Part shown: piece by piece, positions 1 to 64,000 of the stretch | Layout: each line of letters opens with the position of its first letter | How positions within the stretch are numbered: position 1 is the first letter of the stretch | Assembly (NCBI RefSeq): GCF_963506605.1 | Contig: NC_083281.1 | Location: 434,001 to 498,000, forward strand | From: Zootoca vivipara | Lineage: Eukaryota | Reading direction: 5' to 3' | Length of the DNA stretch: 64,000 nt | Program-made: the position numbers and the translations under genes | The notes under the pieces: generated by a model | What the model was told of the DNA's origin: nothing | Seen by the model: only the letters and a program-made list of their open reading frames with translations | The model's database searches: none

Positions 1-746
1 CGGCTTCCGATTGGCTGCAGGAGCATTTCCCGGAAAACTGGTGTCTTATTTATCCGCTCAGCGGTCGTGAAAGCAGGAAAAAACTTTGGCTCGGGTGCCG
101 AAAAGATGTTTGGGGCTCCCACCCCATATCTGCCTTGTGCTGCCTCCTGAAAACTTGTTGTCAGAGTCCTTTGCTGCATCACAGTTAGCACCTTGGGGGT
201 TTAGCAGTGTATGTGTAATGAATTTTTATTTGATTTTCAAAAATATATCCATGCAACAGAAACAATTCTGAATCTAATTATCAAGATTGAATCTCCTGAC
301 TCCCCCCCCATCCCTTCCATGGGTCCCTTTGAATCTTATTTTCAGCTGCATATCACCCCTTCTCCAAATTCTTGTCTTCCTAACTTATCCATCCATTCTG
401 TACATTACAAGTGCGTTTCAAACCCTGCTAATGCTTACAGTGATCTTGTATATAAATCCTAAACTTTGCCCCTTCTTTTATTGTCTTCTTGATTTCTGAG
501 CTTCCCAGTTTGGCCTAGTCCATCCACTTGGTTTGTCATTCTGAGTTAGCACCTTGTTGACTGGCGGCCCCTGTTTCCCTTGCAGCCTCATTCACGCCAG
601 TCTCTGCGCTCTGCGCATGCTCCAATGTCCTTTTCCTGCAGATGCTCCTTGCTGCTGCCGCCTTCTGCGCTGGTCTTTCCTCCTGCAGCTTTCGATCTCT
701 GCTGCCTTCGCTGTTAACGTTCTTCAGCCCCTTTCCTCTGTTGCAG

Positions 747-867
747 ATACAATGCAAGTTGTTTGTCTTTGATAAGAACTCCCAGTCTTGGGTCGAAAGA
801 GGCCGGGGACTCCTGAGGCTGAACGACATGGCTTCCACAGACGACGGGACGCTACAGTCGCGCCTTG
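747..867 (+). CDS. RANBP3: RANBP3 internal coding exon (RanBD1 domain); gene starts upstream of window
   Basis: ttgcag|ATA...CTT G|gtaag; encodes IQCKLFVFDKNSQSWVERGRGLLRLNDMASTDDGTLQSRL, a Ran-binding domain. Confidence 0.95.
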
Positions 868-1085
868 GTAAGAGCAGGTGCAGAGAGCAAGCCCCCGGGA
901 ACTGGGGGCCGCAGCCGGGGGCCACATGGGGAAGGGTCTGCCAGGGGAAGCATTGCAAAGGCCAGCCGGCCGTTGGGGCTGAGCAGGACGGACACACACC
1001 CCAGAGATAGAAGACTTCCGTAGAAAGATATTGATATGCCACTGATTCCAACTGAAACAAGGAGGGGCTTTCTGACAGCAATGAT

Positions 1086-1390
1086 GGCGATGATAATAAA
1101 GTTTATGCCCCACCCACCTGGCTGGGTTTCCCCTGCCACTCTGAGCGACTCCCAATAGAATCTTTAAAAACGATAAAACATCAAACATTAAAAGCTTCCC
1201 TGAACAGGGCTGCCTTCAGATGTCTTCTAAAAGTCGGGTAGTTGTTTATTTCCTTGACATCTGACGGGAGGGTGTTCCACAGGGCGGGCGCCACCACCGA
1301 GAAGGCCCTCTGCCAGGTTTCCTGTGATCTCGCTTCTTGCAGGGAGGGGACCACCAGAAGGCCCTCGGGAGAGGGGCCCCGGTGTCCAGG
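1086..1390 (-). mobile_element. L2-type LINE 3' fragment
   Basis: Reverse complement of the 3' end of the 21023-22373 element. Confidence 0.8.
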
Positions 1391-1457
1391 GTGGAGACGC
1401 TGTGATCCGAAATAAAATGCCTGGTTGCTCGTTTCAAATTTATCTCTCTCTCCTCAG

Positions 1458-1600
1458 TGATGAGAACGCAAGGCAGCCTTCGGCTAATCCTGAACACCAA
1501 GTTGTGGGCTCAGATGCAGATCGACAAAGCCAGCGAAAAGAGCATTCGAATCACAGCGATGGACACAGAGGACCAAGGGGTCAAAGTCTTCCTTATATCG
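1458..1600 (+). CDS. RANBP3: RANBP3 coding exon
   Basis: cctcag|TG ATG...TCG|gtaag; VMRTQGSLRLILNTKLWAQMQIDKASEKSIRITAMDTEDQGVKVFLIS; phase matches previous exon. Confidence 0.95.
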
Positions 1601-2041
1601 GTAAGGGGGGGTAAGGCGCAAGGGGCAGAGGCGGGCGGCGCTGGGAGTGGGGTCCACAGGCCACATGGGAAGCGCAAAGAAGCACAGAGTGATGCGTGTT
1701 GGGGCAGAAAGACTTGCGCCCATGCTCGGGGTGGTGGGGTCTGGACCTGGTGGAGCCACCACAAACAAGACCTCGGGGTTGTAGCTGATTAGTCTTGAGG
1801 AAGGGGCAGCCGATTTGCAGGAAATATTCTATGACCCCCAGAAAAGAGACAAAGCACATACTGTATTTCTCCGTATATAAGACAACCCCTATTTTTGGAT
1901 CCCAAAATTAAGAAATAAATAATTGCAACATTCCATGTAGACTCCCAATTTCAAACTTAACAAAATTGGCGGGAACCATAGTATTATACACGGAAAAATA
2001 CACGTAATTTTGTATCCAAAGGAAATCTTCAATATAAATTA

Positions 2042-2256
2042 CAGTGGTACCTTGGCTGTCAAATCTAATCCGTTCCGGGGGTCCCAGAACTGTTCGGAAA
2101 CCAAAGCACAGCTTCCGATTGGCTGCAGGAGCTTCCTGCACTCAATTGGAAGCCACGTCGGACGTTCGGCTTCCAAAAAACGTTCGCAAACTGGAACACT
2201 TCCTTCTGGATTTGCAGCATCCAGGAGCCAAGCCCTTCGGAACCAAGGTACCACTG
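2042..2256. mobile_element. Tigger/pogo-like MITE
   Basis: TA-CAGTGGTACCTTGG...CCAAGGTACCACTG-TA. Confidence 0.85.
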
Positions 2257-2508
2257 TATGAGAAAAGGCACACACTCCATGCTAGGGGTCATCAGGAAAT
2301 GAATTGAAAGCAGAGCCGACAAGATCGCAATGCTGTTGACAAACCTTTGGGGCTCTGTGTGCTCTCCTGGTTGCCTCACCTCCCAAAGGATGTTGTAGGG
2401 TTGAGGAAAGGGCGAGTGGAACGATCCGAGGGAAGGTTGTGCCCTTTGGGACGACTTTGAGTGCAAGGCCTGGAAGGAGGAGGTAGAGGAAAGTCTGTCC
2501 CTCTACGC

Positions 2509-2760
2509 CAGGGGTCAGCAACCTTTTTCAGGAGGGGGCCGGCCCACTGTCCCTCAGGCCTTGTGGGGGGCCCGGACTATATTTTGGGACAAAAGAATGA
2601 ACGAATTCCTATGCCCCACAAATAACCCGAAGATGCATATTAAATAAAAGCACACATTCTACTCATGTAGAAACACGCTGATTCCCGGACTGTCCGTGGG
2701 CCGGATTGAGAAGGCGATTGGGCCGTATCCAGCCCACAGGCCTGAGGTTGCCTACCCCTG
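2509..2760. mobile_element. hAT-type MITE (same family), TSD CTCTAYGC
   Basis: CAGGGGT/ACCCCTG termini; 8-bp flanks with one transition; third copy at 23674-23890. Confidence 0.85.
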
Positions 2761-2811
2761 CTCTATGCTAACATTGAGAACTCTGGGACTTACAGTGAAG
2801 CTGCATGTTGG

Positions 2812-2974
2812 NNNNNNNNNNNNNNNNNNNNNNNNNNNNNNNNNNNNNNNNNNNNNNNNNNNNNNNNNNNNNNNNNNNNNNNNNNNNNNNNNNNNNNNNN
2901 NNNNNNNNNNNNNNNNNNNNNNNNNNNNNNNNNNNNNNNNNNNNNNNNNNNNNNNNNNNNNNNNNNNNNNNNNN
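2812..2974. other. Assembly gap
   Basis: Run of N. Confidence 0.99.
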
Positions 2975-3365
2975 ACCTAGGGAACTCCCTCCCTCCCGCA
3001 GGAGCCAGTGCCAGTGATGGGCCCTGACCTGGGTGTCTCTTTTTTTGGCTGCTTCTATCTTTTTTTTTATTAAAGATTTTCTTGATTTACAAAAATCTGT
3101 GCAATGTCTCTCGTAATGTTTTTATCAATTGGTTTCATTTGTTGAGATGGGGAAAGGTGGGTGGGGGAGGGGTCGGGTGGCGATGTTTCTATTTTGCTTA
3201 ATATATGTGAGGGTTTTGTCAGCTTCACTTGTGCAGGTTCTCTGTTGTTCCCTTGTGTTCCTTTGGGGGTGAGAGAGGTTGGGGTTGGCCTAGGGTATGG
3301 AACAGCTTGCGTTTGGTGCCCTCCCGCCACCCACTTTTGAGAGCGAGCCGTTCTTTGCCCCGCAG

Positions 3366-3546
3366 GCCAGCTCTAAAGACACGGGGCAGCTCTACGCAGC
3401 CTTGCACCACCGGATCCTGGCCTTGCGGAGTCGGGTGGAACAGGAGCAGGAAGCCAGCAGCGCGGCGCCCGAGCCCGAAGTGACCCAGTCCAACGAGGAA
3501 GACAGTGACGACGACGTCCTTGCCCCGTCAGGGTCGCCTGGAAGTG
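3366..3546 (+). CDS. RANBP3: RANBP3 penultimate coding exon
   Basis: ccgcag|GCC AGC...AGT G|gtgag; ASSKDTGQLYAALHHRILALRSRVEQEQE...EEDSDDDVLAPSGSPGS. Confidence 0.93.
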
Positions 3547-4022
3547 GTGAGCAAGGACCGCGGGAGGCCAGGTCTCCCTTTTCCAGGGGCCTTAAGCATC
3601 TCCCACATTTTGTGGCGTTGCATTTTCAGTTTCCTAGACCGGGGGCTTTGCTAACGGCAGAGGAGGTTTGAGGGTGTTTATTTCTACCCTGCCAGTCTGG
3701 CTGGTTTCCCCAGCCCCTCTGGGCGGCTTCCCACAAAATATTTTAAATACATGAAAACATCATTCGTTAAAATCTTTTCTAAACAGGGCTGCCTTCATGT
3801 TAATATTCTCCTTCCTCACTCACGCTAGTGAGCTGGTAGCAGACCACATTGGATTCGTGAGAATCACTTGAGGGAAGCAATCCATTCTGGATTTGTTCCT
3901 GGTAAATCCCCTTTTAATTCCCTCTCTTAAAACAACAACGACACATTAATCTTCTCTTAAAGCAAGGTTGACTCACTTTCAGTCCACAGTGTGATCCTGG
4001 AGGAGGCAGGCTTTAGCTTGCA

Positions 4023-4636
4023 CAGGTGAAACTCAGAAAATTAGAATATCGTTGAAGAGTGCATTAATTTCAGTAATGCAACTTAATATTTTTTTCTTTT
4101 TCTTTTAATTTTTACAAATGCTTTCTTTTGGAAATTCCACAGTAATAAAACAAATAGTTACAATGATACAGTGGTACCTCGACATCCGAATGACTCGACT
4201 GCCGAAGGTTTCGACTTACTAAGTTGGCAAACCCGGAAGTCTTTTCGCCGTGTGCACGTTTTGCGCCTGCGCAGAAGCAGCGCGTGCGGTCAGCGCATGC
4301 GCAGAAGCACAAAATTGCACATGCGCAAAACAGACGCTTCAACAACCAAAGGATTTGACTTATGAAGAGCGCTGCGGAACGGATCACCTTCGTAAGTTGA
4401 GGTACCACTGTACAACAATAAACAAAAATAAACATCACTATTACGTTTCATTAATTACATTCCATTTATAATTGACCCGCCTAATGACAAATAATTACAT
4501 TTACAACAAATAAAGGCTTGACATATCTTGCTTTGTATGTCATGCATCTATCTCATATATTGGTTTCACCTTTTAAATTGTGTTACTGAAATAAATGCAC
4601 TCCTTGACGATATTCTAATTTTCCGAGTTTCACCTG
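4023..4636. mobile_element. Tc1/mariner MITE with nested Tigger-like MITE (4169-4410)
   Basis: Long TIRs CAGGTGAAACTCRGAAAATTAGAATATCG; uninterrupted copies at 47235-47577 and 49965-50323. Confidence 0.87.
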
Positions 4637-4649
4637 TAGGTACCGAGAA

Positions 4650-5113
4650 AAGTGTGGGTTCATCTTTATGGCCCAGGACCCTCGTACTTACGGGACTGTC
4701 TCTCCCAGTATGCCCCGCGGAGGACCTTAAGGTCCATAAACAGTAATACCTTAGAGGTCCCGGGCCTGAAGGAAATCAGAATAGCCTCTACTAGAACCAG
4801 GGCCTTCTTAACACTGGCACCGACCTGGTGGAACGCTCTGTCTCCTGAGACCAGGACCTGCGGGACCGGATTGCTTTCCACAGGGCCTGTAAGACAGAGT
4901 TGTTCCGCCTGGCATTTAGCCTGGAGCTAATCTGATTCCCTCCCCCATTTTCCCTTTCTTTTTCCCTTTTATATGAGGCTGCATTTTTTAATTTTTAACT
5001 TAATTTTGATGTATGTGGTCTTGTTGTTTGAGTTGTATTTTAATCAGTTGTTTTATATTTGGTGTTAGCCGCTCTGAGCCCAGCTTTGGCTGGGGAGGGC
5101 GGGGTATAAATAA

Positions 5114-5163
<50 letters not shown>
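4650..5163 (+). mobile_element. L2-type LINE 3' fragment (different subfamily) with (ATT)n tail
   Basis: GPGPSYLRDCL..Y.P.RTLRS...RAF...APTWWNAL C-terminal L2 motif. Confidence 0.75.
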
Positions 5164-5314
5164 GAATGAGCCCAGGTGCTGCTGCTCAGAGCCAGCACAC
5201 GGCAAATTACATCAAGATAGAACAAAAAGAAGAAGGGAAGATGGCTGTGTAACCGGCCCTTTTATGGGGTCTCCCCATCTACCTGGTCACACACAGAGGA
5301 AAGATGCTCTACAC

Positions 5315-5450
5315 CAGGCATCCCCAAACTTTGGCCCTCCAGATGTTTTGGACTACAATTCCCATCTCCCCCGACCACTGGTCCTGTTAGCTAGGGATCA
5401 TGGGAGTTCTAGGCCAAAACATCTGGTGGGCTGCAGTTTGGGGATGCCTG
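5315..5450. mobile_element. 136-bp palindromic hAT-type MITE
   Basis: CAGGCATCCCCAAACT/AGTTTGGGGATGCCTG; TSD CTCTACAC/CTCTAGAC; second copy at 45273-45408. Confidence 0.85.
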
Positions 5451-6099
5451 CTCTAGACCAGGTGGAACAGAAAGTCCTCCTGGCTGGACCAACATCCCCC
5501 TGTCCACTCTAGGCAAACAGGAAGTGTTGTACTTGACTGCTTTTGGGGTGTTACATCCCACAGAGTGTCCCCCTAAACCTGTTTCGACCAAGTTGGCCAT
5601 TTTTCGTGTGCAGGGAGGGATTACGTTCCGAGGCACCATGCGCATGCTCAAGCAAAAGCTCATATTATTGGGGGAACCCCGTCGAAAAAGCCTGGAAACT
5701 CCCTCTAAAAACCATTGGGAAACCCTTTTTTAAAAACCCACCCTAATTGCTCCCTTGCAACCTTGCTCAGACTCCCAACTCTGCACAGCCTTCACAGATT
5801 GATGCAACGCTTTGCTGATGCAGTTTTTTGTTCCGTTTTCATGTTCTCTTGGTCCTTTTTTGTGCCGGCTTCACAGCGAGGCCTTGGAGGCGTGTATACG
5901 GGGGGGGTTGTCTGTTACCATATTTTGTGGGTTTTATTTGCATGTCATTTGGATGTATTTGACAGCTGCAGAAAATTCCTAACGAAACGTTAGGGACAGG
6001 GGGGGGGGGACTCTAGTCGCCTGGAGCCGCTCTGGTCTCTCTAGGTGACCACCAGTGGCCGGTTTTGCAGCACCTCCTTCTCTCCCCCCCCCCTTGCAG

Positions 6100-6143
6100 G
6101 TCCCACCAACGAAGGGGACGGGCAGACAACGGGCGGCACATAG
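6100..6143 (+). CDS. RANBP3: RANBP3 terminal coding exon
   Basis: ttgcag|GT CCC ACC AAC GAA GGG GAC GGG CAG ACA ACG GGC GGC ACA TAG = GPTNEGDGQTTGGT*, resembling the mammalian C-terminus (..EGDGQTTGST). Confidence 0.9.
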
Positions 6144-8680
6144 CAGCCGCAATCCGCGCTGCCGGCAAGAGCCGCCGCCCCCCGCCGACACCACCGCCCT
6201 CTTTGCAGACCCCCCTCTTGTGGGGCGGGGAGGGACGCCCTCCCTCCGACCAGCTCTTGCTCCGGGCAGCGACGGAAGCGCTCGAGATTGATGAACTCTG
6301 CACATCCCAGTTCTGGGTTTTTTTTTTCTTTCCCCCCTTCCTCCCCCATCGTGAGTTGGACTTTTGGGGGGGCGGGGCAGGGGGGCGAATCTGTTGATTC
6401 CATATTAAAACAAGAAAACAAAACGCAGCGGACTTTGGACAAAACAGGCTGAATGTGGTTTTGGGACATGTAAAAAAAGAAAAAAAATGCTCATCATATT
6501 GATGAGTCCAGGGAGGAGAGAAATCCCCTTTTCCTCCCTTCCTCTCTCTGCCCCCCCCCCTCCACACTTGGCGAATATTTGAGGGGGGGAGGCACCTTGA
6601 GACTTGCCACGACTTGCCCGATTCTCCTCTTGGCAGCCCTCGAGGCCTGTGCCGCAGGCGAAATCCTTCTCCACACGGAAGACTCTTCTCTCCCCCCCAC
6701 CCCCCATTTGCCGTTTTCCCTCCTCTTTTTCTTTTTTTTTAAAAAAAGAAAAAAACACTTGCCCCGGCAGAAGAATCTTTCGTCCGACGGACATCTCTTG
6801 TCGTGTTTTCTCCTTCCTTGCCTCATCCCCAAACATCCACCCAATTGTGGCTGACGCGGAGAGACGCTTTGCTAATTTTTTTGGAAGGGGGTGTCTTTTT
6901 AAACTCTGCCTTTCCCCCCGGTTACATCTCACCAGGCCAATTCCTTCCTCCGATTTGTTGTGACTATCATTACTACTGGTTTGCCTTGCTTCAGTCGTGG
7001 CATAAACTATTCCTTGAAAGGTAGCCCCCCAGTTTTGAACTGGATTATCCATCTCTCTTGTGCGTCGAGCAAATTGGGGGGGGGGACCTTTTCTGTTCTT
7101 ATTTAAGACAAGCAAAGCTATCCTACAAAATTCCCCTCAAATTTCCTCCTGGTCTTGTCACGGCGCCAAACAGCCGATTTGTAGGGTGAGGAGGGGGCTT
7201 TGATTTGCTCTCCCCCCCCACCTGATCCAGGAATATTTGCTGGGCACGCAAAGAAAGAAAGATATACCCCCCCACCGCAAGCGTCTTTCCCCGTGATCAG
7301 CCTACCTGGCGTTTGAGAGGGGCGTGTGTGTTTATTTCTTTTCTGGTTGGTAAAAACTTGCTGCTGTGTGTTATTAATATTATTTTTAAAATCGGAACGT
7401 GCCCTGGAATCGCCATCTTTAGAACGGGGCGCGGGGGTGTGTGTGTGTCGTATTCTCTGCCCCTTTGGCTTTTTGCCGGCCAAAGATGGCTTGCACCGTC
7501 TTTTTCTGGGTTTCTAGTGAGCGGCGAAGATGCCTCCGGGTTGATACGGAGGCAGCCTCGAAGTGCATGTGGCCGGGAACTGGACATCGCACCCTTCAGG
7601 CTCTGGACGGGGGCGCAAGCGGGATTCAGGGGGGAACACGCCCATCCACGGAGTACAGTTGGAAAAGCCGGCAGCTACCCCTGCTGGGCACACGGTTCCC
7701 AAGTAAACAGGGCCGTACCTGGTGGGGAGCCTTGGTGTGGCTGAACTACGACTCCCAGAGAGCTCTAGTTCAGCAATGCCCAGAAGGCAAAAGGGTGCTC
7801 TTGCCCCTTGAGCCGAGGCAGCCCCAGCTCCTGCCATCCCCCCCCCCCCGCAGGACAGCTCCTCCAGTGCAGGCAGTTTCCGCCTCTCCAAAGAGCGACA
7901 ACTGTCCCAACTCTTATTTTTAAAGCCCTTCAGAGAAAATTGGGTGGGAAAATCTGGTCCTCAGTGCTAAAAAGAGACTTGCAAGGTGTGCGTTTACGCA
8001 GGCATGGCAGGGGGGTGTCCACTTCCTTCGGACCCCCAGAGTCCTGAGGGCTCCCCCGTTTGGGTGTCACACGTGCGAAAGGGTTTGCGAGAGGGCAGCG
8101 CTCGAAAGGAGAGCGCCTTCCAATGGTTAAGGTTGCATTGAATGTGTTTAAACAGTTTTCCTCCTGCAGAGTTCATCCTTTCCGGGGGGGGGGGGTTATA
8201 CACACACATATATATCTGGCAGCTATTTATGGATGTGGTTTGGATCCGGACACAAGTCACTTGCAGCGAAAGAAGAGGAGAGGGTGGATGGGAAGATGAA
8301 TTTTTAAAATAATTTCCTGTTGCACAGTCTCCTGTTTCCTCTGCGTACTTTAGCCAGTCAGAAAACACCTGTTCCCCCCCCCTTTTCTCTCTCCCCTCTG
8401 GTCCTGCGTTTTATTATTGCTCCCTTATTCCTCTCCCCAGTGTTGGAGGAAGGTTGGCTGGGCCAGAGACAAGGCTGCGTTGAAACTTTTCCCTTCCTTC
8501 CCCCCGTTTTCAACGCTCCCAACTAGCGACAAGTTGAAAAAAAACCAAAATACAATTCCCCCCCAAAAAAAGGCAAAAGACCCAGACAACGACCCCTGTG
8601 TTTTGGAAGATTTCTGTACAATTGTCATATCAGATGTATTTGGGAATTACATTAAAAAAAAGAGACAAAACTTGTAACAA
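6144..8680 (+). other. RANBP3: Probable long RANBP3 3' UTR; candidate poly(A) signal ATTAAA at 8651-8656
   Basis: About 2.5 kb with no recognisable transposons, rich in homopolymer tracts, after the stop codon; ends in a TGTA/ATTAAA context; exact end inferred. Confidence 0.55.
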
Positions 8681-8720
8681 TAAGTCCTGCTTGCTTGGCT
8701 GGCTTTTTCTTCCATTCTCG

Positions 8721-8855
<135 letters not shown>

Positions 8856-9099
8856 CTATTCGACACGCATCACCCTCATGACCATTTATTCCTGCCTTGC
8901 CAGAGGTCAGACTAGAGGACCTTTGGGATACCATCCACCTCTGCAGTTCTCAAATTCTAGGGTGGTCATTACAGAAGTACTAACAAAAGTTGCATGCCTC
9001 TTTTCACCCATAGATCTCGGGGCACTTCTCGGCGTAAAAATACAAGGTGATTGGGTGGTTTCCAACATACTGTATATAAAACCACAATAAAACATTACA

Positions 9100-10266
9100 C
9101 CTTAAAAGGTTTCCCTGTACAGGGCTGCCTTCTAAAGGTTACAAAGTTATTTATCTCATTTATCTCTGTGACATCTGATGGGAGGGCGTTCCACAGGGCG
9201 GGAGCCACCACCGAGAAGGCCCTCTGTCTGGTTCCCTGTAACTTCACTTTTTGCAGGGAGGGAACCGCCAGAAGACCCTCGGAGGTGGACCCCGGTGTCC
9301 AGGCTGAATGATGGGGGTGGAGACGCTCCTTCAGGTCTACAGGACCTAAGCCGTTTAGGGCTTTCAAGGTCAGCTCAGAAACATCCTGGGAGCCAATGTA
9401 GGTCTTTCAAGACCAGTGTTATGTGATCTTGGCGGCCGCTCCCAGTCCCCAGTCTAGCTGCTGCATTCTGGATTAGTTGTAGTTTCTAGGTCACCTTCAA
9501 AGGCAGCCCCACGGAGAGTGCATAAAAAATGGCAAAAAAGGCAATCACGGGAATATGTAATCAGCGCAAAAACAAAACTATACTGTGATAAATCCCTGAA
9601 ACGAGATTTTGATAAAGTGAATAATAATAAGAAAACTAAACTAATAATGGTTCAAAAAAACAAAATTAGCTTAAATCTCCCAAAAGAAACGATATAGAAA
9701 AAACAAATTTCTCAAAGAAACCTCTAAATAAAGTAAACCTTGACGGGGTGCCTGCTGAGTGACTCGTTTCTAAGACTGACATTATAACATCACAACTAGG
9801 AGAGTTTTTACAGCCCTCTACCTAATCTTTTTCAAATAGCTATGATATTCATTATTTGAACTGTCTCATAGGATTAACTAACCTTTGGTTTAAACAAAAC
9901 TAGAGTCTTATTTTGGGGGAATTTACCCCAGACTGTGGTGTAGCTTTCAGTTCTTTTCAGAGTCTACAGTTCCTGTCTAGTTTTTGATAAGAAAACCTCA
10001 GCCCCTAAATTTTTTTCTTTTGATGAAACAGATAGAGATTTTCCAGTGAAACAAGAATTGTTTTTTTGAACAATTATTAGTTTAGTTTTCTTATTATTAT
10101 TCACTTCATCAATATCTCATTTCAGGGATTTATCACGGTACAGTTTTGTTTTTGCGCTGACCACATAGAGCGCATGGCAGTAGTCCAAGCGGGAGAAAAC
10201 CAGAGCATGCACCACTCTGGCGAGACAGTCTGTGGGCAGGGAGGGTCTCATCCTGCGTACCAGATG
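9100..10266 (-). mobile_element. L2 fragment split by an AT-rich foldback insertion (9524-10166)
   Basis: 9100-9523 and 10167-10266 are contiguous parts of the L2 RT C-terminus. Confidence 0.8.
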
Positions 10267-10593
10267 GATCATTTATTCCTGCATTGCCGAGGGTCAGACT
10301 AGAGGACGCTTGGGGTCTCATCCGGCTCTGCAGTTCTAGGATCACCATTATCTAATTACTAACTAGGCTTCTATACCTCCTTTCACCCATAGATCTCAGC
10401 GGTTCTCGGCATGAGGTGAAAAGCAGCCAGGTTTTTTATGTCCAAGCAGGGCGATCTGTGGCCCCTGGGTTTTGGGGCCCCCAGGGGCCAGCAGCTAGCA
10501 TGGGCAATGGTTAGCGATGCGGGTGGGAGGAGCGGCAGCCAAAACTGCAGCTTACTCCATCCCGAAGGACCTGAGAAGAGCTGTGCAGGATCA

Positions 10594-11004
<411 letters not shown>

Positions 11005-11096
11005 CTACCCTCAATGCCAGTTACAAAGGGGGTGTAACAAAGGAAATTCCCTGTACAGTATTGCAAAAATAGATGAACTCTAAACTACCACAGGCA

Positions 11097-11231
11097 NNNN
11101 NNNNNNNNNNNNNNNNNNNNNNNNNNNNNNNNNNNNNNNNNNNNNNNNNNNNNNNNNNNNNNNNNNNNNNNNNNNNNNNNNNNNNNNNNNNNNNNNNNNN
11201 NNNNNNNNNNNNNNNNNNNNNNNNNNNNNNN
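11097..11231. other. Assembly gap
   Basis: Run of N. Confidence 0.99.
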
Positions 11232-11289
11232 AGAACAAACAAGCAAACAAGCCTTTCAACAGTCACAATCCAGTAACCTTGTGATAATA

Positions 11290-11595
11290 GAATCATAGAA
11301 TCATAGAGCTGGAGGAGACCACAAGGGCCATCCAGTCCAACCCCCTGCCAAGCAGGAAACACCATCAAAGCATTCTTGACATATGCCTGTCAAGCCTCTG
11401 CTTAAAGACCTCCAAAGAAGGAAACTCCACCACACTCCTTGGTAGAAAATTCCACTGCCGAACAGCTCTTACTGTCAGGAAGTTCTTCCTAATGTTTAGG
11501 TGGAATCTTCTTTCTTGTAGTTTGAATCCATTGCTTCGTGTCCGCTTCTCTGGAGCAGCAGAAAACAATCTTTCTCCCTCCTCCATATGACATAA
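11290..11595 (-). mobile_element. CR1 LINE 3' fragment
   Basis: [28 protein letters not shown]; (ATTCTATG)n tail. Confidence 0.9.
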
Positions 11596-12282
11596 TAGAA
11601 GTGCCAAGTTTAGAAACTCTTAATTAAACAGAAAGTATGTAATAGAATCGCAGGGAATGAGAGTCTGTCGTTCATTGAACGGAATTGGATATTAGTTACT
11701 AATATTCTTAATATCCGTGTCTTGCCTGTGATTGTTTAGAGTTTCTAAGTGGGGGCAGGAGGGTGGGTGGGCGGCAGGGAAGTATAAAGGAGGTTTTGCA
11801 ACCTTTTTAGTTCAAGGAAAACTGGGGCAATGGGATGCAGGCTTTATAACAAAGGGCGCAATGAAATAAAACACTCGTAATACAAGTAGAATTGGCGGTA
11901 ATACACCGAAGCTGAGCATTGGAAAATTTGGGATGGATAAAAGGAAGAACTTCATGAAATGCAGAGTTACAACAGCGGAACTCCCTGCCACAGGAGACAT
12001 GGACGACCACCAACTTTGGAAAGAGGGTCAGACAACTTAACAGAGGAGGGTGTAGCTTCTAAGCTCTCCCACCGCAGTGGGCTGGGTGCTTCTGAATTCA
12101 TTCATTTATTTCAGTCGTACACCACCCTTCGCCATGAGATCCCGGGGGCGGTTCACAGATTAAAATACAAGGATTAAAAACAAGGCCCACTGCAGAGGGT
12201 TTCTGCTGCTGCGACATATAAATGGAGCCTCCATGGATGGAGGCAGTCTACCTTAGAAAAGCGGCAAACAAAACTCGCTCAC

Positions 12283-12460
12283 CCGCAAGGCCTCCAGGAA
12301 CTCGTCAAAGTCCAGCGTGCCGCTCTGGTTCTTGTCGCAGGAGGCGAAAATCTCCTGCGCTTCGCCCCGTTCCAGGGGGACCCCCGCATCGCGGAGCCCC
12401 TGCACAAATTCCTCCAGGTCCAAAGTTTTGCTCCGGTCGTCGTCCATGACCCGGAAGAAC
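12283..12460 (-). CDS. CAPS: Calcyphosin coding exon 2 (EF-hands 1/2)
   Basis: cgcag|G TTC TTC CGG...TTG CGG|gtgag; FFRVMDDDRSKTLDLEEF...CDKNQSGTLDFDEFLEALR. Confidence 0.95.
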
Positions 12461-13067
12461 CTGCGAGAGGAGAAAAGGAAGGTTTTGCTTTTCTGTGAGA
12501 TACTTGCTGTTATTTTCCCATGCATAAGAGTATATTTCCCCCCCCAAAAAAATTTATGTTTAAAATTGGGGGTCTTATACACAGAATGTTGCAATTATTT
12601 ATTTCTTAATTTTGGGCTCAAAAATGGGCCATTGTATACATGGGGGCGTCTTATACACGAAAAAATGTGGTATTTTATTTATTTCCTATATTCCTCTTGA
12701 GTGTAAAAATTAACAAACCTCAAAGCAGTCTAGAGAAAGGATGAAACACTTACTGGTGAAAACAGTTGTTTAAAATGTTTGCAATTAAATTTAAATCGCT
12801 AAACTAGGGGGGGGGCATTAAAACACATGCCGATATGTCTGGACAATGGTTTTCAACAGTGCTTTTTGCAGGGGGGGGGGGGCGTGTATCCCTAAACATT
12901 TTATGAATCATTTGTACTTTGGTCCATTTACTGTATTTATTTTCCCCGATTTGAACTACAAAATGGTGGTTTTCTTGAGTCAAAACATTTTTTTAGGGGG
13001 AAAAAGCTCTGGTTTTCAGCAAGAAATGAGTAACGGCTGTCAGACAGAGCGTATGTCCTTTACGTAC

Positions 13068-13144
13068 CTGGCCAGCCCCTTAATCCCAGAGGCTCCTCTT
13101 TCCAGACACTTTGCCCGGAGTTTCGCGATGGCACCCGTCTCCAT
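13068..13144 (-). CDS. CAPS: Calcyphosin first coding exon (acceptor boundary at 13167)
   Basis: METGAIAKLRAKCLERGASGIKGLA(R)|gtacg; the four exons total 567 nt = 188 aa + stop; position between RANBP3 and VMAC favours CAPS over CAPSL. Confidence 0.88.
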
Positions 13145-14068
13145 TTTTACCTCGGTGCTGGGAAAGTCTGCGGAGGGAAAAAGACACCCAGGGTGGATCG
13201 GGCCCTCGCCCTCTTCCCTGTCGGCCTGCTCAAATGGGTTGTAATTAATGGATTGCACCCAATGTTCAGTCATTGCGGGCCCACGGAGTCTTCTCGTATA
13301 ATCAGAGTTTGGAGGGGATCCCTTGGGGTCATCCAGACCAACCCCCTGCAATGCTCGGGAGCAAATGGTCCCCGAAACACCTTCGCTGCCATCAGCTGTG
13401 GTTAGGGTGCTGTCTAGGGGGCCAGAGTATTTTAGAATACAGGGGTGCCTTGGTTTTCAGACTTTATCTGTTCCAGAAGTCCGTCTCAAAACCAAAGCAC
13501 TCCAAAAGCAAGGCGTGCTTTAATCCGTTCCAGACTTTTAAATACAACCCCTAAAATAGCAATTGAACATGAATTTTACTATCTAACAAGACCGAGCCTC
13601 CAGGATGTTGGAAAACTCCCCGTCCGCCAGCTCCCTCCTTCCCAAACCACGTCCACCTTCCTTCATTGATCTTGGCTTCGCTCCTCTGAGATCCGTCTCG
13701 GACCACGACCCGCAATTCCATCTTGGACGGGGCTGAACCACAACTTGGTTTTGCAACCTCCACTTAAATCTCCCTCCTTGGCTCTTTGGGGAATTAAATT
13801 TAAGACTTCTTTCGGCTGAGATCTAACCGGCCAGAGCATCCCGAGACCCAGGGGAGATGGGAGGACATTGCAAAAGCCCTCTGGCCTCGTGCAGAGTGCT
13901 CTCCTGGACTTTGACTCTGCTGCCAGGATGAGGCAAAAACTTACTTCCAACTTTCAGGGTGAAGTAATAAAACCCCTTTAAATTCCATGGGACTATTGGG
14001 AACAGTTTAGAGAGAGCAGTTAAAAGGACATTATTACTGGGGTGGTTTTTTTTTGCAAAACCTCCTAC

Positions 14069-14210
14069 CTGGGTGTGTTTCGTCTTCTGCTTCCTGGAGG
14101 TGTCTGAGCTCTGCCTGGCAAACGTCCTTGCACAGAGCTGGCTGTGATCCTGAGTTTGCTGGCAGACGTCTCCATAGCAATATCCCCCGGTTGCCAGGAG
14201 GCGCCTTCGG
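14069..14210 (-). promoter_or_regulatory. CAPS: Putative CAPS non-coding exon 1/promoter with two RFX X-box-like motifs
   Basis: Minus-strand donor CCCAG|gtagga at 14069/14068; GTCTCCATAGCAAT (14168-14181) and GTTGCCAGGAGGC (14190-14202) resemble the X-box GTNNCCATGGNAAC. Confidence 0.5.
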
Positions 14211-14479
14211 GGCCGGCTTGGCAGCCCAAGGGAAGGCCTGGCAGGCAGGCACAGCAGTTGGCAGAGCAAGGGAGCCCAGCCTGCCACGTAAAAAAATAAA
14301 ATGAGAGTGTGCCACGTCGCGTTGGGAGCCCTCGAGGATCCTGGTGGCTCTTGCAGGGCCAGGGAAAATAATAATTTGTGGGGTGGCACAGAAGGGGCAA
14401 CGTGAAATTTCTAAGTGGGCACACTGAGCCCCATGCATTGCAGGGGGTTGATCTAGATCTAAATCCAACTCAATGGTGT

Positions 14480-15308
14480 AACTTTGGAAAATGTCGATCA
14501 CTTCTCCTACCTGGGCAGTTTATCTTATCTTTCCACAAGGGCCAAAACTTATGCCGAAATCCAGCATCGCCTGAGCTCTGCGAGTGCAGCTTTCTCCCGA
14601 TTGAAGTGCAGAGTGTTTGAGGACCGGGACATTCGCAGGGAAACCAAAGTGCTTGTTTACAAAGCTCTTATACTACCTTGCTATGTGCTTGTGAAACATG
14701 GACCACTTATAAACGCCATCTCCAATTCCTTGAAAGATTCCGTCAACAGGGTCTCCGGAAAATTTTACACATCACTTGGGAAGACAGGTGGACTAATATC
14801 AGTGTACTGGAAGAAGCAAAGATCACCAGTGTTGAAGCGATGATTCTTCAACATCAACTTTGCTGGACTGGTCATGTTGTGCGGATGCCTGATAATCGTC
14901 TTCCAAAGCAACTACTCTATTCCGAACTTAAAAATCGAAAGAGTAATGCTGGTGGTCAACAAAAGAGGTTTAAAGACTCTCTCCAGGCAAATCTAATAAA
15001 ATGTAGTATAAACACTGAAAACTGGGAAACACTGGCCTGCGAGTGCTCCAGTTGGAGAGCAGCCTTTACCAAAGTTGTCCTGGGCTTTGAAGACACTCGA
15101 ACTCAGGACGCTAGGGAGAAACGTGCTAAGAGGAAGGCACGCTTGGCAAATCCACACCTGGATCAGCTCCCGCCTGGAAACCAATGTCCCCACTGTGGAA
15201 GGACATGTGGATCCAGAATTGGCCTCCACAGTCACGGATTCACTTTTGAAAACTGTGTTTATGGAAGACAATCTTATTTGGCTACAAGGGATCACCAAAG
15301 AAGAAGAT
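14480..15308 (+). mobile_element. RTE-clade LINE 3' fragment with C-terminal zinc finger and (AAG)n tail
   Basis: F.YLGS, CETWTTY..H, WTGHVVRMPD.RLPKQLLYSEL, CPHCGRTC.SRIGLHSH; a second short copy lies at about 57640-57840 (-). Confidence 0.88.
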
Positions 15309-15527
15309 AGTGCCAAGATCTTCAGCTAGGTTCCTGCCAGTCAGGGGGTTGGGCTAGATGGCCCCTGGAGGTCCCTCCAGACGCTACCTAAGATTTCAGA
15401 AAGGAATTCTAATGATAGGAGTCTAGCCATGGGTAAAGAGGGGTGGGTGAGCTCCGTATTTTGGGGTTGCCTATGGTCCAAGCAACAAGGAAACGGCTTT
15501 GTAAAGATGCAGGTTATTGTTTGATAA

Positions 15528-15879
15528 AGGTAAAGGGACCCCTGACCATTAGGTCCAGTCGTGACCGACTCTGGGGTTGCGGTGCTCATCTCGCATTATT
15601 GGCCGAGGGAGCCGGCGTATAGCTTCCAGGTAATGTTGCCAGCATGACAAAGCCGCTTCTGGCAAACCAGAGCAGCACATGGAAACGCCATTTACCTTCC
15701 CGCTGTAGCGGTACCTATTTATCTACTTGCACTTTGACGTGCTTTCGAACTGCTAGGTTGGCAGGAGCTGGGATCGAGCAACGGGAGATCACCCCGTCGC
15801 GGGGATTCAGACTGCTGACCTTCTGATTGGCAAGCCCAAGAGGCTCAGTGGTTTAACCCACAGCGCCACCCACGTCCTC
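15528..15879 (-). mobile_element. Sauria-type SINE, near full length
   Basis: tRNA-like head (GTGGCGCTGTGGGTTAAA...), (ACCTTT) tail, flanking TTGATAA duplication. Confidence 0.85.
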
Positions 15880-18379
15880 TTGATAATAGTACAATAATGA
15901 TAATGATAATAACAATAATAACTTGTTATTATTCTGCCCCGCTCAATCTGGCTGGGTTTCCCCAGCCACATTGGGCAGCTTCCAACAAATACATTAAAGG
16001 AGGAGCAAACCCAGACCAGAGGTTCATTGTGAATAATACAATCATAGAATCCCTCTTCCATGCAAGATATTTGAAGATATCTCCTCCCAGTCTCTCCTCT
16101 TTCCCAGGCTAAACATGCCCAGCTCCTTCAACCGTTCCTCATCAGGCTTGGCTTCCAGACCCTCGATTTGGGGACGGCACTCGGGGACTGTGAAGCGGGT
16201 CAACTGGACCCCCCTTGCGCCGCTGGCTGGCACAGACGCCCCTAAACTGCTGGGTGCAGATAAGGGTCTCAAGAGGGGAGAGCGGATCCAGCTTTCCTAT
16301 GGTAGCATTGAGTGGCATATACTTTGCTCCGCCCACTTCCCTTTTGGCCACGCCCACTTCCCAAGTGCGGCCCCCTAAAAGCCTCCCCACGAGAGCATGC
16401 AGCCCCTGAATCGAAAACAATGCGCTTGGTAATTTTGTCTTTTCGCGACGCTTTCTCCCAGGAACAGACAGGAAGCTACCTGGGCAGGGATTTCCGAGAT
16501 CCCTTTTCCCAAAGTTGATTTTTACATTGGCTGCTTTCCGAGACCTTGAGGACTAGTGTCTTGTTTTCATTTCAGTTTTTCCTAGAGGGAAATACCCAAC
16601 ATCGCCCCTGAGCACGAGGCTGGTCGGCTAGGAATGAAGACTCGCAAAGCACACAGATCCCGAGTATACCAAAATAGGTTTATTATTTGGCTCTAACGGA
16701 AGAGGAACAGTTTTAAATAGAGGTTTCCGGTGTAACAAAATCCCCAGTTATAGGCACTTGAAAGTGAAGCCAGGCGCACAAGTTTGACCTGGGAACGTGG
16801 TAACAGTCGTGGGGCAGAAATGGGCTGATTCTGCGCTCATGGCTATAAGAACACAGTCTGCCTCTCGAACTCTTGGTTGATGAGTAAGTCAAGGAAATGG
16901 GTACAAAAAACAGAAATGGAGCCATAAAAGCACGGAAGTTGGAAGGGGATCCCAGTGGTCATCTAGCCCAACTCCCTAGGAATGGAATGGAAGCGAAAGA
17001 ATCCCTGACAGATGGCCAAGGGAAGAGAATCCACCACCATCCAAGTCAGTATTGCTAGCACGGACCGGCAGCCGAAGGCCGGGAGCCCTTGAGGTCCTTA
17101 AAAAGAAACAAAGCTAGTCCTCATTGTTCGGAACCGAAGGGCCGATTGAAGGCCCTTCTTTCCTGTTAAGACACGTCTTTGGGGGGGGGAAAGGAACGTT
17201 ATCTCCCATTAGAAGAGGGTGAATAGGAATCTAGAATGCTGCACTGATACCAGAAGCCCAGCACAAAGTTTCCAGATCTCATGGTCTCGCTGGTTCAAAC
17301 CAGGACACGTGAAATGGCCTTGCATCAAGTTGGAGGGGGTTGAGCCTGGGACGTTCTGCATGCAGGGCACGCGTCCGTCCGTCCCCACCCTCTTTTTAAA
17401 ACTAAAACCAAGCTTCTAGACCTCATGGCTCTCAATAAAGGCTGCGAGAGGAACGTAAGAAAGTAGCCTCCTCCAGTCCTTGTGGTCTTTTTTAAACAGG
17501 CGCGCTGGGCACCTTCTGCACGCCAAGCAGGTGCTCTGACCCAATAGCTGGCACTTGCTCCCTGCACTTATCTGAGGTAGAACTGGGGGGGGGGGGGGAG
17601 AGCTGCCACTGGGACTGTAACGGCCCCCCCACTCGGTCCTGGAAAATAAGGTTGCACAGCGAGATCAGGTTCCTGTATTTCTAGGTCGGAATAGCTCAGG
17701 AGACTCTTAGGGATGCGAGTTCGAGCAAAAGATCCCTTCCCTTAAAAATATTTGGTGCTGGTGGTGCAGAATCAGCATCAGGCCCCCCACTCACCCCTGC
17801 GAGGCGGTCCCTAGGGAGGCAGTCGTCCCCCCCCCCTCGTCCCCAGAACACCCCAGAATTACTGCACTCTGCCCTGTGAGCCACGGCTGCCGAGAAATAC
17901 ACAAAAGTGACCCGGTTAACCTGTGGAACTCGCTGCCACAGGAGACCCCCCCCCCGTGGAAGGAAGGGGAGAAGAGGGCTCTCTATATGGCTCCTAAGCC
18001 AGGACGGCTCTGCTCTGCCCTCCAGGGGCAGCGATGCTTCTGAATCTCCAGCATTCGCACTCAGATCCGGGCTTCCCAAATGGCCATCATCCTGTGAGAA
18101 GAGGCTGCGGGAGCAAGTGAGCCGCCGATTTGGCCTGATCCAGCAGGCTTCTCCAACCCCCCCGCTTTCCAGGAACGCTCATTCATCCGCCGACGGGAAG
18201 GGGAGAGAGAAGTCAAGTCGCTAGTCCTCAAGCAATTTGTCTTTAGGTGCAGGATGAGGCCTGAGGGCGAACCGGTGATGCCAGGAGGGTGCAAATAATT
18301 CCACAATGTCCGCCTTCAACAGGGGCCGGACCCCCCCTATCCCATTCCAGACCCCCCAAACAGTGACTCGCACCCGCGC

Positions 18380-18710
18380 TCAGACCGTCGTCCCAAAAAG
18401 AGCTTTGTCCGAATCCTGGGGGTCGTCGCCTAGGGAGAAGTCTCTGGCGCCGTCCGGGACGCAGTTCGAGTCTGGCAAGAGGCCGCTGGAGTCCGGGGAG
18501 CTGCCGCTGCTGTCGGGCCCCAGCCTCTCCCCTTCGGACATCTGGGCTAGGAGGGTGTCCAGCACGGGCCGGCAGCGGCAGATCTCGCCCAGCAGGCGGC
18601 TGCGGTGACGGAGGCGCAGGATCAGGCCCTCCTTCTCCCGGATGACGCCCAGGAGCTCCTGCACACGGTCTTCGGATGAGCGGAGTTTCTCCTCCAGGGC
18701 AGCAATTTCC
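18380..18710 (-). CDS. VMAC: VMAC exon 2 (coiled-coil, C-terminus)
   Basis: aaaag|G GAA ATT GCT...; EIAALEEKLRSSEDRVQELL...LLGEICRCRPVL...GERLGP...ALFGTTV*, with the characteristic FGTTV end. Confidence 0.92.
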
Positions 18711-19022
18711 CTTTTTTGGGTGGGGGGAGAAAGGAGGAAAAGCAGCAGTGAGGTTGGGGGGTGCAGGGGATTAAGGCGCTAGTCCTCAACGTTTCGTCTT
18801 AAAAACGCAAGCTGCCGGTCCTCTTTCTTCCCACCCCGCCTCTCTCTTAAAAAAGGGGCTGGAGAAAGGGCTGCTCACTGGCAGGAAGGCAAATGTTTCC
18901 GAAGGCGGATTCTTCCGGCAGCTTTTTTTGGGGGGGGGGGGAGGGAAAAGAAGGAACACCGCCTAGTTTTGGGGAGCCTTCAGGACGCCTTGAAAGGAGA
19001 AAAGGGAAACCGAGAGTGGCTC

Positions 19023-19528
19023 AAGGCGCTAGTTCTCAAGGTCCATTTCCCTGCCCATCCCCTTTCCTCATTCTCCGCCCAAGGCGCTAGTCCTCATGAC
19101 CTTTCAGCTTGGCTCCTTTACTCCCCAAGGCGCTAGTCCTCAAGGTGCATCTCCCTGCCATTCCTCTGGGTGCTAGTCCTCCTGGCCCTTGCCCTTGGCT
19201 CCTTTACCCCCCAAGGCGCTAGTCCTCATGGCCCTTCAGCTTTGGTCCTTCCCCCGCTAAGGTGCTAGTCCTCAAGGTCCATCTCCCTGCTCCTTCCCCA
19301 TGCCTCCTTCTCCACCGAAGGTGCTAGTCCTCGTGGCCCTTCAGCTTTTCTCCTTTACCCCCCAAGGCGCTAGTCCTCAAGGCCCTTCAACTCTGGCCTT
19401 TTACCCAAGTTTCTAGTCCTCACGGCCCTTTCCCTTGGCTGCTTGACTCCCCAAGGCGCTAGTCCTCAAGATCCATCTCCCTGCCATTCCTTTTTCCTCC
19501 TTCTCCGCTCAAGGCGCTAGTCCTCAAG
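19023..19528. repeat. Minisatellite-like array of 11 AAGGYGCTAGTCCTCA cores in the VMAC intron
   Basis: Cores near 19023, 19081, 19127, 19167, 19213, 19259, 19318, 19364, 19407, 19453, 19511. Confidence 0.9.
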
Positions 19529-19547
19529 CCCCGCCCCCTTTTCCTAC

Positions 19548-19756
19548 CTGCCCTTCTCTCGGCTCAGCTCGTCCATGGCCCTGCGGGTCTCCCCGTCCTT
19601 CCGTATGAGACTCTGGGCCTGGCCCCGCACGGTCTCCTCGGCGGCGGCCAGGCGCGCCTCCAGCTCGGCCACGCGCCCGTGCAGCGCCGCCAGGTGCGCG
19701 TTCGCCTCCCGGATCTGCACCGGCGTCGGCGGCGACGCGGGAGGAGGAGACGCCAT
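19548..19756 (-). CDS. VMAC: VMAC exon 1
   Basis: [43 protein letters not shown]...ELSREKG(R)|gtagg; the [11 protein letters not shown] motif is typical of VMAC; total 179 aa. Confidence 0.92.
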
Positions 19757-20259
19757 GACGGCCAGACGGCGCAGCCCGAGAAGATCCGCCCACCGCCAGC
19801 GCGCGGCCAATGGCATCTCGCCGGGGAGGGACGGAACCCCGCCCTCGTCCTCGGGGAGCCAGTCAGAGGCGACGCGGCTCGCGCACGCCCCGCCCATCTC
19901 CCCAGGCGCAGCCAATGGCGCTCAGCCGGGGAGGACAAGCCACGTCCTGAATATGATGCTCGAGCGCCCCGCCCACCGCCTCACGCGCAGCCAATGGCCT
20001 TCCCCTGAGGGGAGGAAGCCGAGCCTTTTGCTTGAGCATTACCCTCAATCAAAAGGGCCAATCAAAAGCATCACCCTCAATCACCCCAGGCCAATCAAAA
20101 GGGTAGAAGCGTGTTCAGCCCGCCCACACGCCGCCCTTCATTGGTCTGTTCCTGCATCAATCCCGCTTTTCCCAGCGACGATTGGTCTAGCACTCGCTGC
20201 CCCGCCCCGCCGCGAGAAGTAGACCCTCCGGAGACTCGCGAGAAAAGGCCGCCGCCAAG
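19757..20259. promoter_or_regulatory. Bidirectional CpG-island promoter of VMAC/NDUFA11
   Basis: 503 bp between divergent ATGs; CCAAT/ATTGG at 19807, 19912, 19991, 20058, 20091, 20140, 20181; GC boxes; ACTCGCGAGA near 20234; CAAGATGGC over the NDUFA11 ATG. Confidence 0.85.
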
Positions 20260-20341
20260 ATGGCAGACTACTGGGACATCCCGGAGGGCACCGATTGCGC
20301 CCGAAAGACCTGGCTTACGACGCGCCTCGGGGCCATTATCG
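20260..20341 (+). CDS. NDUFA11: NADH:ubiquinone oxidoreductase subunit A11 exon 1
   Basis: gccgccaagATG; MADYWDIPEGTDCARKTWLTTRLGAII G|gtgag; YWDIPxGTDC motif. Confidence 0.93.
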
Positions 20342-20419
20342 GTGAGGAGGCGGGGGCTCGGGCGGAGGGGGAGGCGCCTGAGTGCGGGGAGCCGCTCGCC
20401 CCTCCCTCTCGGAGCCACT

Positions 20420-20910
20420 CCGGATTGACTCCGGATTAGCTCCGTTCACACGAACCGGAGCGTGTTTTGGCCCGAGACGGAGGAGAGGCCCTTGCTCACG
20501 CTTTGCGACGCATGGGGGGGGGGAGAGAAAGAACCCCGCAAAGCGCACGTCCCCGGGGATGTGTCGATTCGGAGTGACTCCGGATTAGCCCCGTTCACGC
20601 AAATGGGAGTGGGGGGAAGGATCATGTTTTGCCCCGAGACAGACGAGAGGCTCTGTCCTCGCTGTGCAATGCATTTGGGGTAATGTGGGGAAGGACCCCC
20701 ACAGGGGACGAATCCTTGGATCAATTCGGAGTGACTCCAAAATAGCCTCGTTCACACCAACCGAAGCGCATTGGGGAGGGGGTGTCGTGGGGGGCCAAGT
20801 TTTGCCCTGAGACGGTCAAGAGGCTCTGTTCATACGGAGCAATGCATCGGGAGTGATGTGAGGAAGGACACCCCCAAGGATCAAGCCTTGGATCAAATCG
20901 GAGTGGATTC
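20420..20910. repeat. Degenerate ~150-bp tandem repeat in NDUFA11 intron 1
   Basis: GGAKTGACTCC...TAGC..CGTTCAC units at about 20422, 20571 and 20728. Confidence 0.75.
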
Positions 20911-21022
20911 TGCCACCCTGAAGGAGGCACAGTTTTGGTGCGAGATGAGAGCCCCTGCTTGCGTTTTGGCGCAGTCCTTATCCAGGGTCAATTTGAAGGG
21001 CACTTATAAACTTAAAAGTAAT

Positions 21023-22337
21023 CCATTTGGAACCCTTCCAGTCAGGATTCAGACCTCATCATGGGACTGAAACTGCCTTGGTCGCACTGGTCGATGATCT
21101 CCGGCGGGCTAGGGACAAAGGTGAGAGCTGTTTCCTTGTTCTGCTGGATCTCTCAGCGGCTTTTGACACCATCGACCATAACATCCTTCTGGACCGTCTA
21201 GAGGGGCTGGGAGCTGGGGGCACTGTCATGCAGTGGTTCCGCTCCTTCCTCCTGGGCCGTGTTCAGAAAGTGGTGGTGGGGGATGAGTGTTCAGACCCCT
21301 GGGCTTTCACTTGTGGGGTGCCTCAGGGTTCTGTCCTCTCCCCCATGCTTTTTAACATCTACATGCAGCCGCTGGGAGAGATCATCAGGGGGTTTGGGCT
21401 GGGTGTCCATCAGTATGCTGATGATACCCAGCTCTACCTCTCTTTCAAATCAGAACCAGTGAAGGTCCTGTGTGAGTGCCTGGAGGTGGTTGAAGGATGG
21501 ATGGTGTTTAATGGATTGAGGTTGAATCCTGACAAGAGAGAAGTACTGTTCGTGGGGGACAGGAGGCGGGCAGGTGTGGAGGATTCCCTGGTCCTGAATG
21601 GGGCAACTGTGCCCCTGAAGAACCAGGTGCGCAGCCTGGGAGTCATTTTGGACTCACAGCTGTCCATGGAGGCGCAGGTCAATTCTGTGTCCAGGGCAGC
21701 TGTCTATCAGCTCCATCTGGTACGCAGGATGAGACCCTACCTGCCTGCAGACTGTCTCGCCAGAGTGGTGCATGCTCTGGTTATCTCCCGCTTGGACTAC
21801 TGCAATGCTCTCTACGTGGGGCTACCTTTGAAGGTGACCTGGAAACTGCAATTAATCCAGAATGCGCCAGCTAGACTGGTGACTGGGAGCGGCCGCCGAG
21901 ACCACATAACACCGGTCCTGAAAGACCTACATTGGCTCCCAGTACATTTCCGAGCACAATTCAAAGTGTTGGTGTTGACCTTTAAAGCCCTAAACGGCCT
22001 CGATCCGGTATACCTGAAGGAGCGTCTCCACCTCCATCATTCTGCCCGGACACTGAGGTCCAGTACCGAGGGCCTTCTGGCGGTTCCCTCGTTGCGAGAA
22101 GCCAAGTTGCAGGGAACCATGCAGAGGGCCTTCTCGGTGGTGGCGCCTGCCCTTCGGAACGCCCTCCCAACAGATGTCAAAGAGGAAAACAACTACCAGA
22201 CTTTTAGAAGACATCTGAAGGCAGCCCTGTTCAGGGAGGCTTTTAATGTTTAATAGATTACTGTGTTTTATTTTTCTGTTGGAAGCCGCCCAGAGTGGCT
22301 GGGGAGACCCAGCCAGATGGGCGGGGTGTAAATAAAA

Positions 22338-22373
<36 letters not shown>
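21023..22373 (+). mobile_element. L2-type LINE, 5'-truncated, open RT domain, (ATT)n tail
   Basis: 408-aa ORF with QSGFRP..GTETAL, LDLSAAFDT, GVPQGSVLSP, QYADDTQLY motifs; 3' UTR and microsatellite tail. Confidence 0.92.
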
Positions 22374-22375
<2 letters not shown>

Positions 22376-22899
22376 CCCGGGTCAATTTAACGGGCATATG
22401 AACTTGAAAGTAATTAAATTTGATAATAGTAATGAATGAGCTGCGTTAACATGGGCTGCAGATTAGTCCTGTTTGCGGCAGTTTGGTGTAGGGCGGCTCT
22501 GGACTAGCCGCATTGTGACTCCAGATTTGTTTCGTTCACAAGGGTCCATGTGCATTGAGCTGTGCAGGCCTCCTGCCATAGGAATTAACCTGAGGTTGAC
22601 TTCAGATTAGCCCTGTTCCTGCAGGCTGAGGAGGCTGGTGACTCATCCTAAAATCTGTCAGGTCTGGGAAAGGTAGAAAATGTAACTCTAAAAATTGCAC
22701 ATACTTTTGTAAACCAAGAAATCTTTAATAAAAAAAATATGGAAGCTATACGTCGGCTCCCTCGGCCAATAATGCGAGATGAGCGCGCAACCCCAGAGTC
22801 GGTCACGACTGGACCTAATGGTCAGGGGTCCCTTTACCTTTACCTTTTTTATGTTAAAAACAATAATAATAGGCAGCAGCCAAGGAAGGTTTACCTCCT

Positions 22900-23497
22900 G
22901 GTTGTGGGTTAAACCACAGAGCCTAGGGCAGGGGTCCCCAAACTAAGGCCTGGGGGCCGGATGCGGCCCAATCGCCTTCTAAATCTGGCCCGCGGACGGT
23001 CCGGGAATCAGCATGTTTTTACATGAGTAGAATGTGTCCTTTTATTTAAAATGCATCTCTGGGTTATTTGTGGGGTGTAGGAATTCCTTCATATATTCTT
23101 TTCAAAATATAGTCCGGCCCCCCACAAGGTCTGAGGGACAGTGGACCGGCCCCCTGCTGAAAAAGTTTGCTGACCCCTGGCCTAGGGCTTGCTGATCAGA
23201 AGGTTAGCGGTTCGAATCCCTGCGATGGGGTGAGCTCCCGTTGCTCGGTCCCAGCTCCTGCCAACCTAGCAGTTCGAAAGCACGTCAAAGTGCAAGTAGA
23301 TAAATAGGTACCACTCTGGCAGGAAGGTAAATGGCGTTTCTGTGCGCTACTCTGGTTCGCCAGAAGCGGCTTTGTCATGCTGGCCACAAGACCCGGAAGC
23401 TGTACGCCGGCTCCCTCGGCCAATAACGCGAGATGAGCGCCGCAACCCCAGAGTCGTCCGCAACTGGACCTAATGGTCAGGGGTCCCTTTACCTTTA
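22900..23497 (+). mobile_element. Sauria-type SINE interrupted by a hAT MITE
   Basis: SINE head split at GCCTAGGG; B-box GGTTCGAATCC; ACCTTT tail; a partial copy lies at 22740-22845. Confidence 0.85.
22929..23179. mobile_element. hAT-type non-autonomous element, perfect 8-bp TSD GCCTAGGG
   Basis: CAGGGGT...ACCCCTG termini; TSD at 22921-22928 and 23180-23187. Confidence 0.9.
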
Positions 23498-23941
23498 CAG
23501 TCAGACTAACCCAAGAAAACAAGAGGTGGGCACAGTTCCTTGGGGTGGGGGTCTTGAAAGGAGGGCGGCTGCCACATAGAATCCTTCCCCCACCGCCCAT
23601 TTTTTAAGGGAGGACCAGGTTTTTTTTTTAAGCAGCTGAAGGTATATTATATTTCTGGCTTTTTGTTACAGAACAGGGGTCAGCAAACTTTTTCAGCAGG
23701 GGTCCGGTCCACTGTCCCTCAGACCTTGTGGGGGGCCGGATTATATATTGGGGAGGTGAAATGAACGAATTCCTATGCCCCACAAATAACCCAGAGATGC
23801 ATTTTACACAAAACAACACATTCTACTCATGTAAAAACACGCTGATTCCCAGATTGAGAAGGCGATTGGGCCTTAGCTTGCCTAGCCATGTTTTAGAAGA
23901 AGAATAAAGAATGTATTTTCCTATGCAAAATTTTCCTGCAG

Positions 23942-24034
23942 GTCTGGTGGGGTCTGCTTACCGTGTGACCCTGTTCCCGTCCGAGACGACCCTGGGGGCT
24001 TTTCAGAGGGCGACCACTGGAACCGTCCTCATGG
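23942..24034 (+). CDS. NDUFA11: NDUFA11 exon 2
   Basis: ctgcag|GT CTG GTG...ATG G|gtaag; GLVGSAYRVTLFPSETTLGAFQRATTGTVLM, 93 bp. Confidence 0.92.
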
Positions 24035-24661
24035 GTAAGTCCCGCACAGACTCTGCTTGGCAGCAGCCCAGCCCGCTTGATATTTGGGAGAGGAGAATGA
24101 GAACGAGATGCCGCGTCTATTCTTGTAGATAAGCGAGCCTCTAGGCGTGTAGTTAGCATAAAATCTAAATAATCATGATAATAATCAGTGGTTTTTTTTT
24201 CTGGGGGACGGCACAGGGGTACACATAGCCCTAAACATTTTGTGAATCAGAGTTTGGCCTCATTGAGGGGCAGTATTTCAATATAAACAGGACAAAAAAA
24301 TTTTTTAGAAAAAAAAAAAGGGCTGGTGATTTTGTTATTTGTGCCCCACAGCCGCAAATAAAGTTCTACTTATAGCTGGCTGTTCTGTAATTAATCAAAC
24401 TCCCTTTGCGTTCAAACCAGGGCAAGGTCGAAAGCAGCCGCTCTCAAACTCCGAGAGCGAAATCTCAACATTGCTGGGTGTGTGTGTGTGTGTGCTTGCT
24501 GTAGGAATAATAGGGCTGCCTTATATAGAGTCTGCTTAGTTCAGTATTGCCAACACTGGCTGGCAGCAGCAGCTCTCCAAAGAGGCTCTAACCAGATGAA
24601 ATGCTGCTGCTTTCTCTCGATTTCTTCCCCCCCCCCCCGTCTGTTTTTTTTGTCTCTGCAG

Positions 24662-24784
24662 CCACCTTGGGGGCCGTTTTTGGGGTCACGACTTGCCTCA
24701 GCGCCCAGCTCCGAGAAGACCCAGAGGACCCAACAAACTACTTTATCGGAGGCTGCGCCTCGGGCGCCATCTGGGGAGCCAGAG
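24662..24784 (+). CDS. NDUFA11: NDUFA11 exon 3
   Basis: ctgcag|CC ACC...AGA G|gtcgg; ATLGAVFGVTTCLSAQLREDPEDPTNYFIGGCASGAIWGAR. Confidence 0.94.
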
Positions 24785-26335
24785 GTCGGTCGCCCGCCGT
24801 CCCGACTCAAATTTGCCCAATTGGGAATAACCCCATGTTTCCGTTTTCGTTCTTCAAATTTCCCCGGAGACCCCCCCAAAAAACACGCCAGCAACACAAC
24901 TTGAAAGGGCAGATCCTTAGGAAGGGATGGACCCCCCAAAAATAAGAATTGGGACTGGTCTTTGGTCGCCTGGGGAATTTGGGAATGAAAGGAAACAGTT
25001 CTGTTCTCCTGCAGATGTCTCTCTGTGCTGCGCTCTCCTCTCACTGGCCTCAATTGCTTGCGCAGTTTTTCCATAATAATAGTAATAATAATTTATTATT
25101 TATACCCCACCCATCTGGCTGGGTTTCCCCAGGCACTCTGGGCAGCTTCCAGCAAAATATTAAAATGCAGTAATTCATCAAACATTAAAAACTTCCCTAA
25201 ACAGGGCTGCCTCCAAATGTCTTCTTAAAGTCAGATAGTTGTTTATCTCCTTGACATCTGGTGGGAGGGCGTTCCACAGGGCAGAATTTCCCCAGAAACG
25301 CGGCTCTAACCCCATTACTTGCCGCCAAGAGAAATCCCCTTAACGGTTTTCTCCTCCAAGCACCGATTCCCATTGCAACGCAAGTGCTGTGATTGCACCT
25401 TCTCTCATTAAATGCTTGTTCTGAACAATTTGGAATCGCCTCCCAAGATTCCTGCTCCATTTCCATTTCCGAGTCTGTTTCCCCAAATACGCTTTGACCC
25501 CGTATCCTGTTGCAGAAGGCCTCTGTATATTTTGGAGACCGCTCGGTTATTTTATTATTATTTTTTAAGATGCGTATGCTGCCCTATAAAAATAGCAGCC
25601 TTGGTTTTTGAACAGCTTTGTTCTCAAACGTTTCAACTCCCGAACGCCAAAAACCCGGAAGTAAATGCTCCGGTTTTTCGGAATCCGGACATCCGACATA
25701 TATATATATATTTATATTTGACATCCGGGTTCCAAAAAACAGAAAAAAGAATATATATATTCTTCCCCAGCCACTCTAGGCGGCTTCCAACAGAAGGTTA
25801 AAAACACGCAACCAATTAGAAGCTCCGCCTCGGTTGTTGAACGTTTCTGACAGCCGAGGTTTGACTGTATAAGAACGCAAAATAAATAATACAAATACAG
25901 TAAAAGCAAAGACGACCCAATAAAGGCCGTCGGATGTCAATCAGCCCAAGGCCTGGTTTGAGGAAAGTTTCCATCTGGCAGCTAAAGGGGTTTTGCCACT
26001 TCCCCCTGCCTTACTTTCTCTAATCTACACTTTCCAAGGTATCCAAGTTTTTTGGCCTTCCCCGCCTCCAGTGACAGGGAGTTCCGCCGTCCGACTATGC
26101 CCTGCGTGACGGCGGGCCTCCTCTTCTCCCCTCTCCTCTCCCTCCAATAAAAACCACATTGAAAATCTTCCAAAATTATAATACAATCGAAAAGACCCAA
26201 TTTTGTGCCCATTTTTATATCTTTGAATGACTTCCCATGCTCTGAAGTTCCTTTTCCAGTGGCAGGGAGTCCCGCCGTCCAGCTATGCCCTGCGGGACGC
26301 CTCTTCTCACCTCTCCTCTCTCTCTCCTCTCCCAG

Positions 26336-26448
26336 CCCACAGCTTCGCCACCGGCACAGCCGCCTGCGTGGGCCTGGGCGCGGCCGCCTTCCTTGCCAAA
26401 GTCGGCAAGAAGGAAGACTGGTGCTGGCTGCAGACTCGCAAAGACTGA
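26336..26448 (+). CDS. NDUFA11: NDUFA11 exon 4 (terminal); AATAAA at 26592-26597
   Basis: cccag|CC CAC AGC...GAC TGA; AHSFATGTAACVGLGAAAFLAKVGKKEDWCWLQTRKD*; total 136 aa. Confidence 0.9.
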
Positions 26449-26991
26449 ACCCGGAGCCGCCCTCTCCGTCCTCCAAGCGCGGCGCACGATCGCCACCAAC
26501 CACATCCCAGGGCATGGACTTTAGCGGGAAATCCTGGCGCCCGAAATCCCGGGGCCGTGAGCCAAGTGGCCCGAGAGAATCTTGTCCTGCAAATAAAAGC
26601 GTTGACCATTTTTCGGTCCCTGGAATTTTCCTCTTTGTGACTTCCTTGAGCCCAGACTGTAGGGGGACAGACCCTAAAACTCTTTAAATGCGCCTTAAAA
26701 CACATTGTAATTTTTACCCCATTTTCTCATATTACCAAAAAACATTTTTAAAATAATATTTATTACGTTTTCCATTTTAGCAACCCAACAAAATCCACAT
26801 TAAAACATTCCAAATTATAATACAATCAAGAAAAGAAGCCAAATTTCATGCCAAATTAGATACCTTTGTGTGCCTTCCCGTGCTCTCAAGTTCAGCCAAA
26901 TATTGTGCTGCATTCCTTGATTAGTCCAAATAGTCATTTTACAAAATTGTAACACTATAACTTTGCACGGCCAATTTGGAAGACCAAAACT

Positions 26992-27158
26992 CAGTGCTTT
27001 TTTTTCCCCTCTTAAAAAAATGTTTAGGGGTACTCTCATCTTCGACTTGAGAGAATCAACAGTAAATGGGGTGGGGGGGAATTCGCAAAATGTTTAGGGG
27101 AAATTAAATTCGCAAAATGTTTAGGGGTATGCGTCCCCCCCCCCCAGAAAAAGCACTG
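26992..27158. mobile_element. hAT-type MITE with CAGTGCTTTTT TIRs
   Basis: TSD CCAAAACT/CCGAAACT; related pieces near 12856, 24186, 44435 and 52490-52807. Confidence 0.75.
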
Positions 27159-29366
27159 CCGAAACTTCATGACCACCTTCTCTTCCCCTTTTCGCGGTTC
27201 CTTATATTCTAGATTTTAGCATTGCGGATCCGTTTTTATTCTATTGGTAATTTATCCTTGAAAATCTATTTAAATGATCTCACTGCACGTTTTTATCCCA
27301 GTCCTGCGATGAAAACCCATCGTAAAAATGGGATCTTCCAAATGTCCTCAGGCCTACAGCTTCTCGGTCCCATATGGGTGGGGTATAAATTATTATTTTT
27401 ACTATTATTATTATTAGTAGTAGTAGTAGTAGTTTTGCTTCCCCGCCATCAAGAGTGTCGTTCAGATTGCGCGACCCCCTAAGGGGGGAAATGATACAGT
27501 AGAGAGATGGTATATTTACAAACAACAATGGAAAACGGGATGGCAGCTCAATAAAACGAAAGTATAAATTACTATGGAAATTTTTGTGGAAACATTGTAT
27601 TCAAACATTGTAAAAGAGAGGGAATATAGCAGGGTAAAATTCAAAGCAGGAGCAGCGTATTTATTCAAAATCCAGTTAAAACTATTTAGTTTTAATAAAT
27701 AAGATAAATACAGTTTTTCAAACGGCTGCTCTAAAAGAAGCCTGACTTTTGGTCCTTGTACCTTAGTATTGCCCACACAGGCCAGCAGCAGCTCCTTGGG
27801 GTTCGAGGTCTTTTTTCTGAGCTCAGCCTGGATCAAATTTCTTCTGTTTCGCTCTTAAAGGACGAGCCACGGCTCTGCCGTAGAAGAAGTTTGACTCAGG
27901 GGAAAAGACCGTGAACCACGAGGAGCTGCTGCTGGCCCGTGTGGGCAATATTGAGCTACAAGGACCAAGGGTCTGGCTTCTTTTACACCAGCGGTCCCGA
28001 GCACTTGAAAAACTGTACTGTATTTATCCCATTTATGGAGGGCAATTTGAACCAGAAGCTGCCAGGCTCGCGGGAGCGCCGAGCTCAGGACTGTAGCCCC
28101 ACACTGACCGGCAGCAGCGGCGCTCCAGGGTTTTGGATTTGGGGGTGAGACGCATTCTCAGCCCTACCTGGAAAGGGGCTCTAACCACCTTTCCCTAGCC
28201 TGGAATAAAGGCTGCAGCCTCCCTCCCACTCCCTGGTTGTTTTCATCGAGGGGGGTAGACTGCTCCTAGACCAGGAGGCTCTATTTCACTATTTGCGGAG
28301 TTGCAGATCCCGGCTGGGGCACAAACACCCCTGCAAAAAAGCCTCTCTGTCTCCCCACGTCATGCCCCACAGCATCCCCGAACCCCAATCGTGCCTCTTC
28401 TCCACCTGGCTAGAGGACAGAGAAGCGGGTGCGAATCTGCCTTTACCTACGTACTGTATTTTTCTGTGTAGAAGACTACAGGGGGTACTGTATTTTTCCG
28501 AGTAGAAGACTATATTCCCCCCCATTTTTTTTAAAGTTAAAACGGGGGGGGGGTCATCTTGTACGTGGAATGTTGTGATTATTTATATAAATATAAATAA
28601 TCATATTTCTTTCTTAATTTTGGGCTCAAAAAATAGGGGCCGCCTTACACACGGGAAAATAGGGGCCGCCTTACACACGGGGGGGGGGGGAACTATGGTA
28701 AATGTGTACACTATTGCAAACAATTAACATTTGCTTAACAGATTAGACAACTGGGCCAAAGCAAACAAAGCAAACAAGATGAATTTTAACAAGGAGAAAT
28801 GTAAGGTACTACACTTGGGCAAAAAAAATGAAAAGCACATATACAGGATGGGAGACACCTGGCTTGAGAGCAGTACATGTGAAAAGGATTTAGGAGTCTT
28901 GGTAGACCACAAACTTGACATGAGTCAGCAGTGTGATGCAGCAGCTAAAAAAGCCAATGCAATTCTGGACTGCATCAATAGGAGTATAGCATCTAGATCA
29001 AGGGAAGTAATAGTACCACTGTATTCTGCTCTGGTCAGACCTCACCTGGAGTATTGTGTCCAGTTCTGGGCACCACAGTTCAAGAAGGATACTGATAAGC
29101 TGGAACGTGTCCAGAGGAGGGCAACCAAAATGGTCAAAGGCCTGGAAACGATGCCTTATGAGGAACGGCTTAGGGAGCTGGGTATGTTTAGCCTGGAGAA
29201 GAGAAGGTTAAGGGGTGATATAATAACCATGTTCAAATATATAAAAGGATGTCATATGGAGGAGGGTGAAAGGTTGTTTTCTGCTGCTCCAGAGAAGCGG
29301 ACACGGAGCAATGGATTCAAGCTACTAGAAAGAAGATTCCACCTAAACATTAGGAAGAACTTCCTG

Positions 29367-29496
29367 GTGTATCTGAAGAAGTGTGCATGCACACGAAAGC
29401 TCATACCAAAATATAAACTTAGTTGGTCTTTAAGGTGCTACTGAAGGAATTTTCTTATTTTGCTTCGACTCAGACCAACACGGCTACCTACCTGTA
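29367..29496 (+). mobile_element. 130-bp Penelope-like terminal fragment inserted in CR1, 9-bp TSD
   Basis: AACTTCCTG at 29358-29366 and 29497-29505; body matches 51198-51300 and, reversed, 55433-55536. Confidence 0.85.
29369..29406 (+). ncRNA. Minimal type I hammerhead ribozyme motif (Penelope-associated)
   Basis: GTAT-CTGAAGA-A-GTGTGCATGCACAC-GAAA-GC-TC-ATAC: stem I GTAT/ATAC, CUGANGA box, palindromic stem II, GAAA box, minimal stem III, UH cleavage site. Confidence 0.7.
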
Positions 29497-29925
29497 AACT
29501 TCCTGACAGTAAGAGCTGTTCGACAGTGGAATTTGCTACCAAGGAGTGTGGTGGAGTCTCCTTCTTTGGAGGTCTTTAAGCAGAGGCTTGACAGGCATAT
29601 GTCAAGAATGCTTTGATGGTGTTTCCTGCTTGGCAGGGGGTTGGACTGGATGGCCCTTGTGGTCTCTTCCAACTCTAGGATTCTATGAACAATCTGAAGC
29701 TGGACTGATCTAAAAGACGTGCGATGATTATAATTCATAGCTTCTTATATTTATTTTTAAAATGGGAATTGGAATGAGGAAAGGCAAGTAGGAAAAAATA
29801 CAGATGCTATGACGTAGAAAGGATGCAGGCAGAATTCGAATGGCTTACCAGAAGAGCTAAAATTTACAGTGGAAAATAAGGATGTGTTGAAATGCTACAA
29901 AATGGACAAAATTATTTATTATCAC

Positions 29926-29961
<36 letters not shown>

Positions 29962-31259
29962 GTCAAACTGAACATGAAAATAATAATGCGGAATCAAAAG
30001 AGAAACAAACAACAAATTGATAAATACTATATTTACAAAACACACCTTTGTGGCAGGGTCGCCGCCCCCCATGCTCCGCTCACTGCACCCCACTGCCCGT
30101 GGTACCCAAAGGTGGGGGTAATAACATCCACATTTGCCTCTGCGCCCCCCCCCCAGGCTAAAAAGGGCTTCCCCACCCCAGGCGATCGGGGTCAGGACTC
30201 CCGGAGGGGAATGCGGCCCCCGTCCACCTCTGCCCTACATGCCTGCCTTGCCGTGCGCCAATCAAATCTTTTAATAGCCCCTCGGAGGGCACTGGGTGCG
30301 GATTCGGTGACACAGTTCTGGCACCAGGAACGGGGCTGCCCCACGGCCAGGGCACGTGAATCCACGAGGGAGGGCAGGGGTGCCAGAGGAGGTGCCCCCT
30401 TTTCTAACCGGCTCCCGGCAAATCAGGCGCCCTAGGGGATCTATTTTTGGGCCTCCCCGATTTATTCAGGGCGTGTGACGTTCCCGGGCTGGCATCTCCG
30501 GGGAGACGCGGCCTAGAAGTCACGGCGACTTTGAGCTGCCAGCCTGGATTGGGCCTGGCAGCAGAAATCCGGCTGGGTCGGGGCCCAAGGGGGTCCCCCA
30601 TTGAGCCCAGGATCCTGGCTGCCCCCCCCCAAAACGGGACACAAACTTCAAGAGCCTCCTGTCCTTCTCGTTTGGCTGATTGGATGCAGGAATTTTGTGC
30701 TTGGCCAAGGCGGGTCTTGTGGCAGGCAGTTCCCCAGTCTAACCAAGCCAAATCTCCCAACCTTCCGCTTCACGGGAGGCCCACAAATTCTGGTTTTGTT
30801 AACCCGGGAGGGAGGGAGGGCTTTCGCCTACCAGGGAGTGGGTGCGAGGGGCGGGGCGGGCTTCGCAATCCTTCCCAGAACGGCTGCTTGGAGCTTCCGC
30901 AGGGGAAAGGCGAGGAGGAGGAGGAGGCCGTTGCAACATGGCGTTGTGCCAAGGAGCTGGGCCCTGCGAGTGGCTGGCAAGGGGTTAATCACAGCAGCTG
31001 TTTCCCGCCTCTGCCCTGGGTGCAGATCCTGCCTCCCGAGCAGCTGCATCGGGGCTTCTCCCGCTGTTGCTCTGCGGTAGACTGGCTCTGTCCATGGAGG
31101 CTCCGTTTAAGAATGACAGGAAACTCAGTGTCCTGTCCTTGCACCCAGATCCCCCAAACAGGAGCAGAGTGTATGTGTGAATGGGTTTGCGCAGCCTTGG
31201 GGGCAAGTCATTCCTGCAGGTCGCTTCTCCGACTCCCCCTGCAGAGGGAAAGGCAAGCA

Positions 31260-32200
31260 GCACTCTGTGCGTGCCCAGAGGTGGTCCTTTCATGCAAGGG
31301 GAGAGGCGGCTGGTAGGCTTAGGCGGTGCACGCTCTGCATATGCCCAGAGGCACCCTTTTCCTGCAATAGGAGAGGAAGTTGGCATGCTCAGGCTTTGTC
31401 CACTCTGCGCATGCCCAGAGGCTCCCTTTTCCTTCCTTTCTTTCAAGGAGGGAAGCTGCACACTCTGTGTATGCCCAGAGGCACCCTTGTCCTGGAAGAG
31501 GAGAGGAACTTGGCATGCTCAGGCAACGCCCACTCTGCGTATGCCCAGAGGCACCCTTGCCCTGCAAGAGGAGAGGAAGCTTGGCATGCTCAGGCAGCGC
31601 CCACTCTGCACATGCCCAGAGGCGCCCTTGTCCTTCCTTTGGCAGGCTCGGGCCGGGCGCGCTCTGCGTATGCCCAGAGGCACCCTTGCCCTGCAAGAGG
31701 AGAGGAAGCTGGCATGCTCAGGCAGTGGCCACTCTGCACATGCCCAGAGGCGCCCTTGTCCTTCCTTTGGCAGGCTCGGGCCGGGCGCGCTCTGCGTATG
31801 CCCAGAGGCACCCTTGTCCTGCAAGAAGAGAGGAAGCTGGCATGCTCAGGCTTTGTCCACTCTGCGCATGCCCAGAGGCTCCCTTTTCCTTCCTTTCTTT
31901 CAAGGAGGGAAGCTGCACACTCTGCGTATGCCCAGAGGCACCCTTGCCCTGCAAGAGGAGAGGAAGCTGGCATGCTCAGGCTTTGTCCACTCTGCGCATG
32001 CCCAGAGGCTCCCTTTTCCTTCCTTTCTTTCAAGGAGGGAAGCTGCACACTCTGCGTATGCCCAGAGGCACCCTTGCCCTGCAAGAGGAGAGGAAGCTGG
32101 CATGCTCAGGCAGCGCCCACTCTGCACATGCCCAGAGGCGCCCTTGTCCTTCCTTTGGCAGGCTCGGGCCGGGCGCGCTCTGCGTATGCCCAGAGGCGCC
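31260..32200. repeat. Higher-order tandem repeat (~130-bp unit = 70 + 58/60) with 15 CTCTGYRYRTGCCCAGAGG motifs
   Basis: Direct reading; periodic translation in the ORF track. Confidence 0.92.
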
Positions 32201-32620
32201 CTGCTCCTCCTCCTCCCCTTCCGACGCGCCCCGGCTCCGCGGCAGCAGCAGCAGCCCTGCCCGCCCGCCCGCCCTCCGGCTCCGAGTCCGGGAGCTGGGA
32301 GGGCGGCCGTGGCCGCGGACCCGCCCGCCTGGCGCGGCCAATGGGCTCCGGGAAGGCGCGCTCTCCGCCTCCGATTAGCGCCAGGCAGGCAGGCAGGCAG
32401 GCAGAAGGAGCCGCGGCCAGGCGGACGCACGTGCGGACGGGGAAGGAGCGAGCAGGACGCGCGCACGGAACAGCTGCTGCGCTTGCAGAAACAGCAGCCC
32501 GGCCAGGTAGGAAGGAAGGCAGCCTCCCTCTATGCGCGCGCGAACGCGCTTCTCTCTCGCCACGTTTTCCAACCGCGACGCGTGCACGCCGCCCTGCCTC
32601 GTTCCCACGTGACGCGTGTC
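32200..32620 (+). promoter_or_regulatory. CpG island, probable SLC1A6 promoter/first non-coding exon
   Basis: Very CpG-dense; CCAAT, GC boxes, CACGTG E-boxes; donor-like CCAG|gtagga at 32506/32507; SLC1A6 is the nearest downstream gene. Confidence 0.55.
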
Positions 32621-32914
32621 TAGGTGGGGGGTCTGGGGTGGGGGGAGCGAGCCCCCACCAGGCAGGGTGTTGTAGGGGAGAAACCGGGTGGGACTGAGCC
32701 GGGGGGAGTTGGAGAGGAAAGGGGGCGCAATGGTTGCCCCCCTCCAACAAGAGTGGTCTTCTCTATTTTTCTCGGCCCGCTTTTTTGTTTTCACTGCATC
32801 CTTGTAAAAGTCTTGGTTTGCTTAGAAAAAGGGGGAAATATATTTTGTATTTTGGTTCGTATTTGTATTTTGTATTTTTGTTTTGTGTTTTGCTCTGTAA
32901 GCCTTAATATTATG

Positions 32915-32975
32915 ATGTTGTTGTTGTTGTTTAGTCGTTTAGTCGTGTCCGACTTCGTGACCCCATGGACCATAC
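32915..32975 (-). mobile_element. BovB/RTE-like extreme 3' tail
   Basis: GTCCATGGGGTCACGAAGTCGGACACGACTAAACGACTAAA(CAA)n on the minus strand. Confidence 0.7.
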
Positions 32976-33639
32976 ACGCCTATATTTATATTTATATACA
33001 AAATATGAAATATATATGGTCCACGCCATGGACCATAGCACGCCTATATTTATATTTATATACAGTATAATATTATACTGTATATAAATATAAATATAAA
33101 TATAAATGAAGCCTTCCTCGCAGGGTCGTTGCCAGGGGAAAGGGGAGCAGGAGAGATTTATGGGCACCCCAGCGCCCCTTGAAAATCATGGTTGAATGCG
33201 GGGGGGGGTTGTGGGGAGTCAGACGGGCAGGAGATCTATGGGGTCTGCCGACCTCATGCCCCAGCTTTAAGAGGGGGGTAGCAGGCCCTCGTGGCCCCCC
33301 CCCCAGCCTACCCAAAATGGTGAAAGTGAAATAGGGGAAGTTTCTTCCTCTCCAGCCAGCCCACAGGGAAGAAGGAGCAAGGAACATCTGCCTGGCACTC
33401 CAGATGTAGAAGCATAGAATTGCAGAGTCAGGAGGGACCACCAGGGGTCATCCAGTCCAACCCCTGGCCATGCGGGAATCTTGGGCTCGAACTCACGACC
33501 CTGAGATCACGAGTCTCAGGCTATGCTGACTGTGCTGCCCTGGCCAAGACGGCAGGAAGGATTCACTGGGGGAGGAAAAAACCCAGTCTCAACTGGCAGC
33601 TACTGTACCGTCTTGGAAAGGTGAGTTTCTTGTACAGAG

Positions 33640-34200
33640 CAGAGGGGGTGCTCTGCATGCAGAAGGTTTTGGGGTCCGTCCCCAGACAGGGCTGGGAAAA
33701 TACTCCCTGCTCAAAACTGTGGAGAGCTGCTGCTGCCAGCCTGTGCCGGCAGTGGTGAGCTAGGTGGGCTGATTTCAGCCCCGTTTAAACCAGCCGCCTG
33801 TTGATAATATTGAGGACCAGGGAAGGGCAGGTGCTTGGCATGTGGAAGGTTTTCCAGGTCCAAACCTCGCAGGGATCTCCTAGCAAGAGAGCTGCTGCCA
33901 GTCAGTGCAGGCTGTATTGAACTAGGCAGAGCAATGGTCCAAGGCAGCTTCCTCCATTGCTTCAGCTTGTATCCAGACTCATGAGGAAAAGACCGGAGCT
34001 TAGCGGTCAAGCACCTGCTCTGAGTGCAGAAGGCCCTCCTGGCACTTGAAGGTAGGGCAGCCGCTGCTGCTGCCAGTGCGGGCGACACAAAGCAGATCTC
34101 CATGCCCTTGTTCACAACGCCGAGGACCAGAAACTTGGTTTTTAAGAGAACCACCTTCGCCCAGCGCCAGAGCAGGTGCTCTGCATGCAGAAGGTCCGGC
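33640..34200 (+). mobile_element. Cluster of degenerate tRNA-derived squamate SINE fragments (Squam3-like)
   Basis: Repeated TGCATGCAGAAGGT and GGAGAGCTGCTGCCAGTCAGTG...GAGCTAG cores; also near 24500-24580 (-), 43220-43530 and 57170-57295. Confidence 0.55.
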
Positions 34201-34955
34201 CATCCTGCGATCGTCCCTTGTCACCCTGCCGGTCAGTGCAGACATCACCAATGGATAAGCCCTCGGTGTCTGCAGCCTTTTGCAACTGCAACAAACCTGC
34301 ATGACCTTCTGCATTCAGAGCACCTGCCCTGCCTCTGGGTATAAGAATAGAATGGCATTTGCTCTTGACTTTGAACAAAAAAAAACGGGTTCCGTTCTCT
34401 GTTTCCGGGGCTGTTTTTGCTCCAAAATCACTGATTCTTGCCGGGTTTCTGCTTAGGAAAAGATGGAGGCCTGTTCCCTGACGCAGGAGGGAGTAAATTC
34501 CTGCATGCCTTCATTTCATTTAATCTGGAAACGTTTTTTTATTTTTTCTTCTTCCCAGTGGGTGTAAGGTTTCAAATCCTTCTGGCGAAACAGCTTTGGC
34601 AGGAGCGAGGAAATACTGCTCCTTAATTCCAGCTCCGTTTTTCTGCAGGCGCTCCCCACGTGCTCAGAGGCGCCCTTTTGGCACCGTGCCCCGGACTCTC
34701 GAACGCGGCTCGGGGGCATTGCTGCTCCTTCGCTTCGCAGCTGTTAGGCTGAGAGGTGTCTGCCAATAATTCGGAGCCTCTCTGGACTTTTTTTACAGTC
34801 CTGTAAAATGGGAACGGACCCCGTCCCGCCTCGCAAGGTTGTTGGGAACAGAGCAATGATGCCCCAAAAGCCCGAGGCAGGACGATGGGTCTGTTTTATT
34901 CTTCCTTGCATTCACACCCCAGCCTCGGTTCTCCAAGGAGCTTGAGTTAGCATGA

Positions 34956-35000
<45 letters not shown>

Positions 35001-35097
35001 TATTATTATTATTTCTACTTTGCCCATCTGGCTGTGGTTCTCCCTCATTTAATTCCCACAACAGCCCTGCGAGGTAGGACGCTTGCAACTTAACAAG

Positions 35098-35624
35098 TGT
35101 ATTCTGCTCTGGTCAGACCTCACCTGCAGTACTGTGTCCAGTTCTGGGCACCACAGTTCAAGAAGGATACTGACAAGCTTGAACGTGTCCAGAAGAGGGC
35201 AACCAAAATGGTCAAAGGCCTGGAAACGATGCCTTATGAGGAACGGCTTAGGGAGCTGGGTATGTTTAGCCTGGAGAAGAGAAGGTTAAGGGGGGATATG
35301 ATAGCCATGTTCCAATATATAAAAGGATATCATATGGAGGAGGGAGTAAGATTGTTTTTTGCTGCTTCAGAGAAGCGGACACGGAGCAATGGATTCAAAC
35401 TTCAAGAAAGAACATTCCACCTAAACATTAGGAAGAACTTCCTGACAGTAAGAGCTGTTCGGCAGTGGCATTTGCTGCCAAGGAGTGTGGTGGAGTCTTC
35501 TTCTTTGGAGGTCTTTAAGCAGAGGCTTGACAGGCATATGTCAAGAATGCTTTGATGATGTTTCCTGCTTGGCAGGGGGTTGGACTGGATGGCCCTTGTG
35601 GTCTCTTCCAACTCTATGATTCTA
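35098..35624 (+). mobile_element. CR1 LINE 3' fragment
   Basis: Near-identical to the other CR1 copies. Confidence 0.9.
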
Positions 35625-37322
35625 AGTGAGGATCCGAACCCAGGCCTCCCTTTTGATTATGTCTATAACCGTCTCTGATTAAATGCAGAATAGTAGAAAC
35701 ATGAATATAAAATATAAATTTCTACCATAGCCCACCCACCAGATCCAGCTCTGTGGAAGGATTAATTCCGAGTAGGTTTTTTCATTCTTTCGCAAACTGA
35801 AATTCCTTCATTTTGCAAGTTGCCATCTTTTTTAAAAGTGATTCGTGGATCCAGCTTTTTGAAATTGGCAAAGGACCGGCTCCTTGTTTTCCCCTCCGGA
35901 AGAAGCGAGGTCATTGCTTTTAATTGGGGAGGGGGCTGCTTCGAAAGAACCCACCCCCCAGGCCAATTCAGCCCCCCTCCAGGTGTGGTCTAGGGGGCTC
36001 TGCCTTCATCTCAGTGCCAGATTTCCTTCCTCCGCTCAGCGCTGCATCTTCCTCAAAGATGGCCCTGGCAACAGACTCTCCCCTCCGGATTGGGCCCGTC
36101 TCTGCATCTCACCCCCCCTTCCCTCCCCAGGCATGGGCACACAGCTGCTCTCCCCCCACCCCCTTTCAGATCTCAGCGGCTTTGTTCGGAGGTGGTCGTC
36201 TTCCTCCTCCTCCTCCTCCTCTCTGCATCCAGGGATTTTTGCAAGGAGAGAACGAGAAAGAGCTTGTCTGGTGCGGAGAGGAGATGTGAGTAAGCGATGC
36301 AGGGGAAATGGGGGGGGGCGCAGAAACATGGGGTGATGATGGGGGGGGATCTGTGGTCCTCCAGAGAACTTTGCATGCCCACATGCGGCCGGTGATGTCT
36401 TGAGCTGTTGCAAATCGCTTTGCCGTGCGGAAAACCCTCCATCAGGATTTGAGCCCCGGAGCCCTCTGGCCTCCTGAACACTCGAATCCGGAAGCATTCC
36501 CTGCCTCTGGAAGCAGAGCACGGGCGCAAGGAGCCCCCCCACTCCACCCCACCCCCGTTCTTTTCTGCCCCGAATCTCCTAGCGTTCCGCTTTGGTTTTT
36601 ATTTCATTGCAATTCAATGCTGCCGTTGCCATTTGTCATTCATTGCAATTTCCTCTCCGTTGCCATTTTTCATTCGTTGCACTGCACAGAATTCCAACGC
36701 TGGAATTCTGCTGGTTCTATCCTGCGAGGCAGTCCGCACGCTCCGGGTCCCTCAATGGAGCCTCCCCTCGCAGTCGCAGTCTACCTGCGATTTCCAAACG
36801 GCTCACCGTGTGGCATCTGATTGGGTGGTGTGGGAAACAGAAACCCAGGATGGACATTTAAAAAAAAAATCCTCTCACCGTCTTTCTTTAAAGCTATGAT
36901 AGGCGCGGGAAGAGCCTTTCCTTCTAGGCCAGGGGCCACGTGGCCTTCCGAGGGCCGCCTGGGCTGGGAGCGAAAGCAATCGAGGCTGACTCTTTGCCCA
37001 CTGAGCAACCTACCCATGAGGTTCACGTGCAATAACACTCCACCCATTTAGCTGGGTTTTCCCGGGGGCTGGGATGGATGACCCTTGGGTCCCAACCCTG
37101 TGCAGTTCTGTGATCCGGGCAAGCAAGCGGCCCAGCCCCTATACACAGGCAGTGGGGCTGCTCTCAGCCCTGGGCTTGATCCAGCCTGACTCCATCTCCT
37201 TGGCTGGTGCAAGAGGGTTAAGCTCCTCTCCCGGCGTCCCACAGGGGGCCCAAAGCCCCACGCTCAGGGCTGGTACCGCCTCCTGCCTCGAATCCTAACC
37301 CGGACTTCTCTTTCCTTGCCAG

Positions 37323-37403
37323 AGCTCAACAGCAGCGGAGGCGAGAGGAAGAGTCTGCCCTAGAACAGAGGACCTGAGCTGAGCCTGGCAGAGGCTCCTC
37401 CAG
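37323..37403 (+). other. Candidate SLC1A6 5' UTR exon (another candidate at 36170-36285)
   Basis: Strong polypyrimidine tract + cag acceptor and CAG|gtaagc donor; the ATG exon has its own acceptor at 38751, so an upstream exon is expected. Confidence 0.45.
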
Positions 37404-38208
37404 GTAAGCCACGGATCTGGGCCGCCCCTCGCCCGTGCCAAGGAGGAGCCCCACTTGGCCACCCAGAGGTGGGTCCGCTCGAGGGGTCCTGGCCCCAGCC
37501 TGTCCAGAGAGGCCAATCTGCTTTGCAGGCGGCTGGTTTTTCAAATCCCAGCTCCCTGTGCCAAGCCGGGTCTTGGCATGCCGGCTGTTGTCCTCAGGTG
37601 CCCTCTCTCCCGGCTGGCGGAGCCTCAGTCTCCCCCTCTGGAAAATGGGCCTGTTGCTTTTCACTCAGAGGTTGCGCCAAGGGGTTTTCTGGGGTTGGGG
37701 GCTGGTTCTGGACGACGGTTTTAATCGGGGTGACCCGATTAGGGCAGAGGCGCAGGCCAGATTCCTGTGTTCCAGCGGGTTGAGCTAAGATGGCCGTCAG
37801 GTCCCTTCCCTGTCAATCATTCTGGGAATCAAGGGGGGGGTTGGACTAGATGATCCCTGGGGAATCCTTTCCACGATTCTACGACTTATCCTAACATTGG
37901 AATGTTAGAAATTAGGTGGTTTTAGCCACTTGAGACAAGAAAAACTTTGCTGCAGGAAGGCTGTCTGCTGAGAAAGATTGATTTTTGGATGCTGAAACAT
38001 GGATTATTATTTTTTACGCCAGCTGATGCCTTGTTCCTGCTTTGTCCCACACAGCAGGGCTGGTTTGTTTTTTAAACCCAGGAGAATGCAGTGCTTGGAT
38101 ATTTCTAATAGATTTTTTTTAATAAAACCCTCGTATTTAATGTTAATCCTTTGGGGCTTTTAAAAGGTATGCATGATATGACCATTCTGAAGGGTCTGTC
38201 AGTAAAGC

Positions 38209-38589
38209 NNNNNNNNNNNNNNNNNNNNNNNNNNNNNNNNNNNNNNNNNNNNNNNNNNNNNNNNNNNNNNNNNNNNNNNNNNNNNNNNNNNNNNNNNNNN
38301 NNNNNNNNNNNNNNNNNNNNNNNNNNNNNNNNNNNNNNNNNNNNNNNNNNNNNNNNNNNNNNNNNNNNNNNNNNNNNNNNNNNNNNNNNNNNNNNNNNNN
38401 NNNNNNNNNNNNNNNNNNNNNNNNNNNNNNNNNNNNNNNNNNNNNNNNNNNNNNNNNNNNNNNNNNNNNNNNNNNNNNNNNNNNNNNNNNNNNNNNNNNN
38501 NNNNNNNNNNNNNNNNNNNNNNNNNNNNNNNNNNNNNNNNNNNNNNNNNNNNNNNNNNNNNNNNNNNNNNNNNNNNNNNNNNNNNNNNN
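38209..38589. other. Assembly gap
   Basis: Run of N. Confidence 0.99.
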
Positions 38590-38779
38590 GTTTTAGGCAC
38601 AGATTCCATTTCCCACCCCGCTTCTCCCCGCTGGATCCCCCAACCCCCCTTGCGAGGTAGGCCAGGCTCCCCCCCCTGTGGGTTTTGGCGGGTCAGCCAG
38701 CTTTGGCTGCATTCCTCCCCCCTCGCTCTCTGCTCCTTCTCCCCCCCCCAGGTGCCCGGGGTGCTGAGCCGCCCCTGAG

Positions 38780-38999
38780 ATGGGTGAGCGCCAGGCTCGC
38801 GCCAACAGCCTGTTCCTGAACGAGGAGGAGTCCAAGGCGCTAGGGCCGGGGGGCAGCCGGGCGCAGCGCCTCCGCCATGCCCTCCGGAAGAGGGCGGCCC
38901 GGGCGCAAGCCAGGATGTACGGCGTCACCCGGGCGAGCGTGCGGAGTTGCCTGCAGAAGAATGCCTTCGTCCTGCTCACCGTCACGGCTGTCCTTCTGG
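38780..38999 (+). CDS. SLC1A6: Excitatory amino acid transporter 4 first coding exon
   Basis: MGERQARANSLFLNEE...QRLRHALRKRA...KNAFVLLTVTAVLL G|gtaag; the NSLFL..QRL..L N-terminus is characteristic of EAAT4. Confidence 0.92.
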
Positions 39000-41058
39000 G
39001 TAAGGGGGCGCAAGGGGGGTCCCTGCATATCCTCAGATGGGCGTCTTTGGGGTGCCAGTGGGGCCGAATACCACCCTGCAGAGCTCCTTGCTATCCCCAG
39101 AAAGCCCTGGTTTTGTCCAGAGCGGAACGGTGGAACTCCCCGCTGCAGGATCGGGGAAATTTGTGGCGCGCACGGCTTCTCGCGACAAAATTGCAATGGG
39201 GGGAATCGAGGCACGGGCCAGGATCTTTGCTGGAGAGCGGTGGGCTCTTTTCGGAGGAAAGGGCTATTGCCGAATGAAATCGCGATCAGGATTCGAATCA
39301 TGGGCCAGGGAAGGAGAAGAAATAAATGGTTGGCGACAGAGGATAAATGGCAGTGGAATGCTGTACTGTGAACAGCAAAGGAAGGAGGGGGAAAGAAGCA
39401 TCTCTTGGGTGTGGAAAGTCCATTTTTAAATTGGTGGTGAATTCAAATTAATTTGCTGTTAATTTTGGAAAACTTAGGGGAAATGAATTGCCCCCCCAAA
39501 AGAAAATAAATGGCAGTTATGGCAGCCGATAAAGAAATTATCTGAAAGAAATGATCACACTGAAAAGGATTTGAATAATGTCAATTTTTGTGTAAAAAAA
39601 TTAAAATTTGTATATTAAAAAAAATGGACGAGTGGTTTTGGGGCAGCTAGGAAGTTGCTGGCCTCTGAACTCCCAGCATGCACCTGGTTGGCTGCCCCCC
39701 GTTTCATATCATGATTGTCGGTGTAACAGACAAGGGTGGCCCCCGAGCATGCGCAGAGTGCCTGGCCACCACTACTTCATGCTTCTTGAGCCGGATGTGC
39801 TGGCAGGGCACTCTGCGTATGTGCAGGGGGGGCCTCACACGCACAACCCCCTTCAAGGCAGGAATCTTTAGCCCAACCCCTGACCCCAAGAGTCCCCTGC
39901 TCTAACCACTGAGCCATTCCACCGCTGCTCTGAAAGGGCATCGTCACTAGGAAGAACCAGGCGGGGGTGGTGGTTAAACTACTTCTTTAACATCTGACCC
40001 CCTCCAAGCCACAACGTGACCACCTAAAATCGACTCCCTCTGGGGTTGGGATGGATGGCCTTTGGGGAACCCATCCCAATTCAAGCCTGTGGTTGTTTAA
40101 CCCCCTTGTGGCCAATCAAAGAACTGCAGCCAGGGCATCTGGCTGGGTTTCCCCAGCCACTCTGGACGGCTCCCAATCAAATATTAAAAACACAATACAG
40201 TACAGCATTAAACATTAAAAACTTCCCTAAACCAGGTGGTACAGTCCTCCTGGGAAGGGCTATAGCATTTAAAATAAATATATTTTTTTAAAAACGCTCC
40301 CCCATGCAGGTAGCAGGCTGTGGGGCTCAGAGGAAAACCTAAGGCTCGAGGTTCCAAATCTGCCCCCTGGAAATCAGATAATGTGCTTTCTTTCTTTCAA
40401 TCCAGTATACGTAGCTCAATCGGCACGAAACTCGATCTCAGGGTCACGAGTTCGAATGCTGCGTTTGGGGGAAAGGATTCCTAGATCATAGAATCATAGA
40501 ATCGTAGAGTTGGAAGAGACCACAAGGGCCATCCAGTCCAACCCCCTGCCGAGCAGGAAACACCATCAAAGCATTAGATTGCAGGGGGTTGGACTAGATG
40601 AGCCTGCGGGGTCCCTTCTGGGAGATCTGGACGTCGGGGAAGGCTTCTGCCTGCTTTGCGTGTGTGGGTCAGATTAAGCCGGTCACGAGCTGCTTGCAGG
40701 GTGACGCCAAATAGCTCCGGGTTCCGGAAAAAAATAAAAATTAAAAAGAGAGAGAAAGAGCCAGAAAAATTTGCAAGGATTACAGAGGATTGGGGGGTTG
40801 GGGTGGGAACTCTAGCAAGCTGCAGAGAGGAGATCTGCTTCGCTCTCTCCGCTTGCAAGATCTCAAAAAAGAATGATATATTTTCTTCAAAAGTTTATTT
40901 TTAAACTTTTTATTTATTTATTTAAGTTTTGCATTTCCTAATCCAGTCTCTTTGCAGTTCATCTCAATTTCACGCGTTTTTAAAACATTATCATTCCTTC
41001 CCCGAATTTGTTCCACCTGGTTTGGGAATTAATTGGCTTGGAGGGAAAGAATTGCATG

Positions 41059-41062
<4 letters not shown>

Positions 41063-41122
<60 letters not shown>
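41063..41122. repeat. (CT)n microsatellite
   Basis: Direct reading. Confidence 0.95.
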
Positions 41123-41130
<8 letters not shown>

Positions 41131-41302
41131 TTAAAAAAGGAAAATATTTAAGCTCTTCTTTAAATATCTCCCCTCCCCCCTTTTAAGTACCGTATACACA
41201 AGCTGCACTTCCGTGAAGGGAAATTGTTAATGTTTTTAATATTCTATTGGGAGCCGCCCAGAGTGGCTGGGGAAACCCAGCCAGATGGGCGAGGTATAAT
41301 AA

Positions 41303-41346
<44 letters not shown>

Positions 41347-41682
41347 GCAGGTCAAAGGCGGACAAGAAAACCCAGCCGATATTCACGAAACACAATTAAA
41401 AATTTGATAAATAGTCTGGGTTTCTGAGCTTTGTGGGCCCACATCTAAATTGGCTGCAGAAGGGATTTCAGCGACTTTGCTCAACCTGTCCAACTCACAG
41501 GGTTAGATCCAGGACTCCGCTTCCCATCAGCCCCGGCGAGTGCGGTCAGGGGACCATGGGAGTTGTAGTCCGCCTCTTGCTCCGAGATTCCCCGGTGGCA
41601 CTCTGCACATGGCTCCGGGAGCTCTCGACCCGCTATTCAAGTGCCGGGAGCAAATTTCTGTGCCCCTCCTTCCGCCCCGCAG

Positions 41683-41820
41683 GGATCACCTTGGCGATGG
41701 CCCTGCGGCCCTACAAGTTGACCTTCCGCCAGGTGAAGTACTTCTCCTTCCCCGGGGAGCTGCTGATGCGAATGCTGCAGATGTTGGTCCTGCCCCTCAT
41801 CGTCTCCAGCCTGATCACAG
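41683..41820 (+). CDS. SLC1A6: SLC1A6 coding exon 2
   Basis: [46 protein letters not shown]; AG/GT boundaries. Confidence 0.95.
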
Positions 41821-41969
41821 GTGAGCTGCTGCACCTGGAGGGCTTCTGCCTTGCCGGACGCTAACCCTGCGGGGTGGGCCAGGGCGTGGTCTTTTTGCAG
41901 CCTGGTCTGCACTCATTTGCACGGGGAAAACACGGGTGTCAATAAATGTGTGTGTGTGTGTGTGTGTAA

Positions 41970-42460
41970 TATAAATATTTCAATATAAATATTGGATTTG
42001 GATTTAATTACTTATATTTAAATATTCACTTTAAATTTGAATTTAATTACTTATGTTTAAATATTTACTCTGAAATTGAATTTTGATTTTGAATACAAGT
42101 ACTTTTAATTTGAATTTAATTGCTTATATTTAAACATTTACTTTTAATTTGAATTTAATTGCTTATATTTAAACATTTACTTTTAATTTGAATTTAATTG
42201 CTTTCATTTAAATACTTTGAATTTCAATTTGAATTTCATTACCGGTACTTATATTTACAAATTTACTTGGCATTTGAATTCCAAATTTGAATTTAATTAC
42301 TTATATTTAAATATTTGCCTTGGATTTCAATTTCAAATTTGAATTTCATTACTTACATTTAAACATTTGTTTTGAATTTGAATTTCATTACTTACATTTA
42401 AAACATTTATTTTGAATTCGAATTTCAAATTTCAATTTGATTTCAAATTCAAATAAATAT
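41970..42460. repeat. AT-rich degenerate minisatellite (TTTGAATTTAATTACTTATATTTAAA...)
   Basis: Periodic ~35-50-bp AT-rich units in an SLC1A6 intron. Confidence 0.8.
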
Positions 42461-42737
42461 GTATACTCCTGCGTACAAGACTACTTTTTAACCCAGGAAA
42501 ATCTTCTCAAAAGTTGGGGATCGTCTTATACGCCGGGTCGTATTTCTTATATGGCGAGTATATCCCAAACTCTATATTTTAACTGGAAAAGTCGGGGGTC
42601 GTCTTATACGCCGGAATATACATAGTTTTTCCCAACTCCGCATGCTTGATCTTGAGCCGCCGCCGCTCGGCCTGTGTCTTGTCTCTGGAGAGCCTTCTCC
42701 CTCCCCGAATCTCCAGCTCCTTTGTCCCACCCCGCAG

Positions 42738-42942
42738 GCATGGCGTCGCTGGACGGCAGCGCCTCGGGGAAGATGGGCTTCCGCGCCGTCGTCTATTACA
42801 CGGCGACCACCTTGATAGCCGTCTTCATTGGCATATTTATGGTCCTCATCATCCACCCCGGGAAAGGCAGCAAGGACACCCTCCACCGCGAGGGAACCGT
42901 CGAGCAGGTCCACACCACCGACGCCTTCCTGGACCTCGTCCG
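42738..42942 (+). CDS. SLC1A6: SLC1A6 coding exon 3
   Basis: [21 protein letters not shown]...IIHPGKGSK...DAFLDLVR. Confidence 0.95.
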
Positions 42943-43117
42943 GTGAGTGGGAGGAGCTCTAAGATCCTAGAACTGTAAAGCCAAAAGGGACCCTGCGGGG
43001 TCATCCATCCCAACCCCCCTGAAAAGCAGGAATCACAGCTGAACCATCCCGGGCAGGAAGCCCACCTGCTTGGCGGCGGGAAGATAATCTGGTTTTCTTT
43101 CCCCCTTCCGTCCGCAG

Positions 43118-43160
43118 GAACATGTTCCCCCCGAACCTGGTGGAGGCCTGCTTCAGACAG
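43118..43160 (+). CDS. SLC1A6: SLC1A6 coding exon 4
   Basis: NMFPPNLVEACFRQ|gtaag, 43 bp. Confidence 0.95.
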
Positions 43161-43591
43161 GTAAGAGGGGCGCAGCTGGGCGGGTTCCTCCCCCCGAGAG
43201 GATCTGGCTCGGACTTAAGGGTGTTGCTGCCGGCCAGTGTAGGTGAGACTGGTGGACCAAGCCACAGTCTCCCGAGTTTGTATTCAATTTACCCCTTGAT
43301 TCAGATTCACGGGTAGGGGATCTTTTTGCTCTCCGAGAAGCCTGGAGAGCTGCTGCTGCCGGCCAGTGTGGGCCACACTGAGCTTGATGGGTCGGGGAGC
43401 AGATTCCTGAGTCTGCATTAAATGAGTCCCTTGATTCAGATTCACGAGGACCAGATCCTTCCTCTCTTGGGCTCAGTACTAGATCAGGAGCCTGAAACCC
43501 TGGAGGGCCGCTGCTGCCAGCCAGTGCAGGCACTATGGGCTTTTCTGGTTTTGTATCCAATCCACGCTACGTTTTTCCTCTCCCCCTGCAG

Positions 43592-43983
43592 TACAAGACC
43601 CAGTACAGCGTCAGAGTCATCAACCGGACCCTGGCCGAGGCAGCCCCCACCGCTGCCCCCCAGGCCTTGCCCCACAACAGCAACAGCAGCACCGCCCTGG
43701 CCTCGCCCCCCTCGCTGCTGCTAACCCCCGCGGCTCCTGAGAACACCACCGGCGTCTGGCGCAATGTCTCCCAGGCGCTGGGCGCCCTCCCGGAGGTGCT
43801 GAGCTACGAAGAGGTGATCCCGGGCGCCGGGTCGGTCAACGGGGTCAACGCCCTGGGGCTGGTGGTCTTCTCCATCTGCTTCGGCCTGGTCATCGGCAAC
43901 ATGAAGCAGAAGGGGCTGCCCCTGCGGGAGTTTTTCGACTGCCTCAACGAGGCCATCCTCCGCATGGTGGCCATCATCATCTG
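43592..43983 (+). CDS. SLC1A6: SLC1A6 coding exon 5 (large extracellular loop)
   Basis: YKTQYSVRVINRT...GSVNGVNALGLVVFSICFGLVIGNM...ILRMVAIIIW. Confidence 0.95.
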
Positions 43984-44663
43984 GTGAGCGTCGCACGGGG
44001 ATCTCCGGGTCGTGGGTTCGGGTCCTGCACCAGGCATGGCAGTGGGGTTGGGATGGATGACCTCTGGGGACGCCTCGTGACTCTACGATTCCGCAATCGG
44101 TCTGCGACTTCAGGCCAGGCCAGTCGGTAGAGCGTGAGACTCCCTTCCTCTCGGTGTTGTGGGTATGAGCCCCACGTTGGTTCTAGCTCCACCTCCTTGC
44201 GTTGCCCAACCTCAGACTCGAACCCAGCACCCCGAGTTTAAGAACCTTAATCTCTGCCAACCTCAAAGCAGTTTACAAAAAAAAACCAAAACAAAACTCA
44301 AAGCAGTTCAAAGAAACAAAATATAATTCTCCGTAAAAAGAACCGTTCTTAAAAAAAATAATTAAAATCAACCTGGTGTGTTGGTGCTGCCCAAGGCAGA
44401 TTCCTAAGTCAATTGCCCTCATGAGGACTAGAGCCAGTGCTTTTTTCTGGGGGTACACATACCCCTAAACATGTTGTGAATTTATGTTTTATCCTCATCT
44501 TGGTATGAGGAAGCAATGTATCCCTATATACGGAATTATTCAAGACGCAAGCAAATCTTAGTACAGTAATGGGACCTTGTTTCATTAAGTAATTGCTACA
44601 GTACGTTGATTATCGCTTTCATTTTATGGATCAACGGTCTCGTTAGATAGTAAAATTCATGTT

Positions 44664-45215
44664 ATTTTTTAAAATGTTTTTTATTTATTTCAATCTTTAA
44701 ATATCATACACATAAGTCGCATATATTCTTTTTACAAGAAAAAGAGATAAAAGAAGTAAAAAGATATTTCATTGTTATATACAAAAAAATTTCACATTCA
44801 AAGAAAAAGGTGTAAAAGGAAGAAAGAAAAAAACAAACAAATATAAAAAAGAAAAAAAGAAAAAAAAGGTCTTCCAATCATATCCTACGTAGTTTGTATT
44901 TATCCGTCATATTTTACTTCTATATTCTCTTCCTTTAAGCTTCAACTTGGTTCAATTCTAGTCTGCCTTCAGGATTTGGTTACTTCATTCATTGATATAT
45001 AATCATCAAAAATCCTCCACTCCTTTTTTATTTTTTGTTTTGATTGCCCTCTAATTTTTCCAGCGACTTTTGCTAGCTGTGAATATTCCTTCATTAAAAT
45101 TTGCCAATCTGTTATATTTGGTGCATTCTTATTTTTCCAGTTTCTTGCGATCAAAACTCTTGCAGCTAAATACCGTACATAAGTAATATTCTATTTGCAT
45201 TCTTAATATCTTCCG
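44664..45215 (-). mobile_element. L1-type LINE 3' fragment with 14-bp TSD
   Basis: IARNWK...P.I.DW...W..F ORF2 C-terminus; GTAAAATTCATGTT at 44650-44663 and 45216-45229; A-rich tail. Confidence 0.8.
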
Positions 45216-45591
45216 GTAAAATTCATGTTCAATGGCTGTTTTAGGGCTTGTCTTTAAAAGCCTGGAACGGATCAGGCATCCCCAAACTTCGGCCCTCCAG
45301 ATGTTTTGGACTACAATTCCCATCATCCCTGACCACTGTTCCTGTTAGCTAGGGATCATGGGAGTTGTAGGCCAAAACATCTGGAGGGCCGCAGTTTGGG
45401 GATGCCTAGATTAATCCGTTTTGCATTCCTTTCTATGGGAAAGCGCTGCCTTGCTTTTGGAACGCTTTGGTTACGGAACGGATTAAGTCTGGGAACCAAG
45501 GTAGCTCTGTACCTGTATTAGAAGTTGGCTGGTGCCGAGGTTCCTGCTGTTTCTGACCCCACCTGCATGGGGCGCCCTTCTCCCCCCCCAG

Positions 45592-45825
45592 GTATGCCCC
45601 AATTGGGATCCTCTTCCTGATCGCGGGCAAGATCTTGGAGATGGACGACCTGGCGGTGATGGGCGGCCAGCTGGGCATGTACACTCTGACGGTCATTGTG
45701 GGGCTGCTGGTCCACGGCCTCGTAGTCCTGCCCCTCATCTACTTCGCCGTCACCCGCAAGAACCCCTGGCGCTTCATAGGCGGCCTCCTACAGGCCCTCG
45801 TCACCGCGTTCGGGACGTCCTCCAG
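45592..45825 (+). CDS. SLC1A6: SLC1A6 coding exon 6
   Basis: [38 protein letters not shown]...AFGTSS (HP1 serine-rich motif). Confidence 0.95.
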
Positions 45826-46531
45826 GTAAGCGGGCGCTGAGCAGCCGCCAAGGGCCGTTTCTGGGACCCCGGGGGCCGGGTTCCTGGTTTGGGGTGTGTG
45901 TGTGTGTGTGCCGCCCTTCCTGGATCAGGCTGCCCATTTGGGCCAGGAGAGGGAGTGTGGCTGAGTGGTTAGAACGCCAGCGTTCAGGACCTCCTCCAGG
46001 TCAGTGGGCGTTGAGCGGCCACCAAGGCCCCCCCCCAGGGCTCTTTCCGGAGTAGATTCCTGGTTTGGGGGTGTGTGCCGCCCTTCCTGGCACCCCTTCC
46101 CCAAATCCTCGGCTCTTCTGCCTTTCCCATATTGTGATACGTTACAGGCAAGGAACGAGAGCAGGCAGCAACGAATCGTTCTCCCCATGGCATAGCTGCC
46201 AAGTTTTCCCTTTTCTCGCGAGGAAGCCTATTCAGCATAAGGGAAAATCCCTGTAAAAAAGGGATAACTTGGCAGCTATGCCCCATGGTGACAATCTTGC
46301 ACGAAATAAGCAGGATCCGAACTCGTGCCTCTCTCCCCACCATAGCGTTTCTGGGACCCCGGGCGGATTCCCGGTTTGGGGGGGTGCGCCACCCTTCCCA
46401 GCACCCTGAACGGATCAGGTGTCTTATACATGGGGGGCATCTCCGCCCCATTTTCTTAAATTGGACTCCCAAAAAATAGGGTGCTTCTTATACATGGGGG
46501 CGTCTTATAGATGGAAAAGTACTGCATATAA

Positions 46532-46588
46532 TATCATATCATATCATATCATATCATATCATATCATATCATATCATATCACATCATA
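46532..46588. repeat. (ATATC)n microsatellite
   Basis: Direct reading. Confidence 0.9.
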
Positions 46589-46815
46589 TTGTCTATAGAG
46601 ATTCGGAGAAATCTCATCTTACGGGTATGCATTTGGCGTTTGTAATTGATTTGCATTTGTAAAACCAAATAAAAATGATTTCAGCGAATAGGCAATAAAT
46701 CACAAGGCAGCAAAAAATAAAAATAAAACCTTAAAGATTGCTCAATTTTGGAGGGAGGTGTTGCAAAAAAAAATATGAGCTCAACAAGTTTTGTGTCCCG
46801 GTTTTCACTTTTTGA

Positions 46816-47577
<762 letters not shown>

Positions 47578-48152
47578 TACGTCTAAGCTCAACAAGCTCT
47601 AACTTAGGGCCCCACTTTCTTGCCCCCCCCCAAAAAAACCCACTGGATGCACATTTCCAAAATATAAGATAAAAAAACAAATATGTGCAAATGGTTTGAG
47701 ATACCTATGAGTTCCATAAATCACAATATAGCATCTATTCAACACAAAAACCAGTGGCAATTTGCTGATGACAACGGACAGCTGGACATAGAAAGGGCCC
47801 CATTACCTTCAGGAGCTGAGGGCCGCATCAAACCTCAATCTGGCCCTGTGCGTGTGCGAAAGAGGGGCTCGATTTGTCCTCCTCCTCCTCCGACGCCCCT
47901 GCGAGGAAGGTTTCCTGCGGTTGCCGCTGCTTCAGACACACCACAATGTGCAAAACAAGGGTTCCTGTTCCCCACGAACCCTGAAATTCACGCTCGTGAA
48001 GCATTTTATTTTAACGATCCAATTTAGAATTTTAAAAAATCAGATTTAATTTTTTAAAAATCCTTGGTTTTTATCCACCCTGGTTAACTGTGTGGCGCAT
48101 GTCCTTTAAATGACCGGCTGCAGAATCTGGCTGGTTTCGAAGCGCCTTTTGA

Positions 48153-48407
<255 letters not shown>

Positions 48408-48892
48408 TAAGTCCCTGCGAGGTGGGAAGGGGTGAGGCTGCCTGCCTGGGCTGCAGGAATTAATGTTTATTTCATTTTTTTAAATGAGATTTTGCAGATA
48501 GGAATCGTGAGGCTTTCTCGACACCTTTGGCCCCAAACTGCGCCCGCGGCCTGGGAGAGAGTCAGAGAGACAGCTTTTATTTCCAGGGAAGGACCCTGAG
48601 TTTCTAGTCCTCCGGTTTCTGGACTTCGGTGCCCTTATTTTTCAGGGAAGGATCCCACCTTTCTAGCCCTTAGGGTGCACTTGAAATAGGAGCATAGGAA
48701 GCTGTCTTGTATCGAGTCCACTCAGTAGAAGGGGACCCCGGGGGTCATCAAGTCTGACCCCCCTGCAATGCAGGAACCTCAACTAAAGCATCCATGGCAG
48801 GTGGCCTTCTGACCTCTGCTTAAAAAAACCTCCAAGGAAGGAGAGCCCACTACCTTCCATCCCAAACAACTCTGACTACCAGAAAGTAGTCA

Positions 48893-49617
48893 AAAAAATG
48901 AAAGGCACAAATACAGGATGGGAGACACCTGGCTTAACAGCAGTACATGTGAAAAGGATCTAGGAGTCTTGGTAGACCACAAACTTGACATGAGTCAGCA
49001 GTGTGATGCGGCAGCTAAAAAAGCCAATGCAATTCTGGGCTGCATCAATAGGAGTATAGCATCTAGATCAAGGGAAGTAATAGTACCACTGTATTCTGCT
49101 CTGGTCAGACCTCACCTGGAGTACTGTGTCCAGTTCTGGGCACCACAGTTCAAGAAGGATACTGACAATCTGGAACGTGTCCAGAGGAGGGCAACCAAAA
49201 TGGTCAAAGGCCTGGAAACGATGCCTTATGAGGAACAACTTAGGGAGCTGGGTATGTTTAGCCTGGAGAAGAGAAGGTTAAGGGGTGATATGATAGCCAT
49301 GTTCAAATATATAAAAGGATGTCATATAGAGGAGGGGGAAAGGTTGATTTCTGCTGCTCCAGAGAAGCGGACACAGAGCAATGGATTCAAACTACAAGAA
49401 AGAAGATTCCACCTAAACATTAGGAAGAACTTCCTGACCTTAAGAGCTGTTCGGCAGTGGAATTTGCTGCCAAGGAGTGTGGTGGAGTCTCCTTCTTTGG
49501 AGGTCTTTAAGCATAGGCTTGACAGGCATATGTCAGGAATGCTTTGATGGTGTTTCCTGCTTGGCAGGGGGTTGGACTGGATGGCCCTTGTGGTCTCTTC
49601 CAGCTCCATGATTCTAT
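48893..49617 (+). mobile_element. CR1 LINE 3' fragment
   Basis: 209-aa open CR1 ORF2 C-terminus and tail. Confidence 0.92.
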
Positions 49618-49619
49618 GA

Positions 49620-50592
49620 AAGTTTTTTTCCCTGATGCTTATCTGGAATCTCCTTTCTTAGAACTTGAAGCCATGGGTTCGAGTTCTACCCTCTGGAGCA
49701 GCAGAAAATAAGCTTGTTCCCCCTTCCATGTGCGATATTAGAGGATGGCTCTCCTACCTCCCCTCAGTCTCCTCATTTCCAGGCTAAACACACCCAGCTC
49801 TTTTGACGATCCCTCATAAGGCTTAGTTTCCAGACCCTTGATGGTGTCGGTCTCCCTCCTCTGCCCCCCTTCCAGCTTGTCAACATCCTTCTTAAATTGT
49901 GATGCCCAGAACTGGACACAGGATTGCAGGTGGGGCCTGACCATGGCAGAAGTGATTGGGACCACAGGTGAAACTCGGAAAATTAGAATATCGTCGAAAA
50001 GTGCATTTATTTCAGTAACGCAACTTAAAAGGTGGAACCAATATATGAGATAGATGCATGACAGGCAAAGCAAGATATGTCAAGCCTTTATTTGTTGTAA
50101 TTGTAATTATTTGTCGTTAGGCGGGTCAATTATAAATGGAATGTCATTAATGAAATGTCATAGCGCTGTTTATTTTTGTATTATTGTAACTATTTGTTTT
50201 ATTACTGTGGAATTTCCAAAAGAAAGCATTGGTAAAAATTAAAAGAAAAATAAAAAATAATAAGTTGCATTACTGAAATAAATGCACTTTTCAACGATAT
50301 TCTAATTTTCCGAGTTTCACCTGTATGACTTCCCTTGGTCTGGACACTAGACTTCTGAGGATGCAGCCTAGAATAGCATTCGCTTTTTTTGCTGCTGCAT
50401 CACACTGTTGACTCGTGTTAAGCTTGTGGTCCACCAAGACCCCCTAGATCCTTTTCACATGTACTGCTAGTGAGCCAGGGGCCTCCCATCCTATATTTGT
50501 GCATCTGGTTCTTCCTGCCGAAGTGCAGAACCTGACCTTTGTCCCTATGGAAATTCATTTGGTTTGGGTCCAGTTCTCCAATCTGTTGAGGT
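49620..50592 (-). mobile_element. Older CR1 fragment interrupted by a Tc1/mariner MITE (49965-50323)
   Basis: [27 protein letters not shown] on the minus strand. Confidence 0.82.
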
Positions 50593-50593
50593 C

Positions 50594-51302
50594 TGCAATA
50601 AACCCAGATGCCAACTTTGCTGCCACATACACCCAGACAACACCATTACTGGCCCCAACAACATCCAACATACCATCTCAGGACGATTTAATTGCTCACC
50701 TTCTAACATTGTGTATGCCATCAAATGCCAACAGTGCCCTTCAGCTCTCTATATTGGACAAACAGGCCAAACCGTACGCCAAAGGATAAATAGACATAAA
50801 TCTGACATCAGGAATCACAAGACAGAGAAAGCAGGAGGAGAACACTTCAATCTCCCAGGACATTCTATACAAGATCTCAAAGTAGCTGTCTTATTACAAA
50901 AGAATTTCAGAAATAGACTGGAAAGAGAAGTTGCTGAATTGCAACTTATTACCAAACTTAAAACCATGGAGAGATCTGGTCTGAATAAGGACATTGGATT
51001 CTTATCTCATTATACACGATAAAGCTTTCTTATGCCATCTCACCCCTTGCTTTTTCCTGCAAGACCAATTGCAGTCGTTAACAGTCGCCCACAGGTTTAC
51101 CACTCCTATCAGCCAATCACCCATTCCCACCACCCTTCTGAGCAATACCCCTCCCCACCCTCTCACTATATATAAGGGTCTGGTGACTTCTGTTTCAGTG
51201 TATCTGAAGAAGTGTGCATGCACATGAAAGCTCATACCTATGACAAACTTAGTTGGTCTCTAAGGTGCTGCTGGAAGGAATGTTTTTTATTTTGTTTAGA
51301 CT
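50594..51302 (+). mobile_element. Penelope-like element 3' part with GIY-YIG endonuclease
   Basis: ORF with CNKPRCQLC...NIVYAIKCQQCPSALYIGQTGQ..RQRINRHKSDI..HFNLPGH...GLN, followed by a terminal repeat with TATATAA and a hammerhead motif. Confidence 0.9.
51200..51237 (+). ncRNA. Second hammerhead motif copy, in the Penelope-like terminal repeat
   Basis: Same as 29369-29406 except C>T at the base of stem II (GCACAT-GAAA). Confidence 0.6.
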
Positions 51303-51393
51303 TTGGGCTCACATTTAGCTTGCGGTCCACCGAGACCCCCAGATCCTTTTCGCCCTCCCCTCATCTTAACTGCCGCCCCGTTTCTTCCGCCAG

Positions 51394-51595
51394 AGACCGC
51401 TTGCGGACCACCATCAACGTCCTGGGGGACTCGCTGGGCGCTGGCGTGGTGGAGCACTTATCCCGCCACGAGCTGGAGCTGCAGGACACGGACCTGGGGG
51501 TTGACTCGGGGGCTGAGGAGAACGCGAAGCCGTACCAGTTGATCTACCCAGAGAACGACACCCAGAAGCATCTCAGCGGAGAGACCTCAATGTGA
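51394..51595 (+). CDS. SLC1A6: SLC1A6 terminal coding exon; AATAAA at 52455-52460
   Basis: [28 protein letters not shown]...KPYQLI...ETSM*; nine exons total 1764 nt = 587 aa + stop. Confidence 0.95.
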
Positions 51596-51959
51596 CGACG
51601 CCCAGGAGGGGCGGGCGGGTGGGCAGGGGGCTGGGGGCCGGCGAAGGGGGGCCGAAGGGCCTCTCCGGATCGGAGCCATCGACCGACTGTGAAATACCAA
51701 GGAGAGGCACAGCCATCATCTGTATCCCCTTCCCCAAATCCTCAGCTCTTCCCCCTGTCCCCATATTCTGATACATTATTGCAGGCAGCTCTCTAACGGT
51801 GACAGTTTTGCACGAAAGGATTTCAGGATTCGAACTCGCGCCTCTCTCTCTGCTGCAGCGCGGGGAGGCTCCCCTCTTCCTTCTTTCGATCGCAGGAGTT
51901 TCCACGTTATTTAAATCCGGTGCCAGTGTTCCTTTTTTGTGTCCCCCCCCCTCCCCGGT

Positions 51960-52320
51960 GGCGACCCAGGTGGCGCTGTGGATTAAAACACTGAGCCTAG
52001 GGCTTGCTGATCAGAAGGTCGGCGGTTCGAATCCCTGTGACGGGGTGAGCTCCCGTTGCTCGGTCCCAGCTCCTGCCAACCTAGCAGTTCAAAAGCACGT
52101 CAAAATGCAAGTAGATAAATAGGAACTGCTACAGCGGGAAGGTAAACGGCGTTTCCATGTGCTGCTCTGGTTTGCCAGAAGCGGCTTTGTCATGCTGGCC
52201 ACATGACCTGGAAGCTGTACGCCGGCTCCCTCGGCCAATAATGCGAGATGAGCGCACAACCCCAGAGTCGGTCACGACTGGACCTAATGGTCAGGGGTCC
52301 CTTTACCTTTACCTTTTACC
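51960..52320 (+). mobile_element. Sauria-type SINE in the SLC1A6 3' UTR
   Basis: Full head to (ACCTTT)n tail; lies between the stop (51595) and AATAAA (52455). Confidence 0.87.
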
Positions 52321-52657
52321 CCTCCCCGAATCATGTTCATCTCCATCACAAAAAACAAACACTCGTCTTTCCAACACTTGAAACAAAACACACGGTTTTT
52401 TTGTAAAAAAAAGAAAGAAAGAATGTATAGATGTGATGCTTTACCGGCGTAGAAAATAAACGCTGTTTATTTATGATGATGGTCGGCGCTTTTTTCCGGG
52501 GGGGGGGGGACGGGACGCATACCCCTAAATGTTTTGTGAATCATTTGTACTTTTGTCCATTTGCTGTATTTATCACACACACACACCCGATTTGAACTAT
52601 AAAATGGTGATTTTATAGAGTCAAAATGAGAGTACCCCTAGAAAAAAAGAACTAGAT

Positions 52658-52704
<47 letters not shown>
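52658..52704. repeat. (GATA)n microsatellite
   Basis: Direct reading. Confidence 0.92.
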
Positions 52705-53636
52705 GATGGACATACTAGAAGTAATTTTATTTTATTTTATAAAATGGTGATTTTCTCAAGTCAAAATTAGAGTACCCCTAAAAAATGTTTAGGGGAAAAA
52801 AAGCACTGAAGACGGTTATTAAAGCGGAGAATTGTGAAATGTCTGTGATGGGAGGGGGGAATGGGATCGGGGTGGTGTGGGAGCTACCGCAAGCAGGATT
52901 TGAACACAAGACCCTCTCCCCTTCAGTAAATTCCAGACACTGAGATTCAGGAGCACGTCTGCCTCTGAAAGCAGAGCCACTGGCACCATTGATGGTTTTT
53001 GCCTGATTCACTTTTAAAGCCTTCTAGGCTGGCAACCGTTAGGACACGGCGATATATTGATATATCATCCCAAACTGGTTTGAAGCCGATATAAGTTGCC
53101 CGTTTATAAAATGTGGTTTTTTGGTGGTGGTGGGGGAAGCTTTGGGTTCTCAATTTTATTTTTATTATGTATTTTGTGGTTTTATATCTTGATTTTATTC
53201 CGTGAACCGCCTTGAGACCCCCGGGTTATAAGGCGGCATATAAATGCAATAAATCATCATCATCATTTTTGACCTGGCAATATAGCGTGAAACACTTTTG
53301 CCGAGTTCTGTTTTTAACTATCGGTCGCTACGACGAATCTACCCGGGGAAAAGCAGGAAGTGTCCTGGGAAAAGAGGACCAATGGCAAGCCTATTATCAT
53401 ATTCTGTTAGAAGAATCCTAAGGCCTCAAATATAAAATGAATGTTCATAGGTGTGCTAGGTGAGCACGCATACATCCTATGCCCTTTTAAAATGTGGTTT
53501 TTGGGAGGGGGGCTATTGGGTTGTTTTTCTATCTATTATGTATTTTGTGATTTTATATCTTGATTTTATTCCGTGAACCGCCCTGAGACCCTCAGGTATA
53601 GGGTGGTATATAAATTCTAATGATGATGATGATGAT

Positions 53637-54252
53637 AGAATCATAGAATCATAGATTTGGAAGAGACCACGAGGGCCATCCAGTCCAACCCCCTGCCAAG
53701 GAGGAAACACCATCAAAGCATTCTTGACATATGCCTGTCAAGCCTCTGCTTAAAGACCTCCAAAGAAGGAGACTCCACCACACTCCTTGGCAGCAAATCC
53801 CACTGCCGAACAGCTCTTACTGTCAGGAAGTTCTTCCTAATGTTGAGGTGGAATCTTCTTTCTTGAAGTTTGAATCCATTGCTCCGTGTCCGCTTCTCTG
53901 GAGCAGCAGAAAACAACCTTTCTCCCTCCTCTATATGACATCCTTGTATATATTTGAACATGGCTATCATATCACCCCTTAACCTTCTCTTCTCCAGGCT
54001 AAACATACCCAGCTCCCTAAGCCGTTCCTCATAAGGCATCGTTTCCAGGCCTTTGACCATTTTGGTTGCCCTCTTCTGGACACGTTCCAGCTTGTCAGTA
54101 TCCTTCTTGAACTGTGGTGCCCAGAACTGGACACAGTACTCCAAGTGAGGTCTGACCAGAGCAGAATACAGTGGTACTTTACTTCCCTAGATCTAGATGC
54201 TATACTCCTATTGATGCAGCCCAGAATTGCATTGGCTTTTTTAGCTGCTGCT
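53637..54252 (-). mobile_element. CR1 LINE 3' fragment
   Basis: 143-aa CR1 C-terminal ORF and tail. Confidence 0.9.
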
Positions 54253-54539
54253 TTTTTATGATGATGACATGAACCCAAGTAAAATGATATAATACGTTAC
54301 ACCCATATATACACTGTAAAATAATATACAGCAAAATAAAACAAATATATATATACACTGTAAAATAAAATAAAATGACATAATATAATATAATTAACAT
54401 ATGTAGCACATATACACTGTAATATAAAATAAGGGAATAATGTAATGTAATATAACACACAAATTTACACACTGCATGAAATGAGACAATTCTCATTTTT
54501 GAAATCCTTCCTACCCGGGAAAGCCAAAGGAAACGAAAC

Positions 54540-54720
54540 TGGCCAATCAGCGGCTGCGGCGCCTCGCCCGCCTCCCTCCCTGCCACCGGAAGTCCGCCCG
54601 GGCCCGCTCTGCCCCCGCCCCTTCCGCTCCCTCCCGCTCTCGGTCTCCCCTGCCTCCGGCGTCGCGCGGCGTTGGCGTCACACCTCGCGCGCGGCGTCGG
54701 CTTCCAAGATGGCGGCCTCC
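54540..54720 (+). promoter_or_regulatory. LONP1: LONP1 CpG-island promoter
   Basis: GCCAATCAG at 54542, CCGGAAGT (ETS/GABP-like) 54586-54593, GC boxes, CAAGATGGCGGC (YY1-like) over the ATG. Confidence 0.75.
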
Positions 54721-55131
54721 ATGTCGGCGGCGTCTCCGCTGCGCCTGCTGTGGCGGGGCCGGGCCCGTCTGTGCCCGAGGCGGACTCCGGCTGCTTCCCG
54801 AGCCTGGGCGGCGGCGGCGGGGTCCGGACGGGCTTGGCTTCCCCCGGCGGCGGCGGTGGCGGCTCCTCGTCCTCCTCCCCCTCCCCCCCAGCGGCTGCTG
54901 TGCTTCGTGCGAGGCCCCGGAGACGGTTCTCCTTCCTCCTCCTCCTCGGACGGCGGCCTGGAAGACGGAGAAGGAGGCGGCGAAGGCGGAGGCGGAGGGG
55001 GCGGCCTCCCCGGGGATGGCGGGCCGGGGACGGCCCTGGCTCCCCTCATGGTCCCCGAGAGGGTCCCGCACGTGCCGCTCATCGCCGTCTCCAGGAACCC
55101 CGTCTTCCCCCGCTTCATCAAGATCCTCGAG
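54709..55131 (+). CDS. LONP1: Mitochondrial Lon protease exon 1 (targeting peptide)
   Basis: [21 protein letters not shown]... Arg/Ala-rich presequence; ends [20 protein letters not shown]|gtag. Confidence 0.92.
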
Positions 55132-55432
55132 GTAGCACGGAAACCCACCTCGCCCTCCCGGTCTAGAGCAGGGCTTCCCAACCTTTTGGGGGCTCTTAGA
55201 ATAATTTTAAGGTCTTAGATATATCGGTCAAGCGGTTTCGGATATAGCTGGAGACCCACAGACAGACACATTTTTATTTATATAGATGTATGTGCTTGCC
55301 TTGTACATTTATGAACATTTTATTCTATATTTGAGACCTTAGGATTCCTATAAGGGGAGGCAAGGGTGCAAACAAACAATATTATTTTATTATTCTTACT
55401 ATAGTTATTATTGTAATTGTTATATTGTTAGT

Positions 55433-55570
55433 TACAGGTAGGTAGCTGTGTTGTTCTGAGTCGAAGCAAAATAAAAAAATTACTTCAGTAGCACCTTAAA
55501 GACCAACTAAGTTTTTATTTTGGTATGAGCTTTCGTACGAAAAGGTGCTACTGAAGTAATTTTTTAATTT
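55433..55570 (-). mobile_element. Penelope-like terminal fragment with short inverted duplication
   Basis: Reverse complement matches about 29394-29496; followed by inverted AAGGTGCTACTGAAGTAATTTTT. Confidence 0.8.
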
Positions 55571-55639
55571 TTTTATATTGTTGTTGTTCCTGCCCTGGTG
55601 TGGGAGAGGGGAGGGGAGGCCTCATCCTGATGTGGGGCA

Positions 55640-55678
<39 letters not shown>

Positions 55679-56956
55679 CACACAACACACACACAAAAAA
55701 CCCACAATCCCTGGAATTTTAGGATGTGACTCATAAACCGGCCGTCTGCTGGATTTCACACCGTTTCATCATCTCCTTTGCCGCTCATTTCAAGAAAATC
55801 GAAGCACAGCTCCTTTGGTTCGAACTATCAGCTGTTGTTTCCCTGTGGTTCCAGCTGAATGGCTTTTTGGATCCTTACCAACTCTGCAATGCGATGCCGC
55901 AATTTGCTTGCAGTGGCAACGCTTTCAGCCTTGGTGTTGTCCAAAACTCAAGATTAGACACACTGCCCTTTGAATTGCTTTTCCCCTTGAGAGGCCCAGA
56001 GCTCACCAAGGCCGCCTTTTCAAGGATTTGTTTGGGAGACAGACTGCGGGGAGAGAGAGAGATTGGGGGCTGTTCTTGTTTGGGCAGAAACCACAGTTCA
56101 GCATCTCTTGTTTCCTTGAACTGTGGTGGATGTGACAACATTTATATATGCTGGTAAGGAAGGGCAGAATTGAGAGAGAGGGCTGAATGTTCCTCAAGGG
56201 CCTTGTACGACCTTCTGGCAACCAATGTTCATCTGATTTCTACTCAAAATACAAGGAGCAAACCTTAATTCTAGTCAGGGTGGATAAAAATCAATGTTTT
56301 TAAATAAATAAATCAGTTTTTTATTTATTTAAATCAGATTTTTAAAATTTAAATTGGATTTTTAAACAACAACAACAACAACAATTTATTATTTATACCC
56401 CGCCCATCTGGCTGGGTTTCCACAGCCACTCTGGGCGGCTTCCAACAAAATATTAAAATACAATGGCCTGTTAAACATTAAAAGCTTCCCTAATGCTTTG
56501 GGAGGAAAAAACTTTCTAAAGATAGTTTTCTGTTTAAGTTGCATTATAGTCCAGAGGCTTTTATCAGGAAATAAGGATTTGTTTTAAGTTTTTCATGTGT
56601 GCTAAAATTCAGTCTAAAGTGGGGTTGTTGGGTTTTTTTAAAAAAATTGTGAAATCACATTGTGACCCATTGCGATGGCTTATAGCTTTTAGCAATAAAG
56701 ATTTCATTCATTCATTGGGGCTGACTCCCTAGCAAATGGGCTTCGGTCCAAGAAAAGCTGCAACTTGGAGGTCCATGCTCCCCTCTTTGCCAGACTCTTT
56801 CTCTCCTAGGCTTGCCTTAATTGACTGTGACTGCAAGGTTGTTTTAAACTTTTCTTAGTGTTGCATTTTAATTGATGTAACCTGCTCCAGAACCTTAGGG
56901 TGAAGGGTGGGTAATTCATTAACAACAACAACAACAACGACAAATTAACCTTTTAG

Positions 56957-57045
56957 GTGAAAAACAAGAAGCTGGTTGAGTTGCTGCGAAGGAAAGTCAG
57001 CCTTGCCCAACCATACGCTGGCGTCTTCCTCAAAAAGGACGACAG
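56957..57045 (+). CDS. LONP1: LONP1 exon 2
   Basis: [29 protein letters not shown]. Confidence 0.94.
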
Positions 57046-57319
57046 GTAAGCCCAGAGATTTCACCCCAGTCGTTCCTGGGGTCCCACTCGAGGAATGCCA
57101 CCCATATATTGTGCTCCAAAGGCCAAGTGCAGTTTTAAATCTCTCCCCCCCCCCATTTAATGTTCCGCCTTAAGGGGATGAGGTCTGCAGCTCAGTAGCA
57201 GATCACTTGCTTTGCATGCAGAAAGTCTGTCCTGTGGGGGCATCTCTGGGGCTGGGAAAGACCCCTGAGCCTGAAACCCTGGAGAGCCATTGTTGCCCCC
57301 CCCCCCGGCAAAAAAATAA

Positions 57320-57481
<162 letters not shown>

Positions 57482-58243
57482 TAAAGCCCCCCCCCCTGCA
57501 GGCCTCCCATCTCCTTCCTCATTGGCCTCCCCTCTGGTGAAGGGGAGGGTCGGGGAAAGAAGTGGCAAATGAGAAAGATGCAGACTGGATGACGAGCGCT
57601 TGCAATTGGGGAAGAATAGCTGCGCTTCATTCTGCCCCTCCTCCTCCTCCTCTTCTTCTTTGGCGATCCCTCATAGCCAAGTAAGATTGTCTTCCATAAA
57701 CATGGTTTTCACAGTGAGTCCGTAAGTGACTGTAGAGGCCAATTCTGGATCCACACGTCCTTCCACAGTGGGAACATAAGTTTCCAGGCGGGAGTTGATC
57801 CCGGTGAGGGTTTGCCAAGCATGCCTCCCTCTTAGCATGTTCCGGTTAGCACTCCGGTTTGCAAACATTCTTTGGAACCCGAACGTCCAACGCAGCTTCC
57901 GATTGGCTGCAGGAGCTTCCTGCAGCCAATTGGAAGCCGTGTCTTGGTTTCTGATAATTTTGGAAGTCCAACGGACTACTGGGATGGATTCAGTTCGACT
58001 TCCAAGGTACGACTGTAGTAATTTATCTCCTTGCCATCTGGTGGAAGGGCTTTCCACAGGACAGGCACCACCACCGAAAAGGCCCTCTGCCTGGTTCCCT
58101 GTAACCTCGCTTCTCACAGGGAGGGAACCGCCAGAAGGCCCTCTGGGCTAGACGATAGGGGTGGAGATGCTCATTCAGGCATACAGGGCTTTAAAAGTCA
58201 GCACCAGCACTTTGAATTGTGCTCAGAAACATGCCTGGAGACA

Positions 58244-58288
<45 letters not shown>

Positions 58289-58343
58289 CGAGAGAATGCG
58301 GATCCCTTTACTAAGCCCATCTCCCCGCCCTCTGGGCCTTCAG

Positions 58344-58560
58344 GATTCGGATCAACAAACAGCTGGAGGTGGATCCCGAAGAGGCGGCTGAGGAGAGCAA
58401 GTCAAAGACCCGCCGGAAGCAGAAGCGGTCCAAGAGGGAGGCAGGCGAGCCTGTGGGGGACGTGGTGCTGGAGCCCCTCGAAGCGCCCCCAGGCGAGGTC
58501 CTCATGGTGGAAGTGGACAATGTGGCCCACGAGGAATTCCAGGTCACGGAAGAGGTCAAG
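58344..58560 (+). CDS. LONP1: LONP1 exon 4
   Basis: IRINKQLEVDPEE...EVLMVEVDNVAHEEFQVTEEVK|gtgag. Confidence 0.93.
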
Positions 58561-58752
58561 GTGAGTGAGCTGGCTGAAAGTCGCCCCTTCGGTGCCCCTT
58601 GGGAGTCTGCAAAGGGAATGTTGCCCTTCCTGGACAGGTGCCGAGAGGGGCCAGGGCATTCCAGTGAGTGGAAATGGAGGTTCGTTCCTGGAGGGGGGTG
58701 TCCCTCTCCCTTCCCACCCTCCAACCGCCCCTACCGCTGTCTTCCTTCGCAG

Positions 58753-58814
58753 GCCCTGACGGCCGAAATCGTCAAGACCATCCGAGACATCATCGCGCTG
58801 AACCCGCTGTACAG
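58753..58814 (+). CDS. LONP1: LONP1 exon 5
   Basis: ALTAEIVKTIRDIIALNPLY. Confidence 0.95.
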
Positions 58815-59316
58815 GTGAGTTTGAAGAAGGCTTTCGCGCCACCCTCTTTGCCCCCCGGCCCTGCCTCCCCCAGGAAGTGGCCGTACAGGCAGTGTGGCCC
58901 TTGGGGGCTCTGCCCTTCCCTTGAGCCCCCGTTGGGGAGCTGCCTTGGGAACCCAATGGCAAACTAAATAGCAAGCTTCTCCCTTGGAACCATTTTCAAC
59001 TGTTTTTATATGTTGAACAGTCTGTAAACGTTCAAATTCCTAAGGAATTGTTTTTTGCATTTTTCTTGCTGGAACCATCTTACTTCTTTCAGAACTCTGT
59101 ATTTATTTTTTACCGTTGCCACACGCCCTGGGACATAGGGTGGGTGAGGGATTTAGGAACTGAACAAAGGAGTTCATAACATATTGGGAGTTTTGTTAGG
59201 CAAACAAAACTCCTCTATCCTCTATCAAACAAAACTTCCAATTACCTGGCCCGCCTTAGCAGGGCAATACGCAGCTTCTGAAGTGTACAGGAGTCCCAAG
59301 TCTAGCATGGAGTGTA

Positions 59317-59883
59317 CATTGGGACTTTGGTTCTCAAATTTAATCCATTCTGGAAGTCCTTTCCAAAACCAAAGTGATATTTGGAGCTTTTCTTTTTGCT
59401 ATTTTTCTTTTGCATTTTTGTTTGTGTGGCTTTTTCATTTCCCCCCCCTGTGACTTATTCTTCATTTTATGGGACTGACTTGTGACTGTGGCTTGTGACT
59501 TTGTTTTTGTGACTTTGTTTTTGTGACTGTGTGGAACCCAGTTCAGCTACTAGTTGATTGATTGTGTGACTTTTATCCGGAAATGGATAAAAGTCCCCCA
59601 TCCAAACAATGACTGTCATCAGTGTACGTAAGAAAAAATAATAATTTCTATCCTCTACAATGCTGCCTTATTTATTTTATAGTACAGTACATTGATTCTT
59701 GCTTTTTTATGGATCAATGGTCTCGTTAGAGAGTAAAATTCATGTTCAATTCCTGTCTTAGGGCTTGCTTTTAAAAGTCTGGAATGGATTAATCCGTTTT
59801 GCATTACAGCCTATGGGAAAGAAGCGTGTCTTGGTTTTGGAACGCTTTGGAACGGATTAAGTTTGAGAACCATGGTACCACTG
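59317..59883. mobile_element. Tigger/pogo-like non-autonomous element
   Basis: Degenerate CAGTGGTACC-type TIRs with TA flanks; same family as the host element at about 44564-45509. Confidence 0.7.
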
Positions 59884-60109
59884 TAAAGTTATTTTAAACA
59901 TTTTTTTCCTATTCATTATATATCATTTCCCGGAATTCCTTTATCATTTTGCAATTCCACCACATATGACCAAAGGTTCCCTCATACTAAACACCTCAGT
60001 CGAGCCCAGAAGCTGCGCATGCATGGAAAACTTCCCCCCAGTGTTGTTTCTGGGACTGAAGGACTCTTCCGTGACAATAAGTGGGAGAGAGGCAGCCCCT
60101 CCCTTCTGA

Positions 60110-60556
<447 letters not shown>

Positions 60557-61348
60557 TAACAATTCTGGTCAATGTCCCCCCCCCCCCCAAAGCCCAGCAA
60601 CTCTGGCAATGACAATGGGTAGATCACTGCCAGTTTTATTATACTGGGAGTAGATCGCAGTCTCTAGAGAGCTGGACGTGCCTGGTCTAGATGAACTGGC
60701 CGGGTGCTAAGGGCCTCGACTGACCACCTTTCCTCGGTGGAACTCCCTGCCACTAGAGATTCAGCGGGCCAACTTTTAAGTGCCTCCTGGAAGCTTTCCT
60801 ATCCTGCCAGGCATGTTGCAGGCAGCGAAGAAGACATCCTTCGACAATGGTTAATTGATTTCTCTTTTTAACCTCTCTTTTTTAAAAAAGCTGTTTTTTT
60901 GGGTGTTTGTTGCTGAAAACCGCTTTGGTACTCCCCACCCCCCACCCCTTAATATTTTCCCAGGCAGGTCTTTGGAAACTTATATGCAGACGATGCTGGC
61001 CTTGTGGGCTGCTGTTTTAATTCCTGGGTCCAGATGTGCAGCACTATCGTTTTGCAAAAAATAATTTCATATAAAACAGAGGACTGCTATAACAAGGATC
61101 CGAATGTGCTTGTGATTCATTCCAGCTATTGTTTTTTTTTAACTAGTAACAACGTCATTTTATAGTGATGTGTTTAAAATGTCAGATGCCTCCTTGAACC
61201 TTGGGAGAAAGGCGGGCTAGAAATATACAAATCAAGAATAATCCTTGGCGCCGTGGAGCCTTCTTGGACATAACTCTCCTTCCCCTGAACCCCAAGGCTC
61301 TCCGACCCCCCGAAAAGACACATGGGAATCTCTTTCCTTTCCTCCTAG

Positions 61349-62421
<1,073 letters not shown>

Positions 62422-62522
62422 TGAGTCGGGCGGGGGCAGGGCGGGGGTTCAAGCTGGAACCCAGCGGCATCCTTAGGGGAGGAGGGGCTTCCTGTCCTGA
62501 CGCGGCCGCCTCTCCCCTCCAG

Positions 62523-62661
62523 CGTCACGCGGAATTACCTGGACTGGTTGACCTCCATCCCATGGGGCAAGTGCAGCGAGGAGAACCTGGAGCTGGCGAG
62601 GGCCCAGGAGGTCCTGGAAGAGGATCATTACGGCATGGAGGACGTCAAAAAAAGGGTTCTG
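62523..62661 (+). CDS. LONP1: LONP1 exon 9
   Basis: [46 protein letters not shown]. Confidence 0.95.
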
Positions 62662-62972
62662 GTAAGGACAAACGGGCGGTCGGGGGGTCTCTGCGCCTCC
62701 GAGGCGGGGTGGGGCGGAAACACAGGCCATGTTTTCCCCAAGCGCTGAACCGCGGTTAGGTATGAACCATGGTTTGCTCCTTTCCTTTCTATTAAGAGCA
62801 ATGGAGAGAAGATAGGTACTGTATTTTTTTATTCTTATTTATTGAATTTATTTACCGCCCTGTAAACCGCGGTTACGTATCAACCATGGTTTGCTCCCTT
62901 CCTTTCGTCTTTAAGAGCAATGGGCAGAAGGCATGTAGAAACTCACAACTCATGAACAAATGGGGTATTAGC

Positions 62973-63029
<57 letters not shown>

Positions 63030-63041
63030 TATACTACCCTA

Positions 63042-63232
63042 TGCGCTGTGGGTTAAAGCACAGAGCCTAGGGCTTGCCAATCAGAAGGTCGGCAGTTCAA
63101 ATCCCCGTGACGGGGTGAGCTCCTGTTGCTCGGTCCCAGCTCCTGCCAACCTAGCAGTTCGAAAGCACCTCAAAGTGCAAGTAGATAAATAGGTACCGCT
63201 CCAGCGGGAAGGTAAACGGTGTTTCTGTGTGG
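63042..63232 (+). mobile_element. Sauria-type SINE 5' half
   Basis: Matches the head of the other copies. Confidence 0.8.
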
Positions 63233-63485
63233 TTTGAATGTTTAAAATATTTATGCAGTATATCACAAGTTTAATGGTTTAGTAGCTGGAAAATTGGGTA
63301 ACGGGATCTGGAATGTAAAGATGATTTGGTTCATTTAAAGAACCAGAAGAGGGGGTGGAGGGAAGTCCAGGGATTTTTTTGGGGGGGGGGATGTTTTCTT
63401 TTGGTTTTTTTTTTAATGTTAATGAGAAATGTGGGGGATAATTTGGTATTGATAGAATATGGCATATATTGGATTTTTTTAATAA

Positions 63486-63755
<270 letters not shown>

Positions 63756-63758
63756 TAG

Positions 63759-63971
<213 letters not shown>

Positions 63972-64000
63972 TGATTGATTGATTTGTCAGGAGGTTTTTA

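Follow-up and report, generated by a model that had tools for sequence, protein, structure and literature searches.

A hammerhead-bearing 130-bp insert in a Zootoca vivipara LINE is a short terminal-repeat copy of a Penelope-like element, and probably reaches back to the start of the element RNA

Introduction

The transposition cycle of Penelope-like elements (PLEs) and the role of their hammerhead ribozymes are open questions in the field. The accessible sections of the relevant papers nevertheless provide several points of reference. A CX2-5CxxC motif before the GIY-YIG endonuclease is given as the mark of Neptune and Nematis (PMC8557442). The pLTR of a rotifer element carries a TATA and an Inr-like motif, together with a 9-bp target-site duplication (TSD) and a tail (PMC3846280), and the promoter of Drosophila Penelope is described as internal and without TATA (PMC2377424). 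Minimal hammerheads have been reported in Neptune elements and in reptiles, their monomers being inactive and their dimers weak (PMC4209133). In PAc, a Poseidon element of the green anole, reverse transcriptase (RT) starts internally at two sites in vitro and both strands are extended; its hammerhead is protein-assisted, and unprocessed RNA serves as substrate (PMC11167929).

The present analysis concerns a short insert in a 64,000-nucleotide stretch of Zootoca vivipara DNA, hereafter the window. The insert proves to be real and recent, and neither its element class nor its ribozyme motif is new: it is the end of the pLTR of a Penelope-like element that has intact parents in this genome.

Methods

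Element positions are numbered such that +1 is window position 29367; all features described at the insert locus lie on the + strand. Candidate matches to the 130-bp insert numbered 379, of which 40 were scored. For the analysis of copy ends, copies were picked by their position in the genome, with anchors on the 3' side alone. Sample A comprised 93 copies out of the first 100 listed. In sample B, 72 copies were parsed among the first listed places, and 67 were retained after five that read far into the ORF had been set aside; four matches to full-length elements were not included, and copies in identical context were merged. Sample C was drawn from 100 listed of 111 matches, from which eight with 3' ends outside +120..+169 were set aside, leaving 92. 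Both A and B were taken from the same end of a single contig. The initial 130-mer sample, chosen for the full 130-mer, did not by itself serve for the 5'-end counts.

Results

The insert (29367..29496, element positions +1..+130) is 130 bp long and is bracketed by two copies of AACTTCCTG, the left at 29358..29366 and the right at 29497..29505, the initial 1-3 bases of the latter also matching the element tail. In 14 of 14 fetched sister copies of the host repeat the 9-mer is single and is directly followed by the downstream flank, so that the pair represents a genuine duplication. The host copy (28734-29688) shares 96-98% identity with its sisters; its 3' piece upstream of the insertion (28734..29357) contains an open 204-codon frame (28746-29357) that reaches the insertion point, and comparison with the sisters places its 3' end downstream of the insertion (29506..29688). 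A Pfam search of the 204-codon frame gave no match; we take the LINE to be CR1. These coordinates and the single 9-mers agree with the initial annotation, which had described a 130-bp insert with a perfect 9-bp TSD inside a CR1. Its claim of recent activity is likewise supported by 35 identical copies among the 40 scored candidates and by the intact parental ORFs described below.

RNA reads over the locus show a 139-nt skip, and contigs are fragmented in both repeats; the simplest source of the skip is empty sister CR1 copies, not an allele of this locus without the insert. The hammerhead-bearing unit is present once at this locus, and a scan of the window for the hammerhead core gave a sole other match, 21.8 kb from the insert. 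The window copy is probably inert, as a TATA box, an ORF and a partner hammerhead are all absent from its vicinity. Four further copies of the host LINE, 95-97% identical, occur in the window (11284-11593, 35098-35624, 48892-49619 and 53632-54251), and two other short copies of the element (L067 and L100) also lie within the same host LINE family.

The insert matches exactly both pLTRs of a 3-kb element on C18 (L031), in which two identical 130-mers frame a pLTR-ORF-pLTR arrangement. The 383-bp direct repeats flanking its ORF are 99.5% alike, and both contain the 130-mer; the ORF itself stops at 824 aa, within the endonuclease. An intact 901-aa ORF was found in 9 of 15 further fetched regions, four belonging to subfamily A, that of the insert, and five to a sister subfamily B. 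This single ORF combines an RT (RVT_1, 46 bits) with a C-terminal GIY-YIG domain (24 bits), both above the Pfam cut-off, and its closest named proteins, 60-70% identical, are from turtle. Since CNKPRCQLC (residue 761) precedes the GIY-YIG motif, the linker is assigned to the Neptune type, the clade being read from this motif and not from a tree. The same RT and GIY-YIG ORF with a CX4CXXC linker, the same pLTR-ORF-pLTR layout, head-to-head arms, a tail of 30-40 bp and a TSD are described for endonuclease-bearing (EN+) PLEs of the Neptune/Nematis type in the accessible parts of PMC8557442 and PMC3846280. There, 5' ends are described as truncation, whereas here the largest class lies at one site.

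The parental ATG is located at +140. Exact anchor matches numbered 4421 for the 3' anchor of subfamily A and 2523 for subfamily B. In contrast to the 4421 matches, only 111 exact matches carry the diagnostic C of the insert at +88 (29454), which tags a small young sub-subfamily. Among 100 of these 111 matches listed, none led to an intact parent, L031 being the sole full-length carrier of this C that was examined.

Other remnants of the family occur in the window. An older 3' piece, about 85% identical (50593-51297, +), includes the endonuclease end, a TATA-like box and a hammerhead, and ends about 80 bp ahead of an exon-like frame (51376-51595, +). The latter, for which a Pfam search gave no match, is presumably the final exon of a glutamate transporter (SLC1A). 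A third piece (55429-55536, -) corresponds to approximately +27..+134 and is 96% identical. Next to the C18 parent lie fragments of an LTR retroelement, with gag-like, zinc knuckle and protease parts (L031 8198-9850, +).

A minimal type I hammerhead is predicted at 29369..29406 from the sequence, the fold and the features listed in PMC4209133. Stem I (29369-72/29403-06) encloses the core CTGAAGA (29373-79), an extra A (29380), a palindromic stem II (29381-94), the core GAAA (29395-98) and a loopless helix III in AGCT (29398-29401), with the predicted cut after C29402. The letters and the cut site are as the initial annotation had written them. The core strings CUGANGA, GAAA and UH, both stems and a palindromic 15.2-16.2 were all present. 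The motif thus has the features of the minimal hammerheads of PLE terminal repeats, as had been claimed: the loopless palindromic helix III, the extra base between 9 and 10.1, G10.1-C11.1 and the 4-bp stem I are the same, and no structural difference from the hammerheads in the accessible part of PMC4209133 was seen.

The predicted structure was analyzed further. RNAfold gave stems I and II, with a stability no better than that of shuffled sequences (z -0.52), and when the CR1 flank was included a competing hairpin occupied the 5' strand of stem I. The Rfam search gave no hammerhead match at E<=10, a result uninformative either way for a minimal motif. Within the family the hammerhead is near-invariant, with one recurrent core change (7/98) at the free position N7, and its stems show no covariation. 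The downstream sequence, which includes predicted hairpin arms GTTGGTCT / AGACCAAC (29422..29479; sequence and fold), is equally invariant, and the invariance of the hammerhead is therefore no proof of selection. In 27 other motif matches with different stems (control 2), 77 of 135 stem II cells were paired, a value reached by 11 of 2000 permutations, while 54 of 108 stem I cells were paired, as reached by 633 of 2000. These older matches give modest support to the pairing of stem II, stem I being no better than permutation. Decayed hammerhead-like sequences with other stems (L276, L279, L291, L298 and others) form an older family, and no PLE ORF was found within 1.5 kb of such matches.

The initial annotation had remarked that the palindromic stem II and the AGCT region would suit dimer formation. 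The AGCU does suit a double hammerhead, with a predicted fold of -12.7 kcal/mol; the stem II palindrome, however, predicts another and far more stable duplex (-32.2 kcal/mol), which lacks helix III. The palindrome may matter more in joining inverted arms than for catalysis.

The 3' ends of the copies fell at +127..+140 in 93/93 copies of sample A and in nearly all of those in the other samples; in the window copy the corresponding "tail" (29468..29496) runs towards this zone, just before the position of the parental ATG. The 5' ends fell at -5..+10 in 30/93 (A), 23/67 (B) and 39/92 (C) copies, or 29/93 and 22/67 in samples A and B without L112 and L203, whose calls are doubtful owing to upstream element sequence of another variant. 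Per base, the rate in this interval was 0.038, 0.040 and 0.063, respectively, against approximately 0.001-0.005 in distant bins, and the binomial probability under a uniform spread was 9e-13, 7e-13 and 2e-17. Copies that, like the window copy, have no inverted arm followed the same pattern (14/37, 12/29 and 15/32). In an exact census of 255 arms the mode was +3 (48 arms), followed by +1 (28, a class partly inflated by a 5-base repeat in common with +14..+18), +4 (18) and +2 (15). The modal end, +3, corresponds to 29369, the first base of stem I and the likely transcription start; the window copy begins at +1. The initial annotation had proposed plotting 5' ends and TSD lengths, a continuous spread of ends to count against a discrete family. 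The ends proved discrete in all three samples, and the TSDs, called in 59/93 (A), 42/67 (B) and 69/92 (C) copies, had a mode of 12-13, so that the 9 bp of the insert lie at the short end for the family. The TSD and the tail overlapped by about 2 nt, compared with 0.4 by chance (samples A and B).

Further ends were observed away from the main site. A second cluster at +11..+28 (15, 10 and 22 ends in A, B and C) occurred almost exclusively in copies that have an inverted arm; some of its junctions coincide with the middle of the stem II palindrome. The rate at -50..-6 was raised in two samples. A local inverted arm was present in 45/93 (A), 34/72 (B) and 61/100 (C) copies. The outer ends of these arms lay mostly at +86..+101, compared with +127..+140 for the main arm; this zone, a candidate second RT start site, corresponds to 29452..29467 in the window. 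The inverted arms also terminate near +3 (-5..+10), in 21/40 (A) and 17/31 (B) cases. Two copies start at +1/+2 and extend beyond the ATG, to +161 and +175 (the latter being the true 3' end of L009), and tie the fixed 5' end to the ORF-bearing RNA. At the 5' junctions of L322, L340, L306 and L350, short stretches from within the first 35 bases of the element were recopied two or three times, which resembles slippage of telomerase-related RT at a template end.

A TATA-like box starts 30-31 nt before +3 at four of the five loci tested, as it does in the older copy in the window, across differing spacer sequences; this is the canonical spacing from TATA to start. The base preceding +3 was G in 30/48 arms (0.30 expected), and in 13/18 (p=2.7e-4) after exclusion of junctions explained by the element or the TSD and with one arm per insertion. 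At other ends G occurred in 13/97, a control that was conditioned differently from the +3 set. An extra G may derive from the cap, but it cannot tell a cap from untemplated addition. Literature searches, which covered the field in part, returned no report of a cap-derived G or of a 5'-end pile-up in PLEs.

Discussion

In our preferred reading, to which we assign a probability of roughly two in three, the insert is a dead-end copy, primed immediately ahead of the start codon and extended back to the likely first base of the RNA. Its basis, namely the intact parents, the common sequence, the fixed 3' ends, the piled-up 5' ends and the TSD, is a matter of direct observation. The events in between can be proposed as follows. 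The TATA-like box in the 5' pLTR would start the RNA at about +3, such that stem I would form its very beginning, and the GIY-YIG domain would make a staggered cut, of 9 nt here and usually of 12-13. The freed DNA end would pair through 1-3 nt with the tail (+127..+140) of the 5' pLTR and not with that of the 3' pLTR. The RT would then pass the uncut hammerhead and run off the end of the RNA, often adding one base, either as a copy of the cap or untemplated. In about half of the events a second strand would be primed at +86..+101, giving the head-to-head arm that is absent from the window copy. Since synthesis would reach the 5' end of the RNA, the predicted ribozyme would be copied uncut, and uncut RNA would be the usual template.

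Several points qualify a start of the RNA at this site. Neither a start nor an end at +3 or +37 was listed among raw RNA reads bearing the same species label; on the parental 5' pLTR about 90% of them continue into unrelated flanks, with an ORF depth of 0-8, and, being dominated by passenger copies, they are uninformative as to the start. The ends scatter over -5..+10, the window copy itself beginning two bases before the mode, and they include the second cluster. The promoter of Drosophila Penelope, moreover, is internal and TATA-less in the available part of PMC2377424. It is conceivable, if unlikely, that the short copies are of Penelope origin but that their fixed end arises by 5'-3' trimming stalled at stem I, by release of the RT or by antisense self-priming. 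The coincidence of +3 with the first pair of stem I would fit such an end, as would the second junction hotspot at the centre of the stem II palindrome, and antisense self-priming is favoured for rotifer elements in the accessible text of PMC3846280. An RT blocked by the hammerhead, however, would be expected to stop 3' of the motif, at about +41, where there is no excess, and the TATA spacing of 30-31 nt across subfamilies with differing spacers would be left unexplained. A splice acceptor at +1/+2 is excluded: subfamily B has no AG there yet shows the same pile-up.

A more specific form of the preferred reading, in which the commonest product would be a full-length cDNA copied from the capped 5' leader of the mRNA, with RT starting at the first tail and copying the cap as G, is proposed tentatively, at slightly less than even odds. 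If it holds, the hammerhead begins at the first base of the RNA, and cleavage would only take off a capped 34-nt leader. The ribozyme would then be an off-switch for translation, not a producer of transposition templates, and genomic copies alone would locate the promoter as well as the two priming sites, with no need of RNA data.

The initial annotation had offered a choice between a 5'-truncated Penelope product and a discrete non-autonomous, retrozyme-like family. The Penelope origin stands, but neither random truncation nor a retrozyme-like family does, the ends being discrete and a separate lineage lacking. That the short pieces are a self-propagating family, retrozyme- or SINE-like, whose promoter is internal and whose mobilisation occurs in trans, is improbable. 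Discrete boundaries, TSDs of their own and thousands of copies would suit it, and non-autonomous pLTR derivatives are already known from the literature, as far as its accessible parts describe them. Against it, the same three main haplotypes are common to 92 short and 70 long copies (56/27, 21/26 and 6/4), a single variant being restricted to short copies (2 versus 0). Neither common transduced flanks (by inspection) nor head-to-tail arrays of the 130-bp unit were found among the parsed copies. The lack of a separate lineage among the short copies marks them as by-products that the autonomous element has generated repeatedly, and not as a retrozyme family. Non-LTR retrozymes, as the available parts of PMC7229834 and bioRxiv 10.64898/2026.07.22.740005 describe them, are also short, non-coding and pLTR-related, with a type I hammerhead. 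They differ in their tandem arrays cut at the hammerhead, their own amplification and their circular RNA, whereas here dispersed copies carry the haplotypes of the autonomous element and their ends avoid the cut site.

Ordinary random 5' truncation, with a start at the hammerhead by chance, is more improbable still. PLEs are described as highly 5'-truncated in the accessible part of PMC8557442, and a background of scattered ends is indeed present; the binomial values in the three 3'-anchored samples refute it at the family level, whereas the assignment of any one copy is less than certain. Template ends produced by self-cleavage are the least probable reading: one copy (L198) starts exactly at +37, but only 4 DNA 5' ends in the three samples fall at the predicted cut site (+35..+39) against about 6.7 expected, and the window copy holds the complete motif.

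Compared with PAc (Frangieh et al. 2024, PMC11167929, as far as its accessible text goes), the present element would have the same two RT start sites defining a tail and the same extension of both strands, and insertion of PAc without need for hammerhead cleavage fits the anatomy seen here. In contrast, PAc primes 111-118 nt inside its ORF, whereas the present element would be primed just before its ATG; the PAc ORF begins within the hammerhead, which here lies 140 nt upstream of the ATG; and PAc is primed without homology, whereas the junctions here overlap by about 2 nt. The element class and the hammerhead motif are of an already known kind. The contribution made here is to quantify the fixed 5' end, together with its TATA spacing and extra G, a modest mechanistic refinement. 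Intact ORFs and near-identical copies in the thousands make this young family a source of single-base positions for the likely promoter and RNA start and for two priming sites, and a Neptune-type element becomes testable with the assay used on the anole Poseidon element.

Local arrays of other pieces of the element were seen at L181-L184 (G000:C1:2777914, period 598) and L231 (G000:C1:22262874, period 263). They hold subfamily B pieces that run from the pLTR into the ORF, not the 130-bp unit. Among the candidates seen, the 598-bp unit, in which the hammerhead is complete, comes closest to a retrozyme.
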